A stretch of 64,000 nt of DNA from Neophaeotheca triangularis. Taxonomy: Eukaryota. A model generated the notes under the pieces. That model saw only the letters and a program-made list of their open reading frames with translations, did not search any database and had not been told where the DNA came from. Shown here one piece after another: positions 1 to 64,000 of this stretch. The position numbers and the translations under genes are program-made. Positions within the stretch are counted from its first letter, which is position 1, and each line of letters starts with the position of its first letter. Location: the NCBI GenBank assembly GCA_054600435.1, contig BAAIJX010000058.1, positions 62,001 to 126,000 on the forward strand, given 5' to 3'.

Positions 1-310
1 AAAGGTCCGTTTGGTACGGCCCTCCATGCCTTTCGTGTGGCCTCGCGAGCGGTGACCTGAGGGGCGAAGCTGCAGTCACCCGTCGAGCGTTGCGCGCGAT
101 GTCTTGGGTGTTATGCCGATGCTACAAACGGGTTGCTTTTTGGACGTCGTGGCTCGCAGGTCGCAGATAAGTATGGACGAAGAGTTCCATCCAAACCTGT
201 AAGTTGAAGTGGCAACTTTTAGAACGGTCGGTGGACAACGACAGTGTTTCGTCCCAGCCGAGAAAGACGCGCGAGTGCGAGTGCAATTGCAGTGGTTCCT
301 GATCAGAGAA

Positions 311-3273
311 ATGGCGCCCTCGATCCCAAATCACGACTACTATTCCATCCTTGAGGTGACGCAAAGTGCTACTCGTGAGTTGATCACGAAGTCCTACAGA
401 CGACTGGCGCTCGAACGTCATCCGGATCGCAAGAACGGCTCCACACAAGCGTTTCAGCTAGTACGTTTATCAATTTCGACTGTCGGCCATACTTACCTTG
501 GGGACATTTCAGCGATTTCTGAAATTCGAATTCCGAGAACTTGGATTCTTGAATCTCTATATGTTTTACAGGACCGTTAACTATGGTGTTCTTCGTCTCA
601 ATTCAGCGTACGCGGGGTTTTCAGCTTTATATACTTCCGTTTTTATTAACAACACCACTCTACGATTGCCGAGACAACTCGGTAAAGTCTAGACGAACTA
701 GGGATAGCGAGACGACTCTTATCGAGATGACTCTACGATGTCGAGACTCCGTTGCATTGTAAGAGGTAAGGTAGTCATATTTTAAGAGGTCGTCGCCGCA
801 TTTTGAGAGGCCGTCGCATTTCGAGACATCGTTGTATTTCGAGAGGCTATCGTATTTTGAGACATCATCGTATTTCGAGAGGCCGTCGCCGCATTTCGAG
901 AGGCGGTCGTCGTATTTTGAGAGGCCGTCACATTTCGAGAGGCCATCGCATTTCGAGAGGCCGTCGCCGTATTTCGAGACATCGTTACATTTCGAGAGGC
1001 CGTCGCCGCATTTTGAGACATCGTTGCATTTCAAGAGGCCGTTACATTTTAAGAGGCCGTCGTCGTATTTCAAGAGGCCGTTATCGCATCTTAAGAGGCC
1101 GTCGTATTTCGAGAGGCTATCGCATTTTAAGAGGCCGTTACATTTCGAGAGGCCGTCGTCGCATTTCGAGAGGCTATTATCGCATTTTTAGAGGCCGTCG
1201 CATTTCAAGAGGTAAGGTAGTCGCATTTCGAGAGGCCGTTACATTTCAAGAGGCCGTCGTCGCATTTTAAGAGGCCGTCGCATTTTAAGAGGTAAGGTAG
1301 TTACATTTCGAGAGGCTATCGCCATACTTTAAGAGGCCGTCGTCGCATTTCTAGAGGCCGTCGCATTTCGAGAGGCCGTCGTATTTTGAGAGGCCGCGGC
1401 CGCATTTTAAGAGGCTATCGTTATATTTCGAGAGGCCGTTACATTTTAAGAGGCTGTCGCATTTTAAGAGGCCGTCGCATTTTGAGATGTTATCGCATTT
1501 CAAGAGGCCGTTACCGCTTCTCGAGAGGCCGTCGTATTCCGAGAGGTCGTAGTCGCATTTCGAGAGATTATAGTTGTACTAAGAGGTTTTAAGAGGGGTA
1601 TAGCCGACGGTTAGGTATAACTAGAACTTATATAACTATAACTTTGCAAAATAAATAAGAAGATTATAGTATACGTACGAACAAGGTACGAACGAGATTG
1701 CAATGTTTATAAAACAAAAGAGCAAAAGCGCGGAGAAATTCGAATTAAGACGAAAGACGCTATAGTTAACGGCGTCGCATTTCGAGAGGCCGTCGCATTT
1801 CAAGAGGCCGTTATCGCATTTCGAGAGGCTATTATCACATTTTAAGAGGCCGTTATATTTCGAGAGGCTATTATATTTTAAGAGGCTGTCGTCGCATTTT
1901 AAGAGGCCGCGAGTCATCGAATTTCGAGACATTGCTGTATTTCGAGAGGCCGTCGTATTTCGAGAGGCTGTCGTGTTTTGAGAGGCTGTCGCATTTTGAG
2001 AGGCTATCGTATTTCAGGTTATCGCATTTCAAGAGGTCGTAGCCTAGGTTATAGCTAGTTGTGTTATTATTCTAACGGTAAAACATCAATTTAAGAATCC
2101 GAGTTTCAAGAATTCGAATTTCAAAAATCGGAAAATCGCTGAAATGTCCCCAAGGTAAGTATGGCCGAGAGTCATTTCCCCGGACGTGGCTGGCTGGCTG
2201 CCCAAAGGCTGTTGCCCTCTGGTCTGAAGATTCACGCTCACATAGTTACAGCTCGGTCTAGCATACGAAACACTTCGAGACAGCGATAAGCGTCGAGCAT
2301 ACGATCTTTTGTACCCTTCAATCACTCGCAAAAGCCCCAACAAACCTAACACACACGACAAGAAGACACAGCACTCCCCCACCCCGGCACCGACCCAAGA
2401 AGCTGTGCCGGATACAAGTCGGCTCGCTGCACTGCGCAAAGCGAAAGAAGAGCGTGCGACACGATGGGCCGCTCGGAAAAAACAGCTCGGGTTGCCGCTC
2501 TTCGATCTACAGCGCACGATTCGGCGTTTGGAGCAAGAAATCAAGAATCTCGACAGCATCGCAAGAGCAGAGGCAGCGGTCGAGGCGCTGAAACAAAGCT
2601 GGGCTACATGGTTTCTCTACAAGCTGTCGGAGGAGAGCGAGGATGAGAAAGCACGGAAAGATAGGGAAAGACAAGAAAGAAGAATCGAGCAGGGGCTAAA
2701 AGAGCGACGACTATCCTCGCAGCAAGCGCAGCTGAAAGAAATCGAGGAGCGCTTGGAGCGAGCCAGGGCTGAGAAGGATGCGGCAAATGCTCGCGACGAT
2801 GAGAGTATTCGAGCAATTGAAACCAGGATAAGGACTAGGGAGGCCGCGGAGAGACTGGCGAAAGAACGACTCGAGGAGGAGCGGCTGGCGAGGATCCGCA
2901 AGCAACAGCAAGAACAGTGGGAGAGAGAAGCGCAGGAGGCTGCAAAGAAGAGTGAGGAAAGGGACGAGCGGAGACGGGTAGCTATGCTGGCCGAGACGAA
3001 GCGACGAGCGGAATTGGCGCGACAGCAAGAAGAGGAGAGGGAGCGGCGGAGGCGGGCTTGTAGCCACGGCGGTTGGTGGGACAAAGTGCTTGATCGGGCT
3101 CCCTGTCCAGAGTGCTACGACGTGTGGAACTATCTTCTCCAGTGCCCCAGTTGCGACACCAAGGCATGCCTAAGTGCCAGAGCGGGCTTCGTCCGAGGTT
3201 CCCACGGAATCCTGATAAAAGAGGCCCTCGACAGCGCAACAACGACCGGTATGATTCTTACAACGATTACTAG
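311..3273 (+). CDS. DnaJ/J-domain protein with coiled coil and C-terminal Cys/His cluster; intron holds a TE; probable frameshift near 3170
   Basis: Exon 1 311-460 (MAPSIPNHDYYSILEV...RHPDRKNGSTQAFQL, HPD motif). Donor GTACGT at 461, acceptor CAG at 2251. Exon 2 continues in frame LGLAYETLRDSDKRRAYD, completing the J-domain. C-terminus CSH..CPEC..CPSC..KAC; restoring one base gives PKCQ...NDY* with stop at 3271-3273. Confidence 0.8.
780..1570. repeat. Degenerate 18/21-bp tandem array (consensus CGCATTTCGAGAGGCCGT[CGT]) inside the TIR element
   Basis: Dozens of copies visible, with C>T and G>A variants (TTTCGAGA, TTTTGAGA, TTTCAAGA, TTTTAAGA). Confidence 0.95.
1773..2040. repeat. Second block of the same 18/21-bp array
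   Basis: Same CGCATTTCGAGAGGCCGT unit, same orientation. Confidence 0.9.
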
Positions 3274-3337
3274 TCATCGGCATTGCCCAAGGACCACAAT
3301 AAAGATGATCTCGTGGCCGCTTACTCACTGCGCTGTT

Positions 3338-4010
3338 TCACAATCGCATTTCCAGCACCGTGCAAGGCCAATCGTCTTCCGCATCCTCAAAGTCACCGAT
3401 CGCCTCGAAGCCCTGGCTCTCATAGTATCTAATTACTCATCAGCTTCACGAGGCTTGTGTTGGCTGCAAGCTTTGCGCAGACTCACCTCACCAGCTTCCG
3501 CTCATTCCCAGCCCAGCAATCCAAGCATAGTCGCTTGAAGCCCAAATCACAAGTTTGCGTCTTTGCGGCATCGATGGCAAAAGCACCGGCGCCCTTGGCA
3601 AGGGTTCCAGCGTGTCGGTTCGTCATCACGTACGATAGGTAGACAAACGGCTGCGCTTTATCTTGCTCCGGCAGCACTGATCGTACGTAGTCGGCAGAAG
3701 AAGCAGTGAGCACCAAGCCCGCGACGGGAGTCTTGATCCGTTCGCTGCTAGTGTTTTTGTTGTTGTGATTTGCCTCAACAATGAAAGCGCGACACCAATC
3801 ACTTCCCCATTCTCCGCCTTCTTCACTCTTCTTGATCCAGGCTTCCGCTCTCGAGGTGATGTTTGGTCTGGCTTCCCTGACTGGCTGCGTGCCCCATTGG
3901 CCACTGCTGCCATTGGCGGAGAGCCATTGTATGTGCGAGTCCATGAAGTCGACAAGCAGTTCTTGGTCGGAGAGTTCCAGCCTGGCTGGTCGCATGCTGA
4001 AAGTAGTCAT
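3338..4010 (-). CDS. GNAT-family acetyltransferase (2 exons)
   Basis: MTTFSMRPA...VYLSYVMTNR..AKGAGAFAIDAAK...LCLDCWAGNERKLVR, intron GTGAGT..TAG at ~3486-3430, then YYESQGFEAIGDF...LEMRL*. GNAT motif A/B pattern. Confidence 0.85.
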
Positions 4011-4353
4011 TGTGCGCGAGTGGAGAAGATACTCGATTGTGACAATGACGGGTAGATGTATGAAGGCCGTATCTTGTTGCCTGATTGATCTTAGTAAGAC
4101 GTACTCTACTAGGAAGATCGGCCTCGCTTTCGACTCTCCTCTGCTGGAACTCATGGGCAGGTTTGAGCGTGAAAGCGATACGTATACGCAACCTCGGCAG
4201 ATTGAAACCTACCCAGCCTAAAGTGATCTTCAACTATAGTGGCGAGAACACTGCGACAAGTCACGTCGCGATACAAAAACTGTATTTGCGCTGAGGCAGG
4301 TTCGACTTTACGAATCACCTTCACTTTTGCATTCACATTTGACTTCTAAGCTA

Positions 4354-5829
4354 TCAATCCCTCACATCGTCCCTTAGGTTGAACAGCGCCGTCAGAACCG
4401 CTTCCGTGTTCGTCCTCAGGCCCGAGTGGGAGAACTCGTTAGTCTCCCAGGTCTGGGTGCCCTTGACAAGCTTCGCCGTGTCCTTGGAATACTCGTAGTC
4501 GACGTACAAGTCGTCAAGGTAGACGGCGGCGTACACGGGTACTTCGTTTCGCGCGAGCTGCTCTTGGTCGTAAATGGGTGACCAGTCGTCGATGGTGGCG
4601 AGCCTGTTGGCGACGTTCTTCAGAGGAATGAGCTCGGGGTAAGTGTCGAAGAAGAAGGGGAAGATGTTCTCGCCGGCAAAGAGCAATGGCTCGCTGGCGT
4701 CGGCGGAAGAGACGGAGCCGTTGTTGTCGAGCCAGGTAAACAGGTTTTGCTCTCTAGCTACGCGGTCGGATGCCCAATTGGAGACCTCACCCGGCCCGTC
4801 GTTGTAAATGGCCTCGTGAAGGATGGCGTAGATGATGTTGTCGTCGAACGTGGTGAAGGTCTCCATCCGGGTAAGGGAGGCTCTAGAGAGGAAACCGAAC
4901 TGGTCAAGAGACTTCTTCATTTCCAGGACAGTGTCGTGGACGTTGTCGAATCCGCCAGCACCGCCAAAGTCAATGCCGATGGTCATTAGGCGGGGGACGG
5001 TTAGGCTGCCTCCGGCTGGAAGGTCGACAGCGCCGCCCTCGCTCTCGATGTGGCTGGCGATCTGACGGACATTCTGCACGTCTTCGGGGAACTTTTTGTA
5101 GTATGCCTTGTTCCGCTTCATGACCCTCGGGTACAGAGCCTGATAAACCTCTTCAGCAGATCTGCCGACCGGCGCCAGGCCACCAGTGAGGTAAACGTCT
5201 CGCAGGCCTTCGGGGTGGAAGGAGAGGTAGCTCAGACTGATGAAGCCGCCGTAAGATTGGCCGAAAATCGACCACTTGGCTTGGGTCTCGGACAAGCCCG
5301 CGGTCAAAGCCTTCCGGACGGCCTCGCAGTCTCGGACGGTGTTATCCTGGCGCATGAGGCGGAGATACTCGACCTGGGCATCCTCGCCGCCCTCCAGCTG
5401 GTTCAGCATGGCTGTTGACACGGGAGTGCTGTAGCCAGTACCGCGGTGGTCCAAGTAGAGGATCTGGTAGCCGCGCTCAAGGGCGGTGCTCGTCAGAGGA
5501 GCGTTCTGGGGCTCTGGGTTGCCGAAACCTGGTCCACCGGCGAGGAAAACCATGTATGGCAGAGATGAACCGTCATCTTCCTCGTCGGATGGCACAATGG
5601 GAACTTCGTAGTTGGAAGCGGAGCGGCCGAACAGCGTAATGTTGCCCGCCGAAGGGTTGTCGTAGTCCAAAGGCACCATAAAGGTGAGTTCGGTAACACG
5701 TAGAGGGCCGGGGACAACATGAGTCTCGCGGCTGACAATCTCGGCGGGAGGAATCGCCTGAGCTACAACTGCGACGATCGTGGACAGCAGCGTAGAGAGG
5801 CGCAAGGCCATGCTGGGAGTTCGAGACAT
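4354..5829 (-). CDS. Proline iminopeptidase (peptidase S33, alpha/beta hydrolase) with predicted signal peptide
   Basis: GGPGFG, DHRGTGYS, nucleophile GQSYGG, DDLYVD, HSGLR; hydrophobic N-terminus ending AQA. Confidence 0.9.
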   Translation of the reverse strand: MSRTPSMALRLSTLLSTIVAVVAQAIPPAEIVSRETHVVPGPLRVTELTFMVPLDYDNPSAGNITLFGRSASNYEVPIVPSDEEDDGSSLPYMVFLAGGPGFGNPEPQNAPLTSTALERGYQILYLDHRGTGYSTPVSTAMLNQLEGGEDAQVEYLRLMRQDNTVRDCEAVRKALTAGLSETQAKWSIFGQSYGGFISLSYLSFHPEGLRDVYLTGGLAPVGRSAEEVYQALYPRVMKRNKAYYKKFPEDVQNVRQIASHIESEGGAVDLPAGGSLTVPRLMTIGIDFGGAGGFDNVHDTVLEMKKSLDQFGFLSRASLTRMETFTTFDDNIIYAILHEAIYNDGPGEVSNWASDRVAREQNLFTWLDNNGSVSSADASEPLLFAGENIFPFFFDTYPELIPLKNVANRLATIDDWSPIYDQEQLARNEVPVYAAVYLDDLYVDYEYSKDTAKLVKGTQTWETNEFSHSGLRTNTEAVLTALFNLRDDVRD

Positions 5830-6319
5830 GATGCTAGCCTGGATGATTGTGAGCGGTGTACGGGAGCATCAAGGTCAAGAGGCGGACACTCGTTCGACTT
5901 TAAGAAATGCGCGGATACAGGCGGCTTACAACGGCGAGCTCACGGTACCTGCATCTCGCCTTTAGCATTGAGAGGGGTTTTGATAAGGGTCCCTGGGCAC
6001 TAAGCCCGCATAGGGAGGTGAAGTAGTATGGGCAGGTTATCAAGATGCATGCTGGCTTGGAAGTCATCCATGGCGTCTTGGAAGTTTTTAGACCCCGCCT
6101 TTGAGATGATGACCCGGCCTCGCGTCGAAAGCGTCCATATAGCTGAGAGCGTGGCCTGTCTTCTAATCAAGCAGACCGCTCTCATCCGGATATGAGACGC
6201 TATGTCTCTTCCCCGGTGCCCTACACTTCCCTCCATATCCCTAGCTGTTCTTCAACTACGCCCCTCCCGCTTCAATTATGCAAGCCCAATTCCCTTTCAC
6301 CTATCCAGCGCAAGCCGTG

Positions 6320-7040
6320 TATGAACAAGCACGATCCATCCGTTCGCCGTTCCTCAACTAGACGCAGGCGGGATATCAACAAGCGCAATACAACTAGGCC
6401 TAACATTAACAACTACAACGCCTAGCCCAGGTCGGCCCCTAAGTCCAGCCCGGTCAACTTCTATCGGCAGCTGCAATCTAGGAATACGATGTTCGGTCGC
6501 TTCCCGTGATGGGAAATGTTTAACAAGAAGACGTCTCAGATTCTCCTCTATAACGGATGATTGCACGTCCACCACCTCTTCAAATGGAGACCCTATCTTG
6601 GCGGGATCAACGCGTTATAGACGCTACTATGACCCTAACAACTCGCGGACAGTCGAAAGGTAGAGCTCAGACGTGACGTCCTGCTGTGCCCGATAAGCCT
6701 GCCTCGGCCGACCGTGAATACTTCTCCTACTTACGTTGTAAAGCTCCCCGACTATGTCTACAAATGCAAGCACCGGACAAGAACGATATCTGTAGATCCG
6801 ACCTTAACAACGAGGTCGAGCGAAAGAGCGGCCATCCTATCTGACGGGTCTAGCTCGTCGACGAAGACAGCGTTAAGCACCCCCTCGTATGTGCGCGATA
6901 CTACTTTCAATTCGAGACTCCGTTCCTTATTTTTAAGGATAGTAGCATTAGGGGCCTTGAGCGCAGTTCTCTAGAACAGCCCGAGTAGCCTACTGATAAC
7001 GTAGGCATAAAGTGCGGCAAGACGAGGCGCACGCAGGTAT
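6320..7040 (+). pseudogene. Possible decayed coding or TE relic
   Basis: Protein-like reading stretches broken by TAA/TAG/TGA stops in TpA-rich sequence; family not recognised. Confidence 0.25.
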
Positions 7041-8781
7041 AAAGATGTAGAGTATAGGAAAGATATCAGCTGCTACGCAAAGCTTTAGGGAGTACTTTGT
7101 TAATGAGAGCGCTATAGAAGCATCTTTTAGGTTGTAAGGGTGGACATTAGGGGAGGTCTTTGCGATGTTTTGTGATTGATTAGGAATGGTTGCTTTCTTT
7201 CGCCCTACTCACCATTCGGCTCGCGGATTTTGTAGACAAACTGTAGAGGTTTCTTGCCTCAGGCATCAACGTTCAATGTTCTTTTCTTCTACCTACTAGT
7301 ACCTGGTTCCCGTCTCTACTACCTTAGCGTCCTATCGCCCCTCACATCTTCACATGTACTAGTTCAATTAGTACCTTACCTACCTCGGGAGGTAACGTTA
7401 GGAAGTACTTCTCTAGACTCTACGGACTCGCCAACTCGAAGTTACCACTTATCATCAGACTCGGTTAGCAGGAAATACCAAGACGCATCTCAAATAATCC
7501 TATGCTAGCGTCGCCACGACATGCCATGGCCATCGCCCCCGCGAAGTCAACAGCTTTGTAGTATCGCCGGTGCTGACTCCTAAGAAGGCCTGCCAAAGTT
7601 TGGCTTTGCGGAGCCACAAGGTCTGGACTTGCGTCCGAACGTATATAAAAAAATGTGATCAGGCCAGCGGAGAAAAGACAAATCTTCATCTCACGGCGTG
7701 GTTAGCACGTGGGGTAGTCATGAAAGTATGTGTTTGTCTACATTTGAACTCAAAATGTTACCTCCTATTATTACTGATCTGAAGGTGAGTCTAGCCACGA
7801 GGAGTAAGCAGCCACGGCCACACAACAGGCGGGGAGGCTTCTCGTCACAAGTCTTCACGTATCTACACGGCTGTCTTTAGTGCATACGGTACGGTGGTTC
7901 TGCACGTCAGATCTGCAGGTAAGATCCAAATTTCCGGTAGGGCGAAAGGGGAACCGATGCCTTGTGCCAAACGAAAACAGGACTCGCTCTTTATGGATGC
8001 TTTGCTTACTAGGACGTGGCACCACATGAATTATCGGACTGTAGTATCAATATTCGACTGAATATGCACCGCATCACGGCAGTCTACACACAGAAATTAC
8101 CCTCTGGCGGTATTATTGCATCGCAAGTGCGAAGATCTAGATGATATCCATCTGCAGAATCGGGATAGCCAAGCGTATAGGCGAAAGATTAAACGCTGGC
8201 AAACGGAAAGCTCCCAGCGAGGCTTCGCTGTCCGACGACCTTTTCTATTGGTCGCATCTCCAGCGTGGCGGCCGTTCGCTTCTTCCCAAACCAGACAATA
8301 CCTTGTTCAGCGACCCGAGTACTCGAACCTTAAGCCGTTTCTGGAGAGCACCACGAACCTAAGGACACGATGTTCTGGGGATATCACAACGTTCTGCCCG
8401 CAATATTGGCTGCGGATGAGCTACGCCTGCCTCAACCGCTAGCGGCCTCTGTGATGAGTATAGCCGTTGGAAACTCATTCTCAGCTGATGCCTGATGGTC
8501 TAGAAGCCATGGGTCTAGCCTCGACAAGGAGGATCAATCGTGGTATATCTAGGAGGTCATGAGCATCCTGTTGATCGCGACCCATTCAGCAGCAATACCA
8601 AGTCAGTCCTCCACCACAACCAAGGCGCCTTTCCAGCCTACCAGCGCACCCACTCGCTATCACATTCGCTTTCACTCAACGTTCGTTACCGACAGCCAGG
8701 ATTACTGCTCCACATCTAAGCCCCTCCACTTCCATCTTCGCCCACTAAGCCCGACGTTGCGTTTCGATACCTACTGTCAAC

Positions 8782-9856
8782 ATGCGTCTCAACGCTCCCC
8801 TTGTCCTTGCAGCCCTCTCCGCTGCCTCTGTCACCGCCTCACCTGTCTTGGAGGAACGACAAATCATCGCCGGCCTGCTCAGCAACATCTTGGAGGGTAC
8901 CCTGACAGGCGTTGCTGGCCTGATCAAGGATGTACTTTCTGGGAAGATCTCAGCAATGGACGACAACGTCTCGGCAAAACCCCGTCTCTGTCTCGACACG
9001 TGCTGTGCTTGTAAGTCCCCGCCACTTCCCTTCATTCTTTCGCACCGAATACTAATGAACAATCAAAGGGTACGACGTCTCGGCCGAACTGACAAGACAA
9101 TTCCTCGGACCCGATGGCGAATGTAACGACAACGCGCGAGCAGCTGTGCGCGCTGGCTTCCACGACGCCGGCTCCTGGGACAAGAATGCCGCCAACGGCG
9201 GTGCCGACGGCAGTCTCATCATGGGCTTCGGCGAAGAATCTCGGCCAGAGAACAACGGCCTGCAGGGCATTACTGCTCTCCTGCGCGGCGTAGCAAGCAA
9301 ATACAAAGTCGGCTACGCAGACCTGATCCAATACGCGCACAACCACGCTACCGTAACGTGCCCCAAAGGCCCACGAATCCGCACCTTCGTCGGCCGCAAG
9401 GATGCCACCAAGGCCGCACCCCCGGGCCTCTTGCCCGATACCCACGACTCGGCCGATAACCTGATCAGGCTCTTCGCCGACAAGGACTTCGACGCGCACG
9501 ATCTAGCGGCTCTGGTAGGCGCCCACGCGACAGCGAAACAGCGCTTCGTCGACACCTCGAAAGCCGAGTTCCCGCTCGACACGACGCCCGGGGTCTGGGA
9601 CGTCGAGTTCTACAACGACACGCTGCAGGATCCCCAGAACCCGGACATCTTCGTGCTGCCTTCTGACAAGGCTTTGTCTCAGCACCCAGATGTCGTGGAT
9701 GAGTGGAACGAGTTTGTCGGGGATCAGCAGCATTGGAACCGCGATTACGCCAAGGCTTATATCAAGATGAGCGTGCTGGGAATGCCGCTGGCCGAGTTGA
9801 AGGGATTGAAGGATTGCACAAAGACTTTGCCGAGGGCTAGGCCGCAAGGGGTGTGA
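8782..9856 (+). CDS. Secreted class II-like fungal heme peroxidase (AA2-like)
   Basis: Signal peptide; exon 1 8782-9010, intron GTAAGT..AAG 9011-9068. CCAWYDVS...CNDNARAAVRAGFHDAG (distal R/F/H), GGADGS, proximal GAH, LDTTPGVWD, LPSDKAL. Confidence 0.9.
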
Positions 9857-10283
9857 TTGTGCTGTTTTGCCATAAGAGGGCGTTGGAGGCATTGATTTAA
9901 TACCCCTTTTCTTTGATCGTGGCCCGGCGTTCTGCTTCTCAAGGACTTTGGAGATTAGCGATGGTGTCATTGGGTCGGGTTGCAAGTGATCGATAAATGC
10001 ATTGTACAATTTCATACAATTTCATATACCAATCCCTTACCACTCCTTGGTATTGATACCAGCGATGGCCAGCAAACTACTTGTCCCATTTGCTCGTGCA
10101 TTTGCCAGTCCAGGAAATCATGGCTGACTTCTCTTTGGGAAGCAGCTGACCGTCGTTATAGCATTTCCGACGCCTTCCAGATTGACGGTGTGCTCTGCAG
10201 TAGTCTCGGATAGTGATTCAGCCCCGATCCAGAGTCTGCAAAAGAGCGTGTAAACAGCCTTGGGTCCTCGAGAGCCTCTACCG

Positions 10284-12135
10284 TCAATCCTCCCTCCCGC
10301 CCCGTCCCCTCTGTCCAAGCAAGCCCTCACCGGCCTCATTCCCCTGATCGAAATCATGCTCCTCCAAAGCAATGGATCCGCCAGGGGCAAACCCCAGATG
10401 CTTCGACAAGGCCACAGCCTCCGCTCGTCCCTTCCTCGCATCCACCATCCAGATCAGCGGCGCAGGCAGCAGTGTGAGCACAGCCAAGAAGCCAAAAGCC
10501 GGCCGGATAGTTCCCGTGTTATCGACAATGGCGCCAACGATGGCGGGGCCGAATGCCGAACTGCCTTTGTCTGTCACGGCGTAGAGAGCGTAGAAAGCCG
10601 CTTCGCTGCCCGGTGGGATGATTTCGCCGTAGAAAGAGCGGCAGTAGGAGGAGAGCCCGCCCATGACAAAGCCGAAAACTACGCCTAGCGGGTAGATCTC
10701 CCATGGTTGCTGGAGACCACCTACACCCCAGGACTGAACGAAGGGGACGAACCCGAGTAGACCATAGATGGGGATGGCTTCCATCATCAAGACGCAGCCT
10801 ATGATGGTCTGCTTTGTCTCAAGTTGGTAGCGGGAGGATATCTTCGGCCAGAGGAAAGCGCCCGCTATTCCCGAGGCTGTCACGGTGATTGAGAGCAGCG
10901 CAACGGCGATGGTGCCCATGTGTAGCTCTGTCCTGGCGAAGAGGATGGCAGTGCCTGATACTGTAGCCACAGCATCAGAGAGAAGAAACCATGCAACTAG
11001 GAAGATGCAGGTTTGCCGTAGCTTTGCGGCAGTCTTTACGGTCGTCCAGACCGACCCCCAAGCGAATCGAATGTATTGTACGGCGGCTGGGAGGCGGCTC
11101 TTCCAACGTTGAACGGCTCGCAAGGGTGGACCGGGGCGATCTCGAAGCCAGAGGGCGCCAGGAAAAGTCAACAAGGTCCAGCAGATACCAACGAGAAATA
11201 AGACGAAGCGAAGGGGTGTCGACTCTGCAGCAAAGTTTGCCTTTTTCAAAAGCACAAGCAAAAGTATGCTCAGAACCTGCACTGATACTGCAGCAGCGTA
11301 ACCCAAGCCAACTCCCTTGGATGAGATTTGTGTGGATAGTTTGAGCTCAGAAGATGTGGCATCGGAATTGCCAAAGGTCTTGTTTCGCTGATCGAGAGCT
11401 TCCTCTGCCAGTATCTTGGCCTGTGGGTGGCGAGCGGCGAGAAGAGGCAGGTAGGAGTTTAGGAGTACAAAGGTACAACCTAAGCATACAACAGAGATGA
11501 TGACTAGCGCCGAGCCTAGCAGATAGATCGATGGCCACACGAAGATGAATGCGGTGGTTGCGGCGGCTCCCGTAAATGCAAAGGTCAGTAGAAGACGTTT
11601 CCGGTAATTGCCTGGCACCGTTAGCCACCATGGACAACTGACAGCGTTCATCATTCACCCACCATAGTCAGCGACGGGACTGAATGAGATCAACACTAGC
11701 GCCTGGACGAAAACAGCAATGCTGAAAGTGTACATGGCGAAGCTTGCACTGCTCGTCTCGCGCCCAAATGGCTGAATCATGCATTGGCCTCCAGCGTCAT
11801 CCGGTGCGTCTGCCCGCGCAAGCATCCTCAGCATTCGACTACCCTTGGGCTCCACGCAAGGTGTCGTGCCATTAGATCGGAGGACGCCGCTTTCGCGAGC
11901 TAGTTGCTCGAGAGTCACCGGGGCGAAAGAGCCTGACATATGTTAGCATCTTCTCCTTGTGCATGTGGGTGTAATTGTATATTCGAGGTCCGGGAGACTA
12001 CTCACCAACACCGCACACCGCGAAGATCTCAGCTGCCAAGCCCGTAGAGTACCAGCCCTTGAGCTCGCGCTCGGTCGTTGGACTGACATCTTCGCCATCA
12101 TAGCGAGGCGCACGAGCATCCTCTTCATCCGCCAT
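10284..12135 (-). CDS. ATG22: Autophagy-related vacuolar effluxer Atg22 (MFS), 3 exons
   Basis: PRYDGEDVSPTTERELKGWY..AAEIFAVCGVG|SFAPVTLEQLARE; FLVAWFLLSDA; SYCRSFYGEIIPPGSEAAFYALYAVTDKGSS. Confidence 0.92.
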
Positions 12136-12459
12136 GTTATATACGATAACAAAGTGTATAAGATTCTTATCACATTCGGGGCTATGGCGACGTTTCGCCT
12201 TTGACCTTGACAGGAAGTAGAGGAATTGAAGCGGCGGAGTTCGGATGTCGTCGGAGTTGCTTCGGGAAAACGTCCGATTAGCTGTTCTTGACCACATCAA
12301 ACAAAGGGTCAGAGTTTGGTCTGGCTCACTTTGCTCGCATGAGGCCAACATTGATACGAGTGCTGTCTCCTAACAACTCAAGGATTGTCTATAAAGAGAT
12401 CTCTAAAGCTACAGTGGATGCCTTCCAATACAAGCAAACAGCTGCGTGTGAAACGTCAC

Positions 12460-13740
12460 GGGCAACAAAATCGCTGAGCTAGATCTAGACCTAGGTTAAA
12501 TTCATGTTTGATCAATAACATATCGATTGCAATGTACGTATTGAGATATGACTTGGTATCCTAACAAGATGGCCTGAGTGGTTTCAGTCATCACCCAAGT
12601 TCTACCTATTCATCTATTGGTCTTTTAGTTGATCGATTGAAAGCCGTGCCAACACCAGCCCATGGCTTTGTAATGATCCTTTACATGAGACACTGCACAT
12701 TCCAGACAAAAGTCGATGCAAAGGTATGAGGTTCGACGCAATAGCTCAAGTCCATTCGTCTCTTACCGGGAGAGGGCGCTGCTACGATTGCTAATCATGA
12801 TGTATATATATAATGAACGGAATTGGGAAGCTCGAGACTACGACACTCTACTTCGAGCCCATTTAGTGCCGACCATGAACAATCATCATGGAGCCGTAAG
12901 GCATTCTTGCTCTCGGCTAGCCATTACGAGAGTCACGTGTTCAATAGATATGCAAGGTGATTCTTTTGCTGTCAAATTACCAGGGTCTGAATGTGGCGCT
13001 AGGGTTACTCCCCTAGGGGGAAACGTAGGCGTCGTGCAAGGTCTCCGATAACGTATACCGTTAGGAACTAAACTCGTTCGTATCTCTCTCTATCCGCAAA
13101 GCACTTAGGTAGCTTAGACATCACTTAAGTCATCAATTTCTAGCTACAAACGCAGTGTATGTCATCATATAGCGTCCGTCGTCGACGAATGCATTCCACT
13201 TTCTTTCCTACCTAACATTAATACGACGAGCAGACATGACGTAGGGCAATCAGATCATCCCTAACTCTAGTTCCCGTAAAAAGCATCTAGTTTGTCCCTT
13301 GCTAAAATCAAAGTACCTACACACCTATAGCTTCTCGAAATTAGGCACGAGCGCGATGCGTACGAGAGAGACGCTACGAGTAGCAAGCTACATGCGCGTC
13401 TCATCATCCCTACGTAAAGCTATGCCCCTCCCCTACCGGACTCTACCTTGACCTACAATGTGAATACCGCCGAGTAAGATAGTTAATCTGACCAATACCA
13501 TAACACGTATCGAGTTTAGTATTTACAGGTTAAGGAGCCTCGAGTAGTAGACCTGGCCTGTGCGTAGCATCCATTTCTTTAATTCGATAGTGTTTTCACC
13601 ATGCTCCACGGCGCTGTTAAGAATTCGTAGAGGCTAATAGCCGTGACGCATTGGCGCCTTGTACTAGGTCTAGGTTACCTAGGTAGGCTTGGAAAACTTA
13701 CCTCCGAGAGCCTCTCAATTTTTAAAATCCGGTTCGAGTT
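12460..13740. other. AT/TpA-rich intergenic stretch, possibly a RIP-decayed repeat relic
   Basis: Few ORFs, many TAG/CTA/TA dinucleotides, lower GC than the flanking genes. Confidence 0.3.
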
Positions 13741-13958
13741 TGCTGTCATAGAAGAGTCAAAGATCGAAGTAAAGATCGAAGCAAATGTTTAATGTAGGAG
13801 TAGAGGTAAAAGCAGAGGTAAAGATAGACGTGGTCGTGAAGATAGAAGTAAACGTAAGAGTAAACGTAAGAGCAAAGATATTAGAAAAGCGAAGAGGTAT
13901 AAAACTCAAGCACCCCGTAGCATGAGCCTAAAAACATCATGCCAAGCCACCTCTACCC

Positions 13959-15617
13959 CTACACAACCAGAAGCCTAACGCCCCTACTATCATCTGGCCC
14001 AAAAGGCGCAAAGTAATCATGACAAATACTAACATCCCTCTCGGTGGTCTCAAACAACCGCATCCCGTCACCAAACTCCAAGATCAAATTTCCCATCATT
14101 AGCAAGAGCTCCTCCCTCGCCAATTCCAAGCCCACGCACTGCCGGACTCCTACGCCAAAAGGTTTGAAAGCCCGCTCCATGTGCTGGAGTTCTTCGGTGG
14201 AGCTATCAATCCAGCGAGTCGGGGTGAATGATTCGGGGTTCGGGAAGATGCTGGGGTTGTAGTGGAGGTCGAGGATGGACATGGAGATTGTAGTGCCTGG
14301 GGGAAAGGTGTAGGTGACGGGGCTAGGTGAGGATGGTGGAGTGTAGGTGGTGGGTGCGTGGTGGTTTTGGCGTGGTAGACGGCTGCTTACGCCCGTGGCT
14401 AGGCGAAGGGATTCTTTGAGGCAAGCTTGGAGGTAGGGGAGGTTCTCGAGCGTTTTGTGGTCGAGGAGGGTGAAAGGGGAGGGTCTCTGGCGGGCTGCGC
14501 GATGGAGTTCGGATTGTAAACGGGCGAGAACGGGTTGCTGAGAGAGCACGTGGTAGGTGAAAACAGAGAGGGTGTTGCCGGTTGTTTCAGTCCCCGCGCC
14601 GAGGATTGCTTGTGTTTCTGCCAGTATCCGGGTGAGAGTCTTGTCTTCTGGGCCGATCAAAGGGGAAGTGTAAATAGCGTCGAGGACAGTAGGGGTTTCT
14701 CCGTCCTTGGGTATGCCTCCGCGATCAACGACAGCTTTCGCTTGGGCGAGAAGGGCCTGGTCTATCCATGAGCAGGGTGGTCATCATTTCCATGACTGCA
14801 CTTCAACTCACAGCTTGATTGTCAATGACAGCGACACTGGCACCAGTCGGATCCAGCCTCGCAATCACCGCTCTCGGTATAGCGTTCATAATCGGAAACA
14901 CGACTGGAAAGTGCCGATGCCACAGCATGAGCTCCGAAAAGTCCCTTAATACCCTATTGAAAGCAGCCGAAAAATCCGGAGAACGCAGGAAATCTCTCCC
15001 GTGGGGAGCAGCATAATCGGAAATAACATCTGTAGCATAACAGCGAAAGGCATTAGAGATGTCAACAACCTTGCCGGCTTTCCGATGCTCCTCCATCCGA
15101 TCCAGCAGCGTCTGCACTCTCGCGAGCACTTTCGGCTCTAGCTTATTGACGTTTGCTACCGAGAAAAATTTGGCCATTGCGCCGCGACGGGCCTTGTGTA
15201 GTTCCCAAGAAGCGGTGCCGACGGCCGCGCCATTGTCGCCGAAAGCACGGTAGAACCAGGCGTCCTTGTCGAGTCTGCTGTCGGAATAGAAGACTTGGAA
15301 GAATTCGGGGTCGGAGATGTGGACTTCCCATGGGTTTATCCTGACAACGGGACCTTTGGATATCCTTAGTATCTGTAAAGTAGTGTGTCTGCGACGTACC
15401 ACCAACCGTAAACCTCATGCAGCTCCTGAATCTTGAAGACATATTGTCCCTTTCTGAAACAGTCAAAGTAGAACTCATACCAGCCCGTGATTGCAGCGAG
15501 CTTGGGACCGGGGACTTTTGCGAGAGGATGGAGAAAGAGTCGATAGATTGCCAATATGAAGAATGAGGTCAAGATAAGCCCCACGAAGCCTGGGGCTAAG
15601 GATGAGATGCCAATCAT
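13959..15617 (-). CDS. Cytochrome P450 monooxygenase (trichodiene-oxygenase-like type), 3 exons
   Basis: N-terminal TM + HPLAKVPGPKLAA; YG|PVVRINPWEVHI; I-helix AGTETT; ESLR; heme motif FGVGVRQCVG. Introns near 15404-15352 and 14810-14758. Confidence 0.92.
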
Positions 15618-16183
15618 CTCCACAAAGGTAATTCCAACGTCGTGGTGGTGGTGCTGGCGCTAATAACTAGGTACGGAGTTTTGATCGGGCGGTACGCTAA
15701 TGGAGGAAGGTTGATTGGATGGTGAGGTCGACGCATATGACGACGGGACTTTAGAAGACGCGTAGAACTGACGGCGAAATGCGCAGTCGAACATATATGC
15801 GGGATGATGCTATGGATAACCATACATGCAGCTCTCTCTAGTGATACGCTTAAAAGATTACAGCTGAAGCATATCACTCTGCCTCTACAAACAAATCGCT
15901 GTAGAGTATGGAACGTACTTGCTTAAACTTTCGCCACATTTGACAACTCCCAGCGGCTCAGTGAAGCTGTTCTAGAGTTTACACGACCAACCAGATGCAA
16001 AACCCCCCTCTACAAAACACCCACTTGACAACTCAAACGCCTCGCTAAAGCCACATACCAAACCACACGATCAAACCCAACCAAACAAAACCTTCGCTCC
16101 ACCCTTCCACTACGAATCATTCCCATCCCTCCATAGTCTCGTTCCACATTACTGCCCTGTAATTCCCTCACAAAACGCTCCCA

Positions 16184-19100
16184 TCATTCCCCCAGATCCC
16201 CTCGCATCAACTCCCCCTCAACATCCTCAACCAATCTACTCGCCTCCCCCTCTCTAGCCGGCAAACCCGCCAGCAAGCCCTCTCGCTCCCCCACGGCGAC
16301 AACTCTCTCAGCCAAACCCCTTCTCCTGCCCCTCCTCAAAACACGCATGTCCTCCTGCACAACCTCCCCATCCCAAGCCAGCATCTCCATATTCCCCGCA
16401 TCGACACCCTCAGCCGAAGCCATAACGGCATCATTACTGAGGATACTCTTAATAAGAGCTAGAGCATTAGCCTCCTGAACCAAACCCAAACTCACAGCAC
16501 CCTCCATCCCCCGGCCCCGGCCGCGGGTCGTCGAAGAGAGACGTAAAGCGGTTTCCGCGCGCTTGAGCTGCGGAGCGAACCCATTCAGAAAAGCCACAAC
16601 CTCTGGTGCCATTCTCGCTCCAACATGGTCGAGGAGGTTGAGACACAAGGGTAGAAAGCCCTCATTCCAGATTACGAACATCTGTAGGGGAAAGTCAAAA
16701 GGCCCTTTCCCGCCGGGTTTCCGGAAGTAAGAGCTCAAATTGGCGTTGGCGAGGTCGGCGAGGACATTCTCGGTGGCTAAGACGTGAGCGAGAGAGGGCA
16801 GGGTGGAGAGAGTTAGGAGGAAAGAAAGTGCTAGGGGGGCGTAGATAGGGTCCTCGGCTCCTGGGGTCCCGGAAGGAGTGGGAAGGGTGTCGGACCAGCT
16901 GTAGAGGCTTGCGGCCGTGCGGATGATGCTGCTAGAGGCGACGGTGTGGGTGATGTCGGCGGCGGCGAGGCGAGAGACTGTGGGGAGGGATGTGCAGGTG
17001 TTGAGGAGCGCGGTCAGGAGAGCGAAGTCGGAGGGGAGGGTGAGGTGCGCGGTAGAGGGGGAGTGGAGGTTGGCGGAGAGGGCGCGGAAGGCCGTACAAA
17101 TGGTGTGCGTGATTTGGACGAGAATTTTGGCAGTCGTAGTCGCAGTCGCGTCGATGGCGGGTAAGTGAGTGGTGTTGCTGGCATGATCCGTTGCAGTCGT
17201 TGTTGGAGTAGCAGAGTAAACATGCGGCTGCAGCGACAAGTAAAGAATCTGCAACAACGCGCGATAATACCCCAGATCCTCAGCAGCAGTCGCGACATCA
17301 AAGTCCACCGGACTAGCTCTGACAAGATCCCACGCAGCCGGGAGTAGCGCCTTCATCTCACCACCCTCAGACTTGGCCCCCACCAACTTCGAAACAAGCA
17401 CAAAAGCCATATCCCCCCTTACTTGCAACAAATCCGCCGCGGCAGGCTCGTCCAGCGGCGCATTGAGATTCGCGCGCAGACACTTCTCCGCAGTGGCAGC
17501 AAGTTCCACCCGCAAAGCCGCTTCCTGTTCGAGACACTGGCTCAGCGTCGTGGCCAAATCGCGCCAGGCTTGCAGTAATGCGGTCTGCGCGTCTACGACC
17601 GCGAGATTGGCATTCGCGCGTTCCATTTCGTCGCGGAAACCACTTTGTCGGGTGGATTTGCCGCGCCAGGAGGAGTCGTGGGAGAGCATGCGCGAGGCTA
17701 AGGCGGTGTCGTAGAAGTGGCCGCGGTAGGTTTCGTCGCCCGAAAGCGGGGGGTTTGCGGCGGTGCGCTCGAAGTGCTGCAAAGTGCAACCGGAGTATTT
17801 GCGGGAAAAGTTCTCGGTCAAGTTCTGATGGAGGGAGCGATTGTAAGTGTCTACTTGCACGCCATAGTCGCGGAGATAGCTGAGTTTGGGAATTAAGAGC
17901 TTGACGACCGAGACGTCGCCGACTTCGAGCCCGCTGTGAATGTTAACGGCTAGAGTTTCGCAAATGTGTGCTGCCATGCGCAGCTCGCGAGTTTCCAGCA
18001 TGGGTTTGCCGCTGCCTCGTTTTGGGGGCTGAAGGGTGTTGAGCCAATCGATGGAGTTTTTGAGGAAAGTGCTGTGGTTGCGGACTTCGTTTGCTGCCCA
18101 CACCCAGCTGCGCTGGGAAGCGGCTACAAATGCCAACATGGCGATCGCGCGCTCGGGCTCAATGGCATTGAGGTCGATGAGCTGATCGAGAGCGTAGCTC
18201 AGGAGGGGTCGGCCCTTGTTACCGCTGTCTGTGGCTTTGATACGGTCTTTGGGAAGAGTACCAGTGAGGAGATAGAGGGAAAACCATTGCTGCTTGCTGT
18301 CCATGATTGTCGAGAGGAAGTTCCAGCAGCTGCGTTCCGTGTCGGGGTCCAGGAAAGGTTTGTCCAATTGCGTCAAGGTGGCTAAGAAGCTTTTGGCAGG
18401 TTCGGGCCTCATTTGGCTCAGCAAAGATGGCGGCTCCTTGGTCGAAAGCTCCATTGCAGGCACCATCTCGCTCAGGAGGACGACGATCGGGCGCTTGAGG
18501 CTCGGGGATCCAGCCACAAGATTAGCAAAGGCGGGCATGAGTTTCACTAAGCCATTGGCCAGACCAGACGCCCTAACATCCGAGCACAACCTCACAGATC
18601 GCAGCAGCGTAGTCAAAAACTGCAGCAAGTCCCCGGTCTGCTGCGTCAGCATAGCTCTCAGCTCTGCTGGCATGATTATCTCCGAAAGGGCCATGGCATC
18701 CCTAATTGAACTCGTGACCGATGCAAGTTGACCACCTGCCTCAGCGTCCGGAGCAAGCACGGTTAACACAGCAGCGGCGCTCGCCTGCAAGAAAGCCGTG
18801 AGCTTCCTTTGCCCTTTGGCCTCGCCGATTCCATAAGTCCAACGCAAAACCATCTCAAAGCCCTTTGTCATGTCCGTGATAACCTGACACCTTTGCTCCG
18901 GGACGGCAAATTTCCACTCAGCCATGCTTTGGAAGAACTCCAACATGATGTTCTGGTAAGCTCCCAACACAGCTGCAATAGCTCTCTCGGGAGTGGCGGT
19001 GCTAGCAACGTCTGAACCGGAATCGTGTCTACTGATGCGACCTGGCTGGCCGTTTGAAGAGTTTTGCGGTTGGTTCTTAACAGCGCCGGTGACGGAGTCT

Positions 19101-21799
19101 TCGATCAGCGACCTGTAAAGCCGCGCGCAGCGATTCAGGAAAGTGTATTCAGCGTTGGGGACTTCAGAACTGGTGACAATGTTTGCGAGAGTCGAAGGGC
19201 CGCCAGCGAGACCCAGTAAGCTGCTTCGAGAGAGGAAAGACCAGACGCGAGAAGCGTGCATGGGGAGCAAGTTTTGCAAGAAAGCGACGCAAGCGGCGAG
19301 GAGTTCGAGAGAACTCTCGCCTTGTTGTTGGTCGTTGTGAGAGAGCAGCACGAGCTCGAAAAGTGTCGTGACGGTAGAGACGAAGCCGTGAGATTGGTCC
19401 GGGAGGGCTTTGCTGAAATGTTCGAGGACTGCGGTGGTGTGCTCGAGAGCAGAGTTTGGGGTGTCGGGAACTAGCAATGCCGTGGCCAAGTTTATGATCT
19501 CGGCAGCGGTGGAGCTATCGACGCCAATGTCGTGACCGGGGAGGGCGAAGACGAGTTCGCTTTTGGGAAGCGCGGTAGTGAGGAGAAGGCCGAGGTATGC
19601 CATACTGGAATGTGCGTGCTCTAATCGGACGACTGCTGGTTTCGTGCCTAGGCGCGATTCGCTGACTATGAGACCGAGCGTTCCCTGTGCTACTGCTTTG
19701 ACGTTTCCGTCCTGCTCGCCGTCTGTGAGCATCATGTCGTTGTTCTGCGAGACCGGCATGAGCGCCCTGTAGCCGGCTTTTCGTTGGGTGAAGATGGAAA
19801 GGTCGTCCGTGAGAATGAACGCGTTGATGTCCTCGTCTTCTCTTGTGAGCTCGTAGCTTTTGAACCCGTGAGGCATAGCTGTAGTGAAGCTCATCTGCGA
19901 CTCGAGGATTTCGTCCATGACAAAGAACGCGCCGCCAAGATTGCTCCCCTGGGAGCCCTTGCAAAGAATGGTGCAAAGTCGGAGGAAAGGCGAAAGCTCG
20001 TAGGGATAACGGTTCTTCGCTTGCTCGACAACTGCAGCATGGAAACCTTCTTGATCCGCGAGTATCTTGTTGACGAAGTAGGCAGTGACGTTGGGGTTGA
20101 CGCTGGTGGTGGGCGTCTTTGGGTCGAGGAGGTCAAATACAGCGCCAAGCAGCTCTTCGCCGTAGGTGACCATCGATAACCCCTCCCCGACCAGGTCAAG
20201 CAGCGGCAGCCGAGCAAAGAATGAAGTCGGACATTCAGCAGCAGAGGCGAAAGCAGCTGACAGAGCTGTGCTGATAATCTGAATCGTCGCATACACGTTC
20301 AAGGCATCCACCGCGGCTTTGGCCAAGAAAAGTGGTGGATCATCACGAACCTCAAAGGGAAGTCGTACATCCTTGATCTGCTCAAGCTGCTGCTCAAAAG
20401 ATGACAGAGGCCTGGCGGAGGTAGCTCGTGCGTTTGCGACGTCGTCTTCGCCTTCTTGTTCGACCCGGAGTTCTTGATGTATCCTCGCCACATCTCTGAT
20501 CATCGTCGTGATGAGGCTCCAGGCGTAGATTGCGGGACCAGCGATGCGGATGCCTTTGTCCGCAGCATCGGCGAGCTTCAACGTAATGTCTCGTACGCAG
20601 TCGTTGTTCGGCTTCTGTACGATGTAGGCGCTTGCGCGTAGATCCGGGTATTCGGCGCTATCTGGTCTTGCATTTGCGGCATCTTGGAGGTATGCCAAAC
20701 TCTCCGGCAGCTTCAGCAGTGCTACCGAGACGACGGAAACTAGGCCCTGGAGCAAAGGCAACAGCGCTTCCTGCATAGGCGTCTGCGTCGGCAGCATTTG
20801 GAAAAACGCCACTTCGTCCATCGTCCGGAACCAATCTCTGAGCGGTTGTGCTTCTGTAATCGAGTTCGAGTGCGCTATTTGCGCAAGCAGACTCCGCAAG
20901 TCGTTGACAGCATCGCTAAGCGCGCAGTCCATGTAAAGAGCCTCAAGGAGAGGGTCCCCGACAACGACTTTAGGCCAACTGTCAACGCCGGCGTCAAGCT
21001 TTCGCATGCGTTCGTCAAAGGCCGTAATGTAAGCTGTGATAGTCGACGCATCCGCACGCTCAAACTCCGTGCCCCGGAATGCTGCCAGCAGGTACTCCAG
21101 CGCTTCTTTACGACCAAGAAACGGCGCAGTGCCAGATAGTGAAGGCGACCTCGCCAAGTCTCCCGTGGCAAGCAGCAAGCCCTTCAATGTAGCACTCACA
21201 GCACTAACCGCGCTTTTCTCCTCCAGCGCCATCTTCACAATCCGTGGCCGGCGCACACTTTCTTCATCAGTTGAAGGCAGTGTAGCCGCCGCAGTCCCCA
21301 CACCCAACGATTTCCCCAGTGCAAACCGACTCTGACCCATGGTCGAGACACCCAGTGCCTGCGCCCACTCACCCGCCCCCTGGCCCCCCGCCGTCCCAGA
21401 CCGACCAAGCAGTAAATCGGCGCGTCGTTCCTGCCACTCCAAAGCCACGGCTCTCAACGCCGTCGTTTCCTCCATGACCAGCTCTTTGGACAACCACAGC
21501 GCATCCTGCTTCATCTGCTCGACATTGTAGTCGCCATTGCTGCCATTGGGCGAGACGTGGATAGGTGCGGTGCGATTTTCGAAATCGCGCTTGCTGTCGG
21601 CAGAAGGGGGTGTGAAGGGGCGGTGAGCGTTTGTTAAGAGAGCGAGGGAGGCGTTGTCGGTGAGGAAGCTGGTGAGTGTTTCGTTTTGCGAATTTGTTTC
21701 TGTGAGGGTCGTGAGGAGCTGAGAGGCAGCGCGCCAGGGAATAAGGTACGATTCGCCGGAGAAGACTTTGTCCAAGGGCGGGAAGTGGGTGGAAGCCAT
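16184..21799 (-). CDS. NUP188: Nucleoporin Nup188/Nup184
   Basis: 1871-aa intronless helical ORF; N-terminus (FPPLDK..F....APIHV..DALWLSKEL..EETTALR..LEWQ.R) matches my recollection of fungal Nup188. Confidence 0.8.
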   Translation of the reverse strand: MASTHFPPLDKVFSGESYLIPWRAASQLLTTLTETNSQNETLTSFLTDNASLALLTNAHRPFTPPSADSKRDFENRTAPIHVSPNGSNGDYNVEQMKQDALWLSKELVMEETTALRAVALEWQERRADLLLGRSGTAGGQGAGEWAQALGVSTMGQSRFALGKSLGVGTAAATLPSTDEESVRRPRIVKMALEEKSAVSAVSATLKGLLLATGDLARSPSLSGTAPFLGRKEALEYLLAAFRGTEFERADASTITAYITAFDERMRKLDAGVDSWPKVVVGDPLLEALYMDCALSDAVNDLRSLLAQIAHSNSITEAQPLRDWFRTMDEVAFFQMLPTQTPMQEALLPLLQGLVSVVSVALLKLPESLAYLQDAANARPDSAEYPDLRASAYIVQKPNNDCVRDITLKLADAADKGIRIAGPAIYAWSLITTMIRDVARIHQELRVEQEGEDDVANARATSARPLSSFEQQLEQIKDVRLPFEVRDDPPLFLAKAAVDALNVYATIQIISTALSAAFASAAECPTSFFARLPLLDLVGEGLSMVTYGEELLGAVFDLLDPKTPTTSVNPNVTAYFVNKILADQEGFHAAVVEQAKNRYPYELSPFLRLCTILCKGSQGSNLGGAFFVMDEILESQMSFTTAMPHGFKSYELTREDEDINAFILTDDLSIFTQRKAGYRALMPVSQNNDMMLTDGEQDGNVKAVAQGTLGLIVSESRLGTKPAVVRLEHAHSSMAYLGLLLTTALPKSELVFALPGHDIGVDSSTAAEIINLATALLVPDTPNSALEHTTAVLEHFSKALPDQSHGFVSTVTTLFELVLLSHNDQQQGESSLELLAACVAFLQNLLPMHASRVWSFLSRSSLLGLAGGPSTLANIVTSSEVPNAEYTFLNRCARLYRSLIEDSVTGAVKNQPQNSSNGQPGRISRHDSGSDVASTATPERAIAAVLGAYQNIMLEFFQSMAEWKFAVPEQRCQVITDMTKGFEMVLRWTYGIGEAKGQRKLTAFLQASAAAVLTVLAPDAEAGGQLASVTSSIRDAMALSEIIMPAELRAMLTQQTGDLLQFLTTLLRSVRLCSDVRASGLANGLVKLMPAFANLVAGSPSLKRPIVVLLSEMVPAMELSTKEPPSLLSQMRPEPAKSFLATLTQLDKPFLDPDTERSCWNFLSTIMDSKQQWFSLYLLTGTLPKDRIKATDSGNKGRPLLSYALDQLIDLNAIEPERAIAMLAFVAASQRSWVWAANEVRNHSTFLKNSIDWLNTLQPPKRGSGKPMLETRELRMAAHICETLAVNIHSGLEVGDVSVVKLLIPKLSYLRDYGVQVDTYNRSLHQNLTENFSRKYSGCTLQHFERTAANPPLSGDETYRGHFYDTALASRMLSHDSSWRGKSTRQSGFRDEMERANANLAVVDAQTALLQAWRDLATTLSQCLEQEAALRVELAATAEKCLRANLNAPLDEPAAADLLQVRGDMAFVLVSKLVGAKSEGGEMKALLPAAWDLVRASPVDFDVATAAEDLGYYRALLQILYLSLQPHVYSATPTTTATDHASNTTHLPAIDATATTTAKILVQITHTICTAFRALSANLHSPSTAHLTLPSDFALLTALLNTCTSLPTVSRLAAADITHTVASSSIIRTAASLYSWSDTLPTPSGTPGAEDPIYAPLALSFLLTLSTLPSLAHVLATENVLADLANANLSSYFRKPGGKGPFDFPLQMFVIWNEGFLPLCLNLLDHVGARMAPEVVAFLNGFAPQLKRAETALRLSSTTRGRGRGMEGAVSLGLVQEANALALIKSILSNDAVMASAEGVDAGNMEMLAWDGEVVQEDMRVLRRGRRRGLAERVVAVGEREGLLAGLPAREGEASRLVEDVEGELMRGDLGE

Positions 21800-22257
21800 G
21801 GTTGTGGTACAAGAGTAGGATGTTGTTTCCTTCTGCCTCTAGAGGAGCTTTTGAGACTGCATTAGTTGACGGTTGTCGGGTCAAGGGCGGGTTTGATACC
21901 GACATTGCGATAGAAGTCTAGACGACGTGTTGCTGGTGACCTTGTTGTAGGGAGAGTCGTGCCATTGTTCAATTTGCGCGCATGTAATTAAGTGTCGTTG
22001 ATATCGAACAATAAACGTTACTCTTCACTTTGAGAGAGCTTCACTGCACGAGAGCAGAGCCATCAGAGCTTCCGGTCGACTTCTCGCGTTGCCTTTCGCG
22101 TTTCCCCAGGCTCGGCAAACTTTCCGCCGAAGTTAACTCCGAGCCTTGGCATCACTCGCGATTGAGCTCCAACCTCATGCTTTCCCAATGCGGACGACAG
22201 TAACCATACCTATACCGACACCCTCACAACACCGTTGCAGCAGAGCCACACTACACA

Positions 22258-22717
22258 ATGGACACCGTCAAGAACGCCGTCGGACTCAATGGGGGCGGGC
22301 CCTCCACAAGTACAGCCCCCCAACCTACCCTATCCCCCTGCTCCATTCAACCCGAACAAAGGCTGACCCAATCCTCCTCCCCCTCTCCAGAAGCCACCCG
22401 CGAAGAAATGTCCGCCGCCAAACTCCCCATTCAATACCGCGACTCGTGTGCGCATCTCTTGATTCCCTTGAACAAGTGCCGGAGAGAGGAGTACTACTTG
22501 CCGTGGAAGTGCGAGGTACGGGCCCCCAACAAAGACCACCACACAACCCGAGAAGGAACCCAGAGCATTTCAAAGCATGGCGTATACTGATCTTTGATGA
22601 TTGGATGTATAGGACGAGCGACATGGCTACGAAAAGTGCCAGTATGAGGAGTTTAAATTGAGGGTGGCTAAGATGGATCAGCTTCGTGCTGAGAAGGGGG
22701 GCGAGAGGAGTAATTAG
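22258..22717 (+). CDS. NDUFB7: NADH:ubiquinone oxidoreductase B18 subunit, 3 exons
   Basis: ATREEMSAAKLPIQYRDSCAHLLIPLNKCRREEYYLPWKCE|DERHGYEKCQYEEFKLRVAKMD (twin CX9C). Introns at ~22310-22390 and 22516-22612. Confidence 0.95.
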
Positions 22718-23685
22718 GCTGGGTCGGAGGGACATTTGGTGGCTGGGTGTGGGAAGAGGGCAGGAGTTTTTTGGGGTGTCATAATTGTGTACAGTGCTGA
22801 TTATTCAAGAAATTTTGAAAGGCAGATGGTACTGTATGTTTTGCTCTGAGACTATGGGGAATGGGTGTGGCGCTTTCAGTTTGGGGTCCTAGGATGGTCG
22901 TTTGCGGCGAAATTCAGAGACGCTACTTGCTCGGAGCGCGGAATAAAGCCTTTTACTCACACAGCGGCAATTGTGGTACTTGGTCGGGTGGCATTCCGAA
23001 CGCCGATGGACGCAGAAGCGTAGAGCTCCAAGTAGCCCAGAGAGATTCCCGGCAGATCGTTTTCTTCGGCCATCAGAGACGGTGTATGCTCGAACGGTGG
23101 GAAAGCCCCTTACTGCCGCTACCGGCAACAGCGGCATTTCTATCAACTGCATGTCAACGTGCCGAGGAGGGGCCAAGAGTCAAGGCAACTGTCTGCATGG
23201 CGACAGCAGTTCGACGGGTAGTGTTTGATTGTCCTTTGGAATCGAAACTCGAGGCCCCGGCAGACCATCTGCCCCCAGATTCCCGAGACGCAAGACGCTT
23301 AGAAGGTGGAGTGCTTGCCCACTGATGCTATCATTGGGACCTTAACATCTCTGCTGGCTGCCTGATGGCTTGCCGAGGAAGCGAAAAAGAACGCATACCA
23401 CAAATTTGCAAACATCTTCTCGGCATTGAAGCAACATTCGAATTTTCAGTCGCTTATCATATCGTCACCTATACTCATAGATATCATATATCAGCGCCTC
23501 GAAAGTAGGTATCATTCCCACCGCGAGCCCCTGATCACCACCCGAAACTCCCGAGACTCCCGAATTCAGATCCGTCCTAGTCGCTATCGTGCCCCCAACC
23601 TCGCTTGCCAGCCGCAACTCTCCTCCCCAGGCAGAGAATTCAACCCAACCTCACCGCACCAGCAAAACCACTTCTCCGCGCTTAT

Positions 23686-26451
23686 TCAAGCAATCAACTT
23701 ACGCCTCTTGCCCGGCTGTCGCACTGGCTCATCATCATCATCATTCTCGTCCTCGGCATCGCCATCCACTTCAGCAGCGGGAGATGCACGCTTCCCCGAC
23801 ACAGTACCCTCGGCATCGCGATCAGACGCTCCATTTCCATCTGTCATGGCAGCCTGCATCATTTCTCCATAGAGCTGGGCAGCGATTTGAGTCTCTGGGC
23901 CAACATTCTGAATTCCCTCCGCCTGCACAGCATGCTCCACTTCAGCACTCTCGCCACTTGGACCGAAGTCATCAGAGACAGCGGCGGGATCGTCGGGAGT
24001 CGTATTTTCATCCAGGACCTCTGATCCTGCACCCGAGGGGAAGTCGCTGCTCGATGGAAATCCAGCACCCACACCCTGCGATCCCTCACCCTCACCAAAG
24101 CTTCCAGTAAACGGCAACCCGTTGACCTCCTCAACCCCGTATCCCGCGCCCCAGTCAAAAGACCCACTGCCCTCGAAACTCGTTGGCTCCGTATCATCAT
24201 AAGCGAGCTGAGGTTTCGCATCCAGAGAATCATCCACAACAGCGCCGGCATCATCCGAGACAGCAGTGGCAGCTTCCCTGAGACCTTGAATGAAACTGTC
24301 ACTTCCGGGTTTAGCGTCCACAGCACCAGTGAGGGCGAAACCAGTTTCTCCTGGGTCTTGGTGGTTGTTGTTGGTGAGTGCGGGATTGATGTTAGGGAGG
24401 TGCGCGAGCAGGTCGTAGTTGTCGTCGGTGTCGTCGTCGACGACGGAGTTGGAGTGGAAGTCGATGAGGTCTTGGGTGCTGAAGCCAGGGAGTGGGTTGT
24501 TAGGATCAAAGTCATCGAACTCGAAGTTCGTGGTATCGAAAGTGGTATTGTCCAAGTCGGCGGCGCTGTCGAAATCTGCAGTTGTGTTGGCGGCCTGAAC
24601 ACCGGGGGCATTATCCACCCCATTTGACGCAGGCGGGAGGTCTTCTGCTTTGTTACCGTCGTACTCGAAGTCGAAAGCCATGTAATCGACACCCTCAGCC
24701 GTTTCGCTAGTCTGGGCGGGTGTTGTGCCATCAACATGCGTCGACGTAGGAGGGGAGTCTTCCGGCTGGTCAGGCTGGAAGGGGCTGCTGGCCTCGTCGT
24801 CAGCGTCGAAAGTGCCGTCCCCGGGGTTGGAATCGTTGATTTCTATGGCTTCGCGCTCATACACGGCGTTCGTCGAAGCGGGCTCGCGCCGGTCCCGATC
24901 TTCCAGAAGGCTCGCGGCCATGGCGGTTTCCATTGCGGTGTCCTCGTCGTACACCACAGCGGGATGAATCTGGCTGTTCGACCCACCCTCTTCCCAGTCG
25001 CCCATAGCGCCGCGCATCATAGGAAGGCCGTCGTACTGGACTTCACGAACTAGCGAGTCCTCGCCTTCGATCTGCAGGCGAGAGCCCGGAGTACCCGCCG
25101 AGGCATTCTGCATGAACTCATCATGCTCCCTCAACGCTTCTGCCGCTTCCCTCGCAAGCTCCGACCTAGTCCTCTCCTCCTCGATCTCCCTAGCAGCCCT
25201 CTCCTCTTCGGCCCTCGCAAGCTTCTCCGCGTTCTCAATCCTGGCCCTCTCTTCTGCCACCAAAATCTCCTCGGCCGACATCTGCAAATGCCCGATCCCT
25301 CCCGAAGTGGGCAAGAAGTACTCCGCCTTCCTCTCTTCAAAAGGCTTCTCCTCTCCTTCCCTAACCCAGCCCCATTTCCCGCTAGGCTTGTGCACCTCTA
25401 AAGTACCCCTGGGACGATCATCACCCTTTGCTCTTCCCATGGCCTCAACTTCTTTCTTGCGCTCACTGAAAATATGACGCACCTCCCAATCAACCCCCGT
25501 CTTCTCCTTGAACAACTTCTGGAACACACGGAAAGCGGCCAAAAACGTCGACCCAACGGCACAAGGCACATTGTGCGTAGCCAGCTGCTTCGTGGCCGCA
25601 AAGTGCGCGTTGACAGCATAGGTGTGCGGGAAGGCGTTGGATTCGTAAATCTGGAGAGTGAGCTGGGGAGTTAGGTCAGCTGGTCGGGGAACCGGGCTGG
25701 GGCTTTCTCATGGGTGTTTCTCAACGTACCGTCAGATTGTGCCGCTCGTTACGGTTCTTTTTGATGTCGACTTTGGTGAGCAGCACTTCGTAGGCGAAGC
25801 CCGTGCTGTCGCGGTAGATGTGGTGGTTTGCTATAGGTACAGTCAGTAAGCTACGCTGCGCAATCTCAGGGGAAGCTCCCACTCACCGGAGAGCAACTCA
25901 TTCCTCGCCTTCCGGCTACCCCGGGAAAACGGATCCACGACGACAGGGGGTTCCTCCCTTCTGGGCAGGCGGTTCGCAGCCTCGATGCTCACATTCGAAG
26001 CCTCGCTCGCATAGCCATTCGCCCTACCCGACGAGGAGGCCACTAGCAAGCCGCCTGGAGCAAAAGCCGCACCTTTCTTCTTCAAACCATCATCGCCACC
26101 AACTCCACCCACCGCATCCACCCTTACAGCCCCATCCAGTGTCTCCCACAAATACGGCCCCTCTTTCTTCTTACTCGACCCCTTCAAACTATCATCCAAC
26201 CAATCATAACTCACAATCATAACCTTCTGCCCGTGCTTCTTGGCCTCAAGAGCAGCTCGCACATTGCCCTTTTTCGCCTTCCAGGCTTCACGGGAAGCGA
26301 CGAGGTGGGTAGTTTCCTCGGTGAATTTGGGCAGCAAGTGGCCGTGTTGCCGCGTTACCCATTTGAGGATGTTGTCGGGAGTGTAGGAGGCGTTGTTGAA
26401 AGCGCCTTCGAGCGTGATGTGGCATTTGGAGAGGGGTTTTTTGTTGCCCAT
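23686..26451 (-). CDS. BRCT + WGR-like domain protein with long acidic tail, 3 exons
   Basis: BRCT (WVTRQHG..TTHLV..IVSYDWLDDS), spliced via introns at ~25886-25832 and ~25729-25651 to HHIYRDSTGFAYEVLLTKVD...IYES...FQKLFKEKTGVDW. Confidence 0.75.
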
Positions 26452-28584
26452 TTTTGTTGTGGCAGGGGACTTGGTCTTTGTGGTAGGGTCGATCAGATAG
26501 GAAGGGGATTCCTAATTGTTGTTTGCAGGTGTGTGAGAAGGTATCAGGTGCTTTTGTAGAAGGAGGAGGGATAAGAAGGCAGTCACCAGGCGCGTCACGG
26601 CGTTCCTGATTGTCGCACACGTTCACACTGCTACGCACGTGAGCTTCAAAGCCACTTCAGGAGTGAAGCTAAGGAGCTCAATGAAGCTTCTAGGTTGGTG
26701 CGGCCTTTGAAAGCTGAGGAGTAAAGCTTGGGCTCGAGACTGGGCCTTGGGGTTTCTGGATGCTTCGCGAAGATAGTCTCAGCTGGTGAGACTTTCGATC
26801 AAGGCAAGAGACTGGATGACCTGGAGGTGGTGGTGTGGAAGTGTCGAGAGAATACTCGGTCGTTCCGCGAGGTTAGGAGAGTACTGAACTGCTGGCTCTC
26901 CGTAAGCAGGGGATTGGACTGTATTGTGAAGAGTGACGACCCTTTCAGTCAAAGTTCGTGGAATGTTTCAGTAAAAGATGTGGACTTGCCGGACGCTCTG
27001 TATGGTCTTGTGGAGGTGTCAATGAAAGGGTCAATTGCTCCACGAGGTAGGCCGGATGATGCCGATTGGCTTTCTGGAGGCTAAGGAGTGAAGCTGAGAC
27101 TTAGACCCAGGGCAGCTTGAAATGATACTGGAACCTTGAAGTGATCAGGTTCCACCAACATTAAAGTCCGAAGAATGGCTCGGCAGACGGGCAGCAGAGT
27201 CACCGAGTAGAATTGGCTAGGTGGTAGGATGTCTTGGAAAGCCCGGAGCTGGAGTGCCAACTTGAAACCTGAGCAGCAGAGGTCGTTCCCAGAAGGCTAA
27301 GCCGTCCTTCTTTCAAAAGCCAAGGAGTGAGGTTCCAGCTTGAGACTTTGAGTCACCGATATCTATTCCAGCAGCCTTGAGCTCGAGTCGTCCTTATCAA
27401 ATGGAAAGGCTTTGGTAGAAGGAAAAGGAGGATGTTGATGTCGAGATAGAAGAGGTTGGTAGGACAGACGCACAGGGGAGCGGAAGATATAGGCTTTCCA
27501 GCACAGCCTAGCACGTGATCTTTACAGTTAGTCTCACGAGTAGATGTGAAGCTTGTGAGCTGCATCAAAAGCTTGAGTAGTGAAGTACGACGGGGGATGC
27601 AAGGGCAGTCAGCTCTTCGTCAGGAAGCTCATTCAGCGAGTAGCCTAAGCGATGAAAAGGGGCTCGCTGGCTTTCTGCCGTAAAAGACAGAGCTCGGGTC
27701 GGTGTTGCGTGGAAGAGCGCGTGCTGATGTGCTCAAAAAAGACCTACTCAATAGAGTAAATAAAACCGTCACGACCGACGGCCATAGCAGCATACTCGCC
27801 AAAGCCGCCGCGCGCCCAAAAAGGAGACGAAACTCACTTATCAGAGCCGCGCAGCCACCGCCAAAACTATGGCCCACGAGCACGAGGTTTGTTCCACCAG
27901 GATTCTTTCCCACATCGCAAAACTCCAGAACCTCCGCGTGCATCACGACCCTTCAGCGCCACCTCCACTCTCCACGCCTCGAAACCAACAACTGCCGCCA
28001 AGCCGTGCCAAATACCTACCGAGCAACCGATGAGTGCGAGGATCCCATCCAGCACCGGGGGAAACGCGTCAACCAACTCTCTCTCGAAGACGAAGATACA
28101 ATGTCCCGACCGCTCTGAGCTCCCGAGAAGCCAGGCTGTTGATTTAAATGCAACTGGCGGCAACGAGATACGGGGAAATTTTTCTGTAGTCGACGCCGAA
28201 GATCTGGGTGGAAAGATGGCGGTCCCTAAACCCAGGCAGAGAGGTGTATGCGGGACCTGGTGCAGCGAAGTGGGCAGGGGTGACGATAGCGGCCCTTTTC
28301 ACTTCCGGAAATTGGACAGGGTAATAGGTAGGGAGGGATGGAGGGGGGTTTGAAACCGTTGAAGAGTCGGTTTCCAAGCTCAAAGTATCTATACGCAAGT
28401 TTAGCGAGAATCCAGGAGAAACCGACATCTCTTGTTCAGGGACGGTCGGTGGGGGCGACAAAGCCCATCCAGCAACAGCAGCCGCCACAGGATGCCATCT
28501 CCGCCACGCACATTCCAAACCCCAAGCCGAGCTCAGCGCGACCACTTCACTCCCTCAAAGCACCAATGAAGAAACTCTTAACCT

Positions 28585-30924
28585 TCACAACTCCACCCCT
28601 TTGGCCTCCCTCACAAACGATCCAATCCTCTCCAAACTCTGCTCCCCTCCCTCGCCCTCAACACCACTACTAACATCCACAGCGACAACTTTACCCTTCA
28701 GCTCCCCCAAGCCCTCAACCGCAGCTCTAACGTTCTCCGGAGCAAGCCCACCCGCAAGAACAATCCGCAACCCCTCATCCCTCCTCAGCAGATCCCTGAC
28801 CTGCGACACATCCACCCTCTCCCCGGTACCGCCCGCGCCGGAATCGACGAGGGGGAGGGCGTGGTAGCCGACGGTGGCGAGACCGGGGTCGGTGGGTTTG
28901 AAAGCGCGGAGGACGGGTACTGGTAGCTGGGAAGCGAGCTCGAGGGGTTCGGAGCCGTGGAGTTGGACGAGGTCGAGGTTAAGGAGGCGGACTTGGTGAA
29001 GGATGTAGGCGAGGGGTTGGTTTTGGAAGACGCCGACAAGAAGGGCGCGATTGGGGTGACGGAGGTTGTTGAGGCCTGTGTGGGCGAAATAGCTGGTTGC
29101 TGTTTCGTCGGAGTCTGGGGAAGTGGGTGCTGCGGCGGAGGGAGAAGGGCGGAGAGTGGAGTGGATGGTTTTGGAAATTTCGAGCGCCGTCTCGGTGCTG
29201 ACGCAGCGTTTGCGGCCGGGGACTAGTATCATGCCTATGAGGTCTGCACCAGCTTCGATGGCGGTTTTGGCGGCTTGGGCGGAGCGGGTCCCGCAGATTT
29301 TGACAAGGGGTTTGCGGGTGCCGGTCCTCTTTACGGCGTCGATGTCGCCCCCTAGCAGCTGAACAATGAACTTGGCGGTGTCTTTGGCTCGCATAAGGGC
29401 TTCGCCTACAAGAACTGCACCCACCCCGTTTTGTTGATAAGGGACGACGTCCTGTGGGCCGGCAATGCCACTGAGAGCGCAGACAACTGTATCTTTTGGC
29501 ACCATTGACATGAGTCGGACAGTTGTGTCCATGTCCACTTCGAAAGAGGTGAGGTTACGGTTGTTGACACCAATGACCTTGGAGCCGAGATCAACTGCGA
29601 TTTTCATCTCGTCGACAGTGTTGACTTCCACAAGCGGCTCCATGCCAAGACTTTGCGAGTACTTGTAGAGTCTAGTAAGCTCTTCTGTGGTCAACATCTT
29701 CACAATGAGCAGGACAGTATCTGCACCTGCTAAACGTGCTTCGAGGATCTGGTACTCGTTGAAGACAAATTCTTTGCGCAAAACAGCTGGCCGGTTCGGC
29801 ATGCCTTCCAACGCCCGCCTCACACTTCGCAGATCGTCTATGCTGCCCTTGAACCATTCTGGTTCTGTCAGTACGCTTATGACACTAGCGCCGGCTAAAG
29901 CGTAAGTGCGAGCTTGCGCAGGCGCACATGCAGAGAGCGAGATGACACCCTTGGAAGGCGAAGCACGCTTGATCTCCGCCATGAGCGAGAGCTTGAAGGG
30001 TGATTTCCGCAACCGCTCGGGGAAAGATACAAGGGGTGGCGAAAGGTCGAGATCGTAGGCCGCTTGAAGATCCTCCAGCCTTTGCGAGGGGATTTCCATT
30101 TGCGCCGAAACTGCCGCTCTTCGATGATCGTAGATGCGCTCCAAAATGGAAGCCTTCTTCTCAGTCTTCGCCACAGCACCATCCCCCTTCACATCAACCC
30201 CATTAGCCTGCGCACCCCCCGCAGATTTCTGCAATTTTTCATTCTCGGCCCAAGTCCCCCCCTGCATACGCAAGAAATTCTTACACATGGTCCTCCCCTC
30301 GGCAGTAAGAATACTCTCCGGATGAAACTGCACACCCTCGACCAAAAACTCGCGATGCCTAACACCCATGATAACCCCCTTGCCCCCATCCTCACCGACG
30401 GCAATCCACGAGCTCACCTCCAAACACTCCGGCAGGGTCGGATGCGTACCCGCCAGCGAATGGTAACGGGTAACGGGCAAATCCTGGGCGAGGCCGGCAT
30501 AAACGCCCTTGCCATCGTGACGAAGCGGGGAAGTCTTGCCGTGCAGAATCTCGCCAGTCTTCTCGACGACACCGCCAAAGACGGAGTAGATGCATTGCTC
30601 GCCCATGCAGACGCCGAGGACGGGGATCTTGCCGGAGAAGTGCTGGATAGCGGACTTGGAAATGCCGGAGTCGGTTTCCGGGTGTCCTGGGCCGGGGCTG
30701 ATGACGAGTTGGGTTGGTTGCGCGGCGATGAGTTGCGGGAGAGTGATTTCGTCGTTGCGGTAGACGGTTACGGTTGCGCCTTCGAGGACGAGGTATTGGT
30801 AGACGTTCCAGGTGAAGGAGTCATAGTTGTCGATGAGGATTAGTTTGGAGGCTGTCGGGATGGGTGCTGCGGGCGAGGGTTGTTGAGGGGAGTGGTCGAC
30901 CAGGTCGTCGTTTTCGGCTGCCAT
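28585..30924 (-). CDS. trpC: Trifunctional tryptophan biosynthesis protein (GATase, IGP synthase, PRA isomerase)
   Basis: [75 protein letters not shown]. Confidence 0.97.
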
Positions 30925-32455
30925 TGTCTTTTTTAAAGTGGTGACTCTTGGTCTTCCTTGGAGAAGTGGCGGCAGATGGTAACAAAGTCGGCCTGTAGAA
31001 GGTTGAGTCTAGGGAGATGCTTGGCAGGAAGATATCCCGTTACACGACAGAATTGAAAGTGTTCCAGGTTCTCGTTAGGAAGTTGTGTCCTATGCCAAGT
31101 CGTGTCGTTGTCGAATGGCCGGGCTAGGTGTGATGACTCCAATGAGAAAGTGCAAGCGCTTCATCCCTTCCCTTTGCGGCTAGTTTGTTTGCTTAGTCAG
31201 CAGATTTTTGTGACGCAGATCCCACCTCACTTGCTACCGGCCGGGCCACATGGACGACATTCAAAATACCATCTCGGTAGTAGTAGTGCATGAATCATCA
31301 CTATCAGAATAAAATCAGGGAATAACCATCCTACATCCCACCAATTCAAATAGCATTCCATCTCAGCTTCTCGATCACCACGAGCCCTTACTACCTTCTA
31401 GCGAGTCCAACTATCCAAAGCCACCCGCAACTAGTCTTAAAAAAACTTCCCTAAAGCTATAGTGTAGTCTCGAACCAAGAAGAAACTTACACCTGCCGGG
31501 GACACATATAGCCAACCCAAATTCTTCGAACAATCTAGTTTCCCCAGCGGAAGCCACAACTCCCAGGTTTTGCACCGTGACTACCTACATACATAGTAGG
31601 AGAGGGTAACACAGAGGTAAGTAGTCGTGTTTCCAGAACAGATTCCAGGGCAAGACCATTGGCCAACATCCAAACCCATGGATACATTCACGCCGGACCA
31701 AAGTGATAAATCTATCAACACCTACTTGACAATGACGGAAACAGGACAAAGCAGTCCCACTCGACCCATATCTCCGTCAAACTTCCCTGATACGCTCGAC
31801 TCCACTCTCCTCGACTCCATCTCATAATGCACCACACCCCGGCTTTCATTCGACCCAAAAAAGACCTCTCAAACGCCCCCTCGCGCGTTGGCCTTTCTCG
31901 CTGGTCTAGCAGACCCGACGTGCCTGCTCGCGTGCGTAGCTCTTCTGTAGCTTTCTTGCAAAAGTCTAATCATGCCATGCCGGGCTGCCCTGCCCTTACG
32001 CAGATGCATTTCCCACTACTAATCCCAGCCACTGAAATCCCCGTTTCTTCTCTCGAAACTCTTTACCGGATATGCCCACCCCACCCTTGGGCGTTCGGAG
32101 GATCGTTAAATCATGTTTGCTCAAGAGTGTGAGCTCCGTTGTGCCCGAGTAGATGATGAGTCCGCGCGCTCGTCGGCCGCATGGTTGAGGTGTTCTACTG
32201 CAGTCACTGTTTGGTCAGGGGATGTTGTCAGTAGTCTGGCGCACTCGGACCAGATCGCTAGGCGTAGGTAGGCAAGCGATACCACGTCCACAACAACCCA
32301 CTGCACGCTCGGCCGACGTAAGCAACGTCGAGTCCTCAGTAACAATCACCGTCCAAAAGGCATCAATCACCACTCTCAACACCAACCCAACCCAGCAGTA
32401 CATTCGTATCCCCACCAAGTAGTAAGTAAAACCTGTCTCTTGACTTTCCCACTCC

Positions 32456-33922
32456 TCACGTCGGCCGATCCAACCCCTCCATCAAAAAATCACTCAAATC
32501 CAAATCCCGATTCCCTGCAGTCGCACCATCGTCTGACAGGCCCAACATCAAATCATCTGGGTTGCCGAAACCCTCATACCCCACAGGCGCTTGCGTGCTA
32601 GGCAGACCCATGGGTTCGTGGAGTTGGTGTTGTGGGTCAAAAATGTCAGGGGGGTAGGATTCATGAGAGTTGGCGTTGCCGTTGAGACTGGCAGTGGGAG
32701 TCTGGGTTTGAGGCTGCGTTGCCAGCATTTGCGGCGGCGGCGCGAAAGCGGTGGCCTTGGGCGCCATGGCGTGCGTGCGGCCGCAACATTGAGCCCAGCT
32801 TCCGGTGATGAAATTTTGCATTGTGGGGGGGCAGTTTGAGCAGGTGCAGCCGTTCAGGCCGCATTTTTGGCAGATGGCGTTGGGGTATTGGTAGCTTTGG
32901 TAGGTGGCCATGAGTCTGTCGTAGTCGAAAGGGGCGGGTTGGTAGGGTTGGGGTGGGGGTTGGTAGTTGGGGTTGGGGTTGAATTGGTTGTCGGGGGTGT
33001 TGTAGGAGAATTGGTTTTGAGGGGGTGGACCGCTCTGGCAACAAGACTTGACTGGCTGTGGTTGGGGTTGAAATTGTTGAGAAGTTGGTGTAGAGTTGAA
33101 ATGCGCCGGCGGAGAGAAGAAGTCGTTCTGCGGCGCTCGAGGGGCTGGCGAAGGTGCTGAGCTTTGACAGCAAGAGCTTCGCTGTTCCTGTTGCTGTGCG
33201 TGTTGAAAGGTATTCTGAGGGGGCGGGAAGTCTCCTGTTGCTTGCGTTGGCGTGTAATCCCAACTCAGGGGATTGGGGATAGTAGTAGCTTCACTTCTCT
33301 GCGAAGACTCGAGATCCATCATGCTGAAGCGGGGTGTGATGCTTGCTTGTCGTTGTGGAAGTAGATTCTCGTACGGACTCGGCACGATGCTGATCGGAGT
33401 CTGGTGTTGCGGAGCAGGTGTGCCGTACGTGCTACTATCATTTTGAGAAGTATGAGGGCTGCCGGGGAAAGAAAATGGAGTACTTGGCATAGTCATGGGT
33501 GTCGATAAATTCTGTCGATCTTCGAGTGCCTCCCTGGACGGAAAGAAGTCGACCACCGGTTTGTTCATAGCTATCAATTCTTTCCAGTCTTCGGGCTCCA
33601 AGAGGCAGCAGAACCGACCCTGCTCATCGCATCGACACTCTCCGGATCTCTTCTCACCCTTTTTCGGTTTGTGAGGGCAGACGGTCCTGGCCGTGACGCA
33701 GCGGCAACCTCCAGTGGCTCCATACCGACACGTACAGGAATTGGAAGGTCGTCCAGGTCTTTTAACGGTCCAGAAAACCTTTGAACGACATACCGGTATG
33801 CCACAGGAAGTAGTACGGTGACCTCGAATACACGACATGCACGCCACCTTGCATGCTTGGCCCGTGTGTCGGTCTACGACCTCGATGGTCTTGAAAGGTT
33901 TAGTATTTTCCGCTTCCGCCAT
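32456..33922 (-). CDS. Copper-fist (Ace1/Mac1-like) DNA-binding protein
   Basis: KVACMSCIRGHRTTSC...KRPGRP..CTC; internal SCC motifs; C-terminal CQKCGLNGCTCSNC..QCCG. Confidence 0.8.
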   Translation of the reverse strand: MAEAENTKPFKTIEVVDRHTGQACKVACMSCIRGHRTTSCGIPVCRSKVFWTVKRPGRPSNSCTCRYGATGGCRCVTARTVCPHKPKKGEKRSGECRCDEQGRFCCLLEPEDWKELIAMNKPVVDFFPSREALEDRQNLSTPMTMPSTPFSFPGSPHTSQNDSSTYGTPAPQHQTPISIVPSPYENLLPQRQASITPRFSMMDLESSQRSEATTIPNPLSWDYTPTQATGDFPPPQNTFQHAQQQEQRSSCCQSSAPSPAPRAPQNDFFSPPAHFNSTPTSQQFQPQPQPVKSCCQSGPPPQNQFSYNTPDNQFNPNPNYQPPPQPYQPAPFDYDRLMATYQSYQYPNAICQKCGLNGCTCSNCPPTMQNFITGSWAQCCGRTHAMAPKATAFAPPPQMLATQPQTQTPTASLNGNANSHESYPPDIFDPQHQLHEPMGLPSTQAPVGYEGFGNPDDLMLGLSDDGATAGNRDLDLSDFLMEGLDRPT

Positions 33923-34822
33923 GGTTGAAGATGTGTAGGTTTCGAGACGGTCGACCCCCTCTCGCCTCAGGCAGCAAGGTGCAAGGTGCAAGGTGCAAGG
34001 TATAAGGTTGGAGTGTCAAGGTAAAGTGGTCCAGCCGATCACGTGATGTGGTGGAAAGTAAAGGTAGCGTGCCGGGGTATATTTGGTGGCAGTGAAACCA
34101 TACTGGCGCCCCTCGTTGAGCAAGACGAATCGCGGCGTTTTTTCTTCTTCAGCTCAGCTTTTAGCCAGAAAGACGAGAGGTTGAAAGGTAGAAGAGGGAA
34201 TGTGGAATCTTGGGCTCTCGTCTGAGCAAGTTTTGAGCACAGGCCACTATACGTGCATATGTGTACATACTCAGTAGTACATAAGGTACTATGGATGTGA
34301 GGTTGAGGAGGCGACTCAGGCGAGCCTAGAGCAGGTGAGAGCGAGGCATCAACATCAACATTGACATTAACATCAACGTGGTTGTCGCTTAAGTGTGTAC
34401 TATATTATACTGTATTGTATTGTATTGTAGTTATCTCGGCATACTCACCTCTCGTACCGGGCTGATTGCCATGAAGTCGCTACTTACCTTATTGAATCGG
34501 CCGAGGTGTCCCGATAGTCACCGTAAATTACCTATTTGAGAGTCAAGACGTCGGGTGAGTAAGCAGAATATATAAGGTAGTTAGGTACCTAGGTTAGGGT
34601 AAGTTACTCACGGCAATCCGGCGGCTTACGACCAACATCGGCCGGCCGGCAACGACGGACGAAACATAAGTTTACCTTAGGGTAGGGTAGGGTAAGGTCA
34701 GTAATTCCCATCGCCCATCAAGGTAAAAATCAACAATCAATAATCAATACCAACTAACCTTACACACTCGATCACCTGACTTTTGCCAACACCCACCTGC
34801 ATCCATCGCCTTCTCTTCAAAC

Positions 34823-35952
34823 ATGCCCGGGTCAACATCTTCCGACGATCAAGGAGCAGATCTCGACATTTTTCAAGAACCCGAAGGCTTTCGTGAACCC
34901 GAAAAGCAGCCAACTTTTGCCCAACATCGAATGCTGGACGGCCGTGACTTGAATGTCAGACTCGTCGGTCATAATCCCCTATGGGTAGGTGTTTTTGAAA
35001 CTTTTTCCCTCCGTTTCCTCTCATTTTTCTTGGGCTCGATGGATTGCATGGACGGTGGGAAATGGGGAAAAAAACTTCAAGAGAAATCAGGTCGAAGCGA
35101 AACGTTTCTATTCGAGATTTGCAGAAATTCTTGCATGCTCCGGTAAAGGAATCAAAAAAAACCTCAAGGCGGAATAGAGGCACAAGGGCGCAACACATAA
35201 CCCCCAGCCCCCATATCCGCCCCTTCCACCACCCACTGGTACCCTCAACCTTCGACACCTACCCCAAAACCCCACATCAAACTAACCCTTTCCCTCTCCG
35301 CGCAAAACAGGGCCACCACCTCTGGAATGCCGGCCGCGTCCTAGCCCACTACCTCGAAACCCACGCATCCAGCTACCTCCACTCCCGCAAAATCCTCGAA
35401 CTCGGCGCAGGAGCAGGTCTCCCCTCCTTAATATCCGCCAAATCCGCCGCAACCTTCACGCTCGTGACCGACTACCCCGACGCCGAACTAATCCAAAACC
35501 TCACCCACAACATCTCCACCACCCTAACACCTGACGAGCAAACGCGTATAACAGCCGAGGGTTTCCTATGGGGAGCGGATCCCGCCCCTCTCCTCAATAA
35601 ACTCCCCCAGGACTCTCAGTCGTCTGGTTTCGACACTCTGATCCTCGCAGATGTCCTCTTCAACCACTCCCAACAACCCGCTTTACTCCAAACTCTACTC
35701 CAAACGCTCTCGCGCTCCAATCCCGAGGCGTGCGCTTTGGTCTTCTTCACGCCCTATCGGCCTTGGTTGTTGGAGAAGGATATGGCGTTTTTTGATTTGG
35801 CGAGGGGCCGGGGATTGGTGGTTGAGAAGGTTTTGGAGACGAGGATGGAGAGGGTCATGTTTGAGGGGGATCCTGGGGACGAGGAAGTGAGGAGGACGGT
35901 TTTTGGGTTTGAGGTTAAGTGGGGGGGAGAGGGAGCGGAGGGGAAAGTGTGA
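34823..35952 (+). CDS. EFM7: Protein N-terminal/lysine methyltransferase EFM7 (NNT1), 2 exons
   Basis: RLVGHNPLW|GHHLWNAG (intron 34985-35310); ILELGAGAGLPS, VTDYPD, LILADVLFNH, FFTPYRPWL, MFEGDPGDEEVRRTV. Confidence 0.92.
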
Positions 35953-37233
35953 GGGCGGTTTTTTCTTTCTGGGAGGACTGGCTTGATCGGATTTTTTAGG
36001 GAGAGGCTCATGATGGAGGAAACGGGAGGAGCTAGTCGGAAGCTCTCTAGTATGGCTTTTTTGCTTGGGGTCCGCGCATAGTGCGCCCCTTTACCCTAGG
36101 TAAGCAGTACAGCACTACAGCAGTTCACGAATAGAACTACCCCTTCCCAACGATCATCTAAGCTCACACGCAAGTCAGCTCTACTCAACACAGCACATCA
36201 TAACACAGCACAGCGCAAAGCCCTATATTAGACGAAGACACATTCCATTCACCCCCTTCCCACCCCCACCCCCCCCACAGCTAGGCCCAACACAACTCAA
36301 ACCACCCCGCCCGCTTATCAAAACCAAGCAACCAACGAACAACCCACCCGACTCTCACACGTACCATCTCAACACGACCCCCAACCCGAAAGCGCTCCCA
36401 TCCCATTCAATCCCTCCCAAAACCACAACAGCACCGCCAAGCATCTTACAACTCCCCTCCCCTCCCCAACCCACCCCATCCGCCTCCAACTCCCACCCCG
36501 ATAGTAAAAGAGCAGAGCAGAGCAGAGCAAAAAGCCACAAAACCCCCCGGCACCCCGGAAACACAGAAAACCGCCAAAAGCCAACCGCAACCGGTCCGCA
36601 ACCGCCAGTGACAGTCTACTCCCCACCCCCAAACCCCCGCCCCGCTTCGCAAAGCTCGAGAAAAACTCCCTCCACACCCGCACGCAGGCAGTCCCGGGTA
36701 CCTAATAAGGTCGTTCCAGTAAGTAAGTACTACAGCCCGTCCGTCCGCACGCACGCACGAGCAGCAGCAGCAGCTCTATCCATAGACAAAGACTCCCGAG
36801 CGGGGAAATTCCTCCTCGAGGAGGGAGGCCTCGCGAGTTGGCTTGCTCGCTCGCTGGGCGACTTGTCGCGATTTGGGGTTTTGTTGGGAAGCTATCGGAG
36901 AGCCCGCGTTTTTTCTTCTCGCTCGGGATGGGGAACGGCCTGCTTGGTTTGGGGTTTGGGGCTTGGGTTTTCGTGGTGTAGTTGTTTGAAGGGGAATGGG
37001 AAGGGTTGGATGGGTTTTGAGTTGGGGTGGCTGGGGGAGGGGTTGGTTGGTTGATTGGTTGACTGGCTGGCTGGCTGCTTGGGTTTGCTGGGTGGGGGTT
37101 GCTATGGGGTTTTTTGAGTGAGAGGGGGATGGAGGTTCAGGAGGGTGGGGAGGGGGGATGGGTAGGTGGGTGAGGAGGGTAGGAGGGTGGGGGTCGGGGT
37201 TGCTTGGTCTAGTTGAAGTGACTGTCGGACGGG

Positions 37234-37470
37234 GAGGGAGGGGGAGAGGGAGAGGGAGAGGGAGAGGGAGAGGGAGAGGAAGAGGAAGAGGAAGAGGGAG
37301 AGGGAGAGGGAGAGGAAGAGGAAGAGGAAGAGGAAGAGGAAGAGGAAACAGAAGAGAAAGATTGAGAGCGGGAAGAAGTACAGCAGGAAGTATCGAAGAG
37401 CTCGGAGGAGGAATTCAAGAGAGGGAGAGGAAGAGGGGGAAGAAGACGAAGGGGAAGATGTAGAGCGAGA
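37234..37470. repeat. Polypurine (GGAGAG)/(GGAAGA) hexamer microsatellite
   Basis: Directly visible. Confidence 0.9.
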
Positions 37471-38034
37471 AGAAGCACAGCAAGAAAAGTTCAAGGAGCT
37501 CAGGGAAGGAGGTTAATAGCAGCAATTGAAGACGGGTAAAAACGGAAACGACAAGAGGGGCTAGAAGAGAGAGAGAGGCAACAAGCCGGAAAAGGGGGAA
37601 TTTGAGATAGCAACAAGAGGGAGGGAAGAGGGTGATTAGATATGTACGACTCCTATTTTCTTCTACAGGCGAGAAGGAAAAGTAATGGCGTAGTAGCTTG
37701 GTAGCGTAGTAGCTTGGAAATGAGGAAGTAAGCAAGGAACAGAAAGTAGGTAGAGGAGCAAAGCAGGCATTTGAACAGAAAAAAGAGCCAAAGCCAGAAC
37801 AACACCTCAGTCGACAGCAGGAGCACTTACAAGACCAAAGGAATGACATCCATACCTGCCCCACGACAGCCCTTACAGCATACCCTCGCAGCAAAACCCT
37901 CACAGCAGAACCCTTACACTCTCTACACTAGAACCCCCATGGCGAAAATCACACCTACAACCATCGCAACTTTGAGAACCGTCAGAAACCCCACCTCCCA
38001 CCCTTCCCCTTACCCACGGTTAAATAAACCGACG

Positions 38035-38235
38035 ACTCCTGTATCCTACTCAAACCAATTATATTACTCAAACCAACGACAGCATCGTACTCAAACCAAC
38101 GACTAAACGCGTCGTACTCAAAACCGACCATCGCACTCAAACCACCGACTTCCGTATCATACTCAAAACGACTATCCTACTTAAACCGACTATCCTACTC
38201 AAACCAACTATCGCATCATAGTCAAATAAACCGAC
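38035..38235. repeat. Irregular minisatellite, core TCsTACTCAAACCrAC, about 9 copies
   Basis: Repeated TACTCAAACC core with short variable spacers. Confidence 0.8.
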
Positions 38236-38335
38236 AATACCACTTTGCCCAAACCCCAAACCGACCCAACCCAGCCCTCCATCCCATCCATCAAGACCCT
38301 ACCCAGGTATTACTAAACTAACAAAAGACGCCGGT

Positions 38336-38480
38336 ACACCACTACAACCACGACCACTACTACCACCACGACCACCACTACCACCACCACCACAACCACC
38401 ACAACCACCACCACAACCACCACAACCACCACTACCACCACCACTACTACCACCACTACCACCACTGCCACCACCACCGC
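38336..38480. repeat. (ACC/ACT/ACA)n trinucleotide microsatellite
   Basis: Directly visible. Confidence 0.95.
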
Positions 38481-38520
38481 CCGCGCAACATTACCATAAC
38501 CCAACCCAACCCAAGCACGT

Positions 38521-38780
38521 AAAAAAGAGAAGAAAAGAAAAGAGAAGAAGAAGAAGAAGAAGAAGAAGAAGAGAAGAGAAGAGAAGAAGAAAAAGAAGAA
38601 GTAGAAAAAGAAGAAAAACAAGAAGAAAAAGAGAAAAAGGCAAGAAATACCTCACCTCAGCACCAGAAAAGAAGGAATAAAAGTGAAAGGGAAAAAATAA
38701 AAAGCTCTTCTCAAAAAGCGTACAGAAAATAATTCCCTCCCTCCCTTCTTCTTTCTTCTTCTTCTTCTTCTTCTTCTTCT
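38521..38780. repeat. (GAA)n tract at 38521-38640 and inverted (CTT)n tract at 38745-38780
   Basis: Directly visible. Confidence 0.9.
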
Positions 38781-39192
38781 CGCTCGATATCAAAATCAAA
38801 ATCATCAAACCCCCTCGACTTCAGCTCCAATCTCTGCCAGTGTTTCTTAGGTTCCTCCAACTCTAGGTAGCGAATGCGTAAACCGCCCCCATCCCCAACC
38901 TTTACCACGCTACCTGAGACATGGGCAAAGATGTTTTTGACACTGCCTTATCTTGTCCCGACGACGCACATCTCAGCCTTCCACCACCCCTGTGGACAAC
39001 GGTAAGTGAGTGCAGGAATAAGCTCCACACCTACCTACCTACCTCCCTCTACACTTGAGCACCAATTCTGGAATTCTTCCCCCCAACAAGCTCTGCTCAC
39101 AACCCCCTCACGATCCCGTCCAACAAGACCCCAGACCCCAACATCAGCATATGAAAAGAGACAAAAGACAAGACAAGCAAAAGTTCCATTCT

Positions 39193-40532
39193 CTACTGCG
39201 CCGCCCCACTCCCCCCATCAGTATTAAGCCCAAAATACAACCCCAGCACCAAAGCCAGAATACAAATAATAGCAACGACGATCCAAAAACACCACCACTT
39301 CAACTTCCTCGCCCGTCTCGCACTCGCGACACCCTTGTCCAAATGCACGTTCCCGGCCTCGGTGTCGTTTTTGACTTGCTCGGTGCGCTGTTCCGTTTGC
39401 TGAATGGGCTCGTCTTGCAGGACAATGGTCGTGGCCAGGTCTTCCATTAGTTGGTTGAGTTCGATCATGGTTTTTTCAATCTTTTGGATGTCGTTGTGGC
39501 GGGCGCGGACGGCGCCTAGGACGGTGCTGGCCGTGGCTGTGCGGTTGGATTTGAGCTAAGAGAGGGTGAGAGTAATTAGTTTTTGAAAGAACGTAGAGGT
39601 GAGATAGCGCTTAGGCAAGGGTATAACGGGATCATGGGCGACACTCACCGCTGTCTGGAAAACACCCTCATTCCCCCAATCCGCATCCGCCGCTTCCTGC
39701 ACTTCACTCTCACTAGCTTCCGGGTTGACAATTCGATACTGCCGCGCGATCTGCTCTCGGTAGCGCTTTTCATAATTGGCCTCCTCGACTCTGTACTCTT
39801 GCAACTGTTTTTGGAAACTGGTCTTGAGCTGCTTGATCTGCGTCTGCTTGATGCCGTTCTCAGGGGAGCGCGCGGCGTCGCGCTCGAGGAATTTGATCTG
39901 GTCTTTGATGCTGGTGTTGAGGACTTGGGTTTGAGTGACGGTATTTTCGAGGGAACCGGACGAGGAGGCATCGGGGGAGGAGAGGGTACGTTGGTGGGCT
40001 GAGGCGATTTGACCGACGTGGGTGGTTAAGGTGCGGATATCGGCTTTGGCGGCTTCGACGCGCGAGAGGAAGTCTTGGTTGCTGAGGACCGTGTCGGGTT
40101 TTATGTATTCGACACCGCCTTCGGGGAGGGGAGGGGCGTCGGCTGGGGCGCCGTATTGGACGCCTCCTGCGCCGGTTTGCTGTTGGGAGGGGTCGCCATA
40201 GTCGGAGGCTTGCGAGTAGGCGGAAGGTTGGTGTTGGGGCGCTGCTGGCGGCATATGCTGGGGGTTTAAATTGTTAGTGCGTGGATGTGAGTGCGGTGAT
40301 GCGTTGTTGCGCGCGCGCTTACTTGTCGTCCGCCATAGCCTTGCACTTGACCATATGTCCCTGCCTGAGGAGATTGCTGGTCGTATCCTCCTCCGCTCCC
40401 GCCGTAGGGGTTACTGCTGCCACCACCGTATGGATTGCTCGAGCCATAGCCACCTCCAGCACCGCCGTACTGTCCGGCTTGAGGATCTTCGTACGGGTTT
40501 CCGCCGTAGCCCGAATACTGGTTGTAACTCAT
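39193..40532 (-). CDS. SSO1: Plasma-membrane syntaxin (t-SNARE), 3 exons
   Basis: REQIARQYRIVNPEASESEV; ARHNDIQKIEKTMIELNQL (SNARE motif); ARRARKLKWW + C-terminal TM. Introns 40322-40258 and 39648-39556. Confidence 0.92.
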
Positions 40533-41789
40533 GCTGGGATAAGTAGGATTGGCGCGCTCAATGCGCTGGCTTGGCTAAGGGTAGTGTCAATGCTGCCGAG
40601 ATGTTGTTGTGGGTGTGAATGCCGGTAAGATTTGTGGGGGGTGTGATGGTAGTCGTGGTAGTAGTGATGGAGTCTGCGAGAGGATGGTATCGGGTGGTAG
40701 AGTAGGTAGGTACGCTGGCAGGGGTGACCTGGAGTAAGATGAGGCAGGCGGGCCCGTGCGTATAGAATACGGGCTAATGTCGAGAGGTAGTGTAGGTAGA
40801 TCGCAATGGGTTATTAACGTAATCGGAGGGAGGGAGAGACGAGAAAGAATATTAGGATGAATAATGGCAGGCGATGAGAAGAAGAGGAGTTGTAAAGATT
40901 GAAGAAGGGAGGGAAGATGCGACGTGATGGAGGAGTAGGAGGAGGAGGAGGAGGAGGACGGGAGGCAGTTCGTCTGATGTAGAGTGCAAGTGGACAGTAG
41001 TAGTAGTAGTAGTACCTGTGAGTGGAGGAGGTGGATTGGACAGTGGCTGGAAGCTTTCACCTTTTTCCCCACCCAACGAAAGAAGCCTTAGGTTCTCGAC
41101 TCGAAAGCAAGCCTAATAAGGTATTCTAGTTTGTTAGGATTAGGGTTGGGGTTGGGGTTTTGGCCCACCACAAACCCATCTTCTCGTCTATGAAAGAGCA
41201 GACGACGGCGCAGTGAGATTGGTACTATAAAATAATCAATACCTATCGCATAGTACTAGAAATCACTACTCATATCTCATTTTGGCTGCCCAAAAAATTA
41301 ATCCTGTTGCCTCCCACATCCCTACCTACCTAATCCCTATACCCTCAATCGCCACCTCACATTTGGAGAGATTTGGAGAGATTCGCAAGCTCGTGGCTGT
41401 GTCCCCGGCGACCATCAACCCTGAGCTCCGCCGCGACAGCTGAGTAGACCGACCACCCTTGGACCTACATAGTAACCTCCCCTCCCTCACCACTCCTCGC
41501 CTTTATCACTTAACCCGTAACAGCACGTCTCTACCCCCCTCCATGATGTCTTCACGACTCTCTCCTCCAGGCTCGCATCACAGCTATAAAGCGCCAAAGG
41601 TACATTCCCCATGTACGGTAGTTTAACACGTCCTCTGAAATCGGGCTGGTCGCACGGGTGACCACTCTATTGTCAACTTTGGACCAATCCATGTGCAACC
41701 TTCGAGTTTAAACGACATTACTAACGGTCTGTAATCGCCGTCAACACATGCTCGTAAATATTTGGCTACCTTTCTTGTAAAGAACGACG

Positions 41790-42350
41790 CCCCTTCGGCG
41801 GTAAGCATTCTCGGTTGTCGCTATTAGCACAAAATTAGTCGGCTGACTAGTAAATATGCTACAGACCTCGACAATTGTACCCTCGGTAGCGATAACACTT
41901 AAAATTGTGCAACTAGCTAATAGCTGTTGTCTATAGCGTGCAAGAATTGCCATCTCAGGGACCCTTTGAAAAGCGATAGGAAATTCCCCTATAGCAACTG
42001 CGTGAAGAGTGGCGCAGGTTTGAAACCATATTGAGCAGATTGACCCAGACGAGAAGTGCTATTGTTAGCGATGCACCAAGCTGGGTTGATATTGCAAGGG
42101 TGGCAGCCCTTGTGCTTAATATATCACCTATATGTTCAAGAATGATCGTAGTAGGGGTGTAAAGATGATCTACGTGTTGTATACCACTGGAGCCATAGGA
42201 AGAGGCGAGTAGTTCGAAAGCAAATTGAAACGGGAGTGGGAAAGCGAGATGGATTTTCATCATCGTAAGCAAGCTCAAGCACGCTGTAGGTACTGTATAT
42301 TGACCCCTGATTTCGAGCAACATGCACTATATCTAATCTGTAGTCATTAG
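41790..42350 (+). pseudogene. Decayed gene with two Zn(II)2Cys6-like motifs
   Basis: From 41936: ACKNCHLRDPLKSDRKFPYSNCVKSGAG. After a frameshift: EKCYC*RCTKLG*YCKGGSPCA*YI. Stops and Tyr codons sit where CAG/CGA/CAA/TGT would be. Confidence 0.55.
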
Positions 42351-43742
42351 TCCCATCATGATCAAATCCCCATAACAAATAGCCAAACGCCAAACGCCCA
42401 CCTCCCACCTTGCTCTCGTTCCCCCTCCCCATTTGACTAGCAAGCCACTCGATCATCCTCTCATCTAACATCGGCCACGACGCTTGCGATGACGACTATA
42501 TACTAGGGGCAACCCCCCGTAACGACGCCAAACCCCCCACATCACTCCGACACACTCCCTCGTCCTGATAACAAGCGCATCATCACCATCCACAATTCGA
42601 GTATCATCCGAGCAAATCAATCTCCCTCCTCCTCCTCCTCCTCAAGCCCAATCCGCCGCCCATCACTAAGGCTCGCCATGGGTTCAACCCGCCACTTCCC
42701 CAAGCAAACCAAACCAAACCAAACCACCGCTCCAGGCTAGGTAACCCAGCACAGCCCAACCCAACCTAAGCCAGCTCAGCCCATCCCAACCCATCCTAGT
42801 AGCCTACAAACAAACCAAAAAAACAATCCAACCCCTCCACAACCCATCCCACGTGAGCGTGAGCAACAAACCCAGACCCAGCCCCAAACCCAGTCCCCGA
42901 CCCCGAAACCCCCTTCCCGACTCGTTCCGAGAAAAAGACACCACCAACCCCCTTGACAAACTCGAGAAAAAAAAAAAAAAAGAAAAGCATCGAGAGCCTC
43001 ACGCACGCGTTGAAACTCCCACTCCACTCCACTCCACGAGGTAAATCAAGCCAAGTCAAGTCAAGTCCCACCGCACTCGTCCCGTCGCCAGACGGATCAG
43101 TCGAGTGATTGAGGCGGATGCCCGGTCGAAAGTTTGCCTGGCGTGGCTTTTCTCGTTTCGGTTTCGCGGGGCCGGATCGTTGTCGTTGCTGTCATGGTCA
43201 TCGTTGCCATTATCATTGTCGATAGCATCAACATCAACATCAACATCAACATCAAGCATCAAGCATCAAGACGAAAGCTCAAGGTTTGGGGGGTTTGAGA
43301 GTCAGTGCAAGGCGGAAGCTGCCTTGGGTCGAGAGTACTGCGGCGTGGTGGATGCTTCGGGTGATGAGACGGCCGTAGGGAGAAGGGGGGTGTAGCGTGG
43401 TGGTTTCCAGCCTGCTGTGGGTTCTCAAGCGAATCGTGCGTGCGTGGAGATGGGATGGAGGAGGGGATGCAAGCGAGCGGTTGAGTAGGGCATCTGAGAT
43501 TCAGCTGGTTTCGGGGTTTCTGTCGAGGGTGGAGGTGTACTGGGGAAATTCCGCCTTGGTCTCGCTGGCGTAGGTGCAGGAGGTGCGGGAGCTTCGACTG
43601 ATGGGGGAAGAAAGGGTCTGGAGGAGAATGGAACTTGGAAGGACAGCGGTTGCGTGCATTGGTGCAAGGGAAAGGGTCAAGGCCTCGTGAAAAATCTATG
43701 TATATGTCTATCATCAAGCTAGCCAACTGCCAGCTATCCCCC

Positions 43743-45224
43743 CTACTTCCTCGCAGTGGGATTCCACGAAGAGTATTTGGTCAACTCGCGCGCGTGCCCG
43801 TACAAGCCCATGAAAGCCATGATGACTAAGTACGGAATGTAGCAGACGACGAAACCCAGCATGCTTTTGAAACTCGTAAACTCGCTCCGCACACGTTCGG
43901 TAAAGTACAGAGTCGCTATCAAGGCGGCTATAGTGGCGAACAAGAAGAATTGGGCCATTGGGTAGCGGAACCAGATCAGATGCACGAGCTCGGAGACGTT
44001 GGAAGGCCATTCCATGATGATGAAGGAGGCCATGAGGCACGTGTGCTGGCTGACGAAGTAGAAACTCAGCTCGCGGACGAAGAGGAGGGAGACGAGACCG
44101 GCGCGCTCGGATTTGCTGCGGTGGCCTTGTGGTGGGTTCCGCCAGATGAGCGGGAAGTGCTTGATGGAGGCTTGGGTCCAGCCTTGGGTCCAGCGCATGC
44201 GTTGTTTCCAGAATGCCATGGCGCTGGTCGGTGCAAGCTCGTAGCTGAGGACGTTCATGTCGTGGATGGCCCGGTTGCCTTCGGCGTAGGCGCGCAGAGC
44301 GGAGTCGATGTCTTCGGTGAGCATGTGGCCGTGCATTTTGAGCCCGCGGACGACTTCGGATCGCCACCAGCCGTTGCTGCCGCAGAAGAGACCGAAGCCG
44401 TACAGACGGGTGCGACCCGGGTGGGCGATTGCGTAGATCTTGTCAAACTCAATCGCCACCATTTTAGGGAGAAAGCCCTCATGGGTGTTGTAGACGACGC
44501 AGCGGCCTTGGACAATGTCCGCGGTGCCTTTTTCCGCTAGGAAGCGCTCAGCGGCCCAGCGGACGTTGTGAGGGTGCGGCAGGTGGTCGGTGTCGAAGAT
44601 GCCGGTGTAGTCTGCGCCGGTCGGAGGGAGGGAGAAGAAGTGGTTGAGGTTGTCGGCTTTGGATTTGGAGTTGGGCACCTTGACCACGTTGAGTTGGGGG
44701 TATTGATCGTGGAGTTCCCGCATGTGAGTCTCTAGTGGTTCGATGGGGTGAGGGGTGTTGTAGACCATGTTGATGCGGAGCTTGTCCGATGGGTAGGCGA
44801 TTTCCTCGAGAGCGTACATGATTTGGGATATGACAATGTCTTGCTCGTTGGGGAGGTAGGCCACATATACCAGGTCCATGACGGGGAGTTTGTCGTTGTC
44901 AGAGGGGAATTTTCCACCATTCTCCTCGACTTTGATGGCGGCCTTTTTCGCATTCCGGACCGGTGTCATACCCAGGAAGGATTCGATGGCAGTGCAGAGC
45001 GCAATGTAGAGGTTAACAATCATGTAGAAGAAGTAGAAGACCTCGATGGCCTCGCCGGAGCACATGCAGAAGATTGCCGTGCAGACCACCCAGTAGCAGG
45101 CTACGAGCACAAAAGGCGTCCAGTCCATCAACCAGTCCGAAAAAGCCATCCAGTGGGTTTTCATCGTTCGGACTGTTTTGCGGAACAGGCCCTGATCTTG
45201 GTCTTCGCTGAATCGGGAAGCCAT
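43743..45224 (-). CDS. Processive family-2 glycosyltransferase (CesA-like fold), intronless, 493 aa
   Basis: Two N-terminal TMs; VAYLPNE, SKADNLN, FDTDH (DxD), LTEDID, QRMRW (QxxRW); about three C-terminal TMs. Confidence 0.92.
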   Translation of the reverse strand: MASRFSEDQDQGLFRKTVRTMKTHWMAFSDWLMDWTPFVLVACYWVVCTAIFCMCSGEAIEVFYFFYMIVNLYIALCTAIESFLGMTPVRNAKKAAIKVEENGGKFPSDNDKLPVMDLVYVAYLPNEQDIVISQIMYALEEIAYPSDKLRINMVYNTPHPIEPLETHMRELHDQYPQLNVVKVPNSKSKADNLNHFFSLPPTGADYTGIFDTDHLPHPHNVRWAAERFLAEKGTADIVQGRCVVYNTHEGFLPKMVAIEFDKIYAIAHPGRTRLYGFGLFCGSNGWWRSEVVRGLKMHGHMLTEDIDSALRAYAEGNRAIHDMNVLSYELAPTSAMAFWKQRMRWTQGWTQASIKHFPLIWRNPPQGHRSKSERAGLVSLLFVRELSFYFVSQHTCLMASFIIMEWPSNVSELVHLIWFRYPMAQFFLFATIAALIATLYFTERVRSEFTSFKSMLGFVVCYIPYLVIMAFMGLYGHARELTKYSSWNPTARK

Positions 45225-47182
45225 TTTGGAGGATGTGAGGTTATGTCTGCCTGAGCCAGCTCGGGTAGGTTGTTCTCGTTGTTGATGATAAAAGAGTGTT
45301 GCGATACGAGAAGGGTATACGGCCTTGCGACAATAAATGCGATTGCGATTGCAACGGGTATGTAACGATCGAGAGCTGCGATTGCAGTTGGTATTGAACG
45401 ATGGACAGTGACTGAGACCACAGGCGCTCAGATAAGTGAATGACTACTGCGAGGGCAGTTGGAAGAATGAGTGCTGACTGCGAAAGCAGACTATAGGGGG
45501 ACAAACGAGGGCAATGAATGGAGAGAGGGCTAGGTTTAGGAAGAGAAGCACCTTCACTTACATGCAGTTGTTGAGAGAGTGAGCTGGTTGATCAATCAAT
45601 ACAGTAGTAATGCCCGACACAGATCAACGTGCCGGGCCAGAAGAAGCGGCACACCATTCTAGCGTTTCCGTCTCGAGTCTCGACATGGGGGGTCGCGATA
45701 ATCAGGCGTTGCGTTGAGGCTGATGAATAGTGATGCCCTCCGAAAGCAGGGTCCTTTCCGGCTTTTGCAGCTCTCCCTAAAGGCAGGTAGCAGGGATGAT
45801 GGGGGTTCCAGCGTCGGCTTCTCTTTCAGGAAGATCAGAGGGGCGATTGACGTGCGTTGGGCAGCCTCTGCGTCGAGTCTCAACGGGGATTCTGTCTGAA
45901 GTCGCCGAAAACGGTTACCACTGCCTCGAGGCTTCTCAGAAGCTTGCACCATGTGGGTTTCTTCACAATATCGAGAAGGTTTGCTGCTGTGGATATGCAT
46001 TCGTATCTCTTTAAGAGGTGAGCGGTTTACTACTGGTCCTAATTCTTTCGCTTCGGTTAGAAAAGAATGGCTATCAGGCTGTGGGTACCTAGGACAGGCA
46101 TTGATCCAGGATGGAATTTTTCTTTCCGTGAAATCTGACGGCGCTAGGATATGTCACATTTTCGACAAGACGTCTTGGAGAAAGCACGGAATGCTAGGGC
46201 CAGCAGCTCAGCCGGCAGATCACTACTAGCTCGTCATTTTATTCTTCTTCTTTCCGTAATGCGTAAGAAATGCTGAAGAATGCTGAGTTGCTGACGCGGG
46301 CCAATTCGAAACAGTAATAAGGACGGGAAGAGATGCGCATTCGGTCGGACATTGCCGTTGCTGCATACATTATGATGTGCGCCACACGCAGCACTGAGCA
46401 GTATGATTACGATCATGACGACGAAATGCCGGTTTCATCGTTGCCGCTGTGGCGGGAGACTTTCCATTCAGTTCGCCTGGAACACGGAAGCGTTGAGGCA
46501 GAATAAGGTAAGCCTCGTGGGCCGCAGATGGGGCGGATCTTAGGTGACGAGTCGTGCGGGTAAGTCGTGACTGATGAGGCGAGGAGGTGATGTTAGTGGG
46601 TATCTCCACGGATAGTACCCGGACCTAATAGGAAGAGTGGTAGGTGGTGAAACAAGCAGCATCCCCGTCGTTCAATGAAAACGTGGTTGTGAAGAAGTGG
46701 GTCAGAGGTAACAAGCTGCCGGGGAGCGTTGTTCCACACACAGTCAAAACCTTGAAAATTGAAGCCTTTCAAGCTTGACTAGTACTATACTACTTTGGCA
46801 ACTTTCTGCAAGTCTTGGCTAGTCAGCTCCCACCATGCGAATGCTAATACTAGTCATCTCCACCGAGCCGCCCACGTCGCTTTCCATGTTCTTCGTGTTT
46901 CAAACATGGTGGAATGTCCGAAAAGTCAAAAGGTAGTGCCGGCGGGAGTTACGAGTATGGCCCTAATCTTGTTGATCCGCCCTCCGCGCGCAATGGGGTG
47001 AGGAGGTGGTGGGTAGTGGGTACTGCCATACATTGTTGTCGTGTGATTTCACTACTACTGATGTATCGCGGCAAAGGCACGGGAACATCCACTTTGTGGT
47101 CGACCATGTAACAGCATTCGCTCCGCTTCCTTCTCGAAGACTCACCAAAGCATCTCTCTAACGCGAGCCTACTCCAACCATC

Positions 47183-48558
47183 ATGGGTGCGGCTTCACTA
47201 CCATCTCAAGTCCAGAGCTATCTTGCTCCAGCAAGATGGCAAGCCGATTCTAAACCGGAGCAACACTCTCATCTCTACGGTCTTCGAGCCATCTTGACAT
47301 TTCTGGGTCTACTTTGGGTCTTCTTCGAGACCTTCATCCCAACCGTCGTCTCAAACAACACCGATGGACCAACCCATCAGAAAGTCGTCCGCTATATCTT
47401 TTCACCGCTTCTCTGGGACATCAGCCTAATCACCTCCTTCTTCTTCGTCCTCAGCGGTCGCGCAATCTGCATTCGTTTCCTAAAAGATTCGAGTCCCAGC
47501 ACCTACGCCGGGACCATCATCCGCAGACTCATCCGCCTTCCCATAGTCCTCACCATCGCCTGCGCAATTGCATTCGGCATCTTGGGTGGAACAGGAGTCT
47601 CTTACATTGCGCGCTTCAAGGAAGTCCTCCCCAATGACTCCATCGCAGTGCCCGACCTGCCTGACCGCGCCCTCACCGGTCTGAACTCCATGTTCGATCT
47701 CTTCTGGGTCGTCCGCAACTACTACGACCAAGCCGCCAACGACTTCTGGCCCACGCACACGCTCTGGAATCTCTCGCTAATCTACCAACAAAGCTGGACC
47801 ATTTACTTTTTAATGGTGATTCTTCCCTTCACTCGCGCCACCTGGCACTGGCCTTTTTTGGGACTCTTCGCGCTGGGCTCGTTCTGGATGAATACCTGGG
47901 GCTGGTACGACGCTTTCGCGCTGTTGGTGGCCGACTACGCCATCAACCCGACTTTGCGACCACGTTTCGAGCAAGGCTTGGAGGTCAAGCAGGACTGGCA
48001 CATCCACTGGGCTGCTATCGGTGGCATCATGACGGTAGCCGGCACTGCCATGAAGTACGTCTGGACTGCTCTTCCGCAATACGTCGACAAGGAGCTTGTC
48101 CTGCACCCTTGGGTCGACTTGACGGAAAACTCGAGTTTGAGGGAGATTGCCGATGCCGATCCTTACCCACGAGTGGACAACTTCCTCGTCATCTTCGGCA
48201 TCCTACTCATTGTCGAGACGATTCCCGTGATTCAGAAATTGCTGTCTGCGAGATGGCTAGTAGAGATTGGAAAACGGTCGTTGAGTATGCACTACCTTTA
48301 CAACCACTAATGCAAAAGTCCGCAATTCACTAACTCGGTTTAGGTCTCTTCATCGCTCAATCCATCATCTTCTGGACCGCTGGCATCAAGATGTATCTAC
48401 ATCTCTCAGACAGCGGTACCGACAAGGCTCTCGCCAACTTTGCCGTCTTTGTCGTTGCTACCGTCACAACGGTTGTTTTTGGGGAGGTCTACTATCGAGT
48501 GATTGATCTCCCATCTCAATGGCTAGCGAACAAGGGGTACGAGTGGCTTTTGACTTGA
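47183..48558 (+). CDS. Acyltransferase-3 (OafA-like) multi-pass membrane protein, 2 exons
   Basis: LYGLRAI, FFFVLSG, IIRRLIRL, HTLWNL, IGKRSLS|LFIAQ (intron 48285-48343), FGEVYYRVIDLPS. Confidence 0.85.
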
Positions 48559-51027
48559 GTAGGACTAACCCTACCCAGCCGGTCACATTTATCGACGGGC
48601 GTTTTCATTTGTTTTGGTGAAAATGTTCAGTCTCCATAGCATTCTCACAGTTAAACATTACCTTGCCACACAGCCCATCCCGTCTTAGCACTCATCAAGT
48701 CTCAACACCATTCGAGCCCGCCAGCCTCAAATGACCACCTCGACGACAAACAAACAACCCCTGCACCACAAGCCCAAAAATCTCTTCACCCAACCCACGA
48801 CCCTCGCTCGCTTCAACTATCCAAACCCCACCCGACAAAATACCACATCTCCCTCACAGTCACGCATCCCGTTTCCGCAGCGCAGACGACTCAACGGAAA
48901 ATCAATCAACATTAATGATAAATCACTACTACCCACTACCCACTACCCAATACTCTACTCTACTCTACTCTAACCCGCATAGGCAGGGCAGGGTAACTAC
49001 CGCACCACGGAAAGTCAAAGAAAAGGAGACCCACAGCAAGTACTCCTAGTTTAGCTACAGTCTACCCTAGTAGCAAGGTATGTAGGTACTATAGGTAGAT
49101 TAGGTATCATTCATTGTAGACATCCATGTGCTGCCGAAGATAAGTTAGGTGCTATGTATTCATCGTATAATAAGCTTCCGTAGGCAAGCTTCCCGCGCCC
49201 GCTTGCCTTGTGTGTTGAGCTTTCGAACTCTAATCGGGGTTTGTACAGTCGGGAGGTGAGGTTGAGTTTGTTGTGATGAAACGCACGCACGCGCGGGATG
49301 TTGGACGGTGCGTGTGTCGTGTCATGTCGTGGACTCGTGGACTCGTGGTCGACCAAGGTAGGTAGCGTAGGGTAGGGTACCTTGGGTGTCGTGTCGTTCG
49401 TCGCAAGCAAGGGTACCAAAGAATGTACATGCATACCTTACACATGATTACAGGTAGGTAGGTTAGGTACCTTAGCTATTATTGCGTGTGACGGACGGCA
49501 AAGCGCCACCCGCTGACAAAAAGTGCCGTTGCGAGCCTTCTTCTCCCGCTTTTGTAGGCTTGCATCAGACGAGGCCTCTAATTGTTCACGATACACGATG
49601 ACGATGCCTCAGGTAGAGAGGCAGTACTCGGGTGGAATTGCCTCTATAGCTCAGCTGCGGCGTTTCTGCACGAATCTTCACACTTGCATCGTCGCTTGCG
49701 ACCGAAGCTCTGGGACTGGGAAATCTCGCCAATAATGGAATTATCGGGGTATCCAATTATTGTTGATAGCGCGGCAGTCGTCAGGTACGCGCCCCACGCA
49801 CGCGACTCACGAGGCTTTCCGCTTCTAACCCGCCCCGGGAAAGGATTCTGAGCCAGTGTTTTACTGCAGAAACTCTATCATATCCGCGTAGAAGGCAGAG
49901 GTATCTCAAAGTACTTGTGACCCACAAGCCACGCCGCCGTTCCGCGCCATCAAGCAAGAAGAAGAAAACGGGACCTATAATAATACCATAGGTAGTAATC
50001 TGAAGCTGACGATGATGATGAACGGACAAAGCACGCGATTACATCTCCACACCCTACCCAGACCCACGTCGTCTTTCCTTTCATCCACATCTGACAAGCC
50101 TTGCGGTCCTCAACCAAGCTCGCCAACCTCGCCTCACCATTCCACGCCTTCCTTTCTCCCCCCCCCGTCTGTCTGTCTCAACGCCCGCCGGGCCTGAAGC
50201 TTAACATGACAAGACAATAAAAGACACCTGCATACATGTACTTGTACACAGGTCGGGTCTAGCGTTTCGCTCTCACCCGCCAATGCGGTGGGTCCAAGAG
50301 GAATTCTAGCGTTTGGGAAGAAGAAGAATGCCGACTTTATCTCTCGCCTTGGTTTGCTGGTTCCAACTTCCGCAGGGATCATCGGCCGTTGAACAATACC
50401 CTTGTTTCTCTCTCACTCTTTTTTGGCGCCGTCGTTGTCGTCGTCGCTTTTGAAACCGGACCGAGCGAGGCGCCGGTAGTGGTGGGTAGGAGGTCTGGGA
50501 CGGGCATCTTTCACCCGGAGCGGCATTGTTGCGCGGCTTGACTAGTCGTGGGCTTTTTTCGATTGAAGCGTATGCGTTCATTTTGCAGAGGGGGTTTGGG
50601 GCTGGGGCGGTTGGCTTTGGCTGGTGCTGCGGTTGGTGCTTTGCATGTGATGAGAGAAATGTCCGAGTTGATCTTCGGGGTAGGTGGTAGGTGATGAGGG
50701 ACGGGTGGGTTCTTGGGCATTCGTTGCGGAAGCCTTTGTCTCGTTCCAGTCCAGCTCCCATGTCCTCGCTCTCGTGATAATCGTCTTTTGCGATTTCCGT
50801 TTGGGTTCAGTTCTGGTCTTTGCCTTGTTCAATCATTACCTTCTTTTCCTTTCCTTCGCGTTGATCTTCTAATCCGAGACGAGACGACAGGATCATTAGG
50901 TTATCTTCTCTGTCACTGTTTACAATATTCCCTCTTGAGTCTGAGAGTCTTTCTTTGTTCGCTGTCCTCGAAAAGGACGTCTTAATGCCATTGCCGTTCC
51001 TTACCATTCGCAATTGATCAATCAATC

Positions 51028-54000
51028 ATGGTACCCAACTGGGTCTCCCTGACCACAGCCATCGTCGGCCTCCTCTCGACAACGACGATGGCAGCCTCTC
51101 CCCCTTCTGGCTGTGACTGTGGTTACCAAGATCCCAACACCGAACAAGTCTACACCGACGCTCTAATCGTCTACTTCAACGAAACCGACACCATCGACCC
51201 TGAAATCTTCAAACTCCAAGACTTTGCCTCAAGCAAGCAACAGGGCTACAAGTGAGGACCTTACAACACACAGTCGATCCAAAACCTCCGCACTAACACC
51301 CCCCCGCCAGCTCCGTCTACAAGCTCGGCGCCAAACCAAAAAATGCCCAAATCACCAACGACACTTACATGCGACCGCGAACGCAATCACTCCAACTGCA
51401 AGCCGACCCCCCGGCCGACGACCACACCGTCTACGGCGGCAGCCTCAAATCCCAGCGTCAAGACCTGCAATACGGCACTTTCCGCGCAGGCCTGCGGGGC
51501 GCATCTCAATGGACCGGCGGCACCGCCCTCTCCTTCATGCTGCGCTACAACGCCTCGGAAGCGCTGAACATGGACGTCATGAACATGGCGGAAAACGGCA
51601 GCGACGCTCGCGTCTCTTACACCGTCAATGGCGAATGGCCCGACGTCGACAAGACCGTCACCAATTACACGGAATTGCAGGCCGCCGGCATCGATCCCTG
51701 GACCGAGTACCTCGACCTGCGCATGGATTGGAACGAGACCGACTTTGCCGCGTGGGTGGGTGGCGAGTTGGAGCGGCACGTCTCCAAAGGTGACCGCACC
51801 GTTCCCATGGCCGGGCTGCCCATGTTCCTGCGCACTTGGTCGACGGGCGATTCCTATTACATGGCCGGGCCGCCCGGCGTTAATGGATCCCGCGGGCACG
51901 TGCTGTATGTGCGGTCGTTTTTCAACTCGTCAGCCATGACGAGCGGCGAGCATGATGAGTTCGACAAGAGGTGCGGCGGTGCTGATTTGTGCTCCGTGGA
52001 GGACGTGAGTCTGCGTGGCGCGACTGCATACTCGGCCAAAGCCACCGAGCGTTGGGAGCTCGACCTCCACAAGGGCGAGATTGTTCACAATGCCGGCATC
52101 GTCGCGGCGTGCTGTAGCTCTTTTGGCATTTTTGCGCTGATCAATGTCTTTTTCCGCCGCACGCCTTGGGGGGCTTTGGGGGACTTGTTCAAGAAGCCCG
52201 GCAAAGGTAGAAGGAGCAAGTCGAGAACGCCGGACCACGACAACGACACGGCGAGCGATGTTGGTATTTCGGCGGGGAACAAGGGCGGCTTCAACAAATC
52301 CGTGACTTCAATCAACATGGGCAAAGCCGGGAACTCGGAGTCGACGACTTCGCTCCCAATGAAAAAGGCCGGGTACTCCGAGTCGGTCGACTCGATGGCA
52401 TGGGGCGGTGGCCAGACTTCCGGCACGCAGACGCCGCGGTCGGGCATGCAGACACCGCTCCCGGCCTACGAAGCCGGACCGCCAGCCTTCACTTCCCGCA
52501 ACGCCAGCATGGCAAGTCTGCCCCACATGGCCTCGAATCAATCGCTGCGGAACCCCTTTTCCGATCCCGACGCCATCACGCCGATGAACGAAAAGGACAT
52601 CACGGACCGGGACAGCAGGCAATCCATCGAGACGCCCAAGATGCACGACCAGCCGGGTCTTGGCAAGCGGCCTCTGTCCAAGGTCGAGGAGATTCAGACG
52701 GCCGCCGAACCCATGTCGGCGGCACCGTTGACGACGACGGAGAAGGGTAAAGATGTCGCCGTGAGCACTGCCGCCATGGAAGATAAGCCTGCTGCTTCCG
52801 CCATCAAACCAAACTCCGCCGCCCCTGCGAAAAAGCGTATTGACTACTTGGCTGGAATCGTCGCCATAGCGTGTTTGGGAGTGACGTTGCATCACTTTTG
52901 CCAGACATTCTGGCCGTGGGTGACTCAAGGTGAGGCCAAATCCCCCCTTTAACAATAAAACTGTGGTGACTTTGAGCTAACTTCTGGCAAGGCTATGGTC
53001 CAGGACAACACTACGAAGCCGAACGATGGTTCCAAATCTTCCTCGGCAGCTACGTGCTCACACAATTCTGGATCGGTCTCTTCTTCCTGACGGCAACACG
53101 CTTCCTGTGCGCAAACTTTCTCAAAAATGGTAATCTTGAGGATATTGCCAAGAAAGAACTACGCCGGGCTCCCCGACTCTTCGTTCCGATTTTGATAGTG
53201 TCGTTGCTGGAGTACTTTTTACTGGAGATGGGCGTGACGGGCAGCTTGGAATATTTGGCTTCCGTCTCGTGGGCGACATGGCCTTATGTTGAACCACAGC
53301 CCAACTTTGGCGTTTGGATGAATAATATGGTTGAGTTGGCTTACTTGATGCCCAACGCCATTCCGGAGGTTGTCACGCATTACTGCATCGGTGTGCTGTG
53401 GACGGTGCCAGTGCAGTTGCAGTTCACGTATGTGATCCTCACTGGTTCCGTGTTGATTCGTGGTATCAAGGACTGGAGGAAGCGAGCAGCGTTCTTCGCC
53501 CTGGCCATCGTAACGGGCTGGTACGCAAGAGTGAGTTTTGAAAACCTTCTCCCTCCCTTCCCAGCGAGAGCGAAACTAACCAAATTTTTTCCTTCCAGAG
53601 CTGGTCGTCAATCCACTGGTGCGGCCTTGTCCTCGCCGATCTCGAAATCACCTACAAATGGCGCACCTACCTAGGCAAGCACCCAGCAGTCTTCTACACA
53701 GTCTGCAGCTTCGCCTTCATCGGTGCCGCCGGCGCCCCCATCCTCACAATCTTCAACCAAACCTGGTCCTTCAACACGGCCGAAAACAGCATCCACCCGG
53801 ACTTTGATACGGGGAAACCGATAGCCGAACTCGGCGCCGTGTATCCAGGCTACAACGAACCCACCCTCGCCATCATGATCTTCAGCATCGGCCTGCAGAT
53901 GCTCGTCGAACTCACGTCATCACTACAATGGTTCCTCTCGCTCAAACCCATCCTCTGGCTGCACCCGCACATCATGACCATCTACCTAACCCACGGCTTC

Positions 54001-54294
54001 GTGATGTGGAGCTGGGGCGCCTGGGTGTGCGTGCAATTGGCCGAGACGGGCAATGTGCCGTATTGGGCGAATCTGATCATCACGCTCGTGACGACGTATG
54101 CGTGGATTTTCATCCTGGCGCGAGTTTTGACGCCTTTGATGGAGTTTCCCACGCAGGCTTTTATGCGCAATTTGGACCGTTGGACTAGGGATGAGCCCTT
54201 GCCGAAGAGGATGACGATTGCGCCTTTTGGGAAGGAGTTGGTTGTTAAGAGGATGGGTGGGCCGGAGGATGAGAAGGAGAAGGGGGTGGCGTGA
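51028..54294 (+). CDS. Signal peptide + GH16-like ectodomain + TM + disordered linker + Acyltransferase-3 domain (~1025 aa, 4 exons)
   Basis: Exons 51028-51251, 51311-52929, 52992-53530, 53599-54294 join in frame (3078 nt). GCDCGY, DLQYGTFRAG, LRMDWNE, RTWSTGD..AGPP (fungal GH16 pattern); then RIDYLAG..LHHF, ELRRAPRL, GVLWTVPVQ, IYLTHG (AT3 pattern). Confidence 0.85.
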
Positions 54295-54947
54295 GGTTAG
54301 TTTTGGGAGATGGGTTTGCTTTCGCTTTGAGAGTTGGATGCTCTGACACATAGATTATGCGCACTGGATATCACTTCTACCTAAAACTCATGCGGAGATT
54401 CTGTTTTTTGCTCTTACATTTGGACACTGAAGCTGTAGATGACCCTTATGCCCCTGAGAGATGTTCAAGCGGTGGTACTTGGTTTGTTGACCGGGGTGCG
54501 ATAGCAGAGTGTCGGTTGCAGACTTCGTTGTCCCGGAACCCCGAAGCGTCATGGTATCATATGATGGGTCTAGGCGTGGAGTACGAGCCTGGTTGTTGTA
54601 CCGATCGTGAATCTGAGGTGAAGTTGAAGCTGGCCTCATTCACGGTTAAAAGTAGTGCACGTGCTACAACGGCTAGAAGCGGAATTGCTTCCGAATCCGA
54701 GCCGAGCTCCTTCTCGCGCGCGTCACGCTCCCGTTGCGACACGTCCCCCTCAGCTCAGGTTGTTCGCGATAATCGATAATCCCATCTTTCCTTCTACACC
54801 AATTGCCTTGCCCCCCACCTTGCTGTCGCGACACGTCTAGCCCTCGGGAGACTACCCGTCGTATTCCTCTACCCAGCCCCCGGCCGACTTCTCACGACAC
54901 AACACCCTCCACTACTGCCGCCCGCGACACCGCCTTGGCCGCCGACC

Positions 54948-57181
54948 ATGGCGCGACAACCCATCTATTCGGCGACATATTCCAATGTGCGTATATGCCT
55001 GCGCATCTCTTGAACGTCCTTGCACGTGCAATGTAACGTTAAAGCTCCCGAACTGACGCAAACAACCACAGGTCCCCGTCTACGAATTCAACATCGAGGG
55101 CAACCATGTGATGCGCCGCCGTTCCGACGACTGGATCAATGCCACTCACATCCTAAAAGTCGCCGCCTATGACAAGCCCGCTCGCACGAGGATTCTGGAA
55201 AGGGAGGTACAAAAGGGGACGCATGAGAAGGTGCAGGGCGGTTACGGGAAATATCAAGGTTGGTGAATGGTTGTTTGCGTCAACATCAACAACACTATAC
55301 TGATGCACCTCAGGGACGTGGATACCGCTTGAAGAAGGCCGCGTTCTCGCCGATCGCAACAAGGTCTTGGATAAATTACTTCCCATCTTCGACTTCGTGC
55401 CCGGCGATCGCAGTCCCCCTCCGGCCCCCAAACATGCCACGGCTTCCAGCAGACCTCGCGCTCCTAGGGTTGCTGGAGTGAAGCGCAAAGCAGGCAACAA
55501 GGCGGGAAGGAATGGAGGTCTTGCCGCCGGCGTCTACGGCAACGTACCAGACTACGAGCAGATGGATATCCACGGGCGTGAGTCGGAGACGCCAGACAAC
55601 GTCACGGTCGCCAGCGAATCAATCTACATGGACGACTACGACGAAGCGCAGTACAGCGGACAGGGCAAGAGGCGGAGGCTGGATCATGAGGGCGACAGCC
55701 AATCGGCGAGACAAGTGGCGCATCATCTCTGGTCTGAAGAGCTACTCGACTATTTCTGCCTTGAAGACACGCCTCCCGGAACGATGAACACCATGCCCCA
55801 GCCACCGCCAAACGTCAACATCAACGCGCCCATCGACGAAAAAGGCCACACCGCTTTACATTGGGCGGCCGCCATGGGAGACATTGAGCTTGTCAAGACA
55901 CTCATCCGCGACTACCAAGCAAAGATTGAAATTGTGACCACCAACGGCCAATCTCCGCTCATGCGATCGGTCATGTTCACAAATTGCTTCGACAAGCAAA
56001 ACATGGAGCGGGTGGCAGCACTGCTCATTCGCACGGTCAACATGCAAGACTTTGACGGTCAGACAGTCTTTCACCACATCGTCCAAGCCGCTGCGGATAA
56101 GAAGAAGCACGCCTGCGCTCGCTACTACATCGACAGCATCCTAAATAAGATGCAGGAAATGCTACCACCGGACCAGATTGAAAGCATCCTCAACGCCCAA
56201 GACCAAGATGGCAACACCGCCATCACCATAGCAGCCCGTCACGGCGCACGGAAGTGCATCCGCAGCCTGCTCGGCCGCCACGCCCGCGTCGACATCACTA
56301 ACAAAGTCGGCGAAACCGCTGACCAACTCATGCGCGATCTCCGCCTCAACCGCCTCCAAACCGACCGAACCGCCCGCCGTCAAGAATCCTCCTCCCCCTT
56401 CGCCACCGCCCACGACGGCGCCTTCGACGACAACAGCATCCCGTTCAACCCACTCATCCCCCACAACGCCCTCTCTACCCCACCCCCACCGCAACCATTC
56501 AAAACCCCTTCCGCTCTAAATCTAACAACGCAAATCCTCCCCCAACTCCTAACCAAAGGTCGCACCCTCGCCGCCACCCTCGACGAACAAGTACAAACCG
56601 CCCGCGCCGACCTTGACGATCTCGAACGCCTAACCGCCCACCGCAAAGCCGAAATCGCGCACTTACAATCCCAAGCTGCCGAGCTCGAAAAAGAACCCAT
56701 AGATACCCACCACGACAACGGCCACGCTTCCGCTACCGACCCCAACACCGCTGTCCCCGAATACAACGCCCTCTGCGCCTCCATCGACAATTTGCAAGCC
56801 GAAATCGCAGATCTCCTCATCATCGAACAAGAAAACACCCTCTCCGCCGCTCTCGACCAATCCCCATCCACTTCCACCCCTCCCAACGACGAAAACAACA
56901 GCAACACCATCTCAACCACCGAGTTGATCCACTCAGCCCAGCACCTAGTGCAATTACAACTCCGTCGGAAGGAATTGGCGACTTTTGTCGGTCAACGCAT
57001 GGCTGAGAGTGGGTTCGATCCAAAGTCGGAGGAGTATCGTCGTTTGATTACTGGAGCTCTTGGTGTGAGGGAGGAGGATGTCGCCGTGCTTTTGCCAGAG
57101 ATTTGTCGGGAATTGGAGGAGGGGGTCGAAGGTGGGGCTAGGTTGGGTGCGGGTGCGAGTGTGGATGGGGGTTTGGAGTAG
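54948..57181 (+). CDS. MBP1: APSES/KilA-N + ankyrin G1/S transcription factor (Mbp1/Res-like), 3 exons
   Basis: [14 protein letters not shown]...[17 protein letters not shown]...RTRILERE...[17 protein letters not shown]; ankyrin [12 protein letters not shown] and [10 protein letters not shown]-terminal coiled coil. Confidence 0.9.
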
Positions 57182-57864
57182 ATGGGGGAAAAGGGTGAGG
57201 GGAGTTTGAACAGGCTGGCTGTTTGTCCAAGGGGCTCGATGTGAGTTTGAGTGGCAGGCAATTACGTGGGAATAATGGACGTTATTCTCCGGAACGCGGA
57301 TGACTGAGGAAAGGCAGCGGGAAGCGTGGGGTCTGACAGCGCCTTGGGCGGTTGGAGAACTAAGTGTAGCGAAAGCAGCGAGAGAGAAAGGAGCAGGCAG
57401 GTAGGTAGCTAGGAAGCGAAAGAAAACCCTTCAATTGGCTCGATAGCGCTAGAAGCCCCCTCTTCTACCCCGGCAAGCCCGCAAATGTCTGACCTCCAAC
57501 GCGTCTATGAAGGAATATAATGTCTTCAACTCAATCTTCTGCCGAGCAGCATGGGCAATATCAAAAAAAAAAAAAAAAAAACCCCAAGAACTCTTGACAA
57601 CCAATCCACTGACGCACGAACGGAACGAACGCACGGACGCTTGATGCTGCCGCTCGATATCCATGTGATGCATGTACTTCGTATTATACTAATGAAAGGT
57701 AGGTAAGACGTCTAGAAATGACCGCTCGCCGAGGGTAACCTTTCCCGGTCCTGGTGAGCGCCTGAGTCTGACGATACAACCTGTGTGTTGTGTTGGGAGA
57801 AGCGAGGCTCGAGCGGAGCGTGGTTTTCCGACTGCTGGGTGAGTCTGGACTTGCTACCTTTTCC

Positions 57865-57896
<32 letters not shown>

Positions 57897-58985
57897 GCTT
57901 TTTTTTTTCTTTGCTTTTTCGCTCTAGCCTTGCTTAACCTGCTTATTAGACCTCTCCCACCGTCTCGCGGCCAGGTATCTTCTGCTACCCGTGGCGGGGT
58001 GGGGGTTTGCTGCGTGTAGGTAGAGCTGGAGGAGAGCGCGGATGGCTAGTTGGTTGGTTGGTTGGTCGGTTGGTTGGTTGGCTCGCTCGCTCGCTTTTTC
58101 ACCGTTGTCATAATGATAGAGAACAGCCGCTTTTTCGCGGTGACGGAGGGTGCGTGTCGCGGGGTCAAAGGGACCGGAGGGAGGAGGCGACTGCGTCGGT
58201 TTGGGCTGGTGGGGTGGATGCTTGCGGCCGATTGCCCCGAGGCGTTTTCGCGTGGTGCAAATGCCGATGGGAGTGTTTGTTTGAGGTTGGGAGTTTGGGG
58301 GTTGAGGCTGTTTTTGTTGGTGGATGAGGATTTGGGCGCGGCTTGGGTTGGGAGGCTTGCCGCTTGGTGCTTGCTGAGAATCCAAAGGAGAGAGTCGTAG
58401 GAGTGCTTGGTGCTTGCTGCGTTCCGTGGGTCTTGCTTGGGCGCGTGCGTTGCTCTTGAGGGGTTGTTTTGTATTTGGGGGTTTTGGCTTTTCTCCTCGT
58501 GGAGCTTGGTCTCGGGGGCGTTTCGTTGCATCTCTGAGATTGGAACAAAGGAGTCTAGAGCGGGTACGTGCCTTGGGCTTCTGGCTGCTGCGATGTGCTT
58601 CTCCGATGAGGGCTATGGCGGACTAGCCGACGGTACCTTTTCGAGAAAAGGAAGAACCTGAGGTCCTACTTGACCGCGGGGCTCACATGGGCAGTTGCGG
58701 CGAGCGGTTGTGACAGGGTTGGCGTTGTGTTGTCCGTCCGCCATCTTCGCTCTTCATACGTGTGCACTGTTTTCCGGGGCTCGACATGCGCCCTTGTGAC
58801 GAAAGCACACGTCGACGGCTAGCCAACAATGCCCCTCTCAATCAGAATCCCGAGCAAGGCCCTCAACTCGGATCCATAGACATATTCCCGTTTGAGCGGA
58901 GCCGCAACCACGAGCAAATAACGATGCCCTGTAACAACTGTCAAAGCTTCCCTGAATGAAACTCAAACAGAAAGACCAGACTCCC

Positions 58986-59696
58986 TCACTTAATAGACTT
59001 GACCAACCCCCTCAGCTCACCCCCCTCGACAACCTCCCCATCCCCACTCCCCGACCCAACCACCCCACCCATACCAACCCCCCAACCCTCTCCCACCTCC
59101 CCTACGACCCTCCCCGGCCGTCCTCCAACCACACTCCCCGGCGGTACAACCATACCACCCGGTAGCACCGTCCCGGGCAAAATCTTACAAAACTCCTTCA
59201 CAACACTAAAAGCACCCAGAGCGCATCCCTCCCCAACCCAAACATGGCTAGAGATACTAATACTCCCGACAGAGCAATTCGGCCCCACAAAGACATTATC
59301 GCCAATCCGCATCGGGTAGGGGGTACTCACACCCCGCGAGAAGCGTATGGGAGGTGTGAGGGTTGTTGAGGGTGCGATTAGCGTGTAGCGGCCGATTGTG
59401 ATTGCCGTCGAGGGGGTCGCGGGTTTGGAAGAGGCATCGCTGGGAGTGCTGCTGGAAGGGCGGTTGAGATCGCCACGGAGGTGCACGTTCTCCATTAGCA
59501 CGGTTTTGCCGCCCAGCATTATGTTTGTTTTGCCTTCTATGCGCGCGCGGCGGGAGATTTTGTTGCCCGTGTCCTTGGGAGAGAAGTCAGTGGGAGTCTT
59601 GAGGTTAGGTTTGGGGGTTTAGTGAAAGGTGAGGCGCACCGTTTCGATGTATTCTGATCGCGTTGACCTTCTCGTTACCGGGGCGGGGCGGGACAT
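58986..59696 (-). CDS. DCTN5: Dynactin subunit 5 (p25), left-handed beta-helix, 2 exons
   Basis: SEYIET|DTGNKISRRARIEGKTNIMLGGKTV...LRGDL...IGDNVFVG; intron 59639-59574. Confidence 0.9.
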
Positions 59697-60108
59697 GACG
59701 ATATCTTGTCGATGAAATTTCAGGTAGGATTTCAGTCTCCGATCCTTTGGCGGATGCTGGTTAGCCTTCACTATGTGACCTCGATTCTCGCTATGTCACT
59801 GCCTTGATGTTGTTTTCGCGCGGATAGTATATCAAGTTAATGTACTGATGTTTGAAGTGCAGTTAAAGGAGGCAAAAGCGCGCTATTCCCGCTTTGGGTG
59901 AATATGGCGGCAGCTCCCGTGCTTTCTGCAATGCTTGAGAGTAGGTATTCCAACAACATTGCTTCACCTTCTAGAACGCTCTTCCTTGTCTCTTCTTATA
60001 TTCAACCTGCGAAATCATTCCCCGGGGAGATCATTTCAAAGCCTAGAGTTGAACGGAGTTAAGGCTCGCTCTTTAAAAGGACGATTTACTTTCTAAAAAT
60101 TCCCAAGA

Positions 60109-61930
60109 ATGTTACAACAAGGTCGAGGAGATGGATGGCTTTCCCTTCCCATCGACGCTCTACCTCCCTGGGCCTCACTCAATGGAGCAAAGCTGGACCT
60201 TGTCAAACCCGGGACCATCCCAGGTCGAGGTAGCGGTCTCGTTGCGCGCCAACTCTTAAACGCTTCAAACATTCAATCTCCGCTTCTGACGGTACCACGA
60301 GAGCTTATCCTCGGACTCGAGCGAATACAAGAACATGCCAAAGTCGACCGCGACTTTCGCGAAGTCTTGGAGAGTCTTTCTGATTTCGGTAGAGTAGGTC
60401 GTTTCTTTCTCCGATTCCCAGAGAGTACTTTCTGAGCTGTTCTAGCGCAATCTCATGGGTCATCAGGTCTCGTGGCATTTCTTCTACACATTGACTCTGG
60501 TACAGGTCGCTGACGTCTCTCTAGACGCCACGCGGTGCTATACTCGCTTTTCTTCTCCTTCAAGTTTCCACCGCATGCCCAGATTTACCGCAAAAGGTTG
60601 GGGTCCACAGCCCTTTTACAGAGTAGGTATTTGAACCAACCATACCCACTCCTCGCTTTTCGTTCACCACACTCATTACTTGATCCCCCACGATGCACAT
60701 GTACCAATGTTCCCCCAGTCACTGACGTGACCTACGAAGCTACATCAAGACACTGCCTTCGGAGAACCTCCCGACCACATGGACCCCGACCGAGCTCGAA
60801 CTTCTCATCGGAACAACACTAGCGCCTGCAACACGCGCAAAGCTCAAATCCTTACAACGGGAGTACGACTTCCTCTGTGAATCAGCCGCCAATACTCGAT
60901 GGTACCGCAGCGTGTCAGAACAGCTCAACTTCGAAGACTGGCTACAAGTGGATGCCATGTACCGCTCGCGAGCTCTCGAATACCCTGGGATAGGGCATTG
61001 CATGGTACCGTGCGTGGACGTAGCGAACCACGCCTCGCACGAAGCTACGAGCGCAATCTACGAAAAAGACGACAGCGGAAACGCTGTCCTGCTTCTACGC
61101 GACGGCAAAGTCTTGCAAGAAGGCGAAGAAGTGACCATTACCTACGGAGATGAAAAGGGCGCTTGTGAAATGCTCTTCTCGTACGGTTTTCTTGAATCGG
61201 GGATGCCGTCGGCTGAAACGCTTTTCCTGGACCTCAATATCCCTGCGAGCGATACGCAGCGCGCTGCGAAGATGCAGATAGCGGACGCTGCTCCGGGGTT
61301 CAAGATCATCGACGCCGGGGATGGGGAGATTGACTGGACTGGATCGTTTGTGTGGCTGTTGTGTCTTACCGCTGATGATGATCTGCGTTTTGAAATCGCA
61401 CGTACTATCGATGGCGAAGGTGTGGAAGAAGAGAACATGACTGGGTTCTTCAAATCGCATGAGCTGACTGCGGGAGAGCATGGCGGTGCGGCTCGTCTGC
61501 AGCAGCTGCTCAGTCAGGACGAATTGTGGCCGGTCTACCGTCTAAGAGCTGTGGCAATACTGCAGCAACGAGTGTTTGAGCAGTTGCAAACGCTAGTCGG
61601 CACACAAGAAGAGTTTGATGAGTTCCGGCCGAGCAGTGAGAACGACGTTAGGGAGACTGTTTATGACCAGGTCAAAGAACTCAGGCGGCTTGAGCAGGAG
61701 CTTCTCGAGCGGGCTTATGGGTTTTTTGAAGAAGAGGTGAGGCGGCCAAACTCCTTGTCGGCTTTTTCATGTATGCTGATCGTTTGTCACAGAAACTACA
61801 ACTCGTGGAACATCCAGTAGTGCAGAGATACCTGGCAGAGATGAGCGGAGGGCAAACGGAGGTTTCCGATGACGGTGACAACAACAGGCCAACTGATAGA
61901 AGCGGGCAAGAGGTTGAGGACTTCTCGTAG
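60109..61930 (+). CDS. SET-domain protein lysine methyltransferase (Rkm/Efm1-like), 4 exons
   Basis: GRGSGLVA, LLTVPRELIL, YIKTLP..LPTTW, YRSRAL, MVPCVDVANH, EEVTITYG...LFSYGF. Introns at ~60394-60524, 60623-60739, 61737-61792. Confidence 0.88.
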
Positions 61931-64000
61931 AATCAAGCTCACCCAGCCTGCCAGCTGCCAATTTGCCTGCTGTTGATCTTCCCTGCTTTTGTGTAGCCTG
62001 CCTCCTCGACCTGGGGCAAGAGGGCCTTGTGCCGTTCTCTGGCCTGTCATCTGGACTGGAAGAGCAGAGCACAAGAAAACCTCTATCCTCAAAACGACCA
62101 TGGCTTCGCCAGACTTGCTGCTGATCGAATCGGGCCGGCCAACGATAAAAGCCTGGTAGACATTTCGTCATCCTGTTTCACTACTCACAGAGCGCTATCC
62201 GGGGAATAGATGAAACGATTTCAGCCCACGACCGTGTGGTCCGTTACTGTAATGGGTAGATGAACGACAGGTGTAGCCACGCCAACAAACCCCATCAAGC
62301 ATTGTGGAGAGCCCACTCTCCCCCACGACCCTGCACACATTTCTTCTCATCACGAATCGAGGCTGTAAGAACGTGCAGTTGAACTCTGATTAGAAAAAAG
62401 TCGAAGTCGCGGTTCCATCATCCGCAATAATCCCCATCACGCGTCCGTGGACATGATAATCATTTGCCTCCAACGTTAGCTGGCAGCGAGTCTCGGCCGA
62501 TTTGTTGAAACTTTTCAAGTCACGACCTAACGTCACAAGCTTTTTTTGGGCCTTCCGATGGCACCGAGGCATCCATGGAACTCGGAGTCAACCTTGTTTT
62601 TGCTGTCATCGAGTTATTAATCAGAGTGGTTAGTGGAAGTTGTCGTGATGGGACATCTGTCACGAGAATGCGCGAGGCGCGAGCCAATGAGGAGTGGCAA
62701 GGTTTCATGAGATTTCTACTACTGACGTGTCCCTGGCAATGTAGAAGGTAAGGTATAGTGGAGATTATTGAGGTGTGGTGATGGAAGAGGGTGGCCTAGA
62801 CCAGATAGTAATGGTATTGATAAATACTGTACCCAGTATAACGTACGAGAGAGGTTTTTTCATGTTGGCTTCGTCTGGTGCTGTGGTTTCGATGCTGCCA
62901 TCAACAACTCGTCCACATGCTCGTCCGTCTAGGAGCGATGGGTCTTGTTGGCGGGGGGCTGCCCCACTACGGGTTTTTTTCGTCTGCAGCCGGTCTCGGA
63001 TCTACTAAGAGCTGTCAGCAAGTACAATACCTGGTTACATAGTAGGTAGGTATGGTGTTCGATACACTACCTTATAGAGGAAAACCCGTGTACACCTGTC
63101 TGACTTTAGCAGCGATGGATCCTGCTATAAGAGTCGTCAAAACGTACACTTTGCCATGGCGACTACTTTGAACAACACTACCTTGGCAAGCAAAAGGATG
63201 GAAATTGCTCGAGCGACTCACCTAGCCCCAGATGCCCCCGCCTAGGCGACGAGGACACGTGGGATAGATGTGAGCTTCCACACCAGCGGATTTGTTAGGT
63301 AGCTTGTTCCTCGACTGCAGGTGTAGGTACTGCTTTCCCATCATCGGGTTCCACGTTCTACGGTACTAGGTGGTGATGACATGGCGGTAGGAATGAATAG
63401 TGGCAATTATTACATACCTTAGCTAAGTCCGGTCTTTACCATGTAAACACGTTACAACGTGTCTGCTGCGTATAGTAGATGATGATAACGCGTTTTCGTT
63501 CCTCCCTACAGTCGGGGTTCTCGACTTTGTCTCGCCTTACCAAGGTAAAGTACACCTAGGTATGGTAGGTATAGGTATGGTGGGGAAGGCAAGCCAAACT
63601 AACGCCAAGGATGACTCGTTTTCGCTAGGTACCTTACCTAGGTACTCCGAAAGATTGGCGTCGATCACTCCTCAATTCGTGACGAGGGACATCCGACTGC
63701 TTAGAGTCGCTGCTTCATGGCTAACGGCATTTGATTAAAGACGAGCTATAATCACCGAGGGAGGAAACAGCAACAGTAGTAGTAGTAGTGCTGTAACTAA
63801 CACACGGTTGCGGTCCTGCACGTCTACAGAACATCTATCTGTCAGTAGTCAAGGTTGTCTACCGGAATACCCTTGGAGCGTGCGTCTGCCATCTGCAAGC
63901 AGGACTTGCCTTATTATCAAGTTGGCACGGCTCGGCGGACTGGAGAGTTGACAGCGTCTCATTCGCGCAAGTCTGTTTGGGTTCTGCTAGGTACGGTTGG

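Follow-up and report, generated by a model that had tools for sequence, protein, structure and literature searches.

A conserved three-gene locus of moulds and lichen fungi that probably directs synthesis of an acylated surface polysaccharide

Positions 43743-54294 of the window, by which is meant the whole 64,000-nucleotide stretch of Neophaeotheca triangularis DNA analyzed here, hold three genes: G1, encoding a GT2; G2, encoding an AT3/TmAT-fold protein; and G3, encoding a GH16-fold/AT3 fusion. An earlier note on this DNA had placed three genes here among "unrelated housekeeping genes"; all three are found, and the description of their setting holds, since the flanking open reading frames carry copper-fist, Methyltransf_16, syntaxin, ankyrin, and dynactin-5 domains. 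The features of the locus are as follows:

43743..45224, minus strand: G1, single exon with the stop codon included; a predicted BcsA-like processive membrane GT2 synthase of 493 aa.
45225..47182, no strand: G1-G2 intergenic region, 1,958 bp separating divergent start codons; presumed shared promoter.
47183..48284 and 48344..48558, plus strand: G2, two exons; a predicted AT3/TmAT-fold multi-pass membrane protein of 438 aa.
51028..51251, 51311..52929, 52992..53530, and 53599..54294, plus strand: G3, four exons; a fusion protein of 1025 aa.
51097..52061, plus strand: GH16-fold ectodomain of G3, residues about 24-325; includes intron 1.
52835..54294, plus strand: AT3 domain of G3, residues about 584-1025; includes introns 2 and 3.

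The G2 and G3 proteins are identical to the deposited proteins P0121 and P0341, respectively. The deposited model of G1 (P0001) begins only at residue 54, and the longer N-terminus given here is kept in homologues, in which W35, T36, and P37 are nearly invariant. G1 and G2 are divergently transcribed, and no open reading frame conserved in related loci was found in the region between them. The 59-nt GT..AG intron of G2 (joint 48284->48344) is bridged by a marine metatranscriptome contig of 99+% identity, demonstrating that G2 is transcribed and spliced. RNA evidence covers G2 only, plus an unspliced piece of the G3 3' end that is of uncertain nature.

Among 80 metagenome loci, both partner genes lie beside the GT2 gene in 33, and the 30 loci in which no partner is present have, without exception, flanks of 3.5 kb or less. 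Specifically, where flanking sequence is sufficient, defined as at least 7.5 kb upstream and at least 3.6 kb downstream of the GT2 gene, homologues of G1, G2, and G3 are all present in 19/19 loci, not all of which are independent, several being near-identical contigs from related samples (e.g., L012/L013 and L037/L048/L074). The genes occur in three different orders (in 23, 8, and 2 loci), and their adjacency has therefore outlasted rearrangements. Judged by the nearest named GT2, the loci have the taxonomic look of Dothideo-, Leotio-, Lecanoro-, and Eurotiomycetes, and the GT2s of the linked lineages are only about 48-75% identical to G1 of the window. The trio are the only gene families common to all 37 loci of at least 12 kb (window included), a set in which no fourth conserved gene was found. 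Similarly, consecutive locus tags are observed in named genomes of Meristemomyces (LTR85_010641/42/43), Hortaea (KC330_g6247/48), Zasmidium (PRZ48_008549/50), Coniosporium (H2199_002363/64), and Acrodontium (R9X50_00642700/800), and carriers of the trio include plant pathogens, black yeasts, lichen fungi, and Eurotiales. The earlier note had held that unlinked orthologues in other fungi would count against its proposal; because every informative locus contains all three genes and the locus tags agree, that objection falls away. Taken together, the linkage data support the conclusion that the three genes act as one conserved module. The same note knew of no characterization of such a system, and literature searches likewise found no published description of the trio.

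By its motifs, G1 is a processive GT2. Its sequence contains KADNLN (189), FDTDH (210; D211-T-D213), LFCGS (279), T303-E-D305, and Q341-R-M-R-W345, so that the DxD, TED, and QxxRW previously ascribed to it are all in place, at 211, 303, and 341. Each of these three motifs is invariant or nearly so in 27 G1-family sequences and aligns with its BcsA counterpart, with Q341, R342, R344, W345, E304, and D305 fully invariant. The protein matches Pfam Glyco_trans_2_3 (PF13632; E 8.7e-16, 58.8 bits, cut-off 27) and PF13641 (E 1.7e-10, 41.8 bits, cut-off 27), and hydropathy peaks predict that the catalytic domain is flanked on either side by TM helices, at about 38-56, 62-80, 423-441, and 456-474. The best NCBIfam match, PgaC_IcaA (TIGR03937; E 2.6e-14), lies far below its cut-off (53 bits vs 422.3), as does that to CelA (TIGR03030; E 1.4e-12, 46.5 bits vs 699.1). 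Compared with the PDB, a G1-family profile matches BcsA chains only (7lby, 9.4e-12; 4hg6, 5.3e-10), and in profile alignment to E. coli BcsA the FDCDH, FCGS, TED, and QRxRW motifs line up. The first-Asp DDG motif is absent: LDDGGR of E. coli BcsA aligns to VYNTP of G1, where the family has Y155 and N156 throughout. Because these residues replace the DDG aspartates, G1 stands apart from the canonical D,D,D,QxxRW pattern, and its donor may differ from the standard UDP-sugar.

G2 had been described as a divergent AT3 gene with an upstream region of ~2 kb. The divergence and the length of that region stand, and the AT3 relationship is borne out by profile alignment and fold but not by Pfam: 0/20 G2-family members match PF01757 at E<=1, DUF418 being matched by 6/20 (best 3.5e-4) and Cas1_AcylT by 1/20. 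Aligned by hhalign, G2 and the AT3 domain of G3 match over 400 columns (probability 99.06%, E 1.7e-18). In VIA-align, the structural model of G2 scores Z 16.1 with HGSNAT 8jkv (rmsd 4.8, 292 aligned), Z 15.0 with HGSNAT 8tu9, and Z 10.4 with GWT1 8xik, far over the next row at 5.4; by Foldseek alone, the model matched nothing at E<=0.001. Sequence profile and model thus agree in indicating that G2 is homologous to the AT3 domain of G3 and has a TmAT fold. AT3 proteins are described as taking acyl groups from acyl-CoA and passing them on to glycans outside the cytoplasm, with the motifs R/K-X10-H, FFXISG, and RXXR and, in OafA, essential roles for H25 and R14 (PMC7448272). The TMH1 Arg, an FFXISG-like motif, and RXXR are all present in G2, as YGLR (R35), FFFVLSG at 86, and RRLIR at 114, and R35, F86, F87, L90, S91, R115, and R118 are invariant in the family. 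The TMH1 His is not: no His is invariant among 20 sequences, R35+11 being Val or Ile, and 0/38 metagenome homologues have His at R+11, with two having it at R+14. Because this His is reported to be invariant in characterized AT3 acetyltransferases (PMC7448272), acyltransferase activity of G2 is not assured.

G3 is composed, in order, of a signal peptide, the GH16-fold ectodomain (about 25-325), a TM anchor (about 330-358), a disordered linker (about 359-583), and the AT3 domain (584-1000; listed above up to the C-terminus), with model pLDDT values of about 90 for the N-domain, about 85 for the AT3 domain, and <50 for residues 373-579. The AT3 domain matches Acyl_transf_3 (PF01757; E 7.3e-12, 45.4 bits vs gathering 31) over residues 593-969 and profile positions 9-326 of 326. 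Its motifs include RIDYLAG at 584, H603, and RRAPR at 672, in which R673 and R676 of the RXXR are invariant. H603, the TMH1 His (cf. OafA H25), is nearly invariant in 32 sequences and lies 11 residues past the position that hhalign aligns to R35 of G2. The Arg position preceding it is occupied by V592 (hhalign register) or A589 (motif register), with the nearly invariant R584 close by. The full R/K-X10-H motif is therefore found in neither protein, G3 having Val/Ala at the Arg site and G2 having Val/Ile at the His site.

The earlier reading of G3 as a GH16-like/AT3 fusion stands for the AT3 portion by Pfam and for the GH16 portion by fold; PF00722 itself has no match in window G3 at E<=0.1 but is matched by 9/11 family proteins scanned (23-36 bits, cut-off 22). 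Foldseek places the N-domain model with lichenases (3o5s, E 2.4e-10, TMt 0.77; 1mac, TMt 0.77; 1gbg; 391 PDB matches at E<=0.001), and the best PDB profile match of the domain is the A. fumigatus transglycosylase Crf1 (6ibu, E 1.2e-5), with a Fibrobacter lichenase also matched. A signal peptide, 8 N-x-S/T sequons, and four conserved Cys (29/31/296/302) indicate that the domain would lie outside the cell. The catalytic ExDx(x)E is degenerate in window G3, reading N161-M-D163-V-M-N166, with the nucleophile Glu also lost. Among 33 homologues, the nucleophile Glu is kept in 16/33 and the Asp in 25/33, and the acid/base position is Asn in 33/33 in the bulged register, or Leu/Met in the regular one, the register having been checked against EVDIE of the Fibrobacter lichenase. 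By virtue of the universal Asn for acid/base Glu, and of the missing nucleophile in the window protein, the domain is, judged on its residues, a pseudo-enzyme, and the "hydrolase-fold" member counted in the earlier note is no hydrolase. The loss of catalytic residues makes a glycan-binding head the more likely role. As far as literature searches show, the pseudo-GH16-AT3 fusion is an undescribed domain architecture.

On the basis of sequence and analogy, the trio is proposed, with moderate confidence, to be a conserved Pezizomycotina biosynthetic module for an extracellular, probably O-acylated, beta-linked glycan. Specifically, the cytosolic GT-A domain of G1 would polymerize a nucleotide-sugar and push the chain through its own TM channel; we infer the sugar and linkage, favoring a glucan because of the BcsA-like FDxDH, FCGS, and QRxRW motifs. 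The AT3 domain of G3, since it keeps H603 and the RxxR loop (R673, R676), would then draw on acyl-CoA in the cytosol and deliver the acyl group to the outer side of the membrane, as expected from the family mechanism. Outside the membrane, the anchored GH16-fold head, its catalytic glutamates lost, would bind the nascent chain at the AT3 exit, standing in for the SGNH domain of bacterial AT3-SGNH enzymes. G2 is a paralogue of the G3 AT3 domain in which the His is missing but the TMH1 Arg, FFxxSG, and RxxR remain; it could be a second acyltransferase, one with another mechanism (cf. GWT1, which has no His either), or else assist G3 or G1 without catalytic activity of its own. The parallel with "synthase + modifier + hydrolase" operons drawn in the earlier note is not a true one, because no deacetylase or hydrolase partner is conserved.

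Several alternatives to an acylated-glycan module must be weighed. The AT3-fold proteins could serve the synthase as subunits for structure, export, or regulation, a role first proposed for IcaC, in which case the polymer would not be acylated. Such a role is in keeping with the missing TMH1 His of G2, both in the window and at R+11 of 38/38 metagenome homologues, with the missing TMH1 Arg of G3, and with the still undecided role of IcaC itself as transporter or O-succinyltransferase (PMC9558356); however, in G3 the canonical position is His almost without exception and the RxxR does not vary, and GWT1, a TmAT with no His, is described as still capable of acylation (PMC12423673). With no channel-only member of the AT3 family met in the literature consulted, a subunit role is unlikely. 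Somewhat less probable is that the product of G1, rather than a polymer, is a signal molecule, either a short oligosaccharide or a glycolipid, decorated by the AT3 proteins, after the manner of the GT2 NodC and the AT3 protein NodX, which are paired for Nod factors. Several sources name G1 homologues "N-acetylglucosaminyltransferase-like protein," and the small architecture of G1 (2 + 2-3 TM helices in 493 aa) would suit a product of this kind; on the other hand, no NodC model is among the NCBIfam matches at E<=0.1, the PDB sequence matches are BcsA chains alone, with FCGS aligned, and a GH16-fold head fits a polymeric glucan better than an oligosaccharide.

An active, Crh-like transglycosylase in G3, cross-linking the new polymer into the wall, is very improbable: the Crf1 match and the Glu and Asp retained in a portion of homologues speak for it, but the acid/base position lacks Glu in either register and window G3 has Asn at the nucleophile position too. 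Hardly credible is that the adjacency is a historical accident, or a product of shared chromatin, with no shared function, given that all 19 informative loci keep the trio, in three orders and among GT2s as diverged as those described above, and that no other neighbor is conserved.

An acylated-glycan module would be of interest in several respects. Beyond chitin, beta-1,3-glucan, Tft1, and Cps1, many polysaccharides of the fungal wall and matrix have no known synthase, and eukaryotic AT3 proteins are described as hardly studied (PMC9558356). A compact trio linked in every informative locus offers a directly testable way into the study of a new surface polymer and of how it is acylated, and the pseudo-GH16-AT3 fusion bears on how AT3-only proteins locate their acceptor. 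In all, the trio probably makes an acylated surface polysaccharide, and its genes stay together over many classes of moulds and lichen fungi. Candidates for an orphan acylated fungal beta-glucan include pustulan, the beta-1,6-glucan that occurs partly O-acetylated in lichen fungi, and the malonyl-glucans of Talaromyces, and it is conceivable, albeit at low probability, that the trio is the missing machinery for such a glucan, operating by a new "reader-writer" principle in eukaryotes. In that case the bacterial SGNH domain would be replaced by a catalytically dead GH16 lectin head joined to an AT3 pore, and acyl transfer would run through a single heteromeric pore to which G2 (Arg, no His) and G3 (His, no Arg) each contribute one of two complementary half-sites.

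Comparison with known systems reveals both similarities and differences. G1 resembles bacterial cellulose synthase BcsA, its sole sequence match in the PDB, in the four motifs aligned above; it is shorter, at 493 aa vs about 730-890 aa, has no PilZ domain and no BcsB-like partner, and carries the invariant Y155-N156 for the DDG aspartates. In staphylococcal icaADBC, a processive membrane GT2 adjoins an AT3 membrane protein believed to add O-linked acyl groups to the polymer once exported (PMC9558356), and the trio likewise sets a GT2 synthase (cf. IcaA) and an AT3 protein (cf. IcaC) side by side, PgaC_IcaA being the best, though far sub-threshold, NCBIfam match of G1. The trio differs from icaADBC in its eukaryotic host, in its pair of AT3-fold genes, of which one bears a fused GH16-fold head, and in the lack of conserved counterparts of IcaD or IcaB, and the motifs of G1 line up with those of BcsA and not with those of a GlcNAc synthase.

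Among filamentous ascomycetes, G1 shares its character of membrane GT2 with the non-chitin GT2s Tft1/CelA (mixed-linkage glucan) and Cps1/ZtGT2, described as linked to wall or matrix polysaccharides (PMC4344333; bioRxiv 10.64898/2026.09.17.752320; PMC5653360); in the available text of the literature cited, no mention of an AT3 partner for either was found. G1 is a different gene from both. The celA of P. teres is EFQ94510.1 and the P. teres relative of G1 is EFQ96338.1; in addition, Tft1 is reported to be 29.5% identical to CSLF6 8DQK over 237 residues, whereas the G1 profile has no match to 8DQK at E<=0.01, and Tft1 pore residues are numbered up to 551, past the end of G1, a separation that draws on accessions and reported Tft1 features. 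Similarly, ZtGT2 is XP_003857553.1, on chromosome 1, with model 38873 as its reported paralogue, and the Z. tritici relative of G1 is XP_003855770.1 (MYCGRDRAFT_35809), on a 3.86-Mb contig.

The model of G2 resembles the TmAT superfamily members HGSNAT and GWT1, with no significant sequence match to either family; like G2, GWT1 lacks the catalytic His, and it is reported to be active nonetheless (PMC12423673). Lastly, G3 recalls the AT3-SGNH fusions OafA, OafB, and OatA, in which AT3 is joined to an extracytoplasmic domain handling the acceptor glycan (PMC7448272). In OafA-type enzymes the SGNH domain is C-terminal, after the 11th helix, whereas the extra domain of G3 is N-terminal, GH16-folded, and catalytically degenerate. 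It has a separate TM anchor, and the stretch of about 225 aa that connects it to AT3 is disordered and presumably cytosolic. That domain shares the beta-jelly-roll fold of GH16 lichenases, laminarinases, and Crh transglycosylases, and differs from active GH16s in the loss of ExDx(x)E, its membrane tether, and its fusion to AT3.

Stop-to-stop open reading frames, combined with a splice-site reading of the window DNA, place three genes exactly where an earlier note, prepared from the sequence alone, had put a candidate acylated-polysaccharide locus:

43743..45224, minus strand: G1, the BcsA-like GT2 synthase gene, a single exon encoding 493 aa
47183..48284 and 48344..48558, plus strand: G2, an AT3/TmAT-fold membrane protein of 438 aa
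51028..51251, 51311..52929, 52992..53530 and 53599..54294, plus strand: G3, a GH16-fold/AT3 fusion, four exons encoding 1025 aa

The predicted G2 and G3 proteins are identical letter-for-letter to the deposited proteins P0121 and P0341, both annotated as hypothetical proteins of Neophaeotheca triangularis. For G1 the deposited sequence, P0001, has 440 aa and begins at residue 54 of the 493-aa model. The longer G1 model is preferred because residues 1-53 (window 45066-45224), absent from P0001, hold the first predicted TM helix, and because W35, T36 and P37 within this extra N-terminus are nearly invariant among homologues. G1 and G2 are divergent, with start codons 1,958 bp apart, and ORFs on either side of the trio encode copper-fist, lysine-methyltransferase, syntaxin, ankyrin and dynactin-5 domains, so that the trio is, as had been claimed, surrounded by unrelated genes. 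The large plus-strand ORF directly downstream of G3 (55304-57181) encodes ankyrin repeats (Ank_2 E 4.4e-15), and its neighbourhood with the trio is not kept at other loci. RNA matches to the region derive from two runs only, each covering a small share of it; their contigs fall on G2 and G3 and none on G1, a gap that does not speak against transcription of G1. A metatranscriptome contig of 99+% identity connects 48284 to 48344 over a GT..AG gap in G2, confirming the intron and demonstrating that G2 is transcribed. The 3' part of G3 (window 53165-54381) is matched at ~98% identity, with intron 3 unspliced, by a contig from run X2, a run of uncertain kind; this contig, which bears adapter-like loose letters at both ends, may represent unspliced-transcript cDNA from a related strain, or DNA.

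G1, G2 and G3 are strictly linked at the loci with long enough flanks. The G1 alignment picked out 80 loci among metagenome contigs, and these were then searched with G2 and both halves of G3: both partners were present at 33/80, G3 alone at 9/80, G2 alone at 8/80 and neither at 30/80, with flanks of at most 3.5 kb in 30/30 of these partnerless loci. Where at least 7.5 kb upstream and at least 3.6 kb downstream of the GT2 gene were available, the complete trio was found at 19/19 loci, although independent observations are fewer than 19 since several loci are near-duplicates; linkage, the test proposed in the earlier note, is thereby upheld. The 33 loci holding both partners fall into three gene orders, taxon labels being the best tblastn match among 30 named GT2 proteins to which we assigned classes:

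G3(-) G2(-) <-> G1(+), as in the window: 8 loci, Mycosphaerellales-, Aureobasidium- and Coniosporium-like
G3(-) <-> G1(+) G2(+): 23 loci, Pleosporales, Leotiomycetes, Lecanoromycetes or Eurotiales
G2(-) <-> G1(+) G3(+): 2 loci, Delphinella-like

In agreement with this, genes of the module bear consecutive locus tags in named genomes of Meristemomyces, Hortaea, Zasmidium, Coniosporium and Acrodontium, the full GH16-AT3 fusion is also found in Talaromyces protein P0356, and Aureobasidium pullulans and Paecilomyces variotii have G1 homologues. When ORFs were clustered from 37 loci of at least 12 kb, the window included, the only families represented in 37/37 were that of G1 and that shared by G2 and G3, other families reached at most 12 of 37 (antisense shadows of the trio genes aside), and no fourth conserved gene, whether deacetylase, hydrolase or regulator, was found at these loci. 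Gene copies are doubled in some species: G1 is present as two paralogues in Acrodontium (R9X50_00642700 and R9X50_00480000) and as two copies in Teratosphaeria nubilosa, and G2 as two copies in Zasmidium cellare (PRZ48_008549 and PRZ48_014316).

By its sequence, G1 is a processive-type GT2. Pfam assigns it to this family (PF13632 E 8.7e-16; PF13641 E 1.7e-10), and the DxD, TED and QxxRW motifs reported earlier are present as D211-T-D213, T303-E-D305 and Q341-R-M-R-W345, invariant or nearly so among 27 homologues. Hydropathy indicates that two TM helices precede the catalytic domain and that two or more follow it. BcsA structures are the only solved ones matched by the family profile (7lby, 9.4e-12; 4hg6, 5.3e-10), with FDCDH, FCGS, TED and QRxRW lining up, while the NCBIfam models PgaC_IcaA and CelA match G1 far under their cut-offs, placing it in neither equivalog. 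G1 differs from BcsA, however, in that the aspartates of the UDP-binding DDG align with Tyr155-Asn156 (within VYNTP, residues 154-158, window ~44751-44765, minus strand), two residues that are invariant in the G1 family. G1 thereby breaks with the D,D,D,QxxRW signature, which may mean that it uses another donor or binds in another way.

G1 is also distinct from the characterised fungal GT2s ZtGT2/Cps1 and Tft1/CelA. Identity with ZtGT2/Cps1 was rejected because accessions and chromosomes differ: the Cps1 orthologue ZtGT2 is XP_003857553.1, located on chromosome 1 of Z. tritici, with model 38873 as the single paralogue reported (PMC5653360), whereas the G1 cluster is represented in Z. tritici by MYCGRDRAFT_35809 / XP_003855770.1, on a contig of 3.86 Mb. 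Identity with Tft1/CelA was rejected on accessions, lengths and reported identities. The P. teres celA/Tft1 orthologue of Backes et al. is EFQ94510.1 (PMC7140844), and the P. teres relative of G1 is EFQ96338.1. In the AfTFT1 preprint (bioRxiv 10.64898/2026.09.17.752320), for which the enzyme was expressed in Komagataella phaffii, pore residue numbering reaches 551, whereas G1 comprises 493 aa, and the lineage is reported to be 70-96% identical across classes, whereas G1 is ~50% identical between classes. The same source gives AfTFT1 29.5% identity to barley CSLF6 over 237 residues; CSLF6 is absent from the G1 family-profile matches to solved structures at E<=0.01.

G3 unites a bona fide AT3 domain, in which the His is kept, with an extracellular, catalytically degenerate GH16 fold. 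Its Acyl_transf_3 match (45.4 bits, residues 593-969) lies over the gathering score, and within the domain the RxxR arginines R673/R676 are invariant, with H603 nearly so. A Pfam scan of the N-terminal part of the window protein gave no match, and Glyco_hydro_16 was matched in 9/11 homologues scanned. The AlphaFold model, built with 32 homologues, has pLDDT ~90 at residues 30-325, and for this domain Foldseek gave 391 matches at E<=0.001, among them lichenases and laminarinases (3o5s E 2.4e-10, TMt 0.77). The earlier description of G3 as GH16-like thus holds for the fold, not for a working catalytic site: where ExDx(x)E is expected, the window protein has N161-M-D163-V-M-N166, and among homologues Glu is first in 16/33, Asp second in 25/33 and Asn at the bulged third position in 33/33. 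The register was verified with 'EVDIE' of Fibrobacter lichenase, a non-bulged arrangement in which the acid/base position of the family is Leu or Met. From these residues the GH16-fold domain is predicted to be catalytically dead. A signal peptide, eight sequons and four conserved cysteines place it outside the cell; a TM helix (~330-358) and a disordered linker of ~225 aa, with pLDDT below 50 over residues 373-579, follow. AT3 domains begin at the cytosolic side, and the G3 order is consistent with an outside-facing head and an AT3 domain entered from the cytosol. The presumably cytosolic linker (~359-583, window ~52161-52834) contains [LPV]PxY in 17/32 homologues (LPAY at 458), which resembles the PY motifs to which WW domains of Rsp5/Nedd4 bind and which may point to endocytic control.

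G2 is a His-less AT3-fold paralogue. Its earlier designation as AT3 is retained in part: PF01757 was detected in 0/20 family members at E<=1 and the TMH1 His is missing, but homology to the G3 AT3 domain and a fold shared with HGSNAT and GWT1 support it. Weak DUF418 and Cas1_AcylT matches belong to the same clan as AT3, and profile-profile comparison lays 400 columns onto the AT3 domain of the G3 family with a probability of 99.06%. Foldseek with the G2 model (pLDDT 77) returned nothing at E<=0.001; a VIA wide search returned HGSNAT (8jkv Z 16.1; 8tu9 Z 15.0) and GWT1 (8xik Z 10.4), the next row scoring 5.4. These two are the solved members of the TmAT superfamily that includes AT3 (PMC12423673). 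A protein search for G2 yielded 70 proteins, all from Capnodiales or Mycosphaerellales, a set that understates the range of the family, since tblastn locates homologues of 29-37% identity adjoining GT2 in further lineages.

Between the two AT3-fold proteins the TMH1 motif, R/K-X10-H, is degenerate in complementary fashion, G2 having the Arg only (R35/V46) and G3, in reverse, the His only (V592/H603). G2 retains the invariant R35, the FFxxSG motif and RxxR, and its R+11 position is Val/Ile, not His, in the window and in 38/38 metagenome homologues; a His stands at R+14 in 2/38 (L068 and L080, both Leotiomycete-like). The TMH1 His is essential in OafA and belongs to just four residues that do not vary among 31 characterised AT3 acetyltransferases (PMC7448272). 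GWT1, which G2 resembles in this respect, is described as a working acyltransferase of the TmAT fold despite having no such His (PMC12423673).

Taken together, these data make it somewhat probable that the trio forms a module for an O-acylated extracellular beta-glycan. G1 would extrude the beta-glycan, a glucan being favoured by the BcsA-like motifs and the glucanase-like G3 head; the AT3 pore of G3 would transfer an acyl group from cytosolic acyl-CoA to the chain while the GH16-like head grips it; and G2 would act as a second acyltransferase or as a partner subunit. A complex prediction for G1 and G2, run without alignments, scored 0.00 and is uninformative on binding.

That the AT3-fold proteins are instead accessory or export components of a polymer without acylation would suit the His-less G2 and sits poorly with H603 of G3, and we judge it unlikely. 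A Nod-factor-like oligosaccharide as the G1 product, which the restriction of structural matches to BcsA does not suggest, is less likely again. An active Crh-like transglycosylase in G3 would agree with the fold and conflicts with the loss of the catalytic site, making it very improbable, and coincidental adjacency is scarcely credible given the complete trios found wherever flanks suffice.

The module of synthase, modifier and glycan-binding head proposed here appears to be undescribed in fungi: a literature search of partial subscription coverage found no description of the trio, of the GH16-AT3 architecture or of six orthologue accessions, in agreement with the earlier note, which knew of no characterisation. 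Bacteria do have synthase-dependent exopolysaccharide systems that include an AT3 modifier, IcaA/IcaC being one example (PMC9558356).
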